Origin: an uncultured Bacillales bacterium
GTDB taxonomy: Bacteria > Bacillota_I > Bacilli_A > RF39 > UBA660
Direction of reading: 5' to 3'
DNA length: 64,000 bases
Assembly (NCBI GenBank): GCA_946534345.1
Contig: CAMNCL010000002.1
Span: 97,010-161,009 of the forward strand
Shown here: positions 1 through 64,000 of the stretch, piece after piece
How positions within the stretch are numbered: the first letter of the stretch is position 1
How the letters are laid out: each line of letters begins with the position of its first letter
Notes under the pieces: generated by a model
Database searches by the model: none
Told to the model about the DNA's origin: nothing
The model's input: the letters and a program-made list of their open reading frames with translations, nothing else
Program-made: the position numbers and the translations under genes

Positions 1-1
1 T

Positions 2-412
2 TATAAAAAGTCATCTGATGATGGAGAACCTACTGGTACTGCAGGAGCTCCTATTATGAATGTCTTAGAGAAAGAAAACTTAAATAACATCCTAGTAGTA
101 ATAGTAAGATACTTTGGAGGTATAAAACTAGGTGCTGGAGGTTTAATAAGAGCTTATACAAAAGCTACTACAGAAGCATTAAAAGTAGCTGAATATATTG
201 AATTAGAAGAAGGTTATAAAGTAGAAATAGAATTTGATTATAATGAAGAAAAACAAATTAATTATATTTTAAATAATTCAGAAATAATATCTAAGAAATA
301 TGATAATACTATTACTTATCAATGTTTAGTTACTAAAGATACTTTAGATAAACTACATAATTATAATTATCAAGTATTAGAAAACTTACAAATAACAAAA
401 AAAGAAGACTAG
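2..412 (+). CDS. yigZ: YigZ/IMPACT family protein, 5'-truncated by the window edge
   Basis: Frame is open from position 2 and reads YKKSSDDGEPTGTAGAPIM...VVIVRYFGGIKLGAGGLIRAY, the characteristic YigZ motifs. Confidence 0.92.
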   Translation, partial: YKKSSDDGEPTGTAGAPIMNVLEKENLNNILVVIVRYFGGIKLGAGGLIRAYTKATTEALKVAEYIELEEGYKVEIEFDYNEEKQINYILNNSEIISKKYDNTITYQCLVTKDTLDKLHNYNYQVLENLQITKKED

Positions 413-729
413 ATCTTCTTTTTCTTCCAAAATATTTTGACTATGTAGTATAAGAAAATAATCATTATAACTACAAAAGCCCATTTTAAAATAGTATTAA
501 ATAACTCTCCACTAGTTGTATATTTATCAATTATATTAAAGATACTCTCAGGTAAATATTTATCTATAATATTAGAAATATCTTTAAGAGGAATATTTAC
601 TTTTATAAAAGCTAATATTCTTAAGAATATATCTATTATTGCGATAAAGAATACAAATGAATTAAATCTATTAAAGAACATAATTACTAATATTAATAAT
701 ACTAATAAAACTATTAAATCTATATACAT
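409..729 (-). CDS. Small hypothetical membrane protein
   Basis: 106 aa, three hydrophobic segments, basic C-tail, GGAG RBS-like sequence upstream. Confidence 0.7.
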   Translation of the reverse strand: MYIDLIVLLVLLILVIMFFNRFNSFVFFIAIIDIFLRILAFIKVNIPLKDISNIIDKYLPESIFNIIDKYTTSGELFNTILKWAFVVIMIIFLYYIVKIFWKKKKI

Positions 730-847
730 ATAACCACTCCTATTATTAATTAATATTACACTATAAATGTCTTTTTTACAATAATTAATAGTGATATATT
801 TGACTTATATTATGATTTTTTAGTATATTTATAATAGAGGTGTAAAG

Positions 848-1480
848 ATGGAAAATAGATATACTTATGAAAAACCTGCAGATGAAAAATTATATGAAGA
901 AATGCGTAGAAAATCTCTTGAAGGTGAACCAGTAAAAAGAACTAGAAAGAAAGTTAGAATAAATAAGAAGAAAATGATTCGTAACTTAGCTGCCCTACTT
1001 ACTGTAACAGTTGGTATAACTCTAGCTGGTAATCATGTAGTTGGTAATATGAATGAAGCAATTCAAGAAAATGCTTTATATGGAGAACTATTCGAAGAAT
1101 ACTTAGATGAAGTATTTTATCCATCTATGCATCATGTAGATGGAACTGTAAGTGATTATTACTTAGATTATGATATGTTAGGTGATTATATTGATAATTC
1201 TTCTGATAAAGATTTAGCTCTTGCATTAACACAGACTGCTATTGAATCTAAAAATCTAAGTGATGATGAAAATCAAATGAATAAAATAATTGCAGAAACT
1301 AATTTAAATGTAGAATCATATGATGAATATCTAAGTAAGAATTATACTGGTTACGAAGATAAAGAAAAGTTTGTTAAAGATACTAAACATCGTTTAATGG
1401 AAGAAGCAAAGTCATCTGAATTAGCTAGTATGCAAGAAGAAAAGACTGAAACTCTAGAAGAAGGAGAAAAGAGTTTATGA
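848..1480 (+). CDS. Hypothetical single-TM protein with acidic C-terminal domain
   Basis: 210 aa ORF, AGAGGTG RBS, basic stretch then TM (NLAALLTVTVGITLAG). Confidence 0.7.
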   Translation: MENRYTYEKPADEKLYEEMRRKSLEGEPVKRTRKKVRINKKKMIRNLAALLTVTVGITLAGNHVVGNMNEAIQENALYGELFEEYLDEVFYPSMHHVDGTVSDYYLDYDMLGDYIDNSSDKDLALALTQTAIESKNLSDDENQMNKIIAETNLNVESYDEYLSKNYTGYEDKEKFVKDTKHRLMEEAKSSELASMQEEKTETLEEGEKSL

Positions 1481-1692
1481 GAGATGTTGAAGTAGTAGAT
1501 ATAAATGATAATACTTATATAATTTTAAAAGAAGTTAAACATAAAGAAACTTCATACTTATATTTATCTAATATAAATGATGAAGAAGATACTTTAATAA
1601 GAAAAAGTGATGGAGATAACCTAGTACCATTAGCTTCTGAAGAAGAATTTGAAATAGCTTGTAATTTACTAGTAAAAGAAGGTTTAATATAA
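1477..1692 (+). CDS. Small acidic protein, DUF1292-like
   Basis: 71 aa, ATGA overlap with the upstream gene, ends ...LVPLASEEEFEIACNLL like DUF1292 C-termini. Confidence 0.55.
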   Translation: MRDVEVVDINDNTYIILKEVKHKETSYLYLSNINDEEDTLIRKSDGDNLVPLASEEEFEIACNLLVKEGLI

Positions 1693-1717
1693 AAAAGCAC
1701 TTAAATAAGTGCTTTTT
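1691..1717. terminator. Bidirectional intrinsic terminator
   Basis: AAAAAAGCAC-TTAAATAA-GTGCTTTTT between convergent genes. Confidence 0.85.
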
Positions 1718-2282
1718 ATTTTATTATAAATTGATATAAATCAAGATTTGATATTTTACCAAGTTTTTGATATGAATAGTCTTTATCTATTAGTTTTTGT
1801 ACAATAACCATATCATTAGTATTAAATTTGATTTTATCTATCTTATTATTTCTATAATAAAGAATAAGATTATTATATTTATTATTATCTAATTCTAGCA
1901 TTTTATCTAAATAATTTAGAATATCTTCATTATTTGAAACTTTATCAAGTGAATCTATAATATCTTGGAAAATATCTTGATCATTTAAAGCAGAAATACT
2001 ACATTGTAATTTACCATTATCAGTGACAAACCCAATTCTAATGTTGTTTTTATTTATTGATGAAAGTAAATTAATAGTTTTACTTTTATTATTAACCACA
2101 AAAGCTATATAAGGTCTAGATGTTTCATCATCTTCGTGTCCTGTACAACAACCTATTGTTTCATAATCTCTCTGCCACATCTCTTTTAAAAGATTTTCCA
2201 GAATAGGATTTCCTTCAGAAAACTTTTTTGCATAATAATCTATCTTTTCCTTTATTTCATCATTAGATATTACATTATTCAT
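1716..2282 (-). CDS. Hypothetical protein with TIGCCTGH motif
   Basis: 188 aa ORF overlapping the xseB stop. Confidence 0.65.
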   Translation of the reverse strand: MNNVISNDEIKEKIDYYAKKFSEGNPILENLLKEMWQRDYETIGCCTGHEDDETSRPYIAFVVNNKSKTINLLSSINKNNIRIGFVTDNGKLQCSISALNDQDIFQDIIDSLDKVSNNEDILNYLDKMLELDNNKYNNLILYYRNNKIDKIKFNTNDMVIVQKLIDKDYSYQKLGKISNLDLYQFIIK

Positions 2283-2511
2283 CTTCTACTTTGAAGTCTA
2301 CTACTTCTCCATTATCTTTAACTAGCTTAGTAATAGCTTCTTCTGCTTTCTTTAATTTTTCATCACATGCTTTAGATAACTTCATTGCTTTATTAAATTC
2401 ATCTATCGCATCATCTAGAGGAACATCCCCTACTTCTAGTTTTTTTACTATCTTTTCTAATTCTTCTAAGCTTTCTTCAAAACTTAATTCTTTTTCTTTT
2501 TTTTCTGCCAT
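2275..2511 (-). CDS. xseB: Exodeoxyribonuclease VII small subunit
   Basis: SFEESLEELEKIVKKLEVGDVPLDDAIDEFNKAMKLSKACDEKL; AGGAGG RBS. Confidence 0.95.
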   Translation of the reverse strand: MAEKKEKELSFEESLEELEKIVKKLEVGDVPLDDAIDEFNKAMKLSKACDEKLKKAEEAITKLVKDNGEVVDFKVEDE

Positions 2512-2522
2512 AATCTAGCCTC

Positions 2523-2951
2523 CTAATTATTTAATATTACTTGATTACCACTCAAATGTGGTTTATTTCCATATTGTAGATCTTTTACAAGGAAAATAGT
2601 AGAAGTAATTACTACTATCACACTAACTATAATGAAAAAAGTACTTATCAAACTAAATCCATTAGTTTTATGAATAGATTTATAAGATACTATTTCTGCA
2701 ATACATATAGTGTAGATAAGGAAAAAGATGCCAATCATACAATCTGTATGAATTGTACTATCATCATATTGAAATTGGATAGTTGTTGCTCCACCACAAC
2801 TAAAACTACTATCAGAACCCTGTTCACATACATTTCCTACAATAGATACGTTTAAAATCCCATATATTAAAACTAAAAGTAATATACAAAGTACAATAGT
2901 ACCTATAAAAATAATAATACTATTATTGTGTCCTTTTCCATTGTCCAACAT
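2523..2951 (-). CDS. Hypothetical 3-TM membrane protein with Cys-containing loop
   Basis: 142 aa, AGGAGG RBS, three hydrophobic helices, C..CGG..C loop. Confidence 0.7.
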   Translation of the reverse strand: MLDNGKGHNNSIIIFIGTIVLCILLLVLIYGILNVSIVGNVCEQGSDSSFSCGGATTIQFQYDDSTIHTDCMIGIFFLIYTICIAEIVSYKSIHKTNGFSLISTFFIIVSVIVVITSTIFLVKDLQYGNKPHLSGNQVILNN

Positions 2952-2973
2952 AGTTTAACCTCCTAAATATTCT

Positions 2974-3378
2974 TTAAAAAATACATAATGTTAAAAATAT
3001 ACTTGCAGCAAAAGATGCTCCTTCAAGATATGTATAAATATTCCTAATAATAATATGTTTTTTTCTAATTATTACAAATATTACTATATTTGCGATTAAG
3101 CATACTATTCCTATTACACTAAACACAGGAGAATAATCCTCCATAAATTTTTCAGCTTCTTTTGCTTCTCTATCTGCTATTTCATGAAGCTTAATACATT
3201 CCTGATAATCACGTTGTGGTGTATCAATAGTACCACCGCAACCATATATATTACCAGGTATTGTTTTTACTGATTTTTGTAAAATAATTCCAGCACAAAA
3301 TAAACTAACTGCAGTTATAACTATAATTAAAATTTTTAATATAGTATAATTATTAATCTTTTCTTTTTTTTCATCCAT
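2974..3378 (-). CDS. Hypothetical 3-TM membrane protein with Cys-containing loop
   Basis: 134 aa, AGGTG RBS, three hydrophobic helices, GCGG..C loop. Confidence 0.7.
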   Translation of the reverse strand: MDEKKEKINNYTILKILIIVITAVSLFCAGIILQKSVKTIPGNIYGCGGTIDTPQRDYQECIKLHEIADREAKEAEKFMEDYSPVFSVIGIVCLIANIVIFVIIRKKHIIIRNIYTYLEGASFAASIFLTLCIF

Positions 3379-3410
3379 TATTCAACACCTACTTATGTTA
3401 TCTATATGAT

Positions 3411-4664
3411 TTATATCACTTTAGCTTCTACACTACCATCTGAAAAAACCACTTCGATAGAATCATCTTTTTTTACTTTTTTGCAACTATCTACTACTTT
3501 ACCATCTTTCTTGGTCATTGTATAACCTCGTTTTAATGTAAGTAAAGGACTAAGTGTTTCTAATTTACTAATTAAATTTAAATATTTATTACTTTTCTCA
3601 TCTAGTAGTTTATAAGGGCTTTTTAATATATAAGAACTTTTTACTTCTACAAGTTTTTTCTCTTTTATATTTACTAGATTAATAGTACTATGTTTTAATC
3701 TTTCAATTAAGTTATCAAATATCATTTCTTTTGTTTGATAAATCATAATTGGATTTTTAAATACATTACTATTTTGTAAATCTATTAATCTTCTTCTATT
3801 ACTCTTTATTTGGTTAGTAATAGTATTATTTAATCTTATATTTACTTGATTTAAGTATTTAACTACATCTGCTAGTTGTGGAACTGCCATTTCTGCAGCT
3901 CCTGTTGGGGTTGGTGCTCTTAGATCTGCTACAAAGTCTGCTATAGTAAAGTCTATTTCATGTCCTACAGCACTAATAACAGGCGTAGAACAGTCAAATA
4001 TTGCTCTCGCAACTATTTCCTCATTAAAAGCCCAAAGGTCCTCAATAGAGCCTCCTCCACGTCCTACAATTAATGTATCTAATCCAAAGTTATCAGCATT
4101 CTTAATTTGCCTTACAATATCTTCTTTAGCACTTTCTCCTTGAACTAAAGCAGGAAATAAATATACTTCAGTTAAAGGCCATCTTCTCTTAATAGTAGAA
4201 ATAATATCCTTAATCGCAGCTCCTGTTGGTGCAGTAACTACTCCTACTCTTTTAGGAATCTTAGGAATAGGTTTCTTATGTCTATCATCAAATAAACCTT
4301 CATCTTGAAGTTTCTTCTTTAATTGTTCAAAAGCGATATATAAATTACCAATACCATCTTCAAGCATTTCATTTACATATATTTGATAACCACCATTAGC
4401 TTCAAAAACACTTATTTTACCAGTTACTAGTACTTTCATACCGTCTTGAGGCATAAACTTAACACTTCTAGTTTGAGATGAAAACATAACTGCATTAATC
4501 CTACTACCTTCATCTTTTAAAGTAAAATAGAAGTGTCCTCTACTATGAGCTTTAAAATTACTTATTTCACCCTTTAATAACACTTCATTTAAATTAACAT
4601 CGTTATCTATCTTATATTTAATATATCTAGTAAGTTGAGTTACAGATATATATTTATCATTCAT
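3411..4664 (-). CDS. xseA: Exodeoxyribonuclease VII large subunit
   Basis: GEISNFK.H.RGHFYFTLKD OB-fold, RGGGSIEDLWAFNEE, SAVGHEIDFTIADFVADLRAPTPTGAAE. Confidence 0.97.
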   Translation of the reverse strand: MNDKYISVTQLTRYIKYKIDNDVNLNEVLLKGEISNFKAHSRGHFYFTLKDEGSRINAVMFSSQTRSVKFMPQDGMKVLVTGKISVFEANGGYQIYVNEMLEDGIGNLYIAFEQLKKKLQDEGLFDDRHKKPIPKIPKRVGVVTAPTGAAIKDIISTIKRRWPLTEVYLFPALVQGESAKEDIVRQIKNADNFGLDTLIVGRGGGSIEDLWAFNEEIVARAIFDCSTPVISAVGHEIDFTIADFVADLRAPTPTGAAEMAVPQLADVVKYLNQVNIRLNNTITNQIKSNRRRLIDLQNSNVFKNPIMIYQTKEMIFDNLIERLKHSTINLVNIKEKKLVEVKSSYILKSPYKLLDEKSNKYLNLISKLETLSPLLTLKRGYTMTKKDGKVVDSCKKVKKDDSIEVVFSDGSVEAKVI

Positions 4665-4676
4665 ATACTCACCCCA

Positions 4677-5078
4677 CTATTTTTCTTCATCATGATATAT
4701 TTTATCTAGAACTCCATTAATCATCTTAGTAACAGATTCATCACTATATTTTTTAGATAATTCAATTGCTTCATTAATACATACAACAGATGGAGTATCA
4801 GTATACAACAATTCATATATACCTAATGATAAAATAGCTTGATCTACTTTACTTAATCTATCAATAGTCCAGTCCTTTAAATACTTATTAGCCTTAGATT
4901 CAATCTTCTTTTTATTCTTAATAATTCCATTTACTGAACTTTCTACAAAATCATTTTCTATCTCTAATTGTTCTTTAATTAAATCATCTATTTCATATGA
5001 AATATTAGCTTCATCATATAAATTAGCTTGATATAAAACTTTCATTATAATTTCTCTTAATTCACTACGATTTTTCAT
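4677..5078 (-). CDS. nusB: Transcription antitermination factor NusB
   Basis: RSELREIIMKVLYQ...WTIDRLSKVDQAILSLGIYEL...INEAIELSKKY...INGVLD; start moved to the ATG after the AGGTGA RBS. Confidence 0.95.
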   Translation of the reverse strand: MKNRSELREIIMKVLYQANLYDEANISYEIDDLIKEQLEIENDFVESSVNGIIKNKKKIESKANKYLKDWTIDRLSKVDQAILSLGIYELLYTDTPSVVCINEAIELSKKYSDESVTKMINGVLDKIYHDEEK

Positions 5079-5150
5079 AGATATCACCTACTTCATTTTA
5101 ACATATAATTAGTTATTTTAAAATAAAAACTATATGTTATTATCATATAG

Positions 5151-5732
5151 TTAACAGTAATATATTAATGAACCATTACTAGAAGTATTTAACCATTTAG
5201 TCAGATTAAATTTCTTTAATAATCCTTCATCACATATTTCTACAATTATATTATCATTTATATATTCTATAGATACAATAGTAGTCCAATGCCAAGAATC
5301 TATTTGTTTTTCACTACCATTATTTAGATTAAGAAAAGCTATAGGATGATCTAATTTAAGAGCTGCTTCTATATAATCTTTTATATCATCTATACCAGAA
5401 TTACTAAATTCTAGAATTTTACTATTAGATAATTCTAAATTACTAGTTTTAAGATATTTATTATATCCTTTCTGATACTTTTCTACTTTATCTACTCCCA
5501 TCATACCAGGAGTAATATAATTCCATAATTCATTCATTAAAAGAATAAAATCTTTTTTAGAATAGTTTTTATAATTACTTTTATTTAATTCATACATAGT
5601 AATAGTAGAAGCAGTAGTAGGACCACAACCAGCTAATCTTTTAAAATATGTACTATACCAGTCTTGATTACCACCGTAATAATAATTATCTATAAGTAAA
5701 TTATCTTTATTTAATGATACTTTCATAGTCAT
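5151..5732 (-). CDS. Peptidase C39-like (papain-fold) protein
   Basis: GCGPTTAS catalytic Cys motif and WHWTTIVSI His motif. Confidence 0.55.
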   Translation of the reverse strand: MTMKVSLNKDNLLIDNYYYGGNQDWYSTYFKRLAGCGPTTASTITMYELNKSNYKNYSKKDFILLMNELWNYITPGMMGVDKVEKYQKGYNKYLKTSNLELSNSKILEFSNSGIDDIKDYIEAALKLDHPIAFLNLNNGSEKQIDSWHWTTIVSIEYINDNIIVEICDEGLLKKFNLTKWLNTSSNGSLIYYC

Positions 5733-5776
5733 ACCTCTATAAATATAATATATAAAAATAGAACTATTCTCAAGTT

Positions 5777-8329
5777 CTATTTCTTATTATTAATTTCTTT
5801 CTTTAATTCATATAAATAATTTAATGCTTCCATTGGAGTCATCTCTAATGGATTAATATTCTTAATTTTCTCTTCTAGTTCATTTTTCTCTTCAACTATT
5901 TCATCTTCCATTAGTTCAAATAAACTAGTTTGAGTAAATGTCTCTTTATTCTTACTTTTCTTTTCGTAGACATTTAGAATATCATTTGCTCTATCAATTA
6001 AGCTCTTAGGAAGATGTGCTAGACTAGCAACATGTATTCCATAGCTTTTATCTACTGCGCCTGGTTTTACTTTATGTAAGAATGTAATAGTACCATTTTC
6101 TTCAACGGCTGATACATGAACATTTTTTAAATGTTTTAAGTCTTTTTCTAGAATTGTTAATTCATGATAATGAGTAGAAAACATAGTCTTAGCACCAATC
6201 TTATCATGAATATATTCAAGTATTGCTTGAGCAAGACTCATACCATCATATGTAGCAGTACCACGACCTAATTCATCAAATAATATTAAACTATTAGGTG
6301 TAGCTTCACTAATTGCGGTATTTGCTTCTTTCATCTCAACCATAAAAGTAGATTCACCACTTACTAAATCATCACTAGCTCCAATTCTTGTAAATATCTT
6401 ATCAAATATAGGTAATTTAGCCTTCTTACAAGGAACAAAACAACCAATTTGAGCCATTATAACTGTAATACCAAATTGACGCATATAAGTTGATTTACCC
6501 GCCATATTAGGACCTGTTATTAACTGAATTGTAGTTTTCTTATCCATAATAATATCATTAGGAATATATTTATCTCTAATAACTTGTTCAACTACTGGAT
6601 GACGACAATCAATAAGTTCTACTACACGGTCTTTTGATAGTTCAGGTCTAACAAAACTATATTGATCACTGGCTATTGAAAATGACTGTAACATATCAAC
6701 TTCACTAATAACTTTAGCCACTCTTTGTAAATCACTAACATATCTTTTAACTACTTCACGAATATCCATAAATAATTTATATTCTAATGAAATAATCTTC
6801 TCTTCGGCACCCAAAATAATATTTTCTTTTTCTTTTAAAACAGGAGTAATAAACCTTTCAGCGTTAGCTAGAGTTTGCTTTCTCTCGTATCCAAACTCTT
6901 CTTTAACTAAATTACTTTGTCCTTTACTTACTTCAATATAATAGCCAAATACTTTATTGAATCCTACTTTTAAATTCTTAATACCAGTTCTTTCCTTTTC
7001 AGACTGTTCCATCTCTAAAATAAAGTCTTTAGAACCACTACTAATCTTCTTTAATTCATCAAGTTCTTCATTATATCCTTCTTTGATTAATCCCCCTTCA
7101 TGTAATGTAAAAGGAGCATCCTCACAAATAGTTCTCTCTAACAGACTATATACTTCATCAAAAGTTTCAATAGTCTTATCAAACTTTAATTCTTCTAATA
7201 TTTTCTTAATAGTAGGTAATTCTTTTAAAGAACTTTTTAATTGTAATAAGTCTTTCGCATTTAAATTACCATAAGTAATTCTACCAACTAATCTTTCTAA
7301 ATCATAAACTTCATTCAATGATTTAATTAAATCATCTCTTAGAATAAACTCAGTACTTAGCTTTGATACTAAGTCATAACGTCTTTCTAATTCTTTTCTA
7401 TTAGTTAATGGATTTAATATATTATGTTTTAAATATCTACTTCCCATAGCAGTCTTACATTTATCAAGTAACCAAAGTAGACTATATTGTCTATCTCTAT
7501 TTCTAATAGTTTCAACTAATTCTAAATTATTTTTAGTATTAGTATCAAACTCTAAATATTCAGAAGATTTAACCACAACACATTCTTGTAGATGATGTAA
7601 ATCTCCTTTTTTAGCCTCTAGTATATAAAATAATAAATGTTTTAATGTACTAACTAATCTAATATCTTCAATATTTTTATAAATATAGTCATATTCATCA
7701 TTATCTATCTCTTCTTTTTGAATAGATACTAATATTTCATAATTACTTCTTAATATATCTACTATTCTACGATCAGTATTATCACTAACAATAACTTCTC
7801 TAAAACCATTTCTAACTATTTCTTTAATTACTTTATCTATATCACCATCTACTAAAGTAGCATATACTTCTCCAGTAGAAATATCTGCATAACTAATACC
7901 GTAACAATATTCAAATGAACAGATATTGGCAATATAATTATTACTCTTAGAATCTATATTAGAATCAATCTTAGTACCTTTAGTAACTACTTGAATGACA
8001 TCTCTTTTTACCATTCCCTTAACTTCTTTAGGATCTTCTAATTGTTCACAAATAGCTACTTTATACCCCTTCTCGATTAATTCATCAACGTAAGAAATAT
8101 AAGCATGATGAGGAATACCACACATAGGTACTCTTTCATCTAATCCCGCTTGTTTACCAGTTAAAGTTAATTCTAGTACTCGAGAAGCAGTAATCGCATC
8201 TTCAAAAAACATCTCATAAAAATCTCCAAGACGAAAGAAGATAATAGAATCATCATATTTATCTTTAATATCCATATATTGTTGCATCATAGGAGAAAGT
8301 TTACTTCTATCCACTTCACTTCTCTTCAT
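5777..8329 (-). CDS. mutS: DNA mismatch repair protein MutS (MutS1)
   Basis: SPMMQQY..IK, FFRLGDFYEMFFEDA, ITGPNMAGKSTYMRQ, STFMVEM, DELGRGT, FSTHYHEL. Confidence 0.98.
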   Translation of the reverse strand: MKRSEVDRSKLSPMMQQYMDIKDKYDDSIIFFRLGDFYEMFFEDAITASRVLELTLTGKQAGLDERVPMCGIPHHAYISYVDELIEKGYKVAICEQLEDPKEVKGMVKRDVIQVVTKGTKIDSNIDSKSNNYIANICSFEYCYGISYADISTGEVYATLVDGDIDKVIKEIVRNGFREVIVSDNTDRRIVDILRSNYEILVSIQKEEIDNDEYDYIYKNIEDIRLVSTLKHLLFYILEAKKGDLHHLQECVVVKSSEYLEFDTNTKNNLELVETIRNRDRQYSLLWLLDKCKTAMGSRYLKHNILNPLTNRKELERRYDLVSKLSTEFILRDDLIKSLNEVYDLERLVGRITYGNLNAKDLLQLKSSLKELPTIKKILEELKFDKTIETFDEVYSLLERTICEDAPFTLHEGGLIKEGYNEELDELKKISSGSKDFILEMEQSEKERTGIKNLKVGFNKVFGYYIEVSKGQSNLVKEEFGYERKQTLANAERFITPVLKEKENIILGAEEKIISLEYKLFMDIREVVKRYVSDLQRVAKVISEVDMLQSFSIASDQYSFVRPELSKDRVVELIDCRHPVVEQVIRDKYIPNDIIMDKKTTIQLITGPNMAGKSTYMRQFGITVIMAQIGCFVPCKKAKLPIFDKIFTRIGASDDLVSGESTFMVEMKEANTAISEATPNSLILFDELGRGTATYDGMSLAQAILEYIHDKIGAKTMFSTHYHELTILEKDLKHLKNVHVSAVEENGTITFLHKVKPGAVDKSYGIHVASLAHLPKSLIDRANDILNVYEKKSKNKETFTQTSLFELMEDEIVEEKNELEEKIKNINPLEMTPMEALNYLYELKKEINNKK

Positions 8330-8376
8330 ACTAATCACCAGTTTTTATTATAAATAAAATTATTAAAAAAGACAAT

Positions 8377-8421
8377 AAAAGAAGATCCAATTAATTTTAA
8401 CTTATTAAAGGATCTCCTTTT
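8377..8421 (-). terminator. Probable intrinsic terminator of the BspA-like gene
   Basis: AAAAGGAGATCC...GGATCTTCTTTT stem followed by U-rich sequence on the minus strand. Confidence 0.6.
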
Positions 8422-8473
8422 GTGGTTATAATATATCATATTTTTAGTGAAATTGCAATACTTATTATATAAA

Positions 8474-10180
8474 TCAAGAAGTAGCAACAGTAAATGTTCT
8501 ACCACTAGGAGGTTCAGCAAAAGTTGAATTAGTTGACCCATACATATGAGTAGTATCATTATTTATACCATTACCATTAGTCTGTGGGATTGTAATAGAG
8601 AATGTTGCACTATTACGTCCTGCATTGGAAAACATAGAACTCATATTTGTTACTTTGGATGTGTTCCAATTACTTAGATTTAAATAAAATGTTGTGGCGT
8701 TATTTCCGGCATTAAAAAACATTCGACTCATATCTGTTACTTGTGATGTATCCCAACTACTTAAATCTCCTATAGACCATGTTGTGGCTTTATATCCTGC
8801 ATAGTGAAACATATAACTCATATTTGTTACTTGGGAGGTGTCCCAGTTACTTAAATTTCCTATAGACCATGTCGTAGAATTTCGTCCTGCATCCCGAAAC
8901 ATATACCACATATTTGTTACTTGGGAGGTATCCCAACTACTTAAATCTCCTATATTCCATGTTGTAGCACTATATCCTGCATATCCAAACATAGAACTCA
9001 TATTTGTTACTTTGGATGTGTTCCAATTACTTAAATTCAAATTGAAGATTGTGGCTTTATATCCTGCATCCCGAAACATAGAATTCATATTTGTTACTTG
9101 GGAGGTGTCCCAGTTACTTAAATTTCCTATAGACCATGTCGTAGCTCTATATCCTGCTTCGGAAAACATATAATACATATTTGTTACTTGTGACGTATTC
9201 CAACTACTTAAATCTCCTATAGACCATGTCGTAGCACTATATCCTGCTTCGGAAAACATAGAACTCATATTTGTTACTTTCGAGGTATCCCAACTACTTA
9301 AATCTCCTATAGACCATGTCGTAGCATTATATCCTGCAGAGGAAAACATAGAACTCATATTTGTTACTTGGGATGTGTTCCAATTTCTTAAATTCAAATT
9401 GAAATCTGTTGCACTATATCCTGCATAGACAAACATATAATACATATTTGTTACTTGTGACGTATCCCAACTACTTAAATCTCCTATAGACCATGTCGTA
9501 GCTTTATATCCTGCAAAGTAAAACATCCAATTCATATCTGTTACTTTCGAGGTATCCCAATTGCTCAAATTCAAATTGAAGGTTGTGGCTTTATATCCTG
9601 CTCCGGAAAACATATAACTCATATTTGTTACTTGGGAGGTATCCCAGTTACTTAAATTTCCAATATCCCATGTTGTAGCTTTATATCCTACATCAGCAAA
9701 CATATAACTCATATTTGTTACTTGTGAAGTATTAAGTTTTTCTAAATTTGCAGTAAATGTTGACGTATTATATCCTACTCCATTAAACCAATAAGCTGTT
9801 GATGTGGGGCTTATTTCTTTTTCTATATATACTGTTGTTACATTATAGCTCTTATTATTTGTTGAATCATATGAACCAACTATCCATGGTACTTGAGAAG
9901 CACTACCAAAGCTTGTACTTGCCAAAAAGTCCCCTTGTTCCACACCCGCTACTTCCTTGCTAGATAAAACCAGTGTTTCATTTACACTATCAATGTCATT
10001 ATCTTGTAGAGCCCAATATATTTTTTCTTCATACTTTGATACTCCAAGTATTCCATTAATAGAAAGATCAGTAGAAAATACTGAGTATCCTATTGTTAGA
10101 AACACGACTAAAAGAATGAGACTTGATGTTATCATTCTTTTTCGTCTTATTATATTAGATGAAAACTTTCTATTAAACAT
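8474..10180 (-). CDS. BspA/DUF285-type leucine-rich-repeat surface protein
   Basis: N-terminal TM/signal (LTIGYSVFSTDLSING), then 13 repeats of TSxVTNMxxMFxxAGYxATxWxIGxLSxW. Confidence 0.9.
   Translation of the reverse strand: MFNRKFSSNIIRRKRMITSSLILLVVFLTIGYSVFSTDLSINGILGVSKYEEKIYWALQDNDIDSVNETLVLSSKEVAGVEQGDFLASTSFGSASQVPWIVGSYDSTNNKSYNVTTVYIEKEISPTSTAYWFNGVGYNTSTFTANLEKLNTSQVTNMSYMFADVGYKATTWDIGNLSNWDTSQVTNMSYMFSGAGYKATTFNLNLSNWDTSKVTDMNWMFYFAGYKATTWSIGDLSSWDTSQVTNMYYMFVYAGYSATDFNLNLRNWNTSQVTNMSSMFSSAGYNATTWSIGDLSSWDTSKVTNMSSMFSEAGYSATTWSIGDLSSWNTSQVTNMYYMFSEAGYRATTWSIGNLSNWDTSQVTNMNSMFRDAGYKATIFNLNLSNWNTSKVTNMSSMFGYAGYSATTWNIGDLSSWDTSQVTNMWYMFRDAGRNSTTWSIGNLSNWDTSQVTNMSYMFHYAGYKATTWSIGDLSSWDTSQVTDMSRMFFNAGNNATTFYLNLSNWNTSKVTNMSSMFSNAGRNSATFSITIPQTNGNGINNDTTHMYGSTNSTFAEPPSGRTFTVATS
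8600..9730 (-). repeat. 13 intragenic tandem repeats of 87-90 nt (29-30 aa)
   Basis: Recurring plus-strand unit ATCCTGC...AAACATA...CATATTTGTTACTT... Confidence 0.95.
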
Positions 10181-10250
10181 ATTATCACCTATTATATTAA
10201 TTATACTATTAGTTAATTTTTAAGTAAATAAAAAAGACTCGTTAGAGTCC

Positions 10251-12377
10251 TTATTTTTGAAATTGAGAATTATATAGATTAGCATAGAAACCATCTTTCT
10301 TTAATAGTTCTTCATGTTTTCCTTGCTCTACTATATTTCCTTCATTCATTACTAAAATTAAATCTGCATTTTTTATAGTACTTAATCTATGAGCAATTAT
10401 AAAACTTGTTTTACCTTCACTTAGTTTATCCATTGCTTTTTGTACTAATTCTTCTGTACGAGTATCAACATTACTAGTTGCTTCATCAAGAATTAAAAAC
10501 GGAGCATCTTCTATCATACCACGAGCTATAGTTAATAACTGTTTTTGTCCAGAAGATATAGTATTACTATCTCCTACACTTGCGCTTAATCCTTTTGGAA
10601 GTGTCTTAATAAAGTGATCTACTCCTACATTTTTACATACTTTCCATAACATATCATCAGTAATATTTTTATTATTAAATACTAAGTTTTCTCTGACCGA
10701 TCCTTCAAATAACCAAGTATCTTGTAAAACCATATCAAATAATTCATGAATATTAGATCTAGTTAAATCTTTAATAGAAACACCATCTATTAAGATATCT
10801 CCTTCATCTATTTCATAGAATTTCATAAGTAGATTAACCATAGTTGTTTTACCAGCTCCTGTAGGTCCGACAATAGCTATTTTATCTCCAGATTTAACTG
10901 AAGCAGTAAAATTCTTAATAATTGGTTTACCTTCATCATAACTAAATTTAATATTTTTAAATTCAATATTTCCTTTAACACTATTTCTATCTAGTTTTGT
11001 TTTTATATTACTTTCATCTTTTAATTCATTTTCTTCTAAGAATTCAAATACTCTCTCTCCAGCAGCTCCTACTGATTGAAGTGTTGTCAAAGACTGAGCA
11101 ATTCTAGATAATGGATTAGTAAATAAACGTACATAAATCATAAATGCAACTATTACACCAAAAGTAATATAATTATTCATGACTAAGATTGCTCCTACTA
11201 CACAGACCATAACATAACCAAAGTTTCCTATAAAAGACATTATTGGTTGCATAATACCTGATAAGAATTGACTCTTACGATTACATTCATATAATCTATC
11301 ATTAATTTTATTAAATTCTTTTAGAGCTTCTTCTTCACCATTATATGATTTAACTACACTATGTCCTGAATAAATCTCTTCAATATGTCCATTTAAATTA
11401 CCTAATTCTTTTTGTCTTTGAACAAAGTATTTTTGACTAATCTTTAATAGTATAAATGATAATCCAAAACCAATAATACTAGATGCGATAGCAGTTAAAG
11501 CCATTATCCAGTTAGTTACAAACATCATTATAATAGATCCTAAGAATAATGTTACATTAGTAACTAAAGATGTAACTGCATCACTTATATTAATACCAAT
11601 AGTATCAACATCATTAGTAACACGAGATAATACATCTCCTGCTTCATGTGTATCAAAGTATCTTAATGGTAATTTATTAATTTTACTACTAATATCACTT
11701 CTTAATTTTCTAGCATATCCTATTCCAACATTGGCCATAATAATTGCTTCTATATAACCAAATATTGAATTTAACAAATAGATAATACCAAGAATAATTG
11801 CTTTAGTAGTTAAATCTTTAGTATCCATTTTAGGTTCAACTAAACCTTTAATTGAATCTGGTAATTCATCTAATTTAGCTAATGTATCATCTGTTAAAGC
11901 ATTTTTATTAAATGTAGATAATATCTCTAAATATTTTATTTGATCTTTAGTAGAAATTGTTACTCCATCTACCTCTATATCAGTAAATATTTTTCTCTTT
12001 ATATCATCTGATAATCCAAATAATTCTTTAATACCATCTTGAGGATTAGTTTTATCATTAAAATATGCTCTTTCACCACTTGGGGAAGTACTTTTATCTT
12101 TTAAGACCATTTCTAAATTATATGCAGCATAATTATTTGTTGCGTTCTCAATGATCTTTTTAGATATTTCTTCTAATTTCTCTGTATTAGGCTTAATTCC
12201 AGCACTTATAACGTCAGTTACACCCGCTAATCTATTAGGAGCTATAGTTGATAGTATTGCAGCAGAGAACGCAAAGAATACAGCAATTAATAATAAATAT
12301 CTCCATCTATTTAAATTTTTAAATAACTTTATCATTGTTCCAACAAAGTCTTTTGAACGTTCATTATTTCTACGCAT
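10251..12377 (-). CDS. ABC exporter ATP-binding/permease, subunit 2 of a heterodimeric pair
   Basis: TMD plus NBD: GPTGAGKTT, ISSGQKQL, LILDEATS, IAHRLSTI; start moved to the ATG after GAGGAGG. Confidence 0.95.
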   Translation of the reverse strand: MRRNNERSKDFVGTMIKLFKNLNRWRYLLLIAVFFAFSAAILSTIAPNRLAGVTDVISAGIKPNTEKLEEISKKIIENATNNYAAYNLEMVLKDKSTSPSGERAYFNDKTNPQDGIKELFGLSDDIKRKIFTDIEVDGVTISTKDQIKYLEILSTFNKNALTDDTLAKLDELPDSIKGLVEPKMDTKDLTTKAIILGIIYLLNSIFGYIEAIIMANVGIGYARKLRSDISSKINKLPLRYFDTHEAGDVLSRVTNDVDTIGINISDAVTSLVTNVTLFLGSIIMMFVTNWIMALTAIASSIIGFGLSFILLKISQKYFVQRQKELGNLNGHIEEIYSGHSVVKSYNGEEEALKEFNKINDRLYECNRKSQFLSGIMQPIMSFIGNFGYVMVCVVGAILVMNNYITFGVIVAFMIYVRLFTNPLSRIAQSLTTLQSVGAAGERVFEFLEENELKDESNIKTKLDRNSVKGNIEFKNIKFSYDEGKPIIKNFTASVKSGDKIAIVGPTGAGKTTMVNLLMKFYEIDEGDILIDGVSIKDLTRSNIHELFDMVLQDTWLFEGSVRENLVFNNKNITDDMLWKVCKNVGVDHFIKTLPKGLSASVGDSNTISSGQKQLLTIARGMIEDAPFLILDEATSNVDTRTEELVQKAMDKLSEGKTSFIIAHRLSTIKNADLILVMNEGNIVEQGKHEELLKKDGFYANLYNSQFQK

Positions 12378-14130
12378 TTTGTAACTCCTCCTCACTAAGT
12401 TGTGATAGAGCTATTTCTTTATAGATATCACAATTCTTTAATAGTTCTTGGTGAGTTCCTACTCCTACGCATTCACCTTTATCTAAAACAATAATTTTAT
12501 CTGCATTCATTATTGTACCAATTCTTTGAGCTACTATTAAACTAGTTGCATCTTTTGTATGTTTCTTTAATTCAGCCCTTAGCTTTGCATCAGTTTGATA
12601 GTCTAGTGCACTAAATGAATCATCAAAGATATATATTTCAGGATCTCTGGCTATTGCTCTGGCAATTGATAGTCTTTGTTTTTGACCACCACTTATATTA
12701 GTACCTCCACGAGCAATATGTGCTTTGTAACTCTTATCCATTTTCTCTACAAAGTCTTTTCCTTGCGCAATTTTTACTGCTTCTTTTACTTTTTCAAGAT
12801 TTGGTTTAGTTTTACCATTATCTCCATAACTAACATTATCATATACACTACCTGTAAACATAAATGCAGTTTGAGAAATATAGCCTATTCTATTATTTAA
12901 TTCATGTAAATCATAGTCTTTTACATTAACTCCATCTACAAATACTTCTCCTAGAGTTGCATCATATAGTCTTGGAACTAAATTAATTAAAGTAGATTTT
13001 CCTGAACCAGTAGATCCTATAAAAGCTACTGTTTCTCCTTGATTTGCTTTAAAACTAATATTTTTTAATAAATATTCATCAGCATCAGGATATTTAAAAC
13101 TAACATTTTTAAACTCAACTGTTCCTTTTTCATTAGTTTTACCTTTGAAATCACCTGATTTAATAGATGGTTCTTCATCTAATACTTCATTAATACGATT
13201 AGCTGATACTCTAGCTCTTGGTAATATCATAAATATCATTGTAAGCATTAAGAATGAGAATATTACTTGAATACCATAACTAGAAAATACTACCATATTA
13301 CTAAACATAGTTATTTTATCCATCATATTACTTTTAATAATTAACATAGCTCCAACTATATAAATTCCTAAATGTTGAAAATGCATTACAAAGTTCATTA
13401 TTGGATCAAATAAAGCAAATGTCTTAGTAATTTTTAAATGAATGTCTGATAATTCTTCATTTACTTTACCAAATCTATTCATCATAAACTTTTCTGCATT
13501 AAATGCAGATACTACTCTAACACCTAATATATTTTCTCTAGCTACTCCATTTAATTTATCTGTTAAAGCTTGAATAATTTTAAATCTAGGTGAAACTATA
13601 CTAATAATAGTTAGGTTAGTCACAACTATAATAACTACTCCAACACCTGTTACTAAAGAAAGCTCTGTACTTTTACCTAATATCTTAGTTAAAGCCATAA
13701 TTGCCATTACTGGAGATTTAATTAATAATTGTAATCCCATTGCGAGTAACATCTCAATTTGCGTAACATCATTTGTTGTTCTGGTAATTAAACTACTTGT
13801 TTTAAACTTCTTAATTTCACTTACTCCAAATGATTCAACTTTCTCAAATATCTTTCTTCGCATTGTACGTGAGAATTTTGCTGCTAAAAGTGATGAGAAA
13901 TATCCAACAGTAATAGTACAAACTAGGCTACATACAGCGCACAATATCATATGTCCACCTGCAGTTAATATCTCATTCATTGTACTGTTTTCTGTTTGAA
14001 CAAGTCTTGTTATTTCACTCATATATTCTGGTATTCTTAAATCTAAGAAAACAGAAGTAACTACAAGTGTTGCGATTACTAAAACAATCCAAATATCTTT
14101 CTTATCAATATTTCTAAATACTTTAAACAT
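12370..14130 (-). CDS. ABC exporter ATP-binding/permease, subunit 1
   Basis: GSTGSGKST, NISGGQKQRL, IFDDSFSALD (degenerate Walker B of the non-consensus half). Confidence 0.95.
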   Translation of the reverse strand: MFKVFRNIDKKDIWIVLVIATLVVTSVFLDLRIPEYMSEITRLVQTENSTMNEILTAGGHMILCAVCSLVCTITVGYFSSLLAAKFSRTMRRKIFEKVESFGVSEIKKFKTSSLITRTTNDVTQIEMLLAMGLQLLIKSPVMAIMALTKILGKSTELSLVTGVGVVIIVVTNLTIISIVSPRFKIIQALTDKLNGVARENILGVRVVSAFNAEKFMMNRFGKVNEELSDIHLKITKTFALFDPIMNFVMHFQHLGIYIVGAMLIIKSNMMDKITMFSNMVVFSSYGIQVIFSFLMLTMIFMILPRARVSANRINEVLDEEPSIKSGDFKGKTNEKGTVEFKNVSFKYPDADEYLLKNISFKANQGETVAFIGSTGSGKSTLINLVPRLYDATLGEVFVDGVNVKDYDLHELNNRIGYISQTAFMFTGSVYDNVSYGDNGKTKPNLEKVKEAVKIAQGKDFVEKMDKSYKAHIARGGTNISGGQKQRLSIARAIARDPEIYIFDDSFSALDYQTDAKLRAELKKHTKDATSLIVAQRIGTIMNADKIIVLDKGECVGVGTHQELLKNCDIYKEIALSQLSEEELQNA

Positions 14131-14683
14131 CTATTTCCTTCTTTCTAAAATCACAACTAAGTTCATGATCATTAATTATTCCTATAGCTTGAAGATAAGA
14201 ATAAATTATCGTAGTACCTACAAAACTCATTCCACGTTTCTTCAAATCCTTTGATATTATATCAGATAATTCACTTGATGTCTTTAAGTTATCATCACAA
14301 TTTACAATTACTTTACCATCAGTAAATGACCAAATATAATTACTAAATGTCTTATATTCTTCTCTAATATTAATAAATACTATTGCATTTTTAATTGCTG
14401 CTTTAATTTTTAATTTATTTCTAATAATATCTTTATTATTTAATAATTCATTTATTTTAACATCATCATACTTAGAAATAATTTCATAATTAAAACAATC
14501 AAAAGCCTTATAAAAGGCTTTTCTCTTATTTAATATACATTCCCATGATAAACCTGCTTGAAATGATTCTAATATTAACATTTCAAACAAGTAATTATCA
14601 TCGTATGATGGAACTCCCCACTCTTCATCATGATATTTAATATATAGTGGATTATTCATGTTAACCCATCTACATCTATTCAC
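14123..14683 (-). CDS. tag: DNA-3-methyladenine glycosylase I
   Basis: RCRW...YHDEEWG...LFEMLILESFQAGLSW..IL.KR...IIRNKLKI.A...GIINDH. Confidence 0.95.
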   Translation of the reverse strand: MNRCRWVNMNNPLYIKYHDEEWGVPSYDDNYLFEMLILESFQAGLSWECILNKRKAFYKAFDCFNYEIISKYDDVKINELLNNKDIIRNKLKIKAAIKNAIVFINIREEYKTFSNYIWSFTDGKVIVNCDDNLKTSSELSDIISKDLKKRGMSFVGTTIIYSYLQAIGIINDHELSCDFRKKEIDV

Positions 14684-17222
14684 TTCTCAAGGCCTCCACT
14701 GGGTCTTTTTTACTAGCAATCTTTGCAGGAATAAATCCAGCAATTACAGTTAATATTACACTTATTATTATTAGAATAATAGCTCCATTTACTGGTAATA
14801 CAGAAATATTACTTATATTGACTGCCTTTTTAATAATAATATTAATAGGAATATTTAATAATAATGTGACTACTATACCTAATACTCCAGCACATAATCC
14901 TTCTATTAAAGTTTCTGCATTAAAGACTCTTGAAATATCCTTTTTACTTGCTCCCATAGCACGTAATATACCTATTTCTTTAGTTCTTTCAATAACAGAA
15001 ATATAAGTAATAATCGCAATCATAATAGAAGATACAACTAAACTAATAGCTACAAAAGCAATTAAAACACTACTGATTACATTAACTATTGTTGATACTG
15101 AACTCATCATAATACCAACTACATCAGTATATTCAATTTGATCTTTTTTCTTTTTAGTATCATTATATTTATCAATTATTTTTACTATTTCTTCTTTAGA
15201 ATCAAAATCTTTAGGGAAAATACTAATAGTATCAGGATCATCTATTTTAGAAATACCTAATTTAGTTAAGTTTTCTTGATAAGAAGAAGTCATATTTTCA
15301 CTATAATTCTTCATATATAAAGCAAGTTCATCTTGACTCATATTTTGTAATGCCATCATTTGTTCTGGATTTAAACTATTAATATCAAATGTAGCATTTG
15401 TACTAAAGTTATTACCAGTAAAGACATTAATTTCTTCATTAGCTAATTGCTCTTTAACAATCTCTTTTTCATTTATTTGACTAATTAAATGCTCCATTAA
15501 ACCTTTCTGGTAACCTACCATACCATAACTATTATTTCCCGCAACTGCTTCATTATTTTGTTTAATAATACCAACTATTTTTACTTCTTCACTTTCATTA
15601 ATAAGATTCTTCATAAAATCTTCATCATCTGATTTGTTAATCCAAAGACCTTTTTCTTTTACATAATAATCAGTATTTAATACTAATTTGAACTTTAAAT
15701 TTAATAATTCATCATAATCATAACTAGTTTCATCAAATTTAACTTTCTTTTTACTAGTCATATCAGTAAACTTTTCCTTTAAATCACCTTGATCTAATAC
15801 TCCAATACTATATAAAGTATAATCACTAATAGTATTGTTCTTACTAACTGTTAAAACTAATTCATTATAATTTTTAGGCCAATGACCTGCTACTAAATTG
15901 TATTGTTGTTTATTTAATTTATCATTATCTATCATTTCAAAGAAAACATCATTAGTCTGCATCATAGTACTATAAACACTAGAAATACCATCTGTGCCCA
16001 TTCCTAATGCATCTAAAACAGTTGTAGGATTTACTCTAACAATTTTATCTGTATCAGCTTTATATAAGTTTAGAGTAGTATTATAGCCATAAGAGATATC
16101 TGATACATATTGATCTATATCTTTATTTTCTTCTAAGTATTTTTTAAAGTTTTTCATATCGTTATGTTTAGCTTCATTAGACATAGTTTCAAACATATCA
16201 CCCATAATATTAGATGCATATATTTTATTATCATCATGTTTAGCTGTCTTTTTATTACCTGACAATGTCTGCAATACAGTAGACATATCAACCGAATCTT
16301 TTTGAATAACTAATGGATAAGAACTTAGTGTCTCTTCTTCTGTTTTATCTATAAATTTATTAATACCATGAGATAGTGAAAGTATTAAAGCAATACCAAT
16401 AATTCCAATAGACCCAGCAAAAGCTGTTAAAAAAGTTCTTCCTTTCTTAGTCATTAAATTATTTAATGATAAAGACAAAGCCGTTCTAAAGTTCATTGAA
16501 GTCTTTTTAGAGTATTTATCAATCTTTTCTTTACTCTCATCTCCATCAAATGGTTTAGAATCATCTGTTATTTTTCCGTCTTTTAACTTAATTATTCTAG
16601 TAGCATATTCATTTGCTAATTCTGAATTATGTGTAACCATTACTACTAATCTATCTTTAGCAACTTCTTTTAAGATATCCATTACTTGTTTTGAAGTATT
16701 TGTATCTAGTGCTCCTGTAGGTTCATCTGCTAAAACAATCTCTGGATCATTAACTAGTGCTCTTGCAATTGCAACTCTTTGCATTTGACCTCCCGATAAT
16801 TGTGATGGCCTTTTATGCATATGCTCTTTTAGTCCTACTTTTTCTAGTGCTTTAGCAGCTTTCTTTCTTCTAACTGTTTTAGACTCCCCTGATAATGTTA
16901 AGGCTAATTCTACATTGCTAAGTACTGATTGATGGGGAATTAAATTATAACTTTGAAATACAAATCCTACACTATGATTACGATAAGTATCCCAATCTCT
17001 ATCTCCATATTTTTTAGTACTTATATTATTTATAATTAAATCACCTTTATCATAATGATCTAATCCACCAACTATATTTAATAAAGTAGTTTTACCACTA
17101 CCACTAGGTCCTAATATAGCTGCAAACTCATTTTTTCTAAAATTAACACTAACATCATCTAAAGCCTTTTGACTAAATCCTTCAGTCACATAAGTCTTAG
17201 TAATATTCTTTAGTCTTAACAT
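14676..17222 (-). CDS. ABC transporter, fused ATPase and FtsX/MacB-type permease
   Basis: GPSGSGKTT, LSGGQMQRVAIARAL, ADEPTGALD; C-terminal ERTKEIGILRAMGASKKDI FtsX motif. Confidence 0.93.
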   Translation of the reverse strand: MLRLKNITKTYVTEGFSQKALDDVSVNFRKNEFAAILGPSGSGKTTLLNIVGGLDHYDKGDLIINNISTKKYGDRDWDTYRNHSVGFVFQSYNLIPHQSVLSNVELALTLSGESKTVRRKKAAKALEKVGLKEHMHKRPSQLSGGQMQRVAIARALVNDPEIVLADEPTGALDTNTSKQVMDILKEVAKDRLVVMVTHNSELANEYATRIIKLKDGKITDDSKPFDGDESKEKIDKYSKKTSMNFRTALSLSLNNLMTKKGRTFLTAFAGSIGIIGIALILSLSHGINKFIDKTEEETLSSYPLVIQKDSVDMSTVLQTLSGNKKTAKHDDNKIYASNIMGDMFETMSNEAKHNDMKNFKKYLEENKDIDQYVSDISYGYNTTLNLYKADTDKIVRVNPTTVLDALGMGTDGISSVYSTMMQTNDVFFEMIDNDKLNKQQYNLVAGHWPKNYNELVLTVSKNNTISDYTLYSIGVLDQGDLKEKFTDMTSKKKVKFDETSYDYDELLNLKFKLVLNTDYYVKEKGLWINKSDDEDFMKNLINESEEVKIVGIIKQNNEAVAGNNSYGMVGYQKGLMEHLISQINEKEIVKEQLANEEINVFTGNNFSTNATFDINSLNPEQMMALQNMSQDELALYMKNYSENMTSSYQENLTKLGISKIDDPDTISIFPKDFDSKEEIVKIIDKYNDTKKKKDQIEYTDVVGIMMSSVSTIVNVISSVLIAFVAISLVVSSIMIAIITYISVIERTKEIGILRAMGASKKDISRVFNAETLIEGLCAGVLGIVVTLLLNIPINIIIKKAVNISNISVLPVNGAIILIIISVILTVIAGFIPAKIASKKDPVEALRSE

Positions 17223-17296
17223 ATAGCACCTCCTATAATTCTATTATATTCTACTATTATATTCTCAAAAAAACAATTATTTTAGAAAAAAAGAAA

Positions 17297-18253
17297 CTAC
17301 TTGTCATTAGTTTCTTTCTCAACTTTATCAAACTTTAAACCTTTTGCCTTTAATTCATCTAATGTCAACATATTATTATCTAAAACTTCTTTTAATAAAT
17401 ATCTCTTTTCAGATCTTCCTCTACTAGCAGGAGCTACTACATATACTTTATCACTCTTTTGATATTCAAATTGATAATCATATTTTTCATCTGAATAGAA
17501 TGTTTCTTTAGGAATCTCTTTTTCTTTACCCTCTTCATCTACTTCAGGAGTAGGTTTTTCAGATTCATCAACTATTTTAAATATAAATTTCAAATCATCA
17601 TCTTTATAAGTACAAAAATCTTTTTCTCTAAATGGAGTATCACTAGGTGCAAAATATACATCATTAATATTATTATCATTACAACGATACATTGTTAAAC
17701 CATTACTAGAAAGTTCATTTTCTTTATCTATAAACATCAATGTCTTATTATCTTTATAAACGCCTGTTAATGCTAGTTTATTATCTATATCATCAATAAT
17801 ACCAGAATTCTTCTTAATAGTCTTATCTAAATCAGTACTTTTACCATTATTCTCTATTTTTATACTATCTAAACAGTATGTATATACTTTTATTTTTAAA
17901 TCAGCATAGTATAATTTAGAATCTTCATGACAATTTTCAGTAACTTTAGTCTCAACTGTAAAAGTCTCAACAGTATTAAACTTACGAGGAACATTTAAAT
18001 CAAATACTAATATTTTATATTGCATATTACTTGAATCAACCAATGGTTCACTAATAGATGCTTTTACTTTTCTTTCTGCTATGTAGAATAATCCTCTATA
18101 TGTTTGAATATTAGATTTTTGATTATAACTACTAATATTAAAAATAGGTACATCTCCAGAATTCATTCTTGCATAATCTACTCCAGCAGTTATAAATCCT
18201 AGTAGAAGTACTATTATTAAAACATTTTTAATTGCATTTAAAAATACTCTCAT
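17297..18253 (-). CDS. Hypothetical membrane-anchored/exported protein
   Basis: 318 aa, N-terminal TM, AGAGGG RBS. Confidence 0.7.
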   Translation of the reverse strand: MRVFLNAIKNVLIIVLLLGFITAGVDYARMNSGDVPIFNISSYNQKSNIQTYRGLFYIAERKVKASISEPLVDSSNMQYKILVFDLNVPRKFNTVETFTVETKVTENCHEDSKLYYADLKIKVYTYCLDSIKIENNGKSTDLDKTIKKNSGIIDDIDNKLALTGVYKDNKTLMFIDKENELSSNGLTMYRCNDNNINDVYFAPSDTPFREKDFCTYKDDDLKFIFKIVDESEKPTPEVDEEGKEKEIPKETFYSDEKYDYQFEYQKSDKVYVVAPASRGRSEKRYLLKEVLDNNMLTLDELKAKGLKFDKVEKETNDK

Positions 18254-18328
18254 TTATATCCCTCTTTATCATAATAATTATAGCAAATATTAATTAATAA
18301 TAAAAGAACTATTTTTAAGTTCTTTTTC

Positions 18329-19198
18329 TTAATGAATTATATCATCTATAAGTTCTTGGTCATAATAAATACCTATACCATCTTTAATAAGTTTAATATT
18401 AAACTCTTTACTAGTTAATTCTTCTCCATCTACATTACTTGAAATTGGTATATCTGTTTTAATTGTTAATTCTTTTGTTTGAAATAGACTAACTTTAGAT
18501 GATTCTAAATGAAGCGCATCTTTCATACTGGTAATTAATCTAGCCATATCATATTTATTAGTCTTTTTAACTAATAATACTTCTAATAATCCATCATTTA
18601 AATTACTATTAGGAGATACTTTATATCCTCCACCATAATATCTAGCATTACATACTACTATTGTAGTATATTGATCTTTATATGATTTATTATTTAAACT
18701 TACTACAAAGTTTCTTGGTTTATATTTAATAAAATTTACTAGTAATCCCATCTTATAACGATATTTTTTAGGAATAATTTTACTATGAATTATCTCACTA
18801 TTATTACCAATTACTGCATCTATACCAAAACAAGCTATATTGATAAAATATTTATCATTTATTTTTACTAAATCAATAGTATTAATACCTTTATTTAACA
18901 CCTCTTTATTGGCTCTATAGAAGTCATTACCAGTACCATATGGAATATATCCTAAGATGTTTTTAGTACCTACAATACCGTTTAAAACTCTATTTATAGT
19001 GCCATCTCCACCCACTGCGATAATAATATGTTTTGTTCTTTTATATTTATTTAGAATATCTTCAGTTGACTTAGATACATTATTAATTTCTATTTCATAA
19101 TTAATATTTCTTTTTTTACATACTTTAATAATTCTTTTTTTTAATATATCTGTTTCTTCTTTTAAACTAAATTGATTTAATAGAAAAATATATTTCAT
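18329..19198 (-). CDS. Diacylglycerol kinase family (YegS/DAGK) lipid kinase
   Basis: VGGDGTINRVLNG, IPYGTGNDF, NARYYGGG, VDGE. Confidence 0.9.
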   Translation of the reverse strand: MKYIFLLNQFSLKEETDILKKRIIKVCKKRNINYEIEINNVSKSTEDILNKYKRTKHIIIAVGGDGTINRVLNGIVGTKNILGYIPYGTGNDFYRANKEVLNKGINTIDLVKINDKYFINIACFGIDAVIGNNSEIIHSKIIPKKYRYKMGLLVNFIKYKPRNFVVSLNNKSYKDQYTTIVVCNARYYGGGYKVSPNSNLNDGLLEVLLVKKTNKYDMARLITSMKDALHLESSKVSLFQTKELTIKTDIPISSNVDGEELTSKEFNIKLIKDGIGIYYDQELIDDIIH

Positions 19199-19246
19199 AA
19201 AACCACCACTTAAATTATAACAAATAAAAGAAAGTATTTCTACTTT

Positions 19247-20125
19247 CTATACTTCTATTAACTCATATTCTCTTGAACCTACTCCTAGTTCAGCAGCTCT
19301 TTCAATAGTATGAATACCATTTCTTGAATTAACTCTCTCTAGGAAATGTTCTTTACCAGGATCATCTGAGTTTGTAACTAAGTCAATGCATGCTTGATCA
19401 ATTGATACTGGATCTAATGAAATTAGAATACCCATATCTTTCATACATGGATCTTCCGCAACAGCACAACAGTCACAATCAACACTCATATTAGCCATTA
19501 CATTGATAAATACCATATTACCTTTAAAATAATCTACTACTGCACTTGCTGCTTCTGCCATACTTTCTAAGAAGTCATCTTGAGGTGGTAAATTATCCCA
19601 TACTGTATATTGATCTTTATTAGTACCTGCAGAGTGAATCCAAGCTTTTCCTTCACAAGAAGCACATCCAATTGATAATTGTTTTAATGCTCCACCATAT
19701 CCTCCCATAGGATGACCTTTAAAATGAGATAGAACTAGCATTGAATCATATTTTTCAATATCTTTTCCTAGAAAATCTTCTTTTAAGTGAGTCCCATTCT
19801 TTACAGGAATACTAATATCTGGTCCTTCTTCATCCATTAAATCAAACTTATATAGTTTATTCCAACCATGTCTTTCAATTGTTTTTAAATGTTTCTCAGT
19901 AGTATTTCTTTCTCCTTCATATGCAGTATTACATTCAACTACTGTTCCATTTACATATTCAATCATATTTTTCATAAATTCCGGTCTTAGATAATTTTGA
20001 TTACCTTCTTCTCCAGAATGAACTTTTACCGCAACATTACCAGTTAATTCTTTTCCTAGTAATTTATACATATCAACTAATTTCTCGGGTGATACTTCTT
20101 TACAATAATATACTTTAGATTTCAT
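19247..20125 (-). CDS. DUF362 family protein
   Basis: AVKVHSGEEGN, SHFKGHPMGGYGGALKQLSIG, DCDCC, DPVSIDQA; true start at 20125 after AGGAGG (ORF-track extension is spurious). Confidence 0.85.
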   Translation of the reverse strand: MKSKVYYCKEVSPEKLVDMYKLLGKELTGNVAVKVHSGEEGNQNYLRPEFMKNMIEYVNGTVVECNTAYEGERNTTEKHLKTIERHGWNKLYKFDLMDEEGPDISIPVKNGTHLKEDFLGKDIEKYDSMLVLSHFKGHPMGGYGGALKQLSIGCASCEGKAWIHSAGTNKDQYTVWDNLPPQDDFLESMAEAASAVVDYFKGNMVFINVMANMSVDCDCCAVAEDPCMKDMGILISLDPVSIDQACIDLVTNSDDPGKEHFLERVNSRNGIHTIERAAELGVGSREYELIEV

Positions 20126-20380
20126 ATACATCCTCCTATCGAAATTATAACAAAAAAAGGTATAGATTTCTATACCTTTATTTTTGACACTTAAGAATGA
20201 TTTACTTGTAATTATAATAAAGAAAAGAAAGAGTGAATGTAGAGAGTAATTCTTAAGTATCATTTATTCTAAATTTCAGTAATGTCTATTATCATTATTT
20301 CTTCATTAATACTTCATATATCATCTCCTTACATATACATAGTATATTTAAAATATTAAATGAACATTAAAAAAAGAAAG

Positions 20381-21043
20381 TTATAGTCTTTCTTTTGAAT
20401 CAGTAAAATATTTTGTAGAAGTTAAATATATAGAAACTAATGTAATAGATATTATAATTCCTCCTATTATATCAGTAAACCAATGTACTCCTGATAAAAA
20501 TCTAGTTAATACTATAAGTGCCATTAAAACAGCACTTGAAATATTAAATATTTTTAATACTCTTTTATTCTTAATATAATGTTTAGATGTAAATATAGAA
20601 CTAAGACATATACATAAAGCTAACATAGTATGAGAAGACGGATATGATGCTTCTAATACTCCTTCTTGAAGAAATGGTCTATAATTAATAACTACTACTT
20701 CAAATAAAACATATACGGCTCCAACTAATATATAGAATAAACCTAATAATACAATTCTTTTATCTACTGAAAATATACTTTTTCTCTCGTACCATTGTTT
20801 TAAACCAATTAAAGCATAAAAAGCTACTATTAGGAATGGTAAAACACCTAAGTATTTAGAAATACTATACCAAGTTTTACTATAATCTAATAAGTTTTTA
20901 AAATAATCATTAATAGAAGCAAAACCAACACTACTGTCTTGTGGACCAATACTTTTTACATCAATATATTTAACCAATAATGTATAAATAATTGATAATA
21001 ATATTAAAGCTATTGTTGTTTTTAATAATTTATCTCTACGCAT
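20381..21043 (-). CDS. PAP2-family membrane phosphatase
   Basis: NYRP, SYPSSH, RFLSGVHWFTDIIGG. Confidence 0.9.
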   Translation of the reverse strand: MRRDKLLKTTIALILLSIIYTLLVKYIDVKSIGPQDSSVGFASINDYFKNLLDYSKTWYSISKYLGVLPFLIVAFYALIGLKQWYERKSIFSVDKRIVLLGLFYILVGAVYVLFEVVVINYRPFLQEGVLEASYPSSHTMLALCICLSSIFTSKHYIKNKRVLKIFNISSAVLMALIVLTRFLSGVHWFTDIIGGIIISITLVSIYLTSTKYFTDSKERL

Positions 21044-21058
21044 AATACCTCCTAGAAT

Positions 21059-21844
21059 TTATTCGTTTATAAAATTAACTATATGTTCAACAGTTATATC
21101 CTGTTGCCATGAACGATTAAAATATGATTCATTATCACCTTTTTGGAAACCATAATCTCCAAAATTAGAATGATTTCCTCCAGTAATAATCACTTCTTCA
21201 AAATTAATACTTTTATATTTCTTAGCTTTTGAATATTTTTTCATATTTAATATACCATCTCTACTTCCATAAATTGATAACATCTTAATATTATTACCAA
21301 CTTTAGAATTAGGATAAGCTGCTAAAAGTATTAATCCTTTAACCCTTGTATCATGCTTTATAGCATATTTAGTAGCAACTACTCCACCTAGGGAATGACC
21401 TGATAAATACCAATTATTATATTTGTATTTAGAATCTAATACCATATCTGCTTTATTTTGATCTAATATAGCCAAGTTATGAGATACTTTTAACAAGAAA
21501 CAATCAACTCCTGCATTCGCAAGTTTTGACATCAATGGAGCATAAGCAGAAGCTTCTACCTTACCACCAGGATAAAAAATAAGTGCAGAATCAGTTCCAG
21601 GTCCATCAAAGAAGTATCCAGCATCTATTTTACTTACTTCAACAGTTTCTGTACCCTTTAAAGCCTTTTTAGCATCAATACCAGCTTTATAATATTTATT
21701 TAGATAAATACAACAAGCTAAAACAATAATAGCGATTACTACCACAATACCAATTACTAAATACTTAATAAACTGCTTATTATTAATTAACTTTTCCATT
21801 TTCTTTTTTAAATTTTTCTTATTATTTTTCTTTTTCATAAACAT
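21059..21844 (-). CDS. Membrane-anchored alpha/beta hydrolase
   Basis: IFYPGGKV, GHSLGG, GSRDG, GGNHSNFGDYG. Confidence 0.9.
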   Translation of the reverse strand: MFMKKKNNKKNLKKKMEKLINNKQFIKYLVIGIVVVIAIIVLACCIYLNKYYKAGIDAKKALKGTETVEVSKIDAGYFFDGPGTDSALIFYPGGKVEASAYAPLMSKLANAGVDCFLLKVSHNLAILDQNKADMVLDSKYKYNNWYLSGHSLGGVVATKYAIKHDTRVKGLILLAAYPNSKVGNNIKMLSIYGSRDGILNMKKYSKAKKYKSINFEEVIITGGNHSNFGDYGFQKGDNESYFNRSWQQDITVEHIVNFINE

Positions 21845-21897
21845 CTACCATAAACATTTTAACACAAAAAAAGCTAATCGCAAAGATTAGTTTTTAA

Positions 21898-22785
21898 TTA
21901 ATGATGGTTATGATGTCTTTCTACATGAACATGATTCATATCACAATCCATATTATCACACTTTTCTCCCTCTAATTCTAATTCAATAGTAGAATGACTA
22001 ATACCATGTTCTAATAATTCTTCACGTACTTCATTTTTTATTTTCTCACTGTATTTAGAAACAACTACATGAAGTGTTGCGAAATTATTATAACCATCTA
22101 TACTTCTAACATGAATATGATGAACATCTAATACTCCATTAACTTTCTTAATATGTTTCTTTAATTCATCTAAATCAATGTTTTTAGGAGTTATCTCTAA
22201 AAATACTTCTACTATTTCTTTAAGATTTTTCAAAGCATGAATAAATATAAATATCGCAACTCCAATAGATAAAACAGAATCAATAATAGAAATATTAGTA
22301 AAACGCATTAATATGGATCCAATCAGTACTACTACCCAACCAAGTACATCTTCTAACATATGTAAGTTAACTGCCTTTTGATTAAGCGAATCTCCATCTT
22401 TTGTAACATAACTAGCTAGAAAATTAACTATAACACCAAATAAAGCTATTATAATCATTCCATTATAATTAATATCTACTGGATTAAAGAATCTTTTTAT
22501 AGATTCAACTATAACAAAACTAGAACCAACTAATAGAATTACTGTAGTAATAACACTACCAATTACTGAATATCTAATATAACCATAAGTATGAGTTTTA
22601 TCTGGCTTTTTCTTACTCTTTTTTTCTAAAAAATATGAAATTCCAATACTTAAAGCATCTCCAACATCATGTACTGCATCAGAAAGAATGGCTATACTAC
22701 CAGTAAACATTCCACCAAAGAATTCAAATAAAGCAAAAAATAGATTTAAAACAAAAGCTATTAAAATATTTTTATCAGTTTTCAT
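21898..22785 (-). CDS. czcD: Cation diffusion facilitator (CzcD-like) Zn/Co/Cd exporter
   Basis: SDAVHDVGD, HMLEDVLGW, DVHHIHV, His-rich C-tail. Confidence 0.88.
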   Translation of the reverse strand: MKTDKNILIAFVLNLFFALFEFFGGMFTGSIAILSDAVHDVGDALSIGISYFLEKKSKKKPDKTHTYGYIRYSVIGSVITTVILLVGSSFVIVESIKRFFNPVDINYNGMIIIALFGVIVNFLASYVTKDGDSLNQKAVNLHMLEDVLGWVVVLIGSILMRFTNISIIDSVLSIGVAIFIFIHALKNLKEIVEVFLEITPKNIDLDELKKHIKKVNGVLDVHHIHVRSIDGYNNFATLHVVVSKYSEKIKNEVREELLEHGISHSTIELELEGEKCDNMDCDMNHVHVERHHNHH

Positions 22786-22967
22786 ATTACATCACCTTGT
22801 ATAGTAAGTATAACACAAAAAAGAGATTATTTCCTTATCTAATCTCTTTTCTTTTAAATGCTTGTATACCAATTACTATAAAAATCCAACTTTAGGTAAT
22901 TTAGGATTAACTGTATTATATTATTTAATACATTTATATTTAAAGAAAAAAGATACTTAATTGTATC

Positions 22968-23402
22968 TTATTTAACTTCACAAGGATATTCATAATCAAT
23001 AATATAATCATTAATATTATATGAATGATCACTAAACCATTTTTTGACATTAGCTTTTACTTTTTCAGGATTTTTACAATCAGATATAGCAACTATAATG
23101 GCAAGTTCTTTATCATCATTCATATATGGAATCATGGCAAATCCTTCTTCATTAGAATTTACTATATCTTCATAGATTGATTGAGTTGATAATAAACTCT
23201 CTTCTTCTTGACCATTAAATTTATCACAAACCTTATGCATTTCTTCTTCAGTTTCAAATGTATAAGTTGTTCCAGTCTCATAATCATAACAAGAATATTT
23301 TTCTTTTGCTTCTCTATTATTAAATAAATAGAATAAACCCATTACAATTATAAAGACTAATACAAATATCACTAATGGTATTATTTTATATTTATCATTC
23401 AT
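22968..23402 (-). CDS. Hypothetical single-TM protein with four Cys
   Basis: ATG shares a base with the upstream TAA (TAATG); N-terminal TM. Confidence 0.65.
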   Translation of the reverse strand: MNDKYKIIPLVIFVLVFIIVMGLFYLFNNREAKEKYSCYDYETGTTYTFETEEEMHKVCDKFNGQEEESLLSTQSIYEDIVNSNEEGFAMIPYMNDDKELAIIVAISDCKNPEKVKANVKKWFSDHSYNINDYIIDYEYPCEVK

Positions 23403-24397
23403 TATTTTACCCACCTTATAATTTGATATAATGGCATACTAGCATTTCTCTTAGCAGAATAAGTAAGCATTGTAGAACATTTATAATCTTTACATCCATT
23501 AGTAAATGTATGACCACCATCAAATACTACTGCACTACCAGTTTTTTGATTAACACTGCCAATCGCAAAAGTATGAAGTTTTACTCCTATTATATCTCCA
23601 GGTTGAATTATTCCCTTTTGAATTGCTGTTTTAACGTTCATTGAACCATCAAATTTATATTGTTTAGTATATTGTGTAATTTTACCTTTATATCCTTGAA
23701 ATCCTCCTCTGCCTTCTGAATTAACTACAGTAACTTTACCCATTACATCAGTCATACCCCAGTTTGCAGGAACAACACATGTAGTTGCGACTAGTTTTCC
23801 TTGCTCAGCTGCTTTAATAGCTAAGGCCCAAGTTTTCTTATGATCATGATAATTATAATCTACTGGTGGATGATATTTAGCAATTGCTTCACTTAATCTT
23901 CTTGAATTATTTACCATACTAGTTAAAAATCTATTACAATACTCTAAATTACCACAAGAAGTAACTGGTATATCAGTACCATCTGTATAACTTCCTATAT
24001 CACTACTAGACTTAGGAACTCCATATTCATAATCTGCAGGATCTGCATATATTGGAGTAGTAGACTGATCTCCATAGGGATTAATATAAGTAGCATTAAA
24101 ACTAGGTTTACTTACATTCTGAGTCCAACAAGAACTTATCTCTGTACCTTCCCCTAACATTAACATAGACCAATTAACAAGAGCAGGTATTAAAAATAAT
24201 ACAAATAGTGCTATAAAACTATTTCTAATTTTTTTAGGAATTTTCTGATCATCTGGATTTTTAGTCAACATTGAAAAATGTATTACTAAACTGATAATAG
24301 CTAGTAAAGGACCAACAATCCATACTAAATTTAATAGATTTTTTATCATATATAGAACACTACCTAAAGTAGCGCTATGACAATCTACCAGTATCAT
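23402..24397 (-). CDS. Two-TM pilin-like domain fused to an NlpC/P60-like Cys-His domain
   Basis: N-terminal Cys-TM-NPD-TM-Cys; C-terminal TTC...PGDII...HT; paralog of 33948-35186. Confidence 0.6.
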   Translation of the reverse strand: MILVDCHSATLGSVLYMIKNLLNLVWIVGPLLAIISLVIHFSMLTKNPDDQKIPKKIRNSFIALFVLFLIPALVNWSMLMLGEGTEISSCWTQNVSKPSFNATYINPYGDQSTTPIYADPADYEYGVPKSSSDIGSYTDGTDIPVTSCGNLEYCNRFLTSMVNNSRRLSEAIAKYHPPVDYNYHDHKKTWALAIKAAEQGKLVATTCVVPANWGMTDVMGKVTVVNSEGRGGFQGYKGKITQYTKQYKFDGSMNVKTAIQKGIIQPGDIIGVKLHTFAIGSVNQKTGSAVVFDGGHTFTNGCKDYKCSTMLTYSAKRNASMPLYQIIRWVK

Positions 24398-24414
24398 ATA
24401 ATTCCTCCTTTATC

Positions 24415-24822
24415 TTAGTTTTGGTTTTCAATATATTCAGAAGTTACAATAGCTTTTTTAGGTTTTTCAGGATCATAATTAACGACTACTTTTTTACCTA
24501 CAGTAAACATTATTTGTCCTTCAAAGTTTAATCCAAAACTTAAATTATTTCTAACAATTTTTGCGTCTCCAGAATTTTGATTCATAATTGCATCTTTTGC
24601 TGCTCTAATTGAATCAGTAAGATTATCTTGATAACCAGCTGCAGCTCTTGCTTTTAATTCCATCTCTTTCGCAAGCTCAAAAGGAACTCTAGTAGTATAC
24701 TTTTGTCCTTCTACTTCATATTCTACAAGAGGAAGATTCATATTATTAATCTTAACCGCAGAAGGTTTAGTAATTGTACCTATAGTAGTACAAGAATAAT
24801 TTGGTTTTTTAAATCCGAACAT
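24415..24822 (-). CDS. Hypothetical protein (DUF3592-like beta domain)
   Basis: PLVEYEVEGQKY and GKKVVVNYDPEKP patterns; start after AAGGAGG. Confidence 0.5.
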   Translation of the reverse strand: MFGFKKPNYSCTTIGTITKPSAVKINNMNLPLVEYEVEGQKYTTRVPFELAKEMELKARAAAGYQDNLTDSIRAAKDAIMNQNSGDAKIVRNNLSFGLNFEGQIMFTVGKKVVVNYDPEKPKKAIVTSEYIENQN

Positions 24823-24914
24823 AAAAGCCTCCTTATAATTATTATATATCATTAATTATAAACTAAATATATATCAAATGCAGAATATACTCTATTTGAC
24901 ATATTAAAATACTC

Positions 24915-25814
24915 TTATACATCAAGTAAAGCTAATATTACAACTCCAATAAGTACTAATAATATACCAATGTACTCTTTTTTAGATAATTTTTCTTTTA
25001 AGAATATTCTTGATAATAGCATTGATAAAACACAATAACTTCCAATTATAGGAGCAGCAATAGTAGAATTACCACTCATTGCAGTAACATAAAATATTTC
25101 TCCAGCAGTTTCAAATAAAGCTGCTGTTAATTTAGTTTTCTCTTTAATTATTGAAAAGTCTTCTTTCTTTATTTTTAAATATATTAATGTAATTAATCCA
25201 TATAAAGCAAATGTATATTCATAAGCAATTAAAGAAGGATTTTCTCCAATTATTTTTAGTTTATCTAGGTATATTCCATCTAAGAAAGTACCTAATCCAT
25301 CAAGTAAACAATATCCTAATGGAAATAAAATTGTTAAAGTTAATATCTTTTGCAATGTATTCTTCTTATTAAACTCTTTTCTATCTTTCTTATTTCTTTC
25401 TAAACCAATTATAGATAGTATTAAAATACCAATAAAAATAGATAATACCGCAATATAGAAAGGATAATCATAATGTTCTTTAAAGAATATAATAAATAGT
25501 AATGCTACAATTACACCACTAGTATTTTGTATAGGACTAGAAATAGATAATTCTAGATACTTTAACCCTCTATAACCAATTACCATACTAGCTATATAAC
25601 AAAAAGATACAGGTAAATACTTAATAATATCCATTATATTAATACTAGTATGTGTAGTTAATAATAAATAAGTACCATGGATACCCATTACTAAACCAAC
25701 CATTATACCAGTCTTTAAATGATTATAGTTACCTTTTCCTCTGTTCCCTAGTTTATAAAATAAATCTGCAACTCCCCAGAAGAAAAATGTTAATAATGTT
25801 GCGACCACTTGCAT
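24915..25814 (-). CDS. EamA/DMT superfamily transporter
   Basis: About 10 TM in two repeats; C-terminal FLKEKLSKKEYIGILLVLIGV. Confidence 0.85.
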   Translation of the reverse strand: MQVVATLLTFFFWGVADLFYKLGNRGKGNYNHLKTGIMVGLVMGIHGTYLLLTTHTSINIMDIIKYLPVSFCYIASMVIGYRGLKYLELSISSPIQNTSGVIVALLFIIFFKEHYDYPFYIAVLSIFIGILILSIIGLERNKKDRKEFNKKNTLQKILTLTILFPLGYCLLDGLGTFLDGIYLDKLKIIGENPSLIAYEYTFALYGLITLIYLKIKKEDFSIIKEKTKLTAALFETAGEIFYVTAMSGNSTIAAPIIGSYCVLSMLLSRIFLKEKLSKKEYIGILLVLIGVVILALLDV

Positions 25815-25868
25815 ATCATTCACCTAATCGAATTATAACATAAAAAAATAGTAAAATGATTACTTTTA

Positions 25869-26426
25869 CTATTTTTTATTATTAATAACTAAATCCATTT
25901 TATTATACTTTTCTAATAAATTAAAACATTCTTTTTTATAATCAATTGGTATAGTTATTACAAAACGACTCGTATCTCTGCTTATAGGTACAAAAGAAAT
26001 ACAATAATTAGAAATTAAAATAAATTTTATATTTTCCCATAAACACTCATAAGTAATATGATTATTCTTATTATCTAAAGTAACTTTTTCTTTATCAATT
26101 ATTAAAACTGAATTAGCATCTCGCTTAGTTTCAGTAGATATATATTTACGAACCGCAAGTATATCTTTTAGAAAAAATATTATAGCTAAAAGGAAAAATC
26201 CAGCCACAAAGCAATTAAATAGCATTACTTCTTTAAATATAATTAGCATTGAAACTACATATACAGTAAGAGCCACTGTTAAATATATTCTTTCTCTAAC
26301 ATATGGAATTATCTTCTTATAAGGATTGTTAATCAAACTATTATAATGACGAGCAATTGAGAATGCTTCATCTAAATATTTGTTCTTTTCTTCTACTTTT
26401 ATAATTTCTATACCATTGTTTTTCAT
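25869..26426 (-). CDS. Two-TM membrane protein with YcxB-like C-terminal domain
   Basis: Two TM helices then IIDKEKVTL...CLWENIKFILI pattern. Confidence 0.5.
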   Translation of the reverse strand: MKNNGIEIIKVEEKNKYLDEAFSIARHYNSLINNPYKKIIPYVRERIYLTVALTVYVVSMLIIFKEVMLFNCFVAGFFLLAIIFFLKDILAVRKYISTETKRDANSVLIIDKEKVTLDNKNNHITYECLWENIKFILISNYCISFVPISRDTSRFVITIPIDYKKECFNLLEKYNKMDLVINNKK

Positions 26427-26480
26427 TTAACTCACCCTTTATTAATAATGGTATATTTATTTTATCATATAAATTTAATT

Positions 26481-27341
26481 TTAAAGAAACAATTTATTAA
26501 CAATCTCTTTTACAAATTTAACTTCTTCTATCTTATGAATCCCAAAACATTTCTTTCCAACGTCTTTCAATGATGACCCACAAGAGTACAATATATATCT
26601 ATCTAAAATAATAAATCTATCATGAAAGGTATCATTATATATAAATTCTACATTTTTATATTGTTTATTATATTTTTTAATTAGTTTTTCATCTAAATTA
26701 CTTGATACAATAATTATTTTTTTGTTAATATCCTTTATTATATCTAATAATTCCTTTCCTGCATAGTTATCTATAATTATTATTTCTTCATATGCTCTAT
26801 TGAAAATATCCATAATTACTGAATAAGCATCATAGAAATCATCATCAAAAAACAAGTAATCTTTTACAATATCTTTAGGATTAAATCTATCAAACAATTC
26901 ATCTATTCTCTTTGTATTATTATCTACTTTCTCCTCTAACAAAAGATATTTTCTAGGAAGAAAATCTCTATTATAATTTAAATAGTGTCTCATTTTTACA
27001 AATGTATCCATTATTCTAATACTTACTTCAGTTGCTACATCTGACTTTAAAATCGTTGCAAGCATATAAACACCTTGTTCAACAAATGCTGTATGACCTT
27101 TCCTAGAGCCACCTTTTGAAGTCGAAATTTTCGACTTCAAAGAATTATATTCTTTATCCGTAATTCTAAACAAATATCTATCAGGGAATTTTTCTGGGTT
27201 GTTTTTTACTGCTTCATTAATTCTTTTTGTTTCAACATTATATAATTTAGCAAGATCAGTATCTAACATTACCTCCTTTCCATCAATTTCATAAATCATG
27301 TTTTCGATGTTTATAACATCTTTCTCTGCTATTTCATTCAT
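26481..27341 (-). CDS. ORF6N (KilA-N-related) DNA-binding protein with C-terminal PLD-like domain
   Basis: IYEIDGKEVMLDTDLAKLYNVETKRINEAVKNNPEKFP...AFVEQGVYMLATILKS; IIIDNY and HDRFIILD...GSSLKDVGKK; start after AAGGAGG. Confidence 0.88.
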   Translation of the reverse strand: MNEIAEKDVINIENMIYEIDGKEVMLDTDLAKLYNVETKRINEAVKNNPEKFPDRYLFRITDKEYNSLKSKISTSKGGSRKGHTAFVEQGVYMLATILKSDVATEVSIRIMDTFVKMRHYLNYNRDFLPRKYLLLEEKVDNNTKRIDELFDRFNPKDIVKDYLFFDDDFYDAYSVIMDIFNRAYEEIIIIDNYAGKELLDIIKDINKKIIIVSSNLDEKLIKKYNKQYKNVEFIYNDTFHDRFIILDRYILYSCGSSLKDVGKKCFGIHKIEEVKFVKEIVNKLFL

Positions 27342-27364
27342 AATTAAACCTCCTTCTTTAGAAT

Positions 27365-27495
27365 AAAAAAAGGATATCCCCTTCATCCTATTAAAAGGGA
27401 TATCCCGCAGCATGCAATAATTCTTCCTCGCCTTAAAGAATTAGAACCTTAGCGTCCAAATTGTCATATTAACTCACGGCAAGATAATTAATACA
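27365..27495 (-). ncRNA. Candidate ~130-nt structured RNA with its own promoter and terminator
   Basis: TTGATT-17-TATATT promoter (27501-27529), locally GC-rich body with TAATTCTT/AAGAATTA hairpin, terminator GGATATCCC...GGGATATCC plus T7. Confidence 0.5.
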
Positions 27496-27741
27496 CTTGC
27501 AATATATCATAACTATTATTATAAATCAATCGAACAGAACTGCTTTTTTCATTATTATCTTCATCACTTGAAAATGCAAGTCCAAAGCATATTCCAATAC
27601 TAACTCCAATAGGTAACCATAATCCCATATTATTTGTAGCTGCACCAATTGTAACTCCTATGCTTATTCCTATACATATTCCAATTGGTAACCAATTACT
27701 ATTATTATCTTTCTTTTTTTCTACTTTTTTTCTTTTTTCAT
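27488..27741 (-). pseudogene. Frameshifted glycine-zipper small membrane protein
   Basis: ATG AAA AAA GAA AAA AAG TAG; the -1 frame continues VEKKKDNNSNWLPIGICIGISIGVTIGAATNNMGLWLPIGVSIGICFG; span is 254 nt, one short of 85 codons. Confidence 0.7.
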
Positions 27742-27743
27742 AT

Positions 27744-27791
27744 TTATCTTCTCTCTAATACACTGACACTCTCCACATGGCTAGACCGCGG
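27744..27791 (-). repeat. rlmD 3'-end copy 3 (att-like scar)
   Basis: Translates PRSSHVESVSVLERR*; the next ATG follows after 2 nt. Confidence 0.88.
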
Positions 27792-27884
27792 GTTTTTGAC
27801 ATCTCACTTTTTGTATGTTCATGAGTCTTTGCATTCCTAAAACCAATAGTTTATCAACCTTGTCTATTGGTTTTTGACATGCCA

Positions 27885-28091
27885 TTATTTCTTTTTAATA
27901 ATCCATACCCATTTTTCTTTTAAAGATAGTTTTTTAAACTCATAACCATAATCTGGTAATTCTTTTTTATAAGTTAAGAATGCATGGTCAAAATCAAAGC
28001 CAGTTATTCTTTTTACTTCTTCAAATGATAATTTATACTCTTTTTTATTATTTTCTTTTACATATCTCCATAATGGTTCATACTTACTCAT
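27885..28091 (-). CDS. Small hypothetical protein (cassette gene 2)
   Basis: 68 aa MSKYEPLW...; RBS GAAAGGAG lies within rlmD tail copy 2. Confidence 0.8.
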   Translation of the reverse strand: MSKYEPLWRYVKENNKKEYKLSFEEVKRITGFDFDHAFLTYKKELPDYGYEFKKLSLKEKWVWIIKKK

Positions 28092-28094
28092 ATA

Positions 28095-28142
28095 TTATCT
28101 CCTTTCAAGTACCGTGATACTTTCACAATGCCCTGTCCTAGG
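28095..28142 (-). repeat. rlmD 3'-end copy 2 (att-like scar)
   Basis: Translates PRTGHCESITVLERR*; the next ATG follows after 3 nt. Confidence 0.92.
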
Positions 28143-28218
28143 GCAAAGAACATATCATTTAACCTAGTTCTAGGTCAACAGAATATGTTTCCCAGTACAA
28201 GTTTTAATAATTGTATTT

Positions 28219-28749
28219 TTATTTTCCAAAAGAGCATAGTGAGTTTCCTTTTTCGGAAACATAACAATTCCAATAACTATAACCAACTTCTACATAACCA
28301 TTTTGAAAAGCATTGGCATACATTCCATAAGCACTACAATGAATATTGGTGTCTCTAATTATACAATTATTACTATCAAATGTTCTTAATAAAACTTTTT
28401 TATTATGTTCATAATAGTCGGGATCAGCTCCTTTTAATGAAATCTTATTATTATCTATAATAAATTCAACATAGCTTTCTTTTACAATATCATTTTTTAT
28501 AATATGCTTATAGTACATTTTCTTATTGTTAAATTTTTTTAGAGCAGCATCTCTTGACTTATATTGTTTTATGCTATTTGGAATTTTTTTACCAATTGTA
28601 ATCATCTCATCACAATGATCTCTTTCATCACAATAGTTTATTGTATATATAGTGCCAGTAAAACCTTGATTTTTACTTTTTCTATCATGTACAAATATTA
28701 TTATTAAAATTAATACTATAATCACTATTATGATAATTATTTTCTTCAT
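28219..28749 (-). CDS. Single-TM, Cys-rich exported protein (cassette gene 1)
   Basis: MKKIIIIIVIIVL signal/TM, six Cys; RBS is the last codons of rlmD. Confidence 0.8.
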   Translation of the reverse strand: MKKIIIIIVIIVLILIIIFVHDRKSKNQGFTGTIYTINYCDERDHCDEMITIGKKIPNSIKQYKSRDAALKKFNNKKMYYKHIIKNDIVKESYVEFIIDNNKISLKGADPDYYEHNKKVLLRTFDSNNCIIRDTNIHCSAYGMYANAFQNGYVEVGYSYWNCYVSEKGNSLCSFGK

Positions 28750-28751
28750 TT

Positions 28752-29852
28752 TTACTTCCTTTCTAAAACTGCGACACTCTCGCAATGATATGTCCTAGGA
28801 AACATGTTAACTGGAGTTATATTTAGTATATTATAGTTATTACTTAAATCTTTTAAGTCTCTTGAGAGAGTTGCTGGATCACATGATACGTATATTATTC
28901 TCTCTGAATTTATTTCATTTAAATATTTCTTTGTTTTATTATCTAGTCCTGCTCTTGGAGGATCTACAATAACTAGATCAATATTTTTAAATGTATCTAT
29001 TTTATTTTCTACTTTATCACAGATAAAACTTATATTAGTAATACTATTTAATATCATATTTTTATTCGCATCATTAATATTAGATTCACTATAATCTATT
29101 CCTATTATTTCATTTACTAAATCACTAATGTATATTCCAATCGTTCCTGTACCGCAATATAAGTCTAAACACTTATTATATTTTTTATCTATATTATTTC
29201 TTATTAAATCATATAAATTCTTAGTAAGATATTTATTTACTTGAAAGAAAGAGTCTCTAGATACATAATACTTTTTATCTCCAATACTAGTAATAATAGA
29301 AGAATCATCATTCATTAGTATTTCTTTACCATCATTACTAGTTCTAATTACTATGTCTTTTTGAGAATATTTAATATTCTTTATATTATCATTAATTAGA
29401 TTATCTAATAATAAACAATTATCAATAGAAATAATATTTTTAGTACCTTTTTCATAATAACCTATTTTATTCTTTGAAGAATGAAATGTAACTTTATTAC
29501 GATAATTCTTCTCAGGTCCATATAGAGTATCATTTACTTTTACATTTAATTTACCAATATGATTAATTAACTCTTGTACTTTTTCTCTTTTAAATTCATT
29601 TTCTTTCTGATAACTTAAGTGTCTTAAATTACAACCACCACATATATCATAATATGAACAATCTACTTTTACTCTATCAGGACTAGACTCAATAACATTA
29701 ATTACTCTTGCTTCAAGATATTTACTTTTTTCTTTTGTTATTTCTATTTCAACTACTTCTCCTGGTAAAGCATTATCTACAAAACATATTTTATTATTTA
29801 TATATGTAATACCTCTTCCAAAATTATCTAATTTATCTATTTTTACTTGCAT
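28752..29852 (-). CDS. rlmD: 23S rRNA (uracil-5)-methyltransferase, RlmD/RumA (TrmA family)
   Basis: TRAM domain, C..Y..CGGC, SFFQVN, DLYCGTG, DPPRAG, YVSCDPATLSRD, NMFPRTYHCES. Confidence 0.93.
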   Translation of the reverse strand: MQVKIDKLDNFGRGITYINNKICFVDNALPGEVVEIEITKEKSKYLEARVINVIESSPDRVKVDCSYYDICGGCNLRHLSYQKENEFKREKVQELINHIGKLNVKVNDTLYGPEKNYRNKVTFHSSKNKIGYYEKGTKNIISIDNCLLLDNLINDNIKNIKYSQKDIVIRTSNDGKEILMNDDSSIITSIGDKKYYVSRDSFFQVNKYLTKNLYDLIRNNIDKKYNKCLDLYCGTGTIGIYISDLVNEIIGIDYSESNINDANKNMILNSITNISFICDKVENKIDTFKNIDLVIVDPPRAGLDNKTKKYLNEINSERIIYVSCDPATLSRDLKDLSNNYNILNITPVNMFPRTYHCESVAVLERK

Positions 29853-29856
29853 AATA

Positions 29857-30741
29857 TCACCCATTTGTATCTGTTTTTATAGTCTCAAACATTATGTTTT
29901 CTCCGTCTGAAGTTAATAATATTGTACCATCTAAATCAGTTCTATATATCTTGGTATTTAAATAATTAAGTTTCTTTAATGTAATATCATGTGGATGCCC
30001 ATACTCGTTATCTTTTCCTACTGATATAATACCATATAGTGGTTTAGTTTTCTCAAGGAACTGAGCAGATGATGCATCACTAGAACCATGATGTCCTAGT
30101 TTTAAGACATCACATTTTAGATCTTTATCTAGTATTTTTAATTCTACATTTTTAGTTGCATCCCCAGTAAATATAAATGAAGTGTTTTTATAATTTAACT
30201 TTAAAACAATAGAGTCATCATTAATCTCTTCTTCACTATTACTAATCCATAGTACATTAAACATAGAATCATTCATTGTGAATGTACTATCTATTTCTGG
30301 TACTTCTATAGTCATATTCTTGGATTTTACTAAATCAACTATTTCTGTATATGTCTTATAATCAGTTTGTACATCTGGCATATAAATGTGTTCTACATCA
30401 AAGTTTCTAATTATATCATCCATACCACCTATATGATCTTCATGAGGATGAGTACATATTATATACTTAAATCTAGTAATACCAAGTTCTTTAAAATAAT
30501 TTACTAATTTAGGTCCATCTTCATTATTACCAGTATCAATTAAACTAAATTGTTCTTTATCTTTCACAAGAATTGAATCTGCCTCTCCTACATCAATAAA
30601 ATATATCTTAAAACTAGTAGTATCAACCAACTTATTATCTTTACGATATTCTGTAGTTTCACTAAAGAAATCACTGTTATAAGCTAAATAAACAGCTATA
30701 CCAATTAATATTAAAAATAATATGTCTTTTACTTTCTGCAT
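29857..30741 (-). CDS. ComEC/Rec2-type metallo-beta-lactamase-fold protein
   Basis: FIDVGEADS, THPHEDHIGG, LKLGHHGS, SVGKDNEYGHPH, RTDLDG. Confidence 0.9.
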   Translation of the reverse strand: MQKVKDILFLILIGIAVYLAYNSDFFSETTEYRKDNKLVDTTSFKIYFIDVGEADSILVKDKEQFSLIDTGNNEDGPKLVNYFKELGITRFKYIICTHPHEDHIGGMDDIIRNFDVEHIYMPDVQTDYKTYTEIVDLVKSKNMTIEVPEIDSTFTMNDSMFNVLWISNSEEEINDDSIVLKLNYKNTSFIFTGDATKNVELKILDKDLKCDVLKLGHHGSSDASSAQFLEKTKPLYGIISVGKDNEYGHPHDITLKKLNYLNTKIYRTDLDGTILLTSDGENIMFETIKTDTNG

Positions 30742-30801
30742 TTTATTTTCTCCTTAAATTTAGAATAACATATTTTTAAAGAAAAATAAAAGACCTATAT
30801 C

Positions 30802-31509
30802 TTATAGGTCCCATTCAAATTCTAAATGATCTTTATCTACAAATCCAGATCTAGTTTCACAATTAAATTCTTTCTTTAATACTTCTTCTAACTCTTTCAT
30901 TGCTTCATTTACTTTATCATCATTAAATCCTTTAAATCCATCAATTGGGAAGAATACATAACTAGTATCTTTATCAATCATACCTTCTCTACTTTGTCTC
31001 CAAGCCCAACGTCTTGTTCTTACTTTGTTATCTACTACATATACTAATTCTTCAGGTTCTAGTTTTTCAACTGTATCAGTACCCATTGGAACGAATGTAT
31101 CTTCATCTACTGCAAATCTTAATTCAATATCGTTATTACTTAGTCCTAGATTATGAGTTCCCATAGGTAGAGTATATTTTAAAGAAATAGCATTGTTTAA
31201 ATTAACTAATGGATTAATATGTGGAACGTCTCTTCCTTTAGAAATACTATTTACCATTGCTTCTACTGAACATTGAAATTTATTAGGATTAATTCCTACT
31301 TTTTGGAATCCTTCACGATATGGTATAACTCTAGGATCTTCTTTTGCTTTTACTCCTTCAAATTCTTTCTTTGCATTTGCCATAGATTCTTCTAACATTT
31401 TATCAATTTCTTTATATTCTTTAGAATTATCTACTCCTTTAGCAACAACAACCCCAATATATAAATCTTCTATTTTATCAAATACTTCTTTTTGAACTAT
31501 AAATTTCAT
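30802..31509 (-). CDS. Stand-alone B3/B4 (PheT-like) tRNA-editing domain protein
   Basis: YREGFQKVGINPNKFQCSVEAM, INPLVNLNNAISL, RRWAWRQ. Confidence 0.85.
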   Translation of the reverse strand: MKFIVQKEVFDKIEDLYIGVVVAKGVDNSKEYKEIDKMLEESMANAKKEFEGVKAKEDPRVIPYREGFQKVGINPNKFQCSVEAMVNSISKGRDVPHINPLVNLNNAISLKYTLPMGTHNLGLSNNDIELRFAVDEDTFVPMGTDTVEKLEPEELVYVVDNKVRTRRWAWRQSREGMIDKDTSYVFFPIDGFKGFNDDKVNEAMKELEEVLKKEFNCETRSGFVDKDHLEFEWDL

Positions 31510-31517
31510 AATACCTC

Positions 31518-32657
31518 CTATATTTTTTTAGCAATATTTAAATTACTAAATGTTTTACTTGTTATCTTAAACATATTAGTTAATAAATCTTTTACTTCAT
31601 CTTTTTTTACTTCATTAAAACACTTTATTATTAACATAATAAACTCTGTTAATAATTTTTTAGAACTATTACTCATATCTTTAGATGAAGCAATCAAATT
31701 CAATATGTTTCTTTTCTTAGTTTTAATATCCATAATACTAGTAATACCAGCTTCTCTAAATACATAATCTAAATTATTAATAAAGCTCTTTTTATCTTCT
31801 AAATTATATTTTGCAAACCACTTCTTAATAGCAACATCTAACTCTTTTGAAAACTTAGATAACTTTCCTTTTACAAAATGATTATCTTCTATTTCCCAAT
31901 AAACTATATTATGAGCAAGTATTCCTTTATTAGTAGAACTTACCACATGATCATTAGAATGATTTAAAAACAATCCTACGAGTGAATAATTAGGCATAAT
32001 ATGCTTATATTTCTTTTTAATGCTTTGATATCTAAGAGATTTGAATTCTTTATCCAATAATCCAGGTCCATCTGCATTAATAATTTCAGTAATTTTACGT
32101 CTTATCCCAGGTCTAGCATACATACCTGCGACTAATGCTAGATTACCACCTTTAGAATGACCACCTAATATTAATTTCTTATTACTAAAAGAAAAATGTT
32201 TATTTAAATATTTAATAGCCATCTTATGAGATATTGTAGGAAATTGATATCCTAAGATAAAATCTTCTTTCCAACCACTAAATAATGAATCAGTACCTTC
32301 AAAAGATACAAATACTTTAAATGGTTCATACTCTATAGATACTACTCCAAATTGTACTTTAGTATTTCCTACATATTCATAATTATATAGTAAACAATCT
32401 TTATATCTTCTAACATTATGAATATATTTTAAAAGCTTATTTCCTTCTTTAACAGCAATAATATTAATATCTTTACCAGGATGTAATTGTAAATACTGTT
32501 TACCAGCTTCATAAATAGTTAAAACTACATCATCCTCAAATACTTTCTCTAAGTTAGCATACGATAAAAAGGAAAATATTACTTTATCTACTTCATTAAT
32601 TTTCTTTTCTTCAAATGTATATTTACCATATTCATCTATATATTTATAAACATCCAT
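31518..32657 (-). CDS. DUF2974 (Mbeg1-like) alpha/beta hydrolase
   Basis: VSFEGTD...GWKEDF, GGHSKGGNLA, DGPG. Confidence 0.88.
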   Translation of the reverse strand: MDVYKYIDEYGKYTFEEKKINEVDKVIFSFLSYANLEKVFEDDVVLTIYEAGKQYLQLHPGKDINIIAVKEGNKLLKYIHNVRRYKDCLLYNYEYVGNTKVQFGVVSIEYEPFKVFVSFEGTDSLFSGWKEDFILGYQFPTISHKMAIKYLNKHFSFSNKKLILGGHSKGGNLALVAGMYARPGIRRKITEIINADGPGLLDKEFKSLRYQSIKKKYKHIMPNYSLVGLFLNHSNDHVVSSTNKGILAHNIVYWEIEDNHFVKGKLSKFSKELDVAIKKWFAKYNLEDKKSFINNLDYVFREAGITSIMDIKTKKRNILNLIASSKDMSNSSKKLLTEFIMLIIKCFNEVKKDEVKDLLTNMFKITSKTFSNLNIAKKI

Positions 32658-32672
32658 AAAATCACCACGCAT

Positions 32673-33575
32673 TTATTTGTTTATATATTTTACAGCCTCC
32701 GTAGCAGCTATTGCTCCATCAGATGTAGCTGTTACTAGTTGACGTAATTCTTTTACTCGATTATCTCCAGCCACAAATATACCTTCTCTATTAGTATGAC
32801 AATCTTCTCCAGCAATAATATATCCAGACTCATCTAAATTTATTATTTCTTTGAAATTTTCATTTTCAGGTACTTTACCAATAGCTACAAACAATCCAGA
32901 TACACTTAATTCTTTAGTAGATCCATCTTTATTAGTAACTTCAACTCCTTCTAATTTATCATTACTAATAAGTTTAGTTACATTGCTATTATAGACAAAT
33001 TCTACATTATCTTTTTCTTTTAGTTTTTCTACAATAGTAGGATCCCCTCTAAACTCATCTCTTCTATGTATTAAATATACTTTATTTACTAAATCAGTTA
33101 AATATAACGTATCTTCTAATGCTGTATTTCCTCCACCTACTACCGCAACATCTTTTCCTTTAAAGAAATTACCATCACAAGTAGCACAATAAGAAATACC
33201 TTTTCCAATTAATTTATCTTCATTTTCTAAACCTAGTTTTCTATTATCTGCTCCTGTTGCGATAATAATAGTTTTAGTCTCATATTCACCTTTAGAAGTA
33301 ACTACTTTTTTAATATCATCATTATCTATAATATTAGTTACTTTTTCAAACTTTATTTCAGTCCCTAACTCTTTAGCTTGATTATATAGATTAGTAGCAA
33401 AATCAAAACCAGATATATGAGCAGCTGCCGGATAGTTTTCAATATCTAAAGTATTAATAATTTGACCCCCATAGCTTAATGCTTCTAATACTAAAACTTT
33501 TTTAAGAGCTCTTTTACCATATATAGCTGCGGTTAAACCAGCGGGTCCTGCACCAATAATTATAATATCATACAT
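32673..33575 (-). CDS. trxB: Thioredoxin reductase
   Basis: GAGPAGLTAAIY, SYCATCDG, VGGGNTA, IHRR, AGD. Confidence 0.96.
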   Translation of the reverse strand: MYDIIIIGAGPAGLTAAIYGKRALKKVLVLEALSYGGQIINTLDIENYPAAAHISGFDFATNLYNQAKELGTEIKFEKVTNIIDNDDIKKVVTSKGEYETKTIIIATGADNRKLGLENEDKLIGKGISYCATCDGNFFKGKDVAVVGGGNTALEDTLYLTDLVNKVYLIHRRDEFRGDPTIVEKLKEKDNVEFVYNSNVTKLISNDKLEGVEVTNKDGSTKELSVSGLFVAIGKVPENENFKEIINLDESGYIIAGEDCHTNREGIFVAGDNRVKELRQLVTATSDGAIAATEAVKYINK

Positions 33576-33576
33576 A

Positions 33577-33888
33577 TTATTCACCTATAAAACTCTCTAA
33601 TTGTTCTTTAGCTATTAAACCAACATTTCTATTAACTTCTTTACCATCTTTTATTAATACTAAACAAGGGATTGAACTAACTTCATATTTGTCAGCTAAC
33701 TCATCTTCATCATCTATATTAATTGATACAACTTTTACTTTATCATTTGAAGATGCAACTTCATCTAATATTGGTCTTAACATACGACAAGGTCCACACC
33801 AATCAGCATTAAAATCTATTAATACTGGAGTAGAACTCTTCATAACTTCCTCATCAAAAGTATCTTTTGTAACTGTTATAACTTCCAT
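33577..33888 (-). CDS. trxA: Thioredoxin
   Basis: WCGPC active site, SSIP. Confidence 0.96.
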   Translation of the reverse strand: MEVITVTKDTFDEEVMKSSTPVLIDFNADWCGPCRMLRPILDEVASSNDKVKVVSINIDDEDELADKYEVSSIPCLVLIKDGKEVNRNVGLIAKEQLESFIGE

Positions 33889-33947
33889 AGTAACCTCCTA
33901 TAGTAATTTTAATATATCCTCTTCCATATAATTTCATAGAAATCTCC

Positions 33948-35186
33948 TTACTTCAAATCTATTACTCTTATTATAGCAATATTTTTGTTTTTCTTTTTCA
34001 TACTGTGTACATGCTTATGATTACGTGGCCCTGTAAAACCACTACCTGTCTCATAAGCAGTATATGTCTTTTTATTATAATCAACTTCTCCCACAAATGA
34101 TACGTGATACCAATTATTCCATGTATTAACATTATGTGGATCAATTTCACTTTCAAACCATTCAATAATATCTCCTGGTTTAATTTCTTCATAATTAGTT
34201 ATTATCTTATTAGTCTTTGCAGAACCTAATTTTCTAAAACTTGCGGAATGATTTACTGCAGTTCTTCCTGTTCCAAAAATTCCTGCTTTATAGTAAACCA
34301 TATCAGTAGTCCAATTACAACAAGTTGTCATATTTATTTCATTTTTCCCTGATATTAAATTATCAAAATGTTTTGCATCAGATAAGCCATCTTCAGTATG
34401 CATCATTTGATCAGGATAGAATGCATCAGATGTTCCTGCTCTAGGTAGTGTGCCCTTTTCTCTAAATGTTTTCATAGGTTGGCAACCTCCACCCCATTTA
34501 CAATATTTACCATTATCACCATTATAATAATCAAATCCATACATTGTCATCATACCTAATACATATTCAGCTACTTGTTGGAATTCATAGACAGTAGTTA
34601 CCTTTGGTTGTTTACCATAGTATTTAGCAAAATAACCACCTAAGCTTTTCATATATTTATCAAAACCACCATATGATGCAATAACACTATCAAAATTATA
34701 ATAGTTTAATTCATTCATATGTCTTTCAACAATATGTATTGTATCACATGAAAATTGACCTTTAATATGCTTACTCTTACAACTAAAATCTAATTGTTTA
34801 AAAGTACCTTCTTCATAATCATCTGGCTTAACAGTAACAGGAGTATTTTCTTGTTCATTAATTATAATGTATTTAGCATATAATTCAGGTTTAGTAGCAT
34901 TCTTATAACACTTAGTAAATTCAGTATTATTTCCAACCATACCCATAACTAAAGTTATAAAAAATGGTATTAGAAATATTATTATCAATGCTTTAACTGA
35001 ATTCTCTACTTTCTTTAATAACTTTTTATTATCTGGATTGCTCATTAATTGAATAAACAAGAAAGTTATTCCTATAATAGCTAATATAGGTGCTACAATC
35101 ATAATGATATTCAATACATTCTTAGTGATGTATAGAATTGTATTTAATTCAGCTTTTGAACATAAGTTTTGATTAACCAATATCAT
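33948..35186 (-). CDS. Two-TM pilin-like domain fused to an NlpC/P60/CHAP-like domain
   Basis: MILV..C-TM-NPD-TM-C N-terminus; TTCC...PGDII...WYHVSFV...YETGS; start moved to MILV after GGAG. Confidence 0.6.
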   Translation of the reverse strand: MILVNQNLCSKAELNTILYITKNVLNIIMIVAPILAIIGITFLFIQLMSNPDNKKLLKKVENSVKALIIIFLIPFFITLVMGMVGNNTEFTKCYKNATKPELYAKYIIINEQENTPVTVKPDDYEEGTFKQLDFSCKSKHIKGQFSCDTIHIVERHMNELNYYNFDSVIASYGGFDKYMKSLGGYFAKYYGKQPKVTTVYEFQQVAEYVLGMMTMYGFDYYNGDNGKYCKWGGGCQPMKTFREKGTLPRAGTSDAFYPDQMMHTEDGLSDAKHFDNLISGKNEINMTTCCNWTTDMVYYKAGIFGTGRTAVNHSASFRKLGSAKTNKIITNYEEIKPGDIIEWFESEIDPHNVNTWNNWYHVSFVGEVDYNKKTYTAYETGSGFTGPRNHKHVHSMKKKNKNIAIIRVIDLK

Positions 35187-35264
35187 AACAATCCCACTCC
35201 ATCCTATAGAATATTCTAGCATATTTTTATCAAAAAGCACATAAAAAAAACATACAAAGTATGT

Positions 35265-35801
35265 TTATAATTCTATAATTGTTGGTTCATGGTTTACATT
35301 TGGCAAGAACACATTTAATAAATCACTAGTTTTAATTTTAATATGTCTTGTGTTTTCTCCAGTATTACATGCAAAGAATTCACTATCAGCAACTTCTTTA
35401 TCAATAGCAACTTTTACAATATTATCTTTATCATTAATAACACTCATAATAGTTGCACTTCCAGGAACAACACCTAATATTTCTTGCATATCTTCAGCTT
35501 TCGCAAAAGACACTCTAGAACAACCCATTTTATCTCTAAATAACTTAGAATCAAATCTTTTTTCTGCAGGTAAGACTACTAAATAGAATTGTGTCTTCTT
35601 TTCATTACATACAATAATTGTTTTTCTAATTTCAGCACCTAGTTTATTACTAATCTCAACACATTCTTCCATAGCTTCTACAGTATCATTATCTACTCTA
35701 TCAAACTGAATATTTAATTCATTTAATTTTGTATAAACATTTTCTTCTAAATCACTACTATAACTAGTAGGCATTTCATTTGTAATATCACTTATATACA
35801 T
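35265..35801 (-). CDS. YbaK/ProX prolyl-tRNA editing protein
   Basis: KTIIVCNEKKTQFYLV, SRVSFA, LGVVPGSATI, NT.HIKIKTSDL. Confidence 0.88.
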   Translation of the reverse strand: MYISDITNEMPTSYSSDLEENVYTKLNELNIQFDRVDNDTVEAMEECVEISNKLGAEIRKTIIVCNEKKTQFYLVVLPAEKRFDSKLFRDKMGCSRVSFAKAEDMQEILGVVPGSATIMSVINDKDNIVKVAIDKEVADSEFFACNTGENTRHIKIKTSDLLNVFLPNVNHEPTIIEL

Positions 35802-35864
35802 AAATACCTCCACATTTTTATTTAGTCTATCATAAAATAATAAAAAAAAACAACTAAATGTTGT

Positions 35865-37424
35865 TTATTTATTTTTAATACAAAAAGTAGTTAATACTAA
35901 GACAGGTAAAGAATATAGATAAGAACTCATATATCTTAATGCATACGATATTGGAGCAGATATAAGTAAAGTTAAATATACTCCAATAATAGGAATAGAT
36001 AAAATAAGTATTTTCTTATTCTTTTTTAGAAGTGCAAATACATTTATAAAAAGTAATATGAATAAAAGTATTCCATTAGAAAAATAAACTGTAGTTTTTT
36101 CATAATACTTTATTAATTTATCATTAATAACATTTGGTAAAATATTAGTATTCTGCAACTCTTTAAATCTAGACTTAGTTTTATCAATTTCTCCAAAATC
36201 AATATTTAAAAATCTACTTTGAAGTGGATTAAACTTATCAATTGACCACAAATTATAAGTAGCTAATAAATAGCTTTTTATATAATTGCTGAAATTCTTA
36301 TGAGATATACTAAACCAGACTTTAATAAACTCAATCTTTGTTTCATTTAAATATCTTCTATTGAAAGAAGGATCCCATTTTATAGTATCTACATTAAAAG
36401 GATTATACTTTTCTTTCATTAAATCTAAACTCATTAACTTATTTAAGTATTTTTTATCTTTTGTACTAATACTTTGTTCATTATATTTAACTGAATAAGC
36501 TAATTGTTGAAGAGGAATTCCAACTTTTTCTTGAAATAAAGACTCTTCTTTTATAAATAATCCTGGCACTATACTTAATATAATAACAGTGAAAAGTATT
36601 AAGCCTAGTTTTTTATAATATTTTCTAAATACTATCATCAAACATATTATAGTGAAAACAACAACATATAGTCCGTTATTTCTGAGTAATACAGTTATGA
36701 TAAATAAACTACCTAGTTTTAATAAATAAGTTGTATTATTTAACTCTTTACCATTAGTATTAATCAATGTATAAAGTAATGGAATATATAATAAAAATAC
36801 AATTCCAAATAATGAATCTTTTATAAGTGCTACATTATAATTAGAAATAATTGGAAACAAAGAAAAATATATAATCAGTAAAATTACAGAAAACTTATTT
36901 TTAATAGTTTCATTAAACCAAATAATAATATAAGTAATTATCAAACTACATATAAGTAATTGACAAATACTAGTACAAAAATAACTAATATTTGCACTAT
37001 TAAATATGAGATTAAAAAATCGATATGTATAACTTAATAGTAAATTATATATCAGTGGATGTTGAGTTGATGAAACTACAGGATCTTGAATAATGTATAA
37101 GGTATCATTAAAACCAACACCTGGATAATGTACTATTAAAAATAGAATTCCCGATAAAAAAACACTCAAAAAACATATAATAAATAAAGACTGGTTTTTA
37201 AATATATTTTTTTTAATCTTTATTTTTTCTAATAAATATATAAAAAATTTTATTACTAAAAATGATAATACACTAAAAACAATCCAATATAATAGTATTT
37301 TAATAATACTAAAATTATAATTAAAATTATTCTTAGTCAAAAGATAAGACAAACTAAGAGATAATCCCAATAATCCAGAAAACAAAACAACTAAAATATA
37401 TTTACTATTCTTATATTTAGTCAT
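35865..37424 (-). CDS. Polytopic membrane protein, DUF6020-like (GT-C type)
   Basis: YPG...DT..I.Q, HPLIY, IKDSLF, LRNNG, SYALRY; about 12 TM. Confidence 0.7.
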   Translation of the reverse strand: MTKYKNSKYILVVLFSGLLGLSLSLSYLLTKNNFNYNFSIIKILLYWIVFSVLSFLVIKFFIYLLEKIKIKKNIFKNQSLFIICFLSVFLSGILFLIVHYPGVGFNDTLYIIQDPVVSSTQHPLIYNLLLSYTYRFFNLIFNSANISYFCTSICQLLICSLIITYIIIWFNETIKNKFSVILLIIYFSLFPIISNYNVALIKDSLFGIVFLLYIPLLYTLINTNGKELNNTTYLLKLGSLFIITVLLRNNGLYVVVFTIICLMIVFRKYYKKLGLILFTVIILSIVPGLFIKEESLFQEKVGIPLQQLAYSVKYNEQSISTKDKKYLNKLMSLDLMKEKYNPFNVDTIKWDPSFNRRYLNETKIEFIKVWFSISHKNFSNYIKSYLLATYNLWSIDKFNPLQSRFLNIDFGEIDKTKSRFKELQNTNILPNVINDKLIKYYEKTTVYFSNGILLFILLFINVFALLKKNKKILILSIPIIGVYLTLLISAPISYALRYMSSYLYSLPVLVLTTFCIKNK

Positions 37425-37520
37425 ATTATCACCTGAGTAAATTATAAAATCAAATTATAAACCTGTCAATGTGAGCAAAAGAACAAAAAAAAACAATCTC
37501 TAAGATTGTTTAATTCTAAA

Positions 37521-37604
37521 TGGTGCGAGTAACAGGAGTTGAACCTGCACGTCTGGGACACTAGATCCTAAGTCTAGCGCGTCTGCCAATTCCGCCATAC
37601 TCGC
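37521..37604 (-). tRNA. tRNA-Leu (anticodon TAG), CCA encoded
   Basis: GCGAGTATGGCGGAATTGGCAGACGCGCTAGACTTAGGATCTAG...GGTTCAACTCCTGTTACTCGCACCA, long variable arm. Confidence 0.97.
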
Positions 37605-37610
37605 ATGAAA

Positions 37611-37687
37611 TGGTGGACCCTATAGGACTCGAACCTATGACCGCCCGGTTATGAGCCGGATGCTCTAACCAACTGAGCTAAGGGTCC
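37611..37687 (-). tRNA. tRNA with CAT anticodon, most likely tRNA-Ile2 (lysidine)
   Basis: GGACCCTTAGCTCAGTTGGTTAGAGCATCCGGCTCATAACCGGG...GGGTCCACCA; G1-C72 and GGACC acceptor as in Bacillus tRNA-Ile2; not an initiator. Confidence 0.9.
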
Positions 37688-37695
37688 GTGCTATT

Positions 37696-37726
37696 TAATA
37701 ATAGCATAAATAATTGTTTCTTGCAA
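37696..37726 (-). promoter_or_regulatory. Sigma-A promoter of the tRNA pair
   Basis: TTGCAA-17-TATTAT with extended TG. Confidence 0.7.
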
Positions 37727-37755
37727 CCTAAATATTAAAAAAATAGAGAATATCT

Positions 37756-38175
37756 CTATTTATTTAACATATTTAATAAATTGATTTTAAACATATCTTT
37801 TTCTGGATTAGTTTTAGAAATCATAACACCTTTATATGTAGATAATTCAGCTCTATGTCCTTCATCTAATATACCTTCTGGTGTAATATTAGTTAAAAGA
37901 ATAATATTCTTTTCAGTATAAACTGTATAATGTAATACAATTGGCCCATGAACTTTTTTAAATAATTCATCAGTAGGTAATTGTAATTCATAACTTACAG
38001 TTTTATCTTTATCGTTTCTATTAACTTCTTCACCCAAGAATTTACCACTACGTAATTCTGGATAGTATGAGAATGTTAATTTCTTGTAAGCTAACATATT
38101 ATACTTTCTTACTGATCTTTCTTTTTTTCTAAAATCATTTTCATCAAGATACTCAAATATATAACCGTTTTTCAT
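37756..38175 (-). CDS. Hypothetical protein
   Basis: 139 aa, GGGGG RBS, own consensus promoter. Confidence 0.75.
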   Translation of the reverse strand: MKNGYIFEYLDENDFRKKERSVRKYNMLAYKKLTFSYYPELRSGKFLGEEVNRNDKDKTVSYELQLPTDELFKKVHGPIVLHYTVYTEKNIILLTNITPEGILDEGHRAELSTYKGVMISKTNPEKDMFKINLLNMLNK

Positions 38176-38210
38176 ATATATTCAACCCCCTATAAGTTTG
38201 AATCCCCACT

Positions 38211-38259
38211 GTACCTTCAATGTGTATACATTATACCACAAATGTCGTTTTTTGTCAAA
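38211..38259 (-). promoter_or_regulatory. Consensus sigma-A promoter block, copy 1
   Basis: TTGACA(38253-58)-17-TG-TATAAT(38230-35); 44/49 identical to 38575-38623. Confidence 0.85.
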
Positions 38260-38282
38260 TATAATCTTCTTAGATAAATGCT

Positions 38283-38546
38283 TTATTTAGTTTTTTGATA
38301 CTCTTTTACATTATTTAATTCTGAGTCAAAATCAAATTCTGCAGAATTTTCAAATGCATTTTGAATACAACTCATATTATTCCTAATATTATATAGTAGC
38401 ATTGAATACTTACTATCACTAAACATAGGAATACTATCATGTGAAATTCCTTCTCTATGCTCTTCATATATAGGATAATCTTTTTGTAATTCATCATAAA
38501 ATATCTGTATCAATTCTTCGTTAGATATTAATTTATCATCTTTCAT
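38283..38546 (-). CDS. Small acidic hypothetical protein
   Basis: MKDDKL... start after GGGGG RBS; 87 aa. Confidence 0.65.
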   Translation of the reverse strand: MKDDKLISNEELIQIFYDELQKDYPIYEEHREGISHDSIPMFSDSKYSMLLYNIRNNMSCIQNAFENSAEFDFDSELNNVKEYQKTK

Positions 38547-38574
38547 AATACAACCCCCACACAATGATACCTCT

Positions 38575-38623
38575 GTACCATCAATGTGCATACATTATAC
38601 CACAAATGTTCGTTTTTGTCAAA
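38575..38623 (-). promoter_or_regulatory. Consensus sigma-A promoter block, copy 2
   Basis: TTGACA(38617-22)-17-TG-TATAAT(38594-99). Confidence 0.85.
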
Positions 38624-38661
38624 GCTATGTTGATATAAAAGAAAAAGTAAGAGTTAAACTC

Positions 38662-41055
38662 TTACTTTTTTAATTCTTTTGCAGCTTCATCGTCGCTTGA
38701 AGATTTTTGAGACATTTCTTCTACGTAAGCATCAACTTTTTCTTCGTAATTCTTCTTAGCAGGTTCTGCTTTTGGAGCAGGTTCAGATTTAACTTCTGCC
38801 TTTGGTTCAGACTTAGGTTCAGATTTAGCTTCTGCCTTTGGTTCTGATTTAGGCTCAGACTTAGCTTCTGCCTTTGGTTCAGATTTTGTCTCAGACTTAG
38901 CTTCTGCTTTTGGTGCGGCTGATGAATTAGATTTAGCTTGTTTTTCTCCTTCTTCATCAAACTTCTTACCAGTTTCATTTGGATCAGGTAAATCACTTGG
39001 AGTTTTAGCTCCAGTACCATCAGTAGTAATATTTTCTACTGAATCATCTAAGTTACCTTGTGAATCAGAATGTTGATCATCAAAATCTACATTATGATCT
39101 CCAAAGTCTTCTTCATTAACTGGATCAGTTGGTTTTTGCTCTTCAGCAGGTTTACCTTCATTTTCTTTTGTTATTTCTTGATTTTCTTTAATCTTGTCAT
39201 TAGCATCTTCAATTTTTTCTTGTAAGTCTTCTTCGTCTTTTTTAACTTCTTCTTTAATTTCTTCTGCTTTTTGATCTTCTTTGTCTTGAATCTCTTGACG
39301 AGTTTCTTCTGCTTCCTTCTCGGCTTCTTCTTTTGCTTGTTTATTTTCTTCTTCTATCTTTTTATCGACTTCTTTTTTAGCTTCATCAGTAATTTCTTTT
39401 TCTGTACGTGTAACTTCAGTTCTCTTAGTTGTTTTAGTTTTCTTCCAAGTTCTTGTACGAGTATGAGTTTCAGTAGTATAGTATACTGATCCAGTATAAT
39501 ATCCTTCCTCATTTAATCCAAAATGCCAGTTAACTTCTTCTTGGAATCTATCTAATTCTGATAATTCTCTATGAGCATCATCAATTACATAAGCATTCTT
39601 ATCAGTTAACTCTTTAACCATAGCATTTTCATATTGATCATATCTTGGATTAGTCTTATCACTATTACTAATAGCTCCCATAGTAATTTGTTGAACAATT
39701 TCAAATTTACCTTCAGCTATATTACATAATCCTAAATCGTTAAAGTAATCAATTTCTCCCTTAGCAACACCTACGTTACCATTTAAGATAATTTCTACTA
39801 ATTCATCACGTGATAATTCATTAACATCAACATCTCCAAAGAAGTAACTATTAATTCCACCTTGTAATGTCTTATCAATGTCTAAGTTTTGCCACATAAT
39901 TTCACCAGCAGCTACCATTGGAGTAATTGCTAATTTATATGATTCAATTGCTTGATGTGAATTAGAATGAGAAATACCTACTTCACGTGTATCTGGATCA
40001 ATTGGGAAATCGTTACGTACTTCGTTGTAGAATGCTTCTACAGCAGCAACTTTCTCATCTCCAGTAGCTTCTTTAGCATTTAAGAATAAGTTATGATATT
40101 TTTCATAGAAAGCTTTACCTTCTTCACTTACAATAATTCCACTCATATCTACAGGATGTTCTCTAGATTCAATAACATGAGCTCCCATTAATTGTAATGT
40201 TGCAGTTTTATATGAACTATCTAATTCGGCAGCAGTAATAGTTTTACCATTGAATATTGCTTTAATTTCATCTGGTGTAAAATCATTATAAGCTTGTGAT
40301 AAAGCAACAACTTCTTGGAAACTTAATGCAGCTCTAATATCTTTTCCTTCTTCTAAATAGTTTTCAGCAAAATCAATATTATATCCATATAACGCATCAT
40401 GAATTCTCTTCATTTCAGCTTTTTGAGCAGCATTTTGAGTAACTTCTTGTAATTGTTCAAATGTATAACTATCGTAATAGTCATTATTACCTTGAACTAA
40501 TTCTTTATCTTCATTGTTTAATTCAGTAGTAGATGCTTTTAAATTACTCTTATGCATAATACCACTCTTAGATACTTTTGATAAACCAAAAGCTGTACCA
40601 GTTAGACCTACAGTAGCAGCTAATACTGCTGCTGCAATTCTAACTTTAAGTGATTTTTTCTTCTTATCATTCTTTTTAGGCATAACCTTTTTAAAGAATG
40701 AAGATTCTTCTTTTAATTCTACTGGTTTTTTAGTTTCAGTAGAAACAGTATTTACTGGGAGAATTACAGTATCACGATTATTTTCTGTTCCTCTTAAAAC
40801 TTCTTTACCAAATTTCTTATTAAATTCTCTTTCAGAAACTACATGAATTAAATCTTTATTTACTAAGTTTCTAAATACTTCAGAAAATGCTTTCTTAGTT
40901 GTAATATTATTTTCTGTAGCAATTACTTTAATTAGTTTTAATCCATCTTCTTTAGAGATTTCTTTATGTTTACCATTCTTGTAAAATACATGAACTCTTA
41001 ATTCACCATTTGAATCTTTAACAAAGACTAAATTGTTTATTGTACTTGACTTCAT
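38662..41055 (-). CDS. Large single-TM protein with coiled-coil, acidic and K/E/P/A-repeat C-terminus
   Basis: 797 aa; TM near residue 140; EEAEKEAEE coiled coil; AEAKSEPKSEPK repeats. Confidence 0.8.
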   Translation of the reverse strand: MKSSTINNLVFVKDSNGELRVHVFYKNGKHKEISKEDGLKLIKVIATENNITTKKAFSEVFRNLVNKDLIHVVSEREFNKKFGKEVLRGTENNRDTVILPVNTVSTETKKPVELKEESSFFKKVMPKKNDKKKKSLKVRIAAAVLAATVGLTGTAFGLSKVSKSGIMHKSNLKASTTELNNEDKELVQGNNDYYDSYTFEQLQEVTQNAAQKAEMKRIHDALYGYNIDFAENYLEEGKDIRAALSFQEVVALSQAYNDFTPDEIKAIFNGKTITAAELDSSYKTATLQLMGAHVIESREHPVDMSGIIVSEEGKAFYEKYHNLFLNAKEATGDEKVAAVEAFYNEVRNDFPIDPDTREVGISHSNSHQAIESYKLAITPMVAAGEIMWQNLDIDKTLQGGINSYFFGDVDVNELSRDELVEIILNGNVGVAKGEIDYFNDLGLCNIAEGKFEIVQQITMGAISNSDKTNPRYDQYENAMVKELTDKNAYVIDDAHRELSELDRFQEEVNWHFGLNEEGYYTGSVYYTTETHTRTRTWKKTKTTKRTEVTRTEKEITDEAKKEVDKKIEEENKQAKEEAEKEAEETRQEIQDKEDQKAEEIKEEVKKDEEDLQEKIEDANDKIKENQEITKENEGKPAEEQKPTDPVNEEDFGDHNVDFDDQHSDSQGNLDDSVENITTDGTGAKTPSDLPDPNETGKKFDEEGEKQAKSNSSAAPKAEAKSETKSEPKAEAKSEPKSEPKAEAKSEPKSEPKAEVKSEPAPKAEPAKKNYEEKVDAYVEEMSQKSSSDDEAAKELKK
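38789..38913 (-). repeat. About 3.5 tandem 36-nt repeats (AEAKSEPKSEPK)
   Basis: TTAGCTTCTGCCTTTGG recurs at 38789, 38825, 38861 and 38897. Confidence 0.9.
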
Positions 41056-41067
41056 TTTTTATTCCCC

Positions 41068-43104
41068 CTACTTTTGTTTTTTGTTTCCTGTCTTAACCCA
41101 TCCATTATTAATTAATGACATATCGTTATCGACACTCCACTTATATTTAGTTATCTCATTACTTAATAAATCTCTTGTTTTAGTACTTTTATAACAAGTT
41201 GTTCCATATAATGGTTCTCTTCTAGTAGCTTTATCAGTTACTGTAATAGAACTATAAATTGGAATTGTTTTATATACATATTCACCACAACTAGCTTCAT
41301 GTGTAGTAGTAGTACTTGAACTAGTTGAACTAGATGTTGAACTAGTTACATTACCAGGTGTAGTTGTAGAACTTACACTACTTAAACCACCAGTATATGT
41401 ATAAGAATCATAGTAATAATTAGGTAATGTTGTACATTCAGTAGAACAATTACTATAATCTGCTCCTACAAATTTATAATGCTTAGCTGCTGTATCTGAT
41501 GGTGGGTTCTTATAACTTGCTCTACCATTATATGTCCATCCACCTGTAGAATGTTGTGTTACTGATGTAATTGTATCAGTTGCAGTATATGTAGTTGTTG
41601 TCTTAGTTACATATGTTGTTTTATTAATCTCTACATAGTTATATTGAGAACATGATTTTTGAGTATAAGAACCAGTCTTAACTAATTGAGTTCTTTGTCT
41701 TGCATATGTTCTATCATATTCACCAATTTGTTCTTTTTGTTTATAGATTTGTAATTTTCTTAAACAATTAACATCACTATTACTACAGTTAATTTCTGCA
41801 GTAGCACAGTTTGTCTTAGACCATGAACTCCACTTAGTCCATTCAGAGAACTCTGCAGGTGTAGTCTTTTTATATTCGTAAACGTATTCGATTTCAGGTA
41901 CACAAGCTTTCTTATATTCTTTATAAGAAACTACTCTTCCCTTATCATCATACCATTTACCATTATATTTACCACAATAGTGTTGTTCTTCTTTCTCACA
42001 TGCTTTCTTATATCTTTCATAAGAAACTACATTTCCTTCATCATCATACCATTTACCATCATACTTAACACAATAGTGTTTTTCTTCTGGAGTAGTACAT
42101 TCTTTTTCGAATGTTGCTTTATCAGTTACATGACCATCACTATCATAGTATTTTCCATTATGGTATACACAATAATGTTTTTCTTCTTTCTCACAAGCTT
42201 TCTTATAATCTTCATAAGAAACTACTTTTCCTTTATCATCATACCATTTACCATCGTACTTAACACAATAGTGTTTATCTTCAGGTTGAGAACATGCTTT
42301 CTTATATTCTTTGTAAGAAACTACTCTTCCCTTATCATCATAATATTTACCATTATGTTTAACACAATAGTATTTCTTAGTTGGTGTGATACATTGTTTC
42401 TCATATTCTGCTTTAGAAACAACCTTTCCATTTTTATCATAATATTTACCATTCTTATATTGACATTTAGTTACTACATGAATAACTGGTGTAATATCCT
42501 TTGGTGGATAATAAATACCATTATCAATATAACCTTTGATTGGTACATATCCTGTTATATTAGATCCCTTAACAGGAATATTAGATGTTTGTTTTTGACA
42601 TAGAGCACCTTCACAATATGTATAACATCCTAAATGTACTAGAATATAATCTTCTCTTTCACTATCTTTCAAGTTTACTTTTAAGATATATTCATCATCT
42701 AATTTAGTTATTTTTACATAACTCTTTTCTACATCACATGCTTTATTATTCTTATCGATTAATGCAATGATAATCTTTTTACCAATCATATCACTTAATG
42801 TCATAGTATCTGAGTCACCAACATTTTTTGGTAATCTTTCATCAGTATAATATGAAATAGCTGCATCTTTCATTCTCTCTAAGTTGTCAGCAAAAATTTG
42901 TGATGTTAATGCACTAATTCCAGTAGTATCACAAGTACTAGATGTGCATGCTTTTCCATCTTTATTATTATAGTTTACTACCGAAGGTTTCATAAATTTA
43001 GGTAATAACCAACACAATAAAAAGACAAATATTATTACTAATATTAGTTTTAATATAAAGTCTCTAAATGGAAATCCTCTTCTTTCATAATCATTTACAC
43101 GCAT
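41068..43104 (-). CDS. Type IV pilin-like N-terminus, six Cys repeats and a Trp/Ser/Thr-rich C-terminal region
   Basis: RRGFPFRDFILKLILVIIFVF, ERMKDAAISYY, CxxxNGKYYDxxG repeats, SEWTKWSSWS. Confidence 0.7.
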   Translation of the reverse strand: MRVNDYERRGFPFRDFILKLILVIIFVFLLCWLLPKFMKPSVVNYNNKDGKACTSSTCDTTGISALTSQIFADNLERMKDAAISYYTDERLPKNVGDSDTMTLSDMIGKKIIIALIDKNNKACDVEKSYVKITKLDDEYILKVNLKDSEREDYILVHLGCYTYCEGALCQKQTSNIPVKGSNITGYVPIKGYIDNGIYYPPKDITPVIHVVTKCQYKNGKYYDKNGKVVSKAEYEKQCITPTKKYYCVKHNGKYYDDKGRVVSYKEYKKACSQPEDKHYCVKYDGKWYDDKGKVVSYEDYKKACEKEEKHYCVYHNGKYYDSDGHVTDKATFEKECTTPEEKHYCVKYDGKWYDDEGNVVSYERYKKACEKEEQHYCGKYNGKWYDDKGRVVSYKEYKKACVPEIEYVYEYKKTTPAEFSEWTKWSSWSKTNCATAEINCSNSDVNCLRKLQIYKQKEQIGEYDRTYARQRTQLVKTGSYTQKSCSQYNYVEINKTTYVTKTTTTYTATDTITSVTQHSTGGWTYNGRASYKNPPSDTAAKHYKFVGADYSNCSTECTTLPNYYYDSYTYTGGLSSVSSTTTPGNVTSSTSSSTSSSTTTTHEASCGEYVYKTIPIYSSITVTDKATRREPLYGTTCYKSTKTRDLLSNEITKYKWSVDNDMSLINNGWVKTGNKKQK
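41902..42465 (-). repeat. Six ~32-33 aa repeats C-x3-(N/D)GK(Y/W)YD-x2-G-xVV-x6-C
   Basis: Plus-strand ATCATACCATTTACC / ATAATATTTACC motif recurs about every 96-99 nt. Confidence 0.9.
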
Positions 43105-43164
43105 ATTTCCAAACTCCCCTCTCTGCACATGTATTTGCTATAATAACAAAAAAACCTCGAAAAG

Positions 43165-43425
43165 TCAAGGTTTTTTTCTTATAGTTACAACAGTCATTCC
43201 ATCATTAAAATTATCAATGAAATAATTTTCAACATATTTATTAGTTTTTAATACAGTTTGTGTTGTCCTTTTTATAATACCAGTACCATTACCATGTATA
43301 ATTACTACTTTATTATTCTTAAATTTATAATTTTCAAGTATAAAATCATTAATCAATATTCTAGCATAATCCCTATCCATACCATGTAGGTCTAGACTAG
43401 GTAAATTCTTATATAGCTGTATCAT
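43165..43425 (-). CDS. Stand-alone Smr domain protein
   Basis: LDLHG, VVIIHGNGTGIIK, NDGMTVV. Confidence 0.88.
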   Translation of the reverse strand: MIQLYKNLPSLDLHGMDRDYARILINDFILENYKFKNNKVVIIHGNGTGIIKRTTQTVLKTNKYVENYFIDNFNDGMTVVTIRKKP

Positions 43426-44305
43426 AATTAATTACTTCATCAAGTAATGGTATTGAATATCTAGAACCTATTCTAGTGACAGATATAGCTGAAGTTATAG
43501 AAGAATATTTAATAGTATCTAATAGAGAATAACCATTCGCAATAAAGTAAGTAAATGCTCCATGGAATATATCTCCTGCTCCTGTTGAATCTAACGCTTT
43601 AACAGTAATTGATGGAATTATTTGTTTAATACCATCTATTTCAGTATAACTACCAGCAGCTTCTAATGTAATAACTACTATATTATTAAAGTAAGATTTT
43701 AGTTCATCATATACTTCTTCTAAAGTAGATAAATCATCTATATTAATCTTTTTATTAGTAAAGTCTTCTGCGAAATCTTTAGAACATACTAAATATGTTA
43801 CTTTTTTACCTAAACTCTTAGTATCATCATTCAATCTACCAGCATCTATTACACTAATGGCATTAGGATTATTATCTAATACTTCATGAGCAGTCTCAGG
43901 ATGTTCTCCATCAACTAATATTACATCTGCAGAAACATTAACTTCTCTAGATAGTTTCCTAACTGGTTCATCTTTTGAAGAAAGAATTGTTCTAGATCCA
44001 TTACTCATATTCGCAATTATATAACTACTAGTAGTCATATGATTAGGCATCTTTTCTAAATAAGTAACATCTGCTCCAACATTTTCAAAATCAGCTATTA
44101 TACGATCTCCATAATAATCATCACCTATTACTGATGCTATTGTAGTATCCATTCCCCATTTAGCTAGTAAATATGCTCCATTAGAAGCAGGTCCACCACC
44201 ACACTCTATATGATGATCTAATCGATATTTAATATTTTCAGTAGGATACTCTTTCATAGGTAAAGTTGTATCAAATGTAGAATGTCCAACACAAACAAAT
44301 TTCAT
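43409..44305 (-). CDS. PfkB family carbohydrate kinase
   Basis: GGGPASNGA, DSTGAGDIFHGAF. Confidence 0.92.
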   Translation of the reverse strand: MKFVCVGHSTFDTTLPMKEYPTENIKYRLDHHIECGGGPASNGAYLLAKWGMDTTIASVIGDDYYGDRIIADFENVGADVTYLEKMPNHMTTSSYIIANMSNGSRTILSSKDEPVRKLSREVNVSADVILVDGEHPETAHEVLDNNPNAISVIDAGRLNDDTKSLGKKVTYLVCSKDFAEDFTNKKINIDDLSTLEEVYDELKSYFNNIVVITLEAAGSYTEIDGIKQIIPSITVKALDSTGAGDIFHGAFTYFIANGYSLLDTIKYSSITSAISVTRIGSRYSIPLLDEVINYDTAI

Positions 44306-44385
44306 AATTACACCTCATATTTATTATAACAAAAAAGCTATTATTCTACTAATAATAGCTATTAACTAATTGTAAATTTACAAGA

Positions 44386-46605
44386 TTATCGATATTTATG
44401 AGTAACTACAACTTTACCTCCTCTTTCGACAACCTCCAACATACTACGTAATTCCTGAGCTTTTTCTCTACGGAATTGTTCTAGTTTATTATAAGCATCT
44501 GCCTTATTTGATCCAAATAAAGTAAAATGAATAATTTCATTTTCTCTAACAGCAGAAGGATTTTGTAATCTAAATAATCTATTTATATATTTAGCATTAT
44601 ATTTATTACCAAACAATCTAATAACAATATCTTCAGCCTGTTTATATTTATTATTCTTTATTACATCATCTAATATAGCAGTAGCATTAATATTACCATA
44701 AGTATTTACACTTCTTGTAATTGTTTGATAAAGATAATCAAATAACTCTTCGTTATCACTATTAAAGGCACAATTATAGCCAGGAACTGGTTCACCATAA
44801 GATTTCCTAATACCAGCTGCTCTTAACCAAGCTAATGAAAATTGAACTCTTAGTTTTAAATCATTATCAGTTAATTCTCTACCTGTATAACGATTATAAA
44901 CTCTATTAAAGTCTGAATCATTTTGATAAGTCTTAGCTAATCTTCTCATTTCATCAAATGTAATATCAGGATGATATTTTTCAAATATCTTAGAATTAAA
45001 ATGAAAATAATGAGCTATATCATTCCTAAATATTTTTGTTAATTGACTTGTTCTTACCATTGTATCATTACTATTTAAATAACCTATATAACCATTAGAC
45101 TCTTTTTGTAATCTATCTATTCTAGATCTAGATAATAAGTAATTCGCAATATCATAACGATTATCAGTAAGTAGATCTTGATCAGAAAAAATAGTATTAG
45201 TATGCATTTCATCATCAATCATTTCATGCATAGTATAGCGCTTAACTTTAGTTCCATCAAAGTTTAACACTGAGTTTGCTTCTAATACAAATGAAGTACC
45301 ATCATCTCTAACAAATGTTTTTTGTTTTGCTTCACGTAATGTTTTTATATCCGAATGACTAATTTCTACACCATCAACATGTTTTTCATCTTCAGTAAAT
45401 GCAATTCTACCTAAATAATGATCTCCTCTAGTAATAGCTGCATTAACATTTTCTCTTGAAAATAATAGTTTATCTAGTAAAGGATACGCTTCAGAAGCCA
45501 GTTCAGTCTTTTCAATATTTTCAATTAATTTTTGACATTTCTCATAATCTGGATAAGGTTTTTGCCTTTCTTCAGCCAATTGTTGCTTCCACTTTTTTCG
45601 CATTTTATACATTTCAACAATATATGCAACATTAGTTTTTGAGTATAATGCAACTGGTTTCTCTAATCTTCCATATCTATCAACTCTATAATAAATATAC
45701 TTTGTATAACGTCCATTTCCTCGTAATCTAGTTTTATCTTGAACTACTACATATCTATCATTTGGATTATCACCCTCAAACTGTCTATGAAAAGTAGAAT
45801 AATCTTTATTAATAAAATTATTAACTGCTCTTAAATATTCACCATTTATATTACTTAGTGTCCGTTCATAATTCTGTATTCTTTCATATCTTCCTGGAAA
45901 ATGACTCTTTACAAAACTATTAACATTCGCAATATCATCAATAACCATAGTTTGTCCAGTATTTTTTTTAGAAGCATTCCAAGTCAAGTCAATTGGAATA
46001 TAATTACCATTAATTCTCGCAATATTCCAAGCATGAGTACGATAATCTTTCATACTATCTTCAATAGTAGTAGCCCCTTCAACATAATCACATTCAATAC
46101 CATTTCTATCGCATAATTCTTTTAAGATTAATGCATACCCAGCACATACTGTCTTACCAGATATTAATCCAGTTAAACTTCTAATATTTTTAGATGGCTG
46201 GTACTCATATAATGGATGATAAATAATTTGATCTCCAAGTTTAGATATAAAGTAAAGTAATTTTTGACCTTGATCCCAAATAGGATTAATCCCAGATTCT
46301 ATTTTGTCTAGAGCTGTCAATATACCAGACATTTCATCCAATGTATAAACATTATCTTCTTGTAATCTATTGGTACTTTCTTGATAATTTCTTATTCTTT
46401 CATCATCATAACCACCAACTATTTGAATATTAATTCTATTAGAACATTGAAGTCTTCTTAAAGCCTTTATATAACCAGCATCTAAATTTTTAGTATTTTT
46501 AAAACGTAGTATTAAAATATAACCTGGATTTATTCTAGCTAAATGATCAAGTTCTTGGATAGTAATACTTCTTGGATCTGTAAATACATGTTTACGCATA
46601 CTCAT
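44386..46605 (-). CDS. Transglutaminase-like domain protein with long C-terminal extension
   Basis: VCAGYA, HAWN, DLTWN Cys-His-Asp triad; start after GGTGA. Confidence 0.8.
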   Translation of the reverse strand: MSMRKHVFTDPRSITIQELDHLARINPGYILILRFKNTKNLDAGYIKALRRLQCSNRINIQIVGGYDDERIRNYQESTNRLQEDNVYTLDEMSGILTALDKIESGINPIWDQGQKLLYFISKLGDQIIYHPLYEYQPSKNIRSLTGLISGKTVCAGYALILKELCDRNGIECDYVEGATTIEDSMKDYRTHAWNIARINGNYIPIDLTWNASKKNTGQTMVIDDIANVNSFVKSHFPGRYERIQNYERTLSNINGEYLRAVNNFINKDYSTFHRQFEGDNPNDRYVVVQDKTRLRGNGRYTKYIYYRVDRYGRLEKPVALYSKTNVAYIVEMYKMRKKWKQQLAEERQKPYPDYEKCQKLIENIEKTELASEAYPLLDKLLFSRENVNAAITRGDHYLGRIAFTEDEKHVDGVEISHSDIKTLREAKQKTFVRDDGTSFVLEANSVLNFDGTKVKRYTMHEMIDDEMHTNTIFSDQDLLTDNRYDIANYLLSRSRIDRLQKESNGYIGYLNSNDTMVRTSQLTKIFRNDIAHYFHFNSKIFEKYHPDITFDEMRRLAKTYQNDSDFNRVYNRYTGRELTDNDLKLRVQFSLAWLRAAGIRKSYGEPVPGYNCAFNSDNEELFDYLYQTITRSVNTYGNINATAILDDVIKNNKYKQAEDIVIRLFGNKYNAKYINRLFRLQNPSAVRENEIIHFTLFGSNKADAYNKLEQFRREKAQELRSMLEVVERGGKVVVTHKYR

Positions 46606-47155
46606 AGTGATCACCATTTTCATCTAGTATTTGAGTATTCTCAAACAATTTAATAAATTTAGAATTCTTTTTATATTGTCTTTTATCAATCATTAATATT
46701 TTTAATGTTTCAGAATTAATTAAAGTACTTAAATCAGATACATTTGAGTCACATAAATCTAGCATTTCTATTTTATCCATTAAAACCATATAGTCTTCAT
46801 TAATTACCTTTGTATTTCTAACAGATAATACTTTTAATTGTTTTATAATATTAAATCTTTTTAAATCAAGAGCTTTATTATTTTGATAGTACAATTCTTC
46901 TAAGTTTGTATAATTATTTAAAAAATTAGTATCTAAAATTATACATGAATCCATATGAAGTATTCTAATATTATAATTATTCATATTATTAATAGATAAG
47001 TCACATCTAGTTAAATATAATTCTTCTAAATTAATACAACTATTAATTATATTTGTAATTTCATTATCTATTTCTAAATCAACTAAATTAATACTAATAA
47101 CATCTTCATAATTTACACTATCATAAATATTATCATTATTTAAATATACTTTCAT
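46592..47155 (-). CDS. Leucine-rich repeat protein
   Basis: NLEELYL, NLEELYY, QLKVLSVRNT, KIEMLDLCDSNVSDL. Confidence 0.75.
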   Translation of the reverse strand: MKVYLNNDNIYDSVNYEDVISINLVDLEIDNEITNIINSCINLEELYLTRCDLSINNMNNYNIRILHMDSCIILDTNFLNNYTNLEELYYQNNKALDLKRFNIIKQLKVLSVRNTKVINEDYMVLMDKIEMLDLCDSNVSDLSTLINSETLKILMIDKRQYKKNSKFIKLFENTQILDENGDHYEYA

Positions 47156-47221
47156 ATTCTTAACTCCAATTATTCTATATTAATATAATTTTAACATAAA
47201 AAAGCTATGAAAACATAGCTT

Positions 47222-47881
47222 TTAAGATAACTTTTTAGATAAATATAAAAATGGTGTATCACATAAAGCAATTATAATTTCTATTACAGTTGTAGTTGTC
47301 GCAATAGATATTATTACTGACATTGGAAATATTCCTATAAATGCTAATGTATTAAAGAAGTAATTCTCAACACAATTACATAATATAGTTGAGAAGTTAT
47401 TTCTTAACCATAGTTTTTTAGGATACTTATCTTTTAGTTTATTATAGATATGAATATCTAACATATTACTTATAAAGAACATTAACATACTAGCAGCACT
47501 AGTTCTAATACTTATACTAAATAAAGTTTTCATAGCTCCTTGAACTACATCATCTGAACTTGGTATAAATAATAATGTTAATTGAGTAATAATAATGAAT
47601 GTTATACCACTAAATATACTTAAATAAACACCTTTCTTAGCATCTTTCTTACTATATTTTTCTGACATAATATCAGTAGCTAGAAAAGTAGATGCAAAAA
47701 GTACATTACCTAAACTAGTAGTAAAATTAAACACACCAATCATTTTACATACAGTTAGATTTGCAAGTATAGTCGCAATACTAAGCCAAACATATAAACC
47801 TTCTTTTTTAAATAATTTTTCAATTAATACTACTAAACTAAAAGTAACTATAATATTAACAAATCCATATAAAATATTCAT
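47222..47881 (-). CDS. Queuosine precursor transporter (YhhQ/VUT family)
   Basis: ILANLTVCK, GNVLFASTFLATDIMSEKY, LWLRNNFST. Confidence 0.88.
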   Translation of the reverse strand: MNILYGFVNIIVTFSLVVLIEKLFKKEGLYVWLSIATILANLTVCKMIGVFNFTTSLGNVLFASTFLATDIMSEKYSKKDAKKGVYLSIFSGITFIIITQLTLLFIPSSDDVVQGAMKTLFSISIRTSAASMLMFFISNMLDIHIYNKLKDKYPKKLWLRNNFSTILCNCVENYFFNTLAFIGIFPMSVIISIATTTTVIEIIIALCDTPFLYLSKKLS

Positions 47882-47886
47882 AAAAA

Positions 47887-47930
47887 TCTCCTTCCCTTTT
47901 TTATACTAGGATGTGTAGGTTAACTAGTAC
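47887..47930 (-). ncRNA. preQ1-I class riboswitch candidate (translational)
   Basis: UACUAG-[UUAACCUACACAUC]-CUAGUA-UAAAAAA-GGGAAGGAG-5nt-AUG directly upstream of a queuosine-precursor transporter. Confidence 0.75.
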
Positions 47931-47986
47931 TAGATAATTATAATATAAATATAAAAATAATCAAGAAAAAAAGAACAATATTGTTC

Positions 47987-48496
47987 TTATTTTCCAAGTT
48001 CTCTGTCATAACAATGACCACCTTGAGATTCATATAACTTTTTAATCTTTTCAAAATCTTTAGGTGGAGTATTCATAAATACTGTCTCATTATTCAATTC
48101 ACACACACACATAACACTACGAAATTCAGAGTATTTTTTGGAATTCTTTTTATCATGAATAATCTTATTTAATGATAGAAATATACATACTAAAATAATT
48201 GTTAATACAAAAACTGAAGCTAACATTCCACTCATAATTCTATTCAGTTTGTTCATGTTAGTATTACTTTTGTTTGTCTTATCTAATAATACATCCTTAA
48301 TATCATTATCAACCAATTCATCTAGGCTAATATTAAACACAGTAGATAGTTCTTTTGCTTGTTTCAAATCAGGACTTGACTCATTTAATTCCCAATTACT
48401 AATAGTTTGTCTAGTTACTCCTATCTTCTCTGCTAATTTTTCTTGTGACAATTTATTTTCTTTTCTTAGGTCATAAATCTTCTTGCCAACTGCCAT
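47987..48496 (-). CDS. XRE-family HTH regulator with C-terminal TM
   Basis: LRKENKLSQEKLAEKIGVTRQTISNWELNESSPDL; one TM; C-terminal Cys pair. Confidence 0.88.
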   Translation of the reverse strand: MAVGKKIYDLRKENKLSQEKLAEKIGVTRQTISNWELNESSPDLKQAKELSTVFNISLDELVDNDIKDVLLDKTNKSNTNMNKLNRIMSGMLASVFVLTIILVCIFLSLNKIIHDKKNSKKYSEFRSVMCVCELNNETVFMNTPPKDFEKIKKLYESQGGHCYDRELGK

Positions 48497-48556
48497 ATCA
48501 TCACTCCTCAGTAAAGAGTATAACACAACTTTTTAGTAAATAATAGATTTACTTAC

Positions 48557-49195
48557 TTAATATTTAAATTTTTCTAAAACTTTAGGCATCTCTTTATCAA
48601 ATCTCACTATTTTTTCTACTGTTATATTTTGTTCACGACACAATTCTTCATATTTATCATCCCAAGATAAATCATAGGCATCATTTAAATCAAAATTCAA
48701 TTTACTTAACCATTCTTTTATAATTAATTCGCCGTCTCTTTCTATACTTTTATTTTCAATTTCTATACATACTCCAAATGGATATTCATCTACTACTATT
48801 TCAACATCTTTATTGGCATAAATAGAACGATATCTTTCATAACTTTCTACTAATTCTAAGTGTAAAACATCTGTGAGTAATAGGCACAATTTATCATATT
48901 CTTCTGGTTTAATAGATACTTCTATTTCTTCTTCTTTATGAATTAATTCATTACTTTTTAATCTTCTCTTCCAAGTAATCATACATTTAGAAATATCTTC
49001 TCCAATAGTTTTTCTAACTCTAAATCTACCATCTATTTCACTACTATAAAAATTATATTCATCCATTGGATGATTATATTGATCAGTACACTCATAGAAT
49101 TTACCATTATATTTTAAATCTTTATAATTTTCTAAATACTTAATTATTTTATCCTTACTATCTTTAGAATAATAAAATCTAACTTCTGTTTCCAT
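48557..49195 (-). CDS. CYTH-domain protein, copy 1
   Basis: N-terminal ExE (ETEVRF), RFRVRK, EEEIEV, YERYRS, EIENK. Confidence 0.75.
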   Translation of the reverse strand: METEVRFYYSKDSKDKIIKYLENYKDLKYNGKFYECTDQYNHPMDEYNFYSSEIDGRFRVRKTIGEDISKCMITWKRRLKSNELIHKEEEIEVSIKPEEYDKLCLLLTDVLHLELVESYERYRSIYANKDVEIVVDEYPFGVCIEIENKSIERDGELIIKEWLSKLNFDLNDAYDLSWDDKYEELCREQNITVEKIVRFDKEMPKVLEKFKY

Positions 49196-49236
49196 AAACA
49201 CCTCATAAATAAACTTATATATTTATTATATCTTTT

Positions 49237-49632
49237 TTAATAATCAATTTCCATAATATTAGAAAACTCTATCTTATAATTATCATTAAAAATAATATTA
49301 CTATTAATATAATCTATTTTTTTAATCTTACCATAATACTCTAAATAACAGCCTCCATCTTTATAATTGTCTTGTTTAAAATAAATCACTTTAATATTAG
49401 GTAAATCAGTTAAATTATTAAGACTTTGAAGTTTATAATCCAATAAGTTTTTATAATCTTCTGTTAGAATTAGTTTTTTATTTGTAAGACGAGCAGTTTC
49501 ATATACAGCACTTTCATAACCAGTTAAAGCTGCGAAGGGAGCAAATTGAGCTGATCTATTATAAATACTCATTCTTGGATGAAAACGTGGTTCATAATGG
49601 CTTAAATTAATAATATCATTGTATTCATTCAT
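49237..49632 (-). CDS. YolD-like protein
   Basis: YNDIINL.H...HPRMS..NRSAQFAPFAALTGY. Confidence 0.85.
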   Translation of the reverse strand: MNEYNDIINLSHYEPRFHPRMSIYNRSAQFAPFAALTGYESAVYETARLTNKKLILTEDYKNLLDYKLQSLNNLTDLPNIKVIYFKQDNYKDGGCYLEYYGKIKKIDYINSNIIFNDNYKIEFSNIMEIDY

Positions 49633-51125
49633 CCTCTATGACCCCCTACCTGTTTATTTCTATCAATAGTAGTTCCATATGATAAAAGATTCATACCTTT
49701 CAAAATAGAATTTTTTCCATATTTGTTTTTGATTTCCAAAATAGCTTCTTGAATCTTTGTCTCAGCCACTTCTCTATTTAATTTTTCTTCATATTGAACA
49801 CAAGTACTTTCAATATTACTAAAGATATCTAATTGTTTATATATAGGATCTTTTTTCATACTAGAATGTTCAAGATTTATTGCGGTAATATTTATTCTTC
49901 TGATTAATAAAATTGGATTTACAATCTTTTCATATAACTTCATAACTTCCATAGTAATATACTTCGTAGAAGAAGTCATATAATCTAATTTACATGTACC
50001 ATGAGCATGTTTAGGTACTTTCCTACCATAATAATCAATAGTAATTTCACCACTATATAAATCATTAATACGATTATTAGTTAAATTAGAAATATCATAA
50101 CCTATTGTCAAAACAATACTATTAGTAACATAATTTTTCCTTACTAAATCTAGAGTTAATAATTCAACCATCTCTTTGACAATCAATTTAGCTTTTTGAT
50201 AGTCATATGCTTCATGTAATACTTGCCCTGATGATAAACTAGTAGCTTGTGGCTTATAACTTTTAATATCTTTCATAGTACATGGTTCATAGCCCCAAGC
50301 ATGATCAATTAATAATTCTGCATTTACTCCAAACAGCTTATATAATAATTGTTCACTAGTAAGTGACTTCCTCGCAACATCACCCATAGTATGCATATTA
50401 TACTTTTCTAATTTAGTAGCTATTCCTCTACCAACTCTCCAAAAATCAGTCAAAGGTTTATGACTCCATAATCTTCTTCGATACTCTAATTCATCTAATT
50501 CTGCAATTCTAACACCATGTTCATTAGCTTCTTCATGCTTAGCTACTATATCCATCGCAACTTTTGCTAAATATAAATTTGTCCCAATTCCCGCTGTTGC
50601 AGTTATACCGGTAGTAATATATACATCTTTAATTATTTTTTCAACGATTTCTCTTGGAGACAATTTATACATTTTTAAATAATTTGTAATATCACAAAAA
50701 ACTTCATCTATTGAATAAACATATATATCTTCAGGAGCTAAATACTTAAGATATATTTTATAAATATCTGTACTATATTTCATATAGTGTTTCATTCTAG
50801 GAGGAGCTATTATAAAATCTAATTTTAATAAATCATTATTCTTTAATTCAATATCATCATATGATTTACCAGTAAATTTTGTATTAATCTTATCTTTTCT
50901 CTTCTTATTAATCTTATTTACAGTACTTTTAACTTCATAAAGTCTTGATCTACCACTAATACCATATTGTTTTAATGAAGGAGTAACAGCTAAACAAATA
51001 GTTTTATCAGTTCTAGATTTGTCCGCAACTACCAAGTTTGTAGTTAATGGATTGAGTCCCCTCTCAACACATTCTACAGAGGCATAAAAGCTTTTTAAAT
51101 CAATACACATGTATATTTTATTCAT
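49629..51125 (-). CDS. Y-family (ImpB/MucB/UvrX-like) DNA polymerase
   Basis: CIDLKSFYASVEC, YSIDE, GIGTNLYLAKVAMD, FWRVGRG, RN.QVGGH. Confidence 0.92.
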   Translation of the reverse strand: MNKIYMCIDLKSFYASVECVERGLNPLTTNLVVADKSRTDKTICLAVTPSLKQYGISGRSRLYEVKSTVNKINKKRKDKINTKFTGKSYDDIELKNNDLLKLDFIIAPPRMKHYMKYSTDIYKIYLKYLAPEDIYVYSIDEVFCDITNYLKMYKLSPREIVEKIIKDVYITTGITATAGIGTNLYLAKVAMDIVAKHEEANEHGVRIAELDELEYRRRLWSHKPLTDFWRVGRGIATKLEKYNMHTMGDVARKSLTSEQLLYKLFGVNAELLIDHAWGYEPCTMKDIKSYKPQATSLSSGQVLHEAYDYQKAKLIVKEMVELLTLDLVRKNYVTNSIVLTIGYDISNLTNNRINDLYSGEITIDYYGRKVPKHAHGTCKLDYMTSSTKYITMEVMKLYEKIVNPILLIRRINITAINLEHSSMKKDPIYKQLDIFSNIESTCVQYEEKLNREVAETKIQEAILEIKNKYGKNSILKGMNLLSYGTTIDRNKQVGGHRG

Positions 51126-51167
51126 ATTTATACCTCCCAATCAAAGTATAACACAAATTGCCAGAAT

Positions 51168-51181
51168 AGAACATAGGTTCG
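51168..51181. promoter_or_regulatory. Gram-positive LexA (Cheo) box
   Basis: AGAAC-ATAG-GTTCG overlapping the -35 region upstream of the polymerase (extended -10 TGTTATACT). Confidence 0.85.
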
Positions 51182-51229
51182 TAGTAAAAAAATAAAAAAA
51201 AAGAGTATTTTATACTCCTTTTGACAAAA

Positions 51230-51625
51230 TTAACTAATTAATTCTTTTGAAATAGTTTCTGCTTCATTTAATTCTTCAGCACTAGGCATATTTTTATAGT
51301 ATAAGTATTTATCAACTACACTAATATTTTTCTTAGTTAATTCTTTCTTTAATAAATCAATTGAGTGTTTTGATAACCAAGAAGTAGAAAATACTACAGC
51401 TTTACTTATCTTAGTTCCATCTAGTTCAGAAATATACTTCTTTATTTTATTGTCTAGTCCATAAGCATACAAAGCTCCACCAATAAATAATATATCAACA
51501 TTGTCATTTATAGGGGCTTTTTCATCAGTAATAGAAATTGCTTCTACTCCAACTCCTTTAGCAATAGCTTCTGCTAAAGCTTTAGTGTTTCCGCTTCTAG
51601 AATAATATCTTACTTCTACTTTCAT
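51230..51625 (-). CDS. Flavodoxin-like protein
   Basis: YYSRSGNTKALAEAI, LFIGGALY, VVFSTS. Confidence 0.85.
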   Translation of the reverse strand: MKVEVRYYSRSGNTKALAEAIAKGVGVEAISITDEKAPINDNVDILFIGGALYAYGLDNKIKKYISELDGTKISKAVVFSTSWLSKHSIDLLKKELTKKNISVVDKYLYYKNMPSAEELNEAETISKELIS

Positions 51626-51689
51626 AAAATCCCTTCTTTTCTTTAAATTAATTATAACATAAAAAAGGACTATAACTAGTCCTTTTAAC

Positions 51690-54023
51690 TTATTCTTCTA
51701 CTATAATACGCATATCAGATATGGTTCCAGTAAAGAATCTATCTGGATTATGACTACTATTATATATACCACCGAAACTACAATTATCAACAAAGTATTT
51801 ATTCAAGTTCCAACTTGACTGATTGTATAGTAGCGTTGTAGTTCCATTACCATCTTTATCAGTATATGAGAAATATACTATACCATTTCTTCTCTTGAAT
51901 ACCATTTCAACTGGAACTTTGTTTATTGAAATTGCCGGAAGCTTAGTAGATCCACCAGTACCACTCCATTTATATTGTGGAAGCATATTAAATCTACTAC
52001 TACTTTCAAATCTTACATTAAATCCTGGCCATATATTAGTATTAGACTCATCTTTACAATTTATTATAGTAGCTTGAGTATATGTAGATATAACAGTATC
52101 AGCAACTGATGTAACAGTAAACCTAATTTCGAAGTCTTTATTCATTGTAGTAGCATCGGAATATAAATTAACTCCAGTATCCATAAATGTAGAAGCTGTA
52201 CCATCAAACACATGATCACCAGGTCGTTCAAATTCAGTTTTTAAGAATATTGCATATAATGTAATAACTTCATCATCATTTTGAGCAATATTTAAAACTT
52301 TCTCTTCATCTTCATACCATGTTCCATTTCCATTTGCTGATGTATTCCAGCCGAAGAACTCATAACCAGTTTTAGTAAATTCTACTGGTTTTATAGCTGT
52401 TTCTTTATTAAACAGTATTTCCTGATCTGTCATTGTTCCACTTGCGCCATTAGCATCAAAATGTAAGTAGTAATATTTTATCTTCTCCCATTGAGCATAT
52501 AGATGAACAACATCACCATCATTAGCAATATTAGTTATCTGTTGCTTATTAGTATAACTTGTACCACTTCCATCTGCAGCTGTATTCCAACCTGCAAACG
52601 TATAGTGAACCGGATCTTTTTCATATTCATTATCATTCAAATTAACAGTTTCTCCAACTTTAACTGTTTGCTCAAGCATCATACCGGTACCACCATTTGG
52701 ATGGAATTTAATCGTATATGCAGGTCTATCAATAAGTTCTACATGCATTTCTGAAAGAGCACCTTTAAGCACACGTTCTGGTTTTACAACCTGTCCTCCA
52801 AACGTGGCAGTAACATCAAAGAATTTATTAAAATTACTATAATCTTGATAATTTGTAAATGTTGTTCCACCATCTAAACTATATGAGAATTGACCATTTT
52901 CTTTCTTCAAAACAATTGTATCTCCGACATTTGCATTAACAGCATTATTTTTCTTGTGATTTTTATCATTAACATTTGCATTTACATTGAAACTGTTTTG
53001 AAACCAACGGAATTGAATACCTGGATACGGATCAGCAGTCTCTTCCATATCAGCAAATAAAACAGCACGATCAACATTATCATTAGCAAAATCATCAATA
53101 GTAAATTCTACTATAAAGTCTTTGTCAGAGTTCCATTCATTAAATAGTGCAATTCCAGAATCAACAAGATGATCAGCATTAAATACTTCAGAATCCTCTT
53201 GATAGAAGAAAACTTTATTCCATTTAGCATATAGCGTAACGTCATGATCTGGTGCATATTGCTCATTTACTTGATTTTCAAATGTAGATTCTGTATACCA
53301 TCCTACTAATTCATAATCATAAGTACAACCATCTGCAATACGATTACCGCTACTACCAGTACAATCATTATATGTAACATTAGGTAAATAATTAATTGGA
53401 TCTCCATTATCAACAGTTCTAGTTTGATTAGGATCACCATTATTAAGTATATATGTTACTTGATATGTATCAGTATATATAGGTCCAATAGTTGTATCTT
53501 CTTCTAAAGTGAATTCATAAATACGATTTGTATTATTATTAGACCATTTAATAAAGTTATTACCATATCCATCATCAGGATCAGCTTCTAAATGTATTGT
53601 AGTTCCATAATAGTATGTTCCTGCTGGTGTACTAGTATTAGGATTAACATACTGAGGATTGGTAATAGTTAAATGATATTGATTTCTAGTATATAAATAT
53701 GTAATTACGGTATTTTGGAAACTATTAAGTGTTACTGTCTGAGTAGCTGGAGCAGTAAAACCAGGAAGCTGAGATGGTGTTAAAGTCGCAGGTGTTACTG
53801 TTGTTCCTATAGTTACCTCATAACTCTCAGTAAAATAATCAGTATATGTAGTTCCATCTGTATTCATTGTTTTATGAACTACTGTATATGTAGTTTTATC
53901 ACAAACAGTTAATGTATTAACTGCTGGTGAAGTAGCCATTTTAAAATATCCATAAATACCAGTAATAAAAAGAGATAAAGACACAATAACACATAAACTA
54001 GCGAATAGTTTAAATTTCTTCAT
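51690..54023 (-). CDS. SipW-type secreted adhesin: MucBP-like domain, InlB B-repeats and two lectin-like beta-sandwiches
   Basis: GIYGYF signal motif; YTFAGWNTAADGSG / GYEFFGWNTSANGNG repeats; two homologous KDF.(V/I).FT...PG...FGG domains. Confidence 0.8.
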   Translation of the reverse strand: MKKFKLFASLCVIVSLSLFITGIYGYFKMATSPAVNTLTVCDKTTYTVVHKTMNTDGTTYTDYFTESYEVTIGTTVTPATLTPSQLPGFTAPATQTVTLNSFQNTVITYLYTRNQYHLTITNPQYVNPNTSTPAGTYYYGTTIHLEADPDDGYGNNFIKWSNNNTNRIYEFTLEEDTTIGPIYTDTYQVTYILNNGDPNQTRTVDNGDPINYLPNVTYNDCTGSSGNRIADGCTYDYELVGWYTESTFENQVNEQYAPDHDVTLYAKWNKVFFYQEDSEVFNADHLVDSGIALFNEWNSDKDFIVEFTIDDFANDNVDRAVLFADMEETADPYPGIQFRWFQNSFNVNANVNDKNHKKNNAVNANVGDTIVLKKENGQFSYSLDGGTTFTNYQDYSNFNKFFDVTATFGGQVVKPERVLKGALSEMHVELIDRPAYTIKFHPNGGTGMMLEQTVKVGETVNLNDNEYEKDPVHYTFAGWNTAADGSGTSYTNKQQITNIANDGDVVHLYAQWEKIKYYYLHFDANGASGTMTDQEILFNKETAIKPVEFTKTGYEFFGWNTSANGNGTWYEDEEKVLNIAQNDDEVITLYAIFLKTEFERPGDHVFDGTASTFMDTGVNLYSDATTMNKDFEIRFTVTSVADTVISTYTQATIINCKDESNTNIWPGFNVRFESSSRFNMLPQYKWSGTGGSTKLPAISINKVPVEMVFKRRNGIVYFSYTDKDGNGTTTLLYNQSSWNLNKYFVDNCSFGGIYNSSHNPDRFFTGTISDMRIIVEE

Positions 54024-54043
54024 ATGTCTTCACCTCTTTCTAA

Positions 54044-54523
54044 TTATTTTTCTGTCTTTTTAGTATCATCACCAAATAATATGCCACAGATAAATAATAC
54101 AGCTATACAAGACAAAAATATTATTTTTCCATTAGTTGTCCTAAATATCATTACCATATAACCTAACTTAGGAATCCATAACATATCTTTTCCAACATAA
54201 TTAATCTTTGTTACTACATTATTATCTGCCTTTTTATTACTATCTCCTTTGGTTATAATACCTTCTTCAGTGATACTTTTTACTCTATGAGTAACTAAAG
54301 TACCATCATCTAGCTTAAATGCTATAATATCTTTTTCTTTAATTTTATCAATACTTATATTTTTATTTACGAAGCACAAGCTTCCTGTTTTAATAGTTGG
54401 TTCCATAGAACCAGACAATACAACATATGGAACTATTCCTAGAAAATATAAAACTAAGAATAGTCCACCTATAGCAATAATTAATGTCATTAAGGCATTA
54501 ATTATTTTTTTCAAAACTTTCAT
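54044..54523 (-). CDS. sipW: Signal peptidase I, SipW (ER/archaeal type)
   Basis: VVLSGSMEPTI, THRV, TKGDSN. Confidence 0.93.
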   Translation of the reverse strand: MKVLKKIINALMTLIIAIGGLFLVLYFLGIVPYVVLSGSMEPTIKTGSLCFVNKNISIDKIKEKDIIAFKLDDGTLVTHRVKSITEEGIITKGDSNKKADNNVVTKINYVGKDMLWIPKLGYMVMIFRTTNGKIIFLSCIAVLFICGILFGDDTKKTEK

Positions 54524-54529
54524 ATGTTA

Positions 54530-55144
54530 TTAACTGAAACTAACTTCTGTCCAAATTCCACTTGGAGTATTAGCAGTTAATCCAGTAGTTTGTACACCAT
54601 AACCAGTAACAACAACATTTTTATTTCCTGATAATCCTTGCTCAGATCCAGTTATAGAATTATTAAGAGTTACATTAGCAAATACTGCTGGTGTTGCAGA
54701 ACCTGCTGCTAAAGCTGTCATTGCAGAAGCTGTTCCATAGTTATAAACTTTTGTTGCTACGCCATTAGTACAAGCACCATCAGTCATTAGATTCCATCCA
54801 CTTCCAATTGAATTTAGTGTAAATATTTCAACAGGAGTAGCATCAGATGTACAAGGTATTTCAACCTTTGCATATACATATGCAGGCGCAGTTGCGCTGA
54901 CATTAGTAACTACTGGATCCTTTGCTACAGTAACTCCTGGTGAAATATTTTCAGCAGCGTCTGGTATATTATTTCCATTAGCATCTGTAGTAGACCAATT
55001 ATCCTCTTTTAAAGTAATATCTACATTACCTACTGTAAATGTATTTGTTTTAGTATCACTATCTGTGAAATATGCAATTGCTCCTCCAACTGCGAATACT
55101 AGTAATAATACTAGTGAAGCTATAATAATTTTTTTCTTATTCAT
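54530..55144 (-). CDS. TasA/CalY-like SipW-dependent fibre subunit
   Basis: VGGAIAYFTDSDTKTNTFTVGNVDITLKE; KDPVVTN. Confidence 0.88.
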   Translation of the reverse strand: MNKKKIIIASLVLLLVFAVGGAIAYFTDSDTKTNTFTVGNVDITLKEDNWSTTDANGNNIPDAAENISPGVTVAKDPVVTNVSATAPAYVYAKVEIPCTSDATPVEIFTLNSIGSGWNLMTDGACTNGVATKVYNYGTASAMTALAAGSATPAVFANVTLNNSITGSEQGLSGNKNVVVTGYGVQTTGLTANTPSGIWTEVSFS

Positions 55145-55146
55145 AA

Positions 55147-56289
55147 TTAAATCCTCTCTTCTTTATTATTTATTTTTCCAAATATCAAAGTAATTATTAA
55201 TCCCAATGTTGAAAATATAAATATAATTATTGATAAATCAAGATTTATATCACTCGTATTAGGGTTTATATTACTTTCGTGATCATCTCCATCATCTTCA
55301 TCTTGATGATCAGCATTTTCATATGAGAACTTCCACATCACTTTAGCAAATAATTTACTATATTCATTATCTGCATCAATTGGTAAAGATAACTCTATAG
55401 TATATGAGTCTCCTTGCCCAGGACTGAAAGTTCCTAAAACGAATTTTCCTTTATTAGCAAGATTACTATTTACCAGCACTTCTCCTGAACTATTCCTGAT
55501 TACAAGTTTAATTTTTTGTAATAACGCTATTTCATCATTAGATAATCTATCATAATTAATAGCTAGGTAATATATATTCTTTTTATCACCACTATTTAAG
55601 ATTGTAACATCTTCACTCATACTATCTCCAGGTAACATATTACCCATATGACCAAAGAAATCATCATCTAAACTAACATGATTATTTGCATCATCTTCAT
55701 ATATAACAGATGACTCTCCATCGTAGTCAATATCATATGTTCTATCAATGCTTTCTTGAATCTCAACATTATTCCAATCACCGTCAAAATTCTTTGATTG
55801 AATAGCATCAACAATCATATGAACAACAACTACTTGACCATCAGATTCTGAAGGCAAATTATCAGGAATAACTACCTTATTAAATAAATCAATTGAAGCT
55901 TCCTTACTAAAGACTGAATCATAATAGTAATAATCCCCATCTTTAGTCCAAGAAGAATAATTGCCAACTATATAGTCTGTTATAGGAAACTCTTGGTCAT
56001 CAACAGTATAAGTAATCTTTGCCCTTATATAACAGTCTATACCGAGATTATTTACTCTAGGAACTAAATTAATTACATCTCCTGGCATTACCTTTTTACC
56101 ATCTTCTTGAAATGGTTCATTGTTCTGATTATATTCTTTTATTTCAATATCTACAGAACTAGTTGATACGCCATTTTCAATGTCGCTCATTTCATCATTT
56201 AATGCATAAATACCAGAAATGCACATTAATAGAAAGAATATAGTTCCAAGTAATATTAATCTCTTGTTATTAACACAATATAGAATCAC
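55147..56289 (-). CDS. SipW-cluster protein with two TasA-like domains and a C-terminal sorting-like signal
   Basis: SGIYAL..STSSVDIEIKEY, MPGD / MLPGD, C-terminal INPNTSD-TM-basic tail; exact start uncertain. Confidence 0.75.
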   Translation of the reverse strand: MILYCVNNKRLILLGTIFFLLMCISGIYALNDEMSDIENGVSTSSVDIEIKEYNQNNEPFQEDGKKVMPGDVINLVPRVNNLGIDCYIRAKITYTVDDQEFPITDYIVGNYSSWTKDGDYYYYDSVFSKEASIDLFNKVVIPDNLPSESDGQVVVVHMIVDAIQSKNFDGDWNNVEIQESIDRTYDIDYDGESSVIYEDDANNHVSLDDDFFGHMGNMLPGDSMSEDVTILNSGDKKNIYYLAINYDRLSNDEIALLQKIKLVIRNSSGEVLVNSNLANKGKFVLGTFSPGQGDSYTIELSLPIDADNEYSKLFAKVMWKFSYENADHQDEDDGDDHESNINPNTSDINLDLSIIIFIFSTLGLIITLIFGKINNKEERI

Positions 56290-56386
56290 CTCCTATATAA
56301 TAAACTACACTCTACCATATATAATTATACAATAAAAAAAATAAATAGCAAACTATTTACTTTCTTTAAAGATAACAAAAAGAACT

Positions 56387-56824
56387 CTATGAGTTCTTAT
56401 ATTCTTTACCATTTACATATAACTTATAACCATTTAGATTAATATTACTATTAGTTGTATCAGCGTTAGTTAATGATTTAACATACGTATCTCCAGTTAA
56501 AGTAATAGTACTTGTCTTATCTAATGTTAAATTAACTTCCCCAGTATTACTATTATTAATAGTTCCTTTAAATGAAGAATTATTAGATAGATTCATAGTT
56601 AATTTAGCTTTTATATTATTTTTTCTAATTTCTTTTAGTATTTCTATACCATTAATTCCCGGTAACATTATATCTAGTATTATAAGATCATATAAATCCT
56701 CTAAAGCGTTATATAAACCTTCTTCTCCATCTAAAGATATATCTACAATATATTTTTCTTTTTTTAATCTATTAGCAACTAATTCAGCTAATGATTCTTC
56801 ATCTTCAACAATAAGTATTCTCAT
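56387..56824 (-). pseudogene. Chimera: truncated response-regulator receiver fused in frame to the C-terminus of a beta-helix protein
   Basis: MRILIVEDE...LDIMLPGINGIEIL...KAK joined to LTMNL...TLDKTSTITLTGDTYV; the receiver T/K residues and DNA-binding domain are missing. Confidence 0.8.
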
Positions 56825-56869
56825 GTAATCACCTCGAATATATTTAAACATCTGTATATTAAATGAATA

Positions 56870-57508
56870 TTAAATATCAAATTTATTAGTAATCTTTGGC
56901 ATATCCTTATCAAATCTAACTGTTTTTTCTATATTTTTATTTTGCTCTTTACATAATTCTTCATATTTATCGTCCCATGATAATCTATAGGCATCATTTA
57001 TATCTAATTTGAGTTTATCTAACCAATTATTTATTACTTCATAGGCATCTTTATTCTTACTTTTATTTTCAAGCTCTACACATAAACCAAATGGATATTC
57101 ATCTACTACTATTTCTATATCTTCATTACTAAATACAGAACGATATCTTTCATAACTTTCAACAATAGTTAAATGTAATACATCATTTAACAATAAACAT
57201 AATTTATCATATTCTTCTGGATCAATAGATACTTCTATTTCTTCTTCATTATGTATTAATTCATTAGATTGTAATCTTCTCTTCCAAGTAATCATACATT
57301 TAGATAAATTATCTCCTATAGTTTTTCTTACTCTAAAACGACCATCAATTTTCTTACTATAAAAATCATATTCTTTCATAGGATGATTATATTGATCTGT
57401 ACATTCATAAAATCTTCCTTTAAATTCTAATTCTTTAAAACTTTTAAAGTAATTTATAATATCATCTTTACTTTCAATTGAGTAATAAAATCTAATTTCT
57501 GTTTCCAT
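56870..57508 (-). CDS. CYTH-domain protein, copy 2
   Basis: Collinear with 48557-49195, about 70% identical by eye. Confidence 0.75.
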   Translation of the reverse strand: METEIRFYYSIESKDDIINYFKSFKELEFKGRFYECTDQYNHPMKEYDFYSKKIDGRFRVRKTIGDNLSKCMITWKRRLQSNELIHNEEEIEVSIDPEEYDKLCLLLNDVLHLTIVESYERYRSVFSNEDIEIVVDEYPFGLCVELENKSKNKDAYEVINNWLDKLKLDINDAYRLSWDDKYEELCKEQNKNIEKTVRFDKDMPKITNKFDI

Positions 57509-57591
57509 ATTATCACCTTTTTTCTATTCATTATTATAGCATATAATACTACTAAAAAAAGGGACATATGTCCCTTTGTAAATTTTTCTTT

Positions 57592-64000: not shown

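Follow-up and report, generated by a model that had tools for sequence, protein, structure and literature searches.

Small integrase-free gene cassettes at the 3' end of rlmD in uncultured low-GC Bacilli: a probable site-specific array

The rlmD locus

The gene for the 23S rRNA U1939 methyltransferase, rlmD, is followed by small genes and further copies of its own 3' end in the window, the whole 64-kb stretch of DNA analysed. All array features (rlmD, tails and cassettes) are located on the minus strand.

28752..29864, minus: rlmD, 370 aa (TIGR00479 RlmD E 3e-82, PF05958, PF01938)
28786..28787, minus: junction 1, CA of the His codon of MFPRTY-H, putative crossover dinucleotide according to the L164/L167 divergence
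28752..28785, minus: tail 1, right half of the putative att site; rest of His, then CESVAVLERK and stop; ends in the ribosome binding site (RBS) AAGGAAG for cassette gene 1
28129..28785, minus: cassette 1, a 657-nt unit of tail 1, ORF 28219..28749 (176 aa, transmembrane anchor, Cys-rich, no family) and right end RE-A
28129..28198, minus: RE-A, right end of cassette 1, putative P-type left half-site; 40-nt hairpin, ATGTTC at -25 from CA, single-stranded DNA fold z = -3.4
28129-28130 and 27778-27779, minus: the equivalent, same CA dinucleotide at junctions 2 and 3
28095..28128, minus: tail 2, left end of cassette 2; rest of the His codon, CESITVLERR and stop, RBS AAGGAG
27778..28128, minus: cassette 2, a 351-nt unit of tail 2, ORF 27885..28091 (68 aa, no family) and right end RE-B
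27778..27880, minus: RE-B, right end of cassette 2; three ATGyCAAAnACC repeats, core 27778-27802
27744..27777, minus: tail 3, left end of cassette 3; rest of the His codon, then VESVSVLERR and stop
27488..27741, minus: decayed gene of cassette 3; small double-transmembrane protein, frameshift in the A-run 27721-27741

Three 48-nt segments translate as PRTYHCESVAVLERK (28752-28799), PRTGHCESITVLERR (28095-28142) and PRSSHVESVSVLERR (27744-27791), each followed by a stop codon, at spacings of 657 and 351 nt. A degenerate His-to-stop pattern matched exactly these three sites in 64 kb and none in 100 dinucleotide-preserving shuffles; built from the three copies themselves, it measures specificity and is no independent test. 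The gaps between stop and following ATG are 2, 3 and 2 nt after tails 1, 2 and 3, respectively, with the RBS AAGGAAG, AAGGAG and GAGAGAAG located 7-8 nt 5' of the ATG. The first-pass annotation had described both the three rlmD-tail copies and the tail as source of the RBS, and both descriptions hold. Searches of the tails and their extensions against Rfam gave no family matches.

The comparison set comprised about 199 related loci (fragmentary MAG contigs, 2.35 Mb; numbered L). The independent metagenome contig L003 (99.96% identity over 12.4 kb) carries the same array; the three-copy array is therefore not an assembly artefact. Close relatives were obtained solely through exact-protein look-ups, and scans of GTDB genomes and JGI metagenomes returned best RlmD matches of just 55% identity.

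Junction position

L164 and L167, contigs of one species, match without a single mismatch for 9,067 nt up to ...ACATATCA; they part immediately behind the CA of the conserved His codon (MFPRTY-H). The sequences on the far side are unrelated to each other. The limits of cassette 2, compared across genomes, agree with this position. Beyond the CA, junction partners have only 1-2 nt more in common, the junction reading CA followed by TTG, TGT or CGT. These alignments put the recombination junction on this CA or directly beside it. A crossover at the CC of the Pro codon (MF/P boundary), as initially annotated, is ruled out by the L164/L167 identity, which extends 12 nt further downstream. Extra breakpoints 17-19 nt inside the tail occurred in two comparisons and count against the proposed mechanism. 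In its favour, the RlmD proteins of the clade are mosaic beyond MFPRTYH, and contigs of close strains break at the tail.

The junction redefines the gene end. Only the part from the His codon onward (11 codons plus stop) represents the end of rlmD, not the full 48-nt copies that had been taken as once-functional RlmD C-termini; in rlmD itself, these last 11 codons and the stop are contributed by cassette 1. In copies 2 and 3, the codons for PRTG and PRSS, read before as former RlmD residues, are the last 12 nt of the upstream right ends RE-A and RE-B, and are kept in other genomes regardless of the tail behind them.

Cassettes and right ends

Each unit follows one plan. It begins with a 34-nt tail (RlmD completion, stop and RBS), goes on with what is usually a single ORF in the same orientation, and closes with a conserved right end whose last letters are CA. 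RE-B includes an optional insert of 76 nt with a hairpin of 11-bp stem (27839-27874). The 3' end of the cassette 3 gene is fused at ~27549 to a conserved block upstream of an ORF6N gene, a block common to L190 and L192. Of the array of cassettes behind three tails proposed at first, cassettes 1 and 2 stand as units, while cassette 3 is a decayed one, with a frameshift and the right end missing.

At least five or six right-end families, two tail types and a single joining dinucleotide were distinguished, and all families share one architecture. Of the 36 distinct right ends, 27 have the motif [ACT]T[GA][TG][TC][CAT] exactly at -25. A C at -7 is present in 83-90% of right ends, giving a conserved 7-nt frame C-N4-CA. 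In rlmD itself, ATGTT(T/C) begins at -20, i.e. 5 bp nearer the CA than in the right ends. In large serine integrases, the outer motif contacted by the zinc-ribbon domain lies about 5 bp nearer the centre in attB than in attP half-sites (PMC11722253). This attP/attB-type offset of 5 bp is present here in the left half-sites, the ones compared between rlmD and right ends. A crossover at a non-palindromic central dinucleotide without flanking identity is a further feature of large-serine-recombinase sites that is found here. Dyad symmetry about the CA was not detected: the best centre lay elsewhere in 86 native, 17 first and 60 internal junctions.

The hairpin of RE-A is located ~22 nt from the junction. 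RE-A had been considered as two direct repeats, and is an inverted repeat. Folding of the attC kind was rejected as a general feature because the short form of RE-B is without structure (fold z = +1.0).

Recurrence and reshuffling in related genomes

Cassette 2 was detected in seven genomes (the window, L164, L169, L174, L180, L181 and L183), at position 1, 2 or 3. Its neighbours are of five kinds: rlmD directly (L169, L183), RE-A (window, L174), RE-B (L180), RE-C (L181) and another end (L164). It shares 98.9% nucleotide identity over 262 nt with its counterpart in L164, the rlmD genes of the same pair 77.7%. Cassette 1 is present as the same 657-nt unit directly behind rlmD in L198 and L199, with a protein identity of 80-85% and RlmD identities of 52-57%. 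In L198, it is followed by RE-A joined to the native tail and terminator; the displaced native tail thus retains its terminator. In L019, the outermost tail and terminator are the same as those at the native end of rlmD in L044. For L198, a homologous-recombination tract extending into rlmD was considered and rejected, since L004 has the same identity profile; the 80% identity of the 3' 500 nt reflects a generally higher conservation of the methyltransferase domain. An intact 72-aa homologue of the cassette 3 protein is encoded between an RE-C-tail junction and RE-A in L168.

The right ends recur as well. RE-A is 95% identical in L089, L099 and L168, and occurs also in L138, L164, L172, L198 and L199. 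RE-B was found in L019, L116, L004, L092, L164 (short form) and the 17 genome loci L173-L189. Relatives with 94-95% identical RlmD carry different first cassettes. The invariant block that the first-pass annotation had considered as evidence against a capture array is thus not what relatives contain, cassette 2 alone occupying positions 1 to 3.

The 46 inter-tail units identified in 27 loci are all co-oriented, range from 0.35 to 3 kb and have a median length of ~950 nt. About 30 of them consist of a single ORF starting 36-48 nt after the His codon. The cargo comprises NUDIX, HD, histidine-phosphatase, HAD, GNAT, nucleoside hydrolase and deoxyribosyltransferase-like enzymes, together with small membrane proteins, an ORF6N/PLD-fold protein and unknowns. 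This composition suggests an exchangeable pool made up of housekeeping and detoxifying enzymes rather than of resistance or transfer genes. The MAGs, labelled Bacilli, Tenericutes or Erysipelotrichaceae, represent uncultured Bacilli of low GC content from gut and rumen.

Distal neighbourhood and transcription

Downstream of cassette 3, three features define the surroundings of the array.

27371..27406, minus: intrinsic terminator, the sole terminator-like site on this strand between 30000 and 22700, after cassette 3
26481..27341, minus: gene for an ORF6N (antirepressor-like DNA-binding) and PLD-fold protein (PF10543 E 1e-28)
22786..28751, minus: variable island from rlmD to a conserved cation-efflux (CDF) gene (21898..22785), as compared with L164 and L190

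The terminator probably ends an rlmD-cassette transcript. Read-through from rlmD into the cassettes may occur, the basis for this being that no terminator precedes 27406..27371. Promoter-like hexamers are at chance level, and in such AT-rich DNA the scan neither shows nor excludes internal promoters.

The ORF6N protein has a C-terminal fold similar to Zucchini, NucT and PLD. Its gene, the conserved distal neighbour in the window, is a repeated array member elsewhere and lies in or beside arrays in ~25 loci. A role as recombinase was considered on account of the PLD fold; being without precedent or evidence, it is at most speculative. L164 and L190 share rlmD and the CDF gene with different content in between. 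Position 27422 (following GGCGAGGAAGA), where L003 ends, was considered as a fourth, degenerate RE-A junction. It was withdrawn because the 150 nt upstream belong to the block that precedes the ORF6N gene also in L190 and L192; as this block is conserved and exists in several copies, assembly of the contig probably broke off there.

Search for a recombinase

Six-frame ORFs of at least 60 aa in the window yielded no tyrosine or serine recombinase (phmmer E <= 10; motif scan), in agreement with the initial annotation of a window without integrase. None was found by phmmer inside the arrays either (46 units of 27 arrays, 2.35 Mb), and next to the arrays of other loci the sole exception were Xer-like genes that precede rlmD in one sublineage. 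Homologues of large serine recombinases in the 2.35 Mb were confined to L073, L159 and L163, all outside arrays. L073 (distant, Clostridium-like) carries an IME with a large serine recombinase behind rlmD. It is the one exception among the ~199 loci to the absence of large integrase-bearing elements at these positions, which had been named as a possible source of decayed units. A hybrid RlmD (P0030) was followed as a lead to an integrase-bearing element, and its contig stops at the gene end. A phage or plasmid origin of the ends was rejected: the RE-A, RE-B and RE-C patterns are missing from IMG/VR, and the 1.45-kb array gave zero blastn matches in 50,697 phage and 72,556 plasmid records.

Among the known insertion sites of ICEs and IMEs with serine integrases is rumA/rlmD (PMC4701971, PMC5704250). 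The enzyme is most likely a large serine recombinase acting in trans, with rlmD as B-type and the right ends as P-type half-sites. A serine recombinase had been suggested before; the dinucleotide junction and the 5-bp half-site offset fit this suggestion, the recombinase itself was not found. Canonical large serine integrases recombine attP with attB only. For an array to grow step by step, either this selectivity would have to be relaxed or the tails would have to preserve an attB-like first junction. SCC islands usually have a ccr-bearing element nearby. A recombinase-bearing element was present in none of ~30 arrays, and a host-encoded enzyme therefore fits at least as well as a serine integrase in trans.

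Proposed mechanism

We assign a probability of about 0.7 to the reading that the window holds a three-unit array of small, integrase-free cassettes, inserted site-specifically in the rlmD 3' end at or next to the CA of the His codon by a recombinase in trans. A circular cassette would contain one att site, whose left half is the right end and whose right half is the 34-nt tail. Upon insertion, the new tail would replace the last 11 codons of RlmD and provide the stop codon. It would end in the Shine-Dalgarno sequence of a single cargo gene starting 2-3 nt further on, while the older tail would be shifted downstream by each insertion. Repeated insertion would result in co-oriented, mostly promoterless genes between rlmD and the first terminator (27406..27371), and transcription of the array from the rlmD promoter is proposed on that ground. 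The recombinase would act in trans, being encoded neither in the window nor in any array seen. Minimal integrase-free cassettes stacked at rlmD, with an att tail serving as stop and RBS, had been envisaged in the first-pass annotation. Recurrence without an invariant block sustains that view; its boundary and its third unit had to be revised.

A more far-reaching reading is tentative, with odds somewhat against it: the locus may be a true functional analogue of integrons in low-GC gut and rumen Bacilli, i.e. a gene-capture platform at rlmD, into which promoterless circles of 0.35-3 kb are inserted singly and from which they are excised in trans, probably by a serine recombinase. If so, the incoming tail both rebuilds RlmD and gives the cargo its translation start, which would make the array an operon extension of rlmD.

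Alternative explanations

Decay is the first alternative. Successive ICEs, IMEs or prophages at rlmD could have lost integrase and transfer genes, leaving CIME-type remnants that move passively in cis with a neighbouring functional element. Accretion and decay is an established model for integration at 3' gene ends (PMC5704250), and ICEs, IMEs and prophages have a hotspot at rlmD. A complete IME with serine recombinase lies behind rlmD in L073, and the decay of cassette 3 is plain to see. However, this origin predicts varied sizes and gene fragments, whereas in ~30 of the 46 units a single intact ORF lies at a fixed 36-48 nt from the junction and the conserved ends are complete. The 351-nt and 657-nt units recur with the same limits in different genomes and positions, integrase or relaxase fragments are found in zero units, and a functional partner element adjoins none of the ~30 arrays. 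We consider such an origin unlikely.

The same cassette system could instead be run by a host Xer-type tyrosine recombinase, through a single strand exchange at the CA border and resolution of the junction by replication. IMEX, pdif modules and integron attC sites provide the precedent, an element-borne integrase is never needed, and a recombinase gene is in or beside no array. The 7-nt frame C-N4-CA resembles a central region flanked by two cleavage positions. Compared by eye, the rlmD site GTTTCCTAGGA-CATATC agrees with what we take to be the Bacillus subtilis dif in 12 of 17 positions of left arm and spacer, though the right arm (4/11) is without resemblance; the dif of the host may differ. 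Resemblance of the left arm to dif is tied to FPRT codons and is weak in array-bearing FPNT lineages. In one sublineage, 12 loci have Xer-like genes ~1.2 kb before rlmD, and L138 among them bears an array, but an upstream Xer does not correlate with arrays. Finally, the exact outward shift of the outer motif by 5 bp in all right-end families is explained by serine integrases, not by Xer. Involvement of Xer appears rather improbable.

A third possibility dispenses with a dedicated recombinase. Cassettes of a hypervariable island would be swapped by homologous or homology-facilitated recombination after DNA uptake, using the rlmD end, tails and right ends as short arms. This would accord with conserved flanks (rlmD versus the ORF6N, EamA and CDF genes) around variable content, and with the mosaic breakpoints within tails, 17-19 nt from the CA. 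It is nevertheless very improbable: divergence begins at a single dinucleotide with unrelated sequence beyond, tails and right ends offer at most ~36 nt at 70-85% identity, too little for RecA, and the tail duplications and right-end families of fixed spacing are left unexplained.

A fourth reading, in which the copies resemble one another by chance or stem from local tandem duplication at the rlmD 3' end, is favoured only by the AT-rich, low-complexity context. It can be dismissed, as the expected number of pattern matches in shuffles is 0 and the flanks of the copies are conserved in unrelated genomes.

Comparison with known systems

Several systems resemble the proposed cassette array in part. 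The SCC recombinases are large serine recombinases. SCC and pseudo-SCC islands insert in the 3' end of rlmH (orfX), leaving an ISS at each junction, with up to 6-8 ISS per island and some elements without ccr (PMC3900703; 10.1101/2023.03.17.533233; 10.64898/2026.03.31.715619). In both cases, the 3' end of a 23S rRNA methyltransferase gene is the target and is restored, and the gene end is repeated at every junction. The target gene differs, however, being rlmD (TIGR00479) here and rlmH in SCC. SCC elements are multigenic, 3-60 kb in size and reside in staphylococci, whereas the present units of 0.35-3 kb are mostly single genes, apparently without own promoter, in uncultured low-GC gut and rumen Bacilli. 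Here, moreover, the spacing between att tail and gene start is constant, the tail is the source of the RBS, and a member bearing a ccr-type recombinase occurs in 0 of ~30 arrays.

In the ICESt1/ICESt3 family and in other tandems of ICEs or IMEs, CIMEs accumulate at a conserved 3' gene end as units that have att sites on both sides but no genes for integration or transfer (PMC5704250). The present units are likewise att-flanked and without such genes. CIMEs, however, are decay products mobilised in cis, while here ends and gene position are standardised and identical small units appear in varying orders. Standardised ends and recurrence in different orders point to mobility of the unit itself. 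No parent element and no adjacent functional element was detected in the ~199 loci, which are fragmentary MAG contigs.

Like integrons, and sedentary chromosomal ones in particular, the arrays are rows of single-ORF cassettes that all point the same way, bring a recombination site of their own and are reshuffled between genomes. Most would be promoterless, inserted next to a fixed site and read from a promoter upstream of it. The cargo includes GNAT and NUDIX enzymes and unknowns in both. In contrast to integrons, intI does not adjoin the array, and neither the R''-L''/L'-R' palindrome of attC nor a GTTRRRY core is present; the junction is CA followed by TTG, and short RE-B is unstructured. 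Every cassette has to rebuild the end of the gene in which the fixed site is situated, the enzyme is probably a serine recombinase, and the phylum is Bacillota.

The IMEX and pdif modules are small, integrase-free and dependent on a recombinase encoded elsewhere. The present cassettes share their small size and lack of an integrase, but the recognisable 28-bp dif mimics were not apparent by eye, and the inverse orientation of pdif sites is not seen. The serine-integrase ICEs and IMEs at rumA/rlmD of streptococci and Clostridioides difficile (CTn5) use the same target gene, with flanking repeats of 2-21 bp and exchange of the 3' part of the gene (PMC4701971). These elements carry an integrase with attR inside the integrase gene, alter the rumA frame and measure tens of kb, whereas here the frame and the RlmD C-terminus are kept and an integrase is absent.

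Implications

To our knowledge, classical integrons have not been found in Gram-positive phyla. If the integron analogy is true, the rlmD arrays would be without precedent in two respects, as an integron-like system of Bacillota and as one based on a serine recombinase. A parallel cassette system, with different chemistry and a site in a housekeeping gene, would mean that array-type gene capture evolved more than once. The cassette claim is directly testable with existing metagenome reads and a two-plasmid recombination assay. If a recombinase is identified, the compact natural family of att sites may provide tools for iterative genome integration. In the abundant uncultured Bacilli of gut and rumen, a cassette system of this kind would account for part of the strain-level gene variation.

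Cassettes behind rlmD and their proposed co-transcription

The window genome has 27% G+C, and nearly all genes, those of the rlmD region included, lie on the minus strand. Downstream of rlmD are three ORFs, and a copy of the rlmD 3′ end stands before every one of them.

Features of the rlmD region (window positions)
28752..29864, minus, rlmD: full-length RlmD/RumA (TIGR00479, E 3e-82) with TRAM and U5-methyltransferase domains
28219..28749, minus, cassette 1 ORF: 176 aa, membrane-anchored, Cys-rich
28129..28198, minus, right end RE-A, closing cassette 1
27885..28091, minus, cassette 2 ORF: 68 aa
27778..27880, minus, right end RE-B, closing cassette 2
27488..27741, minus, cassette 3 ORF: small double-TM protein, frameshift in an A-run
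26481-27341, minus, ORF6N (antirepressor-like) protein gene: C-terminal PLD-fold domain with the motif HDRF..D..G.S.K

The copies described in the first-pass annotation are real: all three match a His-to-stop pattern, with 0 matches expected in shuffled sequence, and an independent, 99.96% identical contig from another assembly has the same arrangement. The tail also serves as described as ribosome binding site, with a purine-rich RBS and stop-to-ATG spacings of 2, 3 and 2 nt. Cassettes 1 (657 nt) and 2 (351 nt) appear intact; cassette 3 is a remnant whose 3′ end joins, at ~27549, a block conserved before the ORF6N gene in L190 and L192, so that the array no longer has its original native tail. 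In a related strain with 93.5% identity to the window, an IS30-family transposase gene is inserted within the cassette-3 remnant (L190:1-1143).

On the coding strand from rlmD to 22700, the single terminator-like site (27406..27371) is located just past cassette 3. Its position and the fixed RBS-ATG geometry support a co-transcription of the cassettes with rlmD, which would provide the common promoter. Promoter-like hexamers are no commoner than in shuffled sequence, a count that neither shows nor excludes internal promoters. Units with a second tail type (HVECVC...) have leaders of 200-300 nt and may carry their own promoters.

Several neighbouring genes were recorded. A membrane-anchored MBL-fold (Lactamase_B) protein is encoded at 29857-30741 (minus), with an 8-nt overlap with the rlmD start, and this pairing is kept in many relatives (L004-L011, L164, L169, L172, L192). 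Paralogous membrane proteins flank rlmD on both sides (23402-24397 and 33948-35240, both minus), one of them inside the variable island. Both have an N-terminal T4SS-pilin-like segment (PF18895) and a weak match to the Mbov_0396 ICE TM family. Genes for tRNA-Leu(TAG) and tRNA-Met(CAT) are present at 37521-37687 (minus); no adjoining repeats or elements were noted.

Junction and unit structure

RlmD proteins 65-95% identical to that of the window are mosaic exactly after MFPRTYH. One such pair, P0010 and P0013, is identical through this motif and unrelated beyond. The contigs of these two, L164 and L167, match without a single mismatch for 9,067 nt and diverge directly after ...ACATATCA, the end of which, the CA of the His codon, is the last identity between them. 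Alignment of the left end of cassette 2 (TTGTGAAAGT..) in three genomes revealed the same CA in all copies behind unrelated upstream flanks; rlmD itself reads ..CATATCA at the junction. The copies in the window and L164 are near-identical starting at CA, differing at two of the first 10 positions, and the L164 copy stops at the CA closing its right end (RE-B, ..GGTCTAGCCA in the window). These limits are consistent with a junction at CA. Because the L164/L167 identity ends there and the limits of cassette 2 agree, the junction is placed 12 nt downstream of the CC at the MF|P boundary, the position originally proposed. The PRTG and PRSS codons of copies 2 and 3, formerly assigned to the rlmD end, instead belong to the upstream cassette in each case, as part of its right end. 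Extra breakpoints 17-19 nt inside the tail occurred in two comparisons and may stem from exchange at a second point or from tail-to-tail conversion: cassette 2 of L169, where identity to the window copy begins only ~17 nt further in, and a 188-aa cassette (L100 versus L089).

A right end from a small set of conserved types lies upstream of each secondary tail, and the unit is composed of tail (34 nt), cargo and right end. In a circularised cassette, the joint between right end and tail would form the att site. RE-A is 95% identical in loci whose RlmD proteins are ~50% identical. RE-B recurs in L019, L116, L004, L092, L164 and 17 further genome loci, and the families RE-C, RE-D, RE-E and RE-F occur in other loci. 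Aligned at CA, all families have one common plan, with A-R-A-N-N-A at -32..-27, an ATGTTC-like hexamer, C at -7 and CA at -2/-1. Of 36 distinct right ends, 27 have the hexamer at exactly -25; in rlmD itself, ATGTT(T/C), the Met-Phe codons, begins at -20. Second-type tails (HVECVCVLNRR before the stop) lead into a conserved ~35-nt stretch of non-coding DNA (TTATAAATAAAGGAAAAATCAACTATTCAGTAG; L021:11081-11200, L067:5496-5600, L114, L097, L105, L145), which resembles the RE-D right end (..ATAAAGGTCAACTATTCATAAT..) and has no match in Rfam.

Exchange of cassettes among relatives

Between rlmD and a cation-efflux gene (22786..28751), content varies among relatives. Cassette 2 is 98.9% identical to its counterpart in L164 over 262 nt, while rlmD there is only 77.7% identical. 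The 351-nt unit stands directly behind rlmD in L183 and in L169, whose RlmD is 94% identical to that of the window. Its upstream neighbour is RE-A in the window and L174, RE-B in L180, RE-C in L181 and another end in L164. The 657-nt cassette 1 is also found in L198 and L199, encoding proteins 80-85% identical versus 52-57% for RlmD. L198 represents a clean single insertion: rlmD and tail, gene, RE-A joined to the native tail, terminator. An intact 72-aa homologue of cassette 3 lies in L168 between RE-C|tail and RE-A, and L172 (RlmD 95% identical) has a different first cassette, closed by RE-A. The variability anticipated for a gene-capture array was thus borne out, with the same cassettes behind different neighbours and other first cassettes beside 94-95% identical RlmD; on these comparisons of sequence, the units move as units. 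Several close-strain contigs end at or just after a tail, a pattern that differences between strains would produce. The outermost tail and terminator of L019 are the same as the native end of rlmD in L044, and the oldest gene end is therefore at the far end of the array.

Locus L197 encodes a hybrid RlmD (P0030). Its first ~305 residues belong to the clade of the window; at DPPRAG they pass into a last stretch of ~80 residues from a distant type (..DMFPGTTHVETVCCLYHQKKDFISVPY..). This long tail is also present in L184, behind RE-B. The L197 contig ends at the stop codon, and P0030 could be a chimeric assembly.

Hosts, array size and cargo

Among the collected loci, 27 contain two to four tails, giving 46 inter-tail units of 167-8,640 nt (median near 950 nt); seven tails were found within 4.6 kb in L199. 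Some 30 of the 46 units hold one ORF, starting 36-48 nt past the His codon, and the ORFs of all 46 are co-oriented with rlmD. Enzymes of the cargo are NUDIX, HD, histidine phosphatase, HAD, GNAT, nucleoside hydrolase, nucleoside deoxyribosyltransferase-like, LD-carboxypeptidase and methyltransferase proteins, accompanied by Bro-N and ORF6N DNA-binding proteins and small membrane or lipoproteins. No mobility genes occur among the cargo of inter-tail units. Arrays were found in MAGs of uncultured gut and rumen bacteria, with the labels Bacilli, Tenericutes, Erysipelotrichaceae or Mycoplasma sp. CAG. MAG RUG13868 has arrays on two contigs, L173 (CADBDE010000010) and L019/L182 (CADBDE010000018), as has MAG CAMYYH01 (L176, L186); a genome may have arrays at two or more loci, or these could be mixed MAGs.

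The ORF6N/PLD-fold gene is located inside or at the distal edge of arrays in ~25 loci (among them L021, L067, L086, L101, L120, L124, L177, L180, L183, L185 with two copies, L189, L192 and L199). Foldseek matched the protein to Zucchini, NucT and PLD, with an overall TrmBL2-like architecture. It has >7,800 homologues, the top 120 being 73-81% identical, and is possibly a passenger, a selfish gene or an accessory factor.

Two larger arrangements were observed. A three-gene [FeFe]-hydrogenase-like operon (nuoE, nuoF, hydA) follows the native rlmD tail in L019:15317-19768 and L180:838-5288, and beyond it a pseudo-attB (AATGCTTATAACTCATCA|TTGTGAAAG) opens a second cassette run. The operon may itself be a 4.4-kb cassette; alternatively, the pseudo-attB is a secondary attachment site. 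In L089:4972, L099:1810 and L168 (reverse complement, ~2270), RE-A is joined at CA to the non-tail sequence ATGATACCTATTAACAAGGTAGATAAA.., with genes for a ParA-like ATPase and membrane proteins beyond it; a larger element of another kind may have inserted in the array here, with this sequence as its left end.

Candidate recombinases

No serine or tyrosine recombinase was detected in the window by motif scan and phmmer (E <= 10, all six-frame ORFs), in agreement with the first-pass annotation, which had seen no integrase there. The 199 loci (2.35 Mb) contain recombinase homologues of two kinds only, Xer-like and large serine recombinases. Viral contigs lack the right-end patterns, and no phage or plasmid record matched the array.

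A serine recombinase is the preferred candidate, with a probability of roughly 0.45. The junction is a non-palindromic dinucleotide whose partners lack flanking identity. This dinucleotide, together with rlmD as a known target, would point to a large serine recombinase; rumA-specific serine integrases are known (PMC4701971, PMC5704250). In agreement, behind rlmD of L073, a locus of a distant Clostridium-like genome, lies a classical IME that has relaxase and ParB-like genes and, at its far end, a large serine recombinase. In all right-end families, the distance of the outer motif from the centre exceeds that in rlmD by exactly 5 bp, the offset that distinguishes P-type from B-type half-sites (PMC11722253), which likewise suggests this class. 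Against it count the lack of dyad symmetry about CA and of any array with a recombinase-bearing partner; the large-serine-recombinase genes, in L073, L159 and L163, all lie outside arrays. Canonical attP x attB selectivity would also allow an array only a single insertion unless the first junction retained its attB character, which is conceivable given that cassette and native tails are equal in length and have a common distal AA..GG.GATAA pattern.

Something outside both recombinase classes is less likely than a serine recombinase, though a real possibility. The main named alternative is a host Xer-type tyrosine recombinase that would swap a single strand at the CA border; an enzyme of this or another tyrosine type has slightly lower odds again. 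An Xer-like gene (~305 aa) is present ~1.2 kb, one gene, upstream of rlmD on the same strand in 12 loci of one sublineage (L059, L060, L083, L120, L125, L130, L134, L137, L138, L146, L049, L063), its presence showing no evident correlation with arrays.

Relation to known systems

The rlmD/rumA gene has been reported as a hotspot for large elements; a description of such cassette arrays was not found in the literature searched. Closest in structure are the SCC and pseudo-SCC islands at rlmH and CIME accretion. In contrast to these, the units at rlmD are miniaturised and standardised, the att tail is at once gene end, stop and RBS, and an integrase-bearing member was not found. The array resembles an integron in function but lacks its defining intI and attC. 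It may tentatively be regarded, at somewhat less than even odds, as a true integron analogue in Bacillota.
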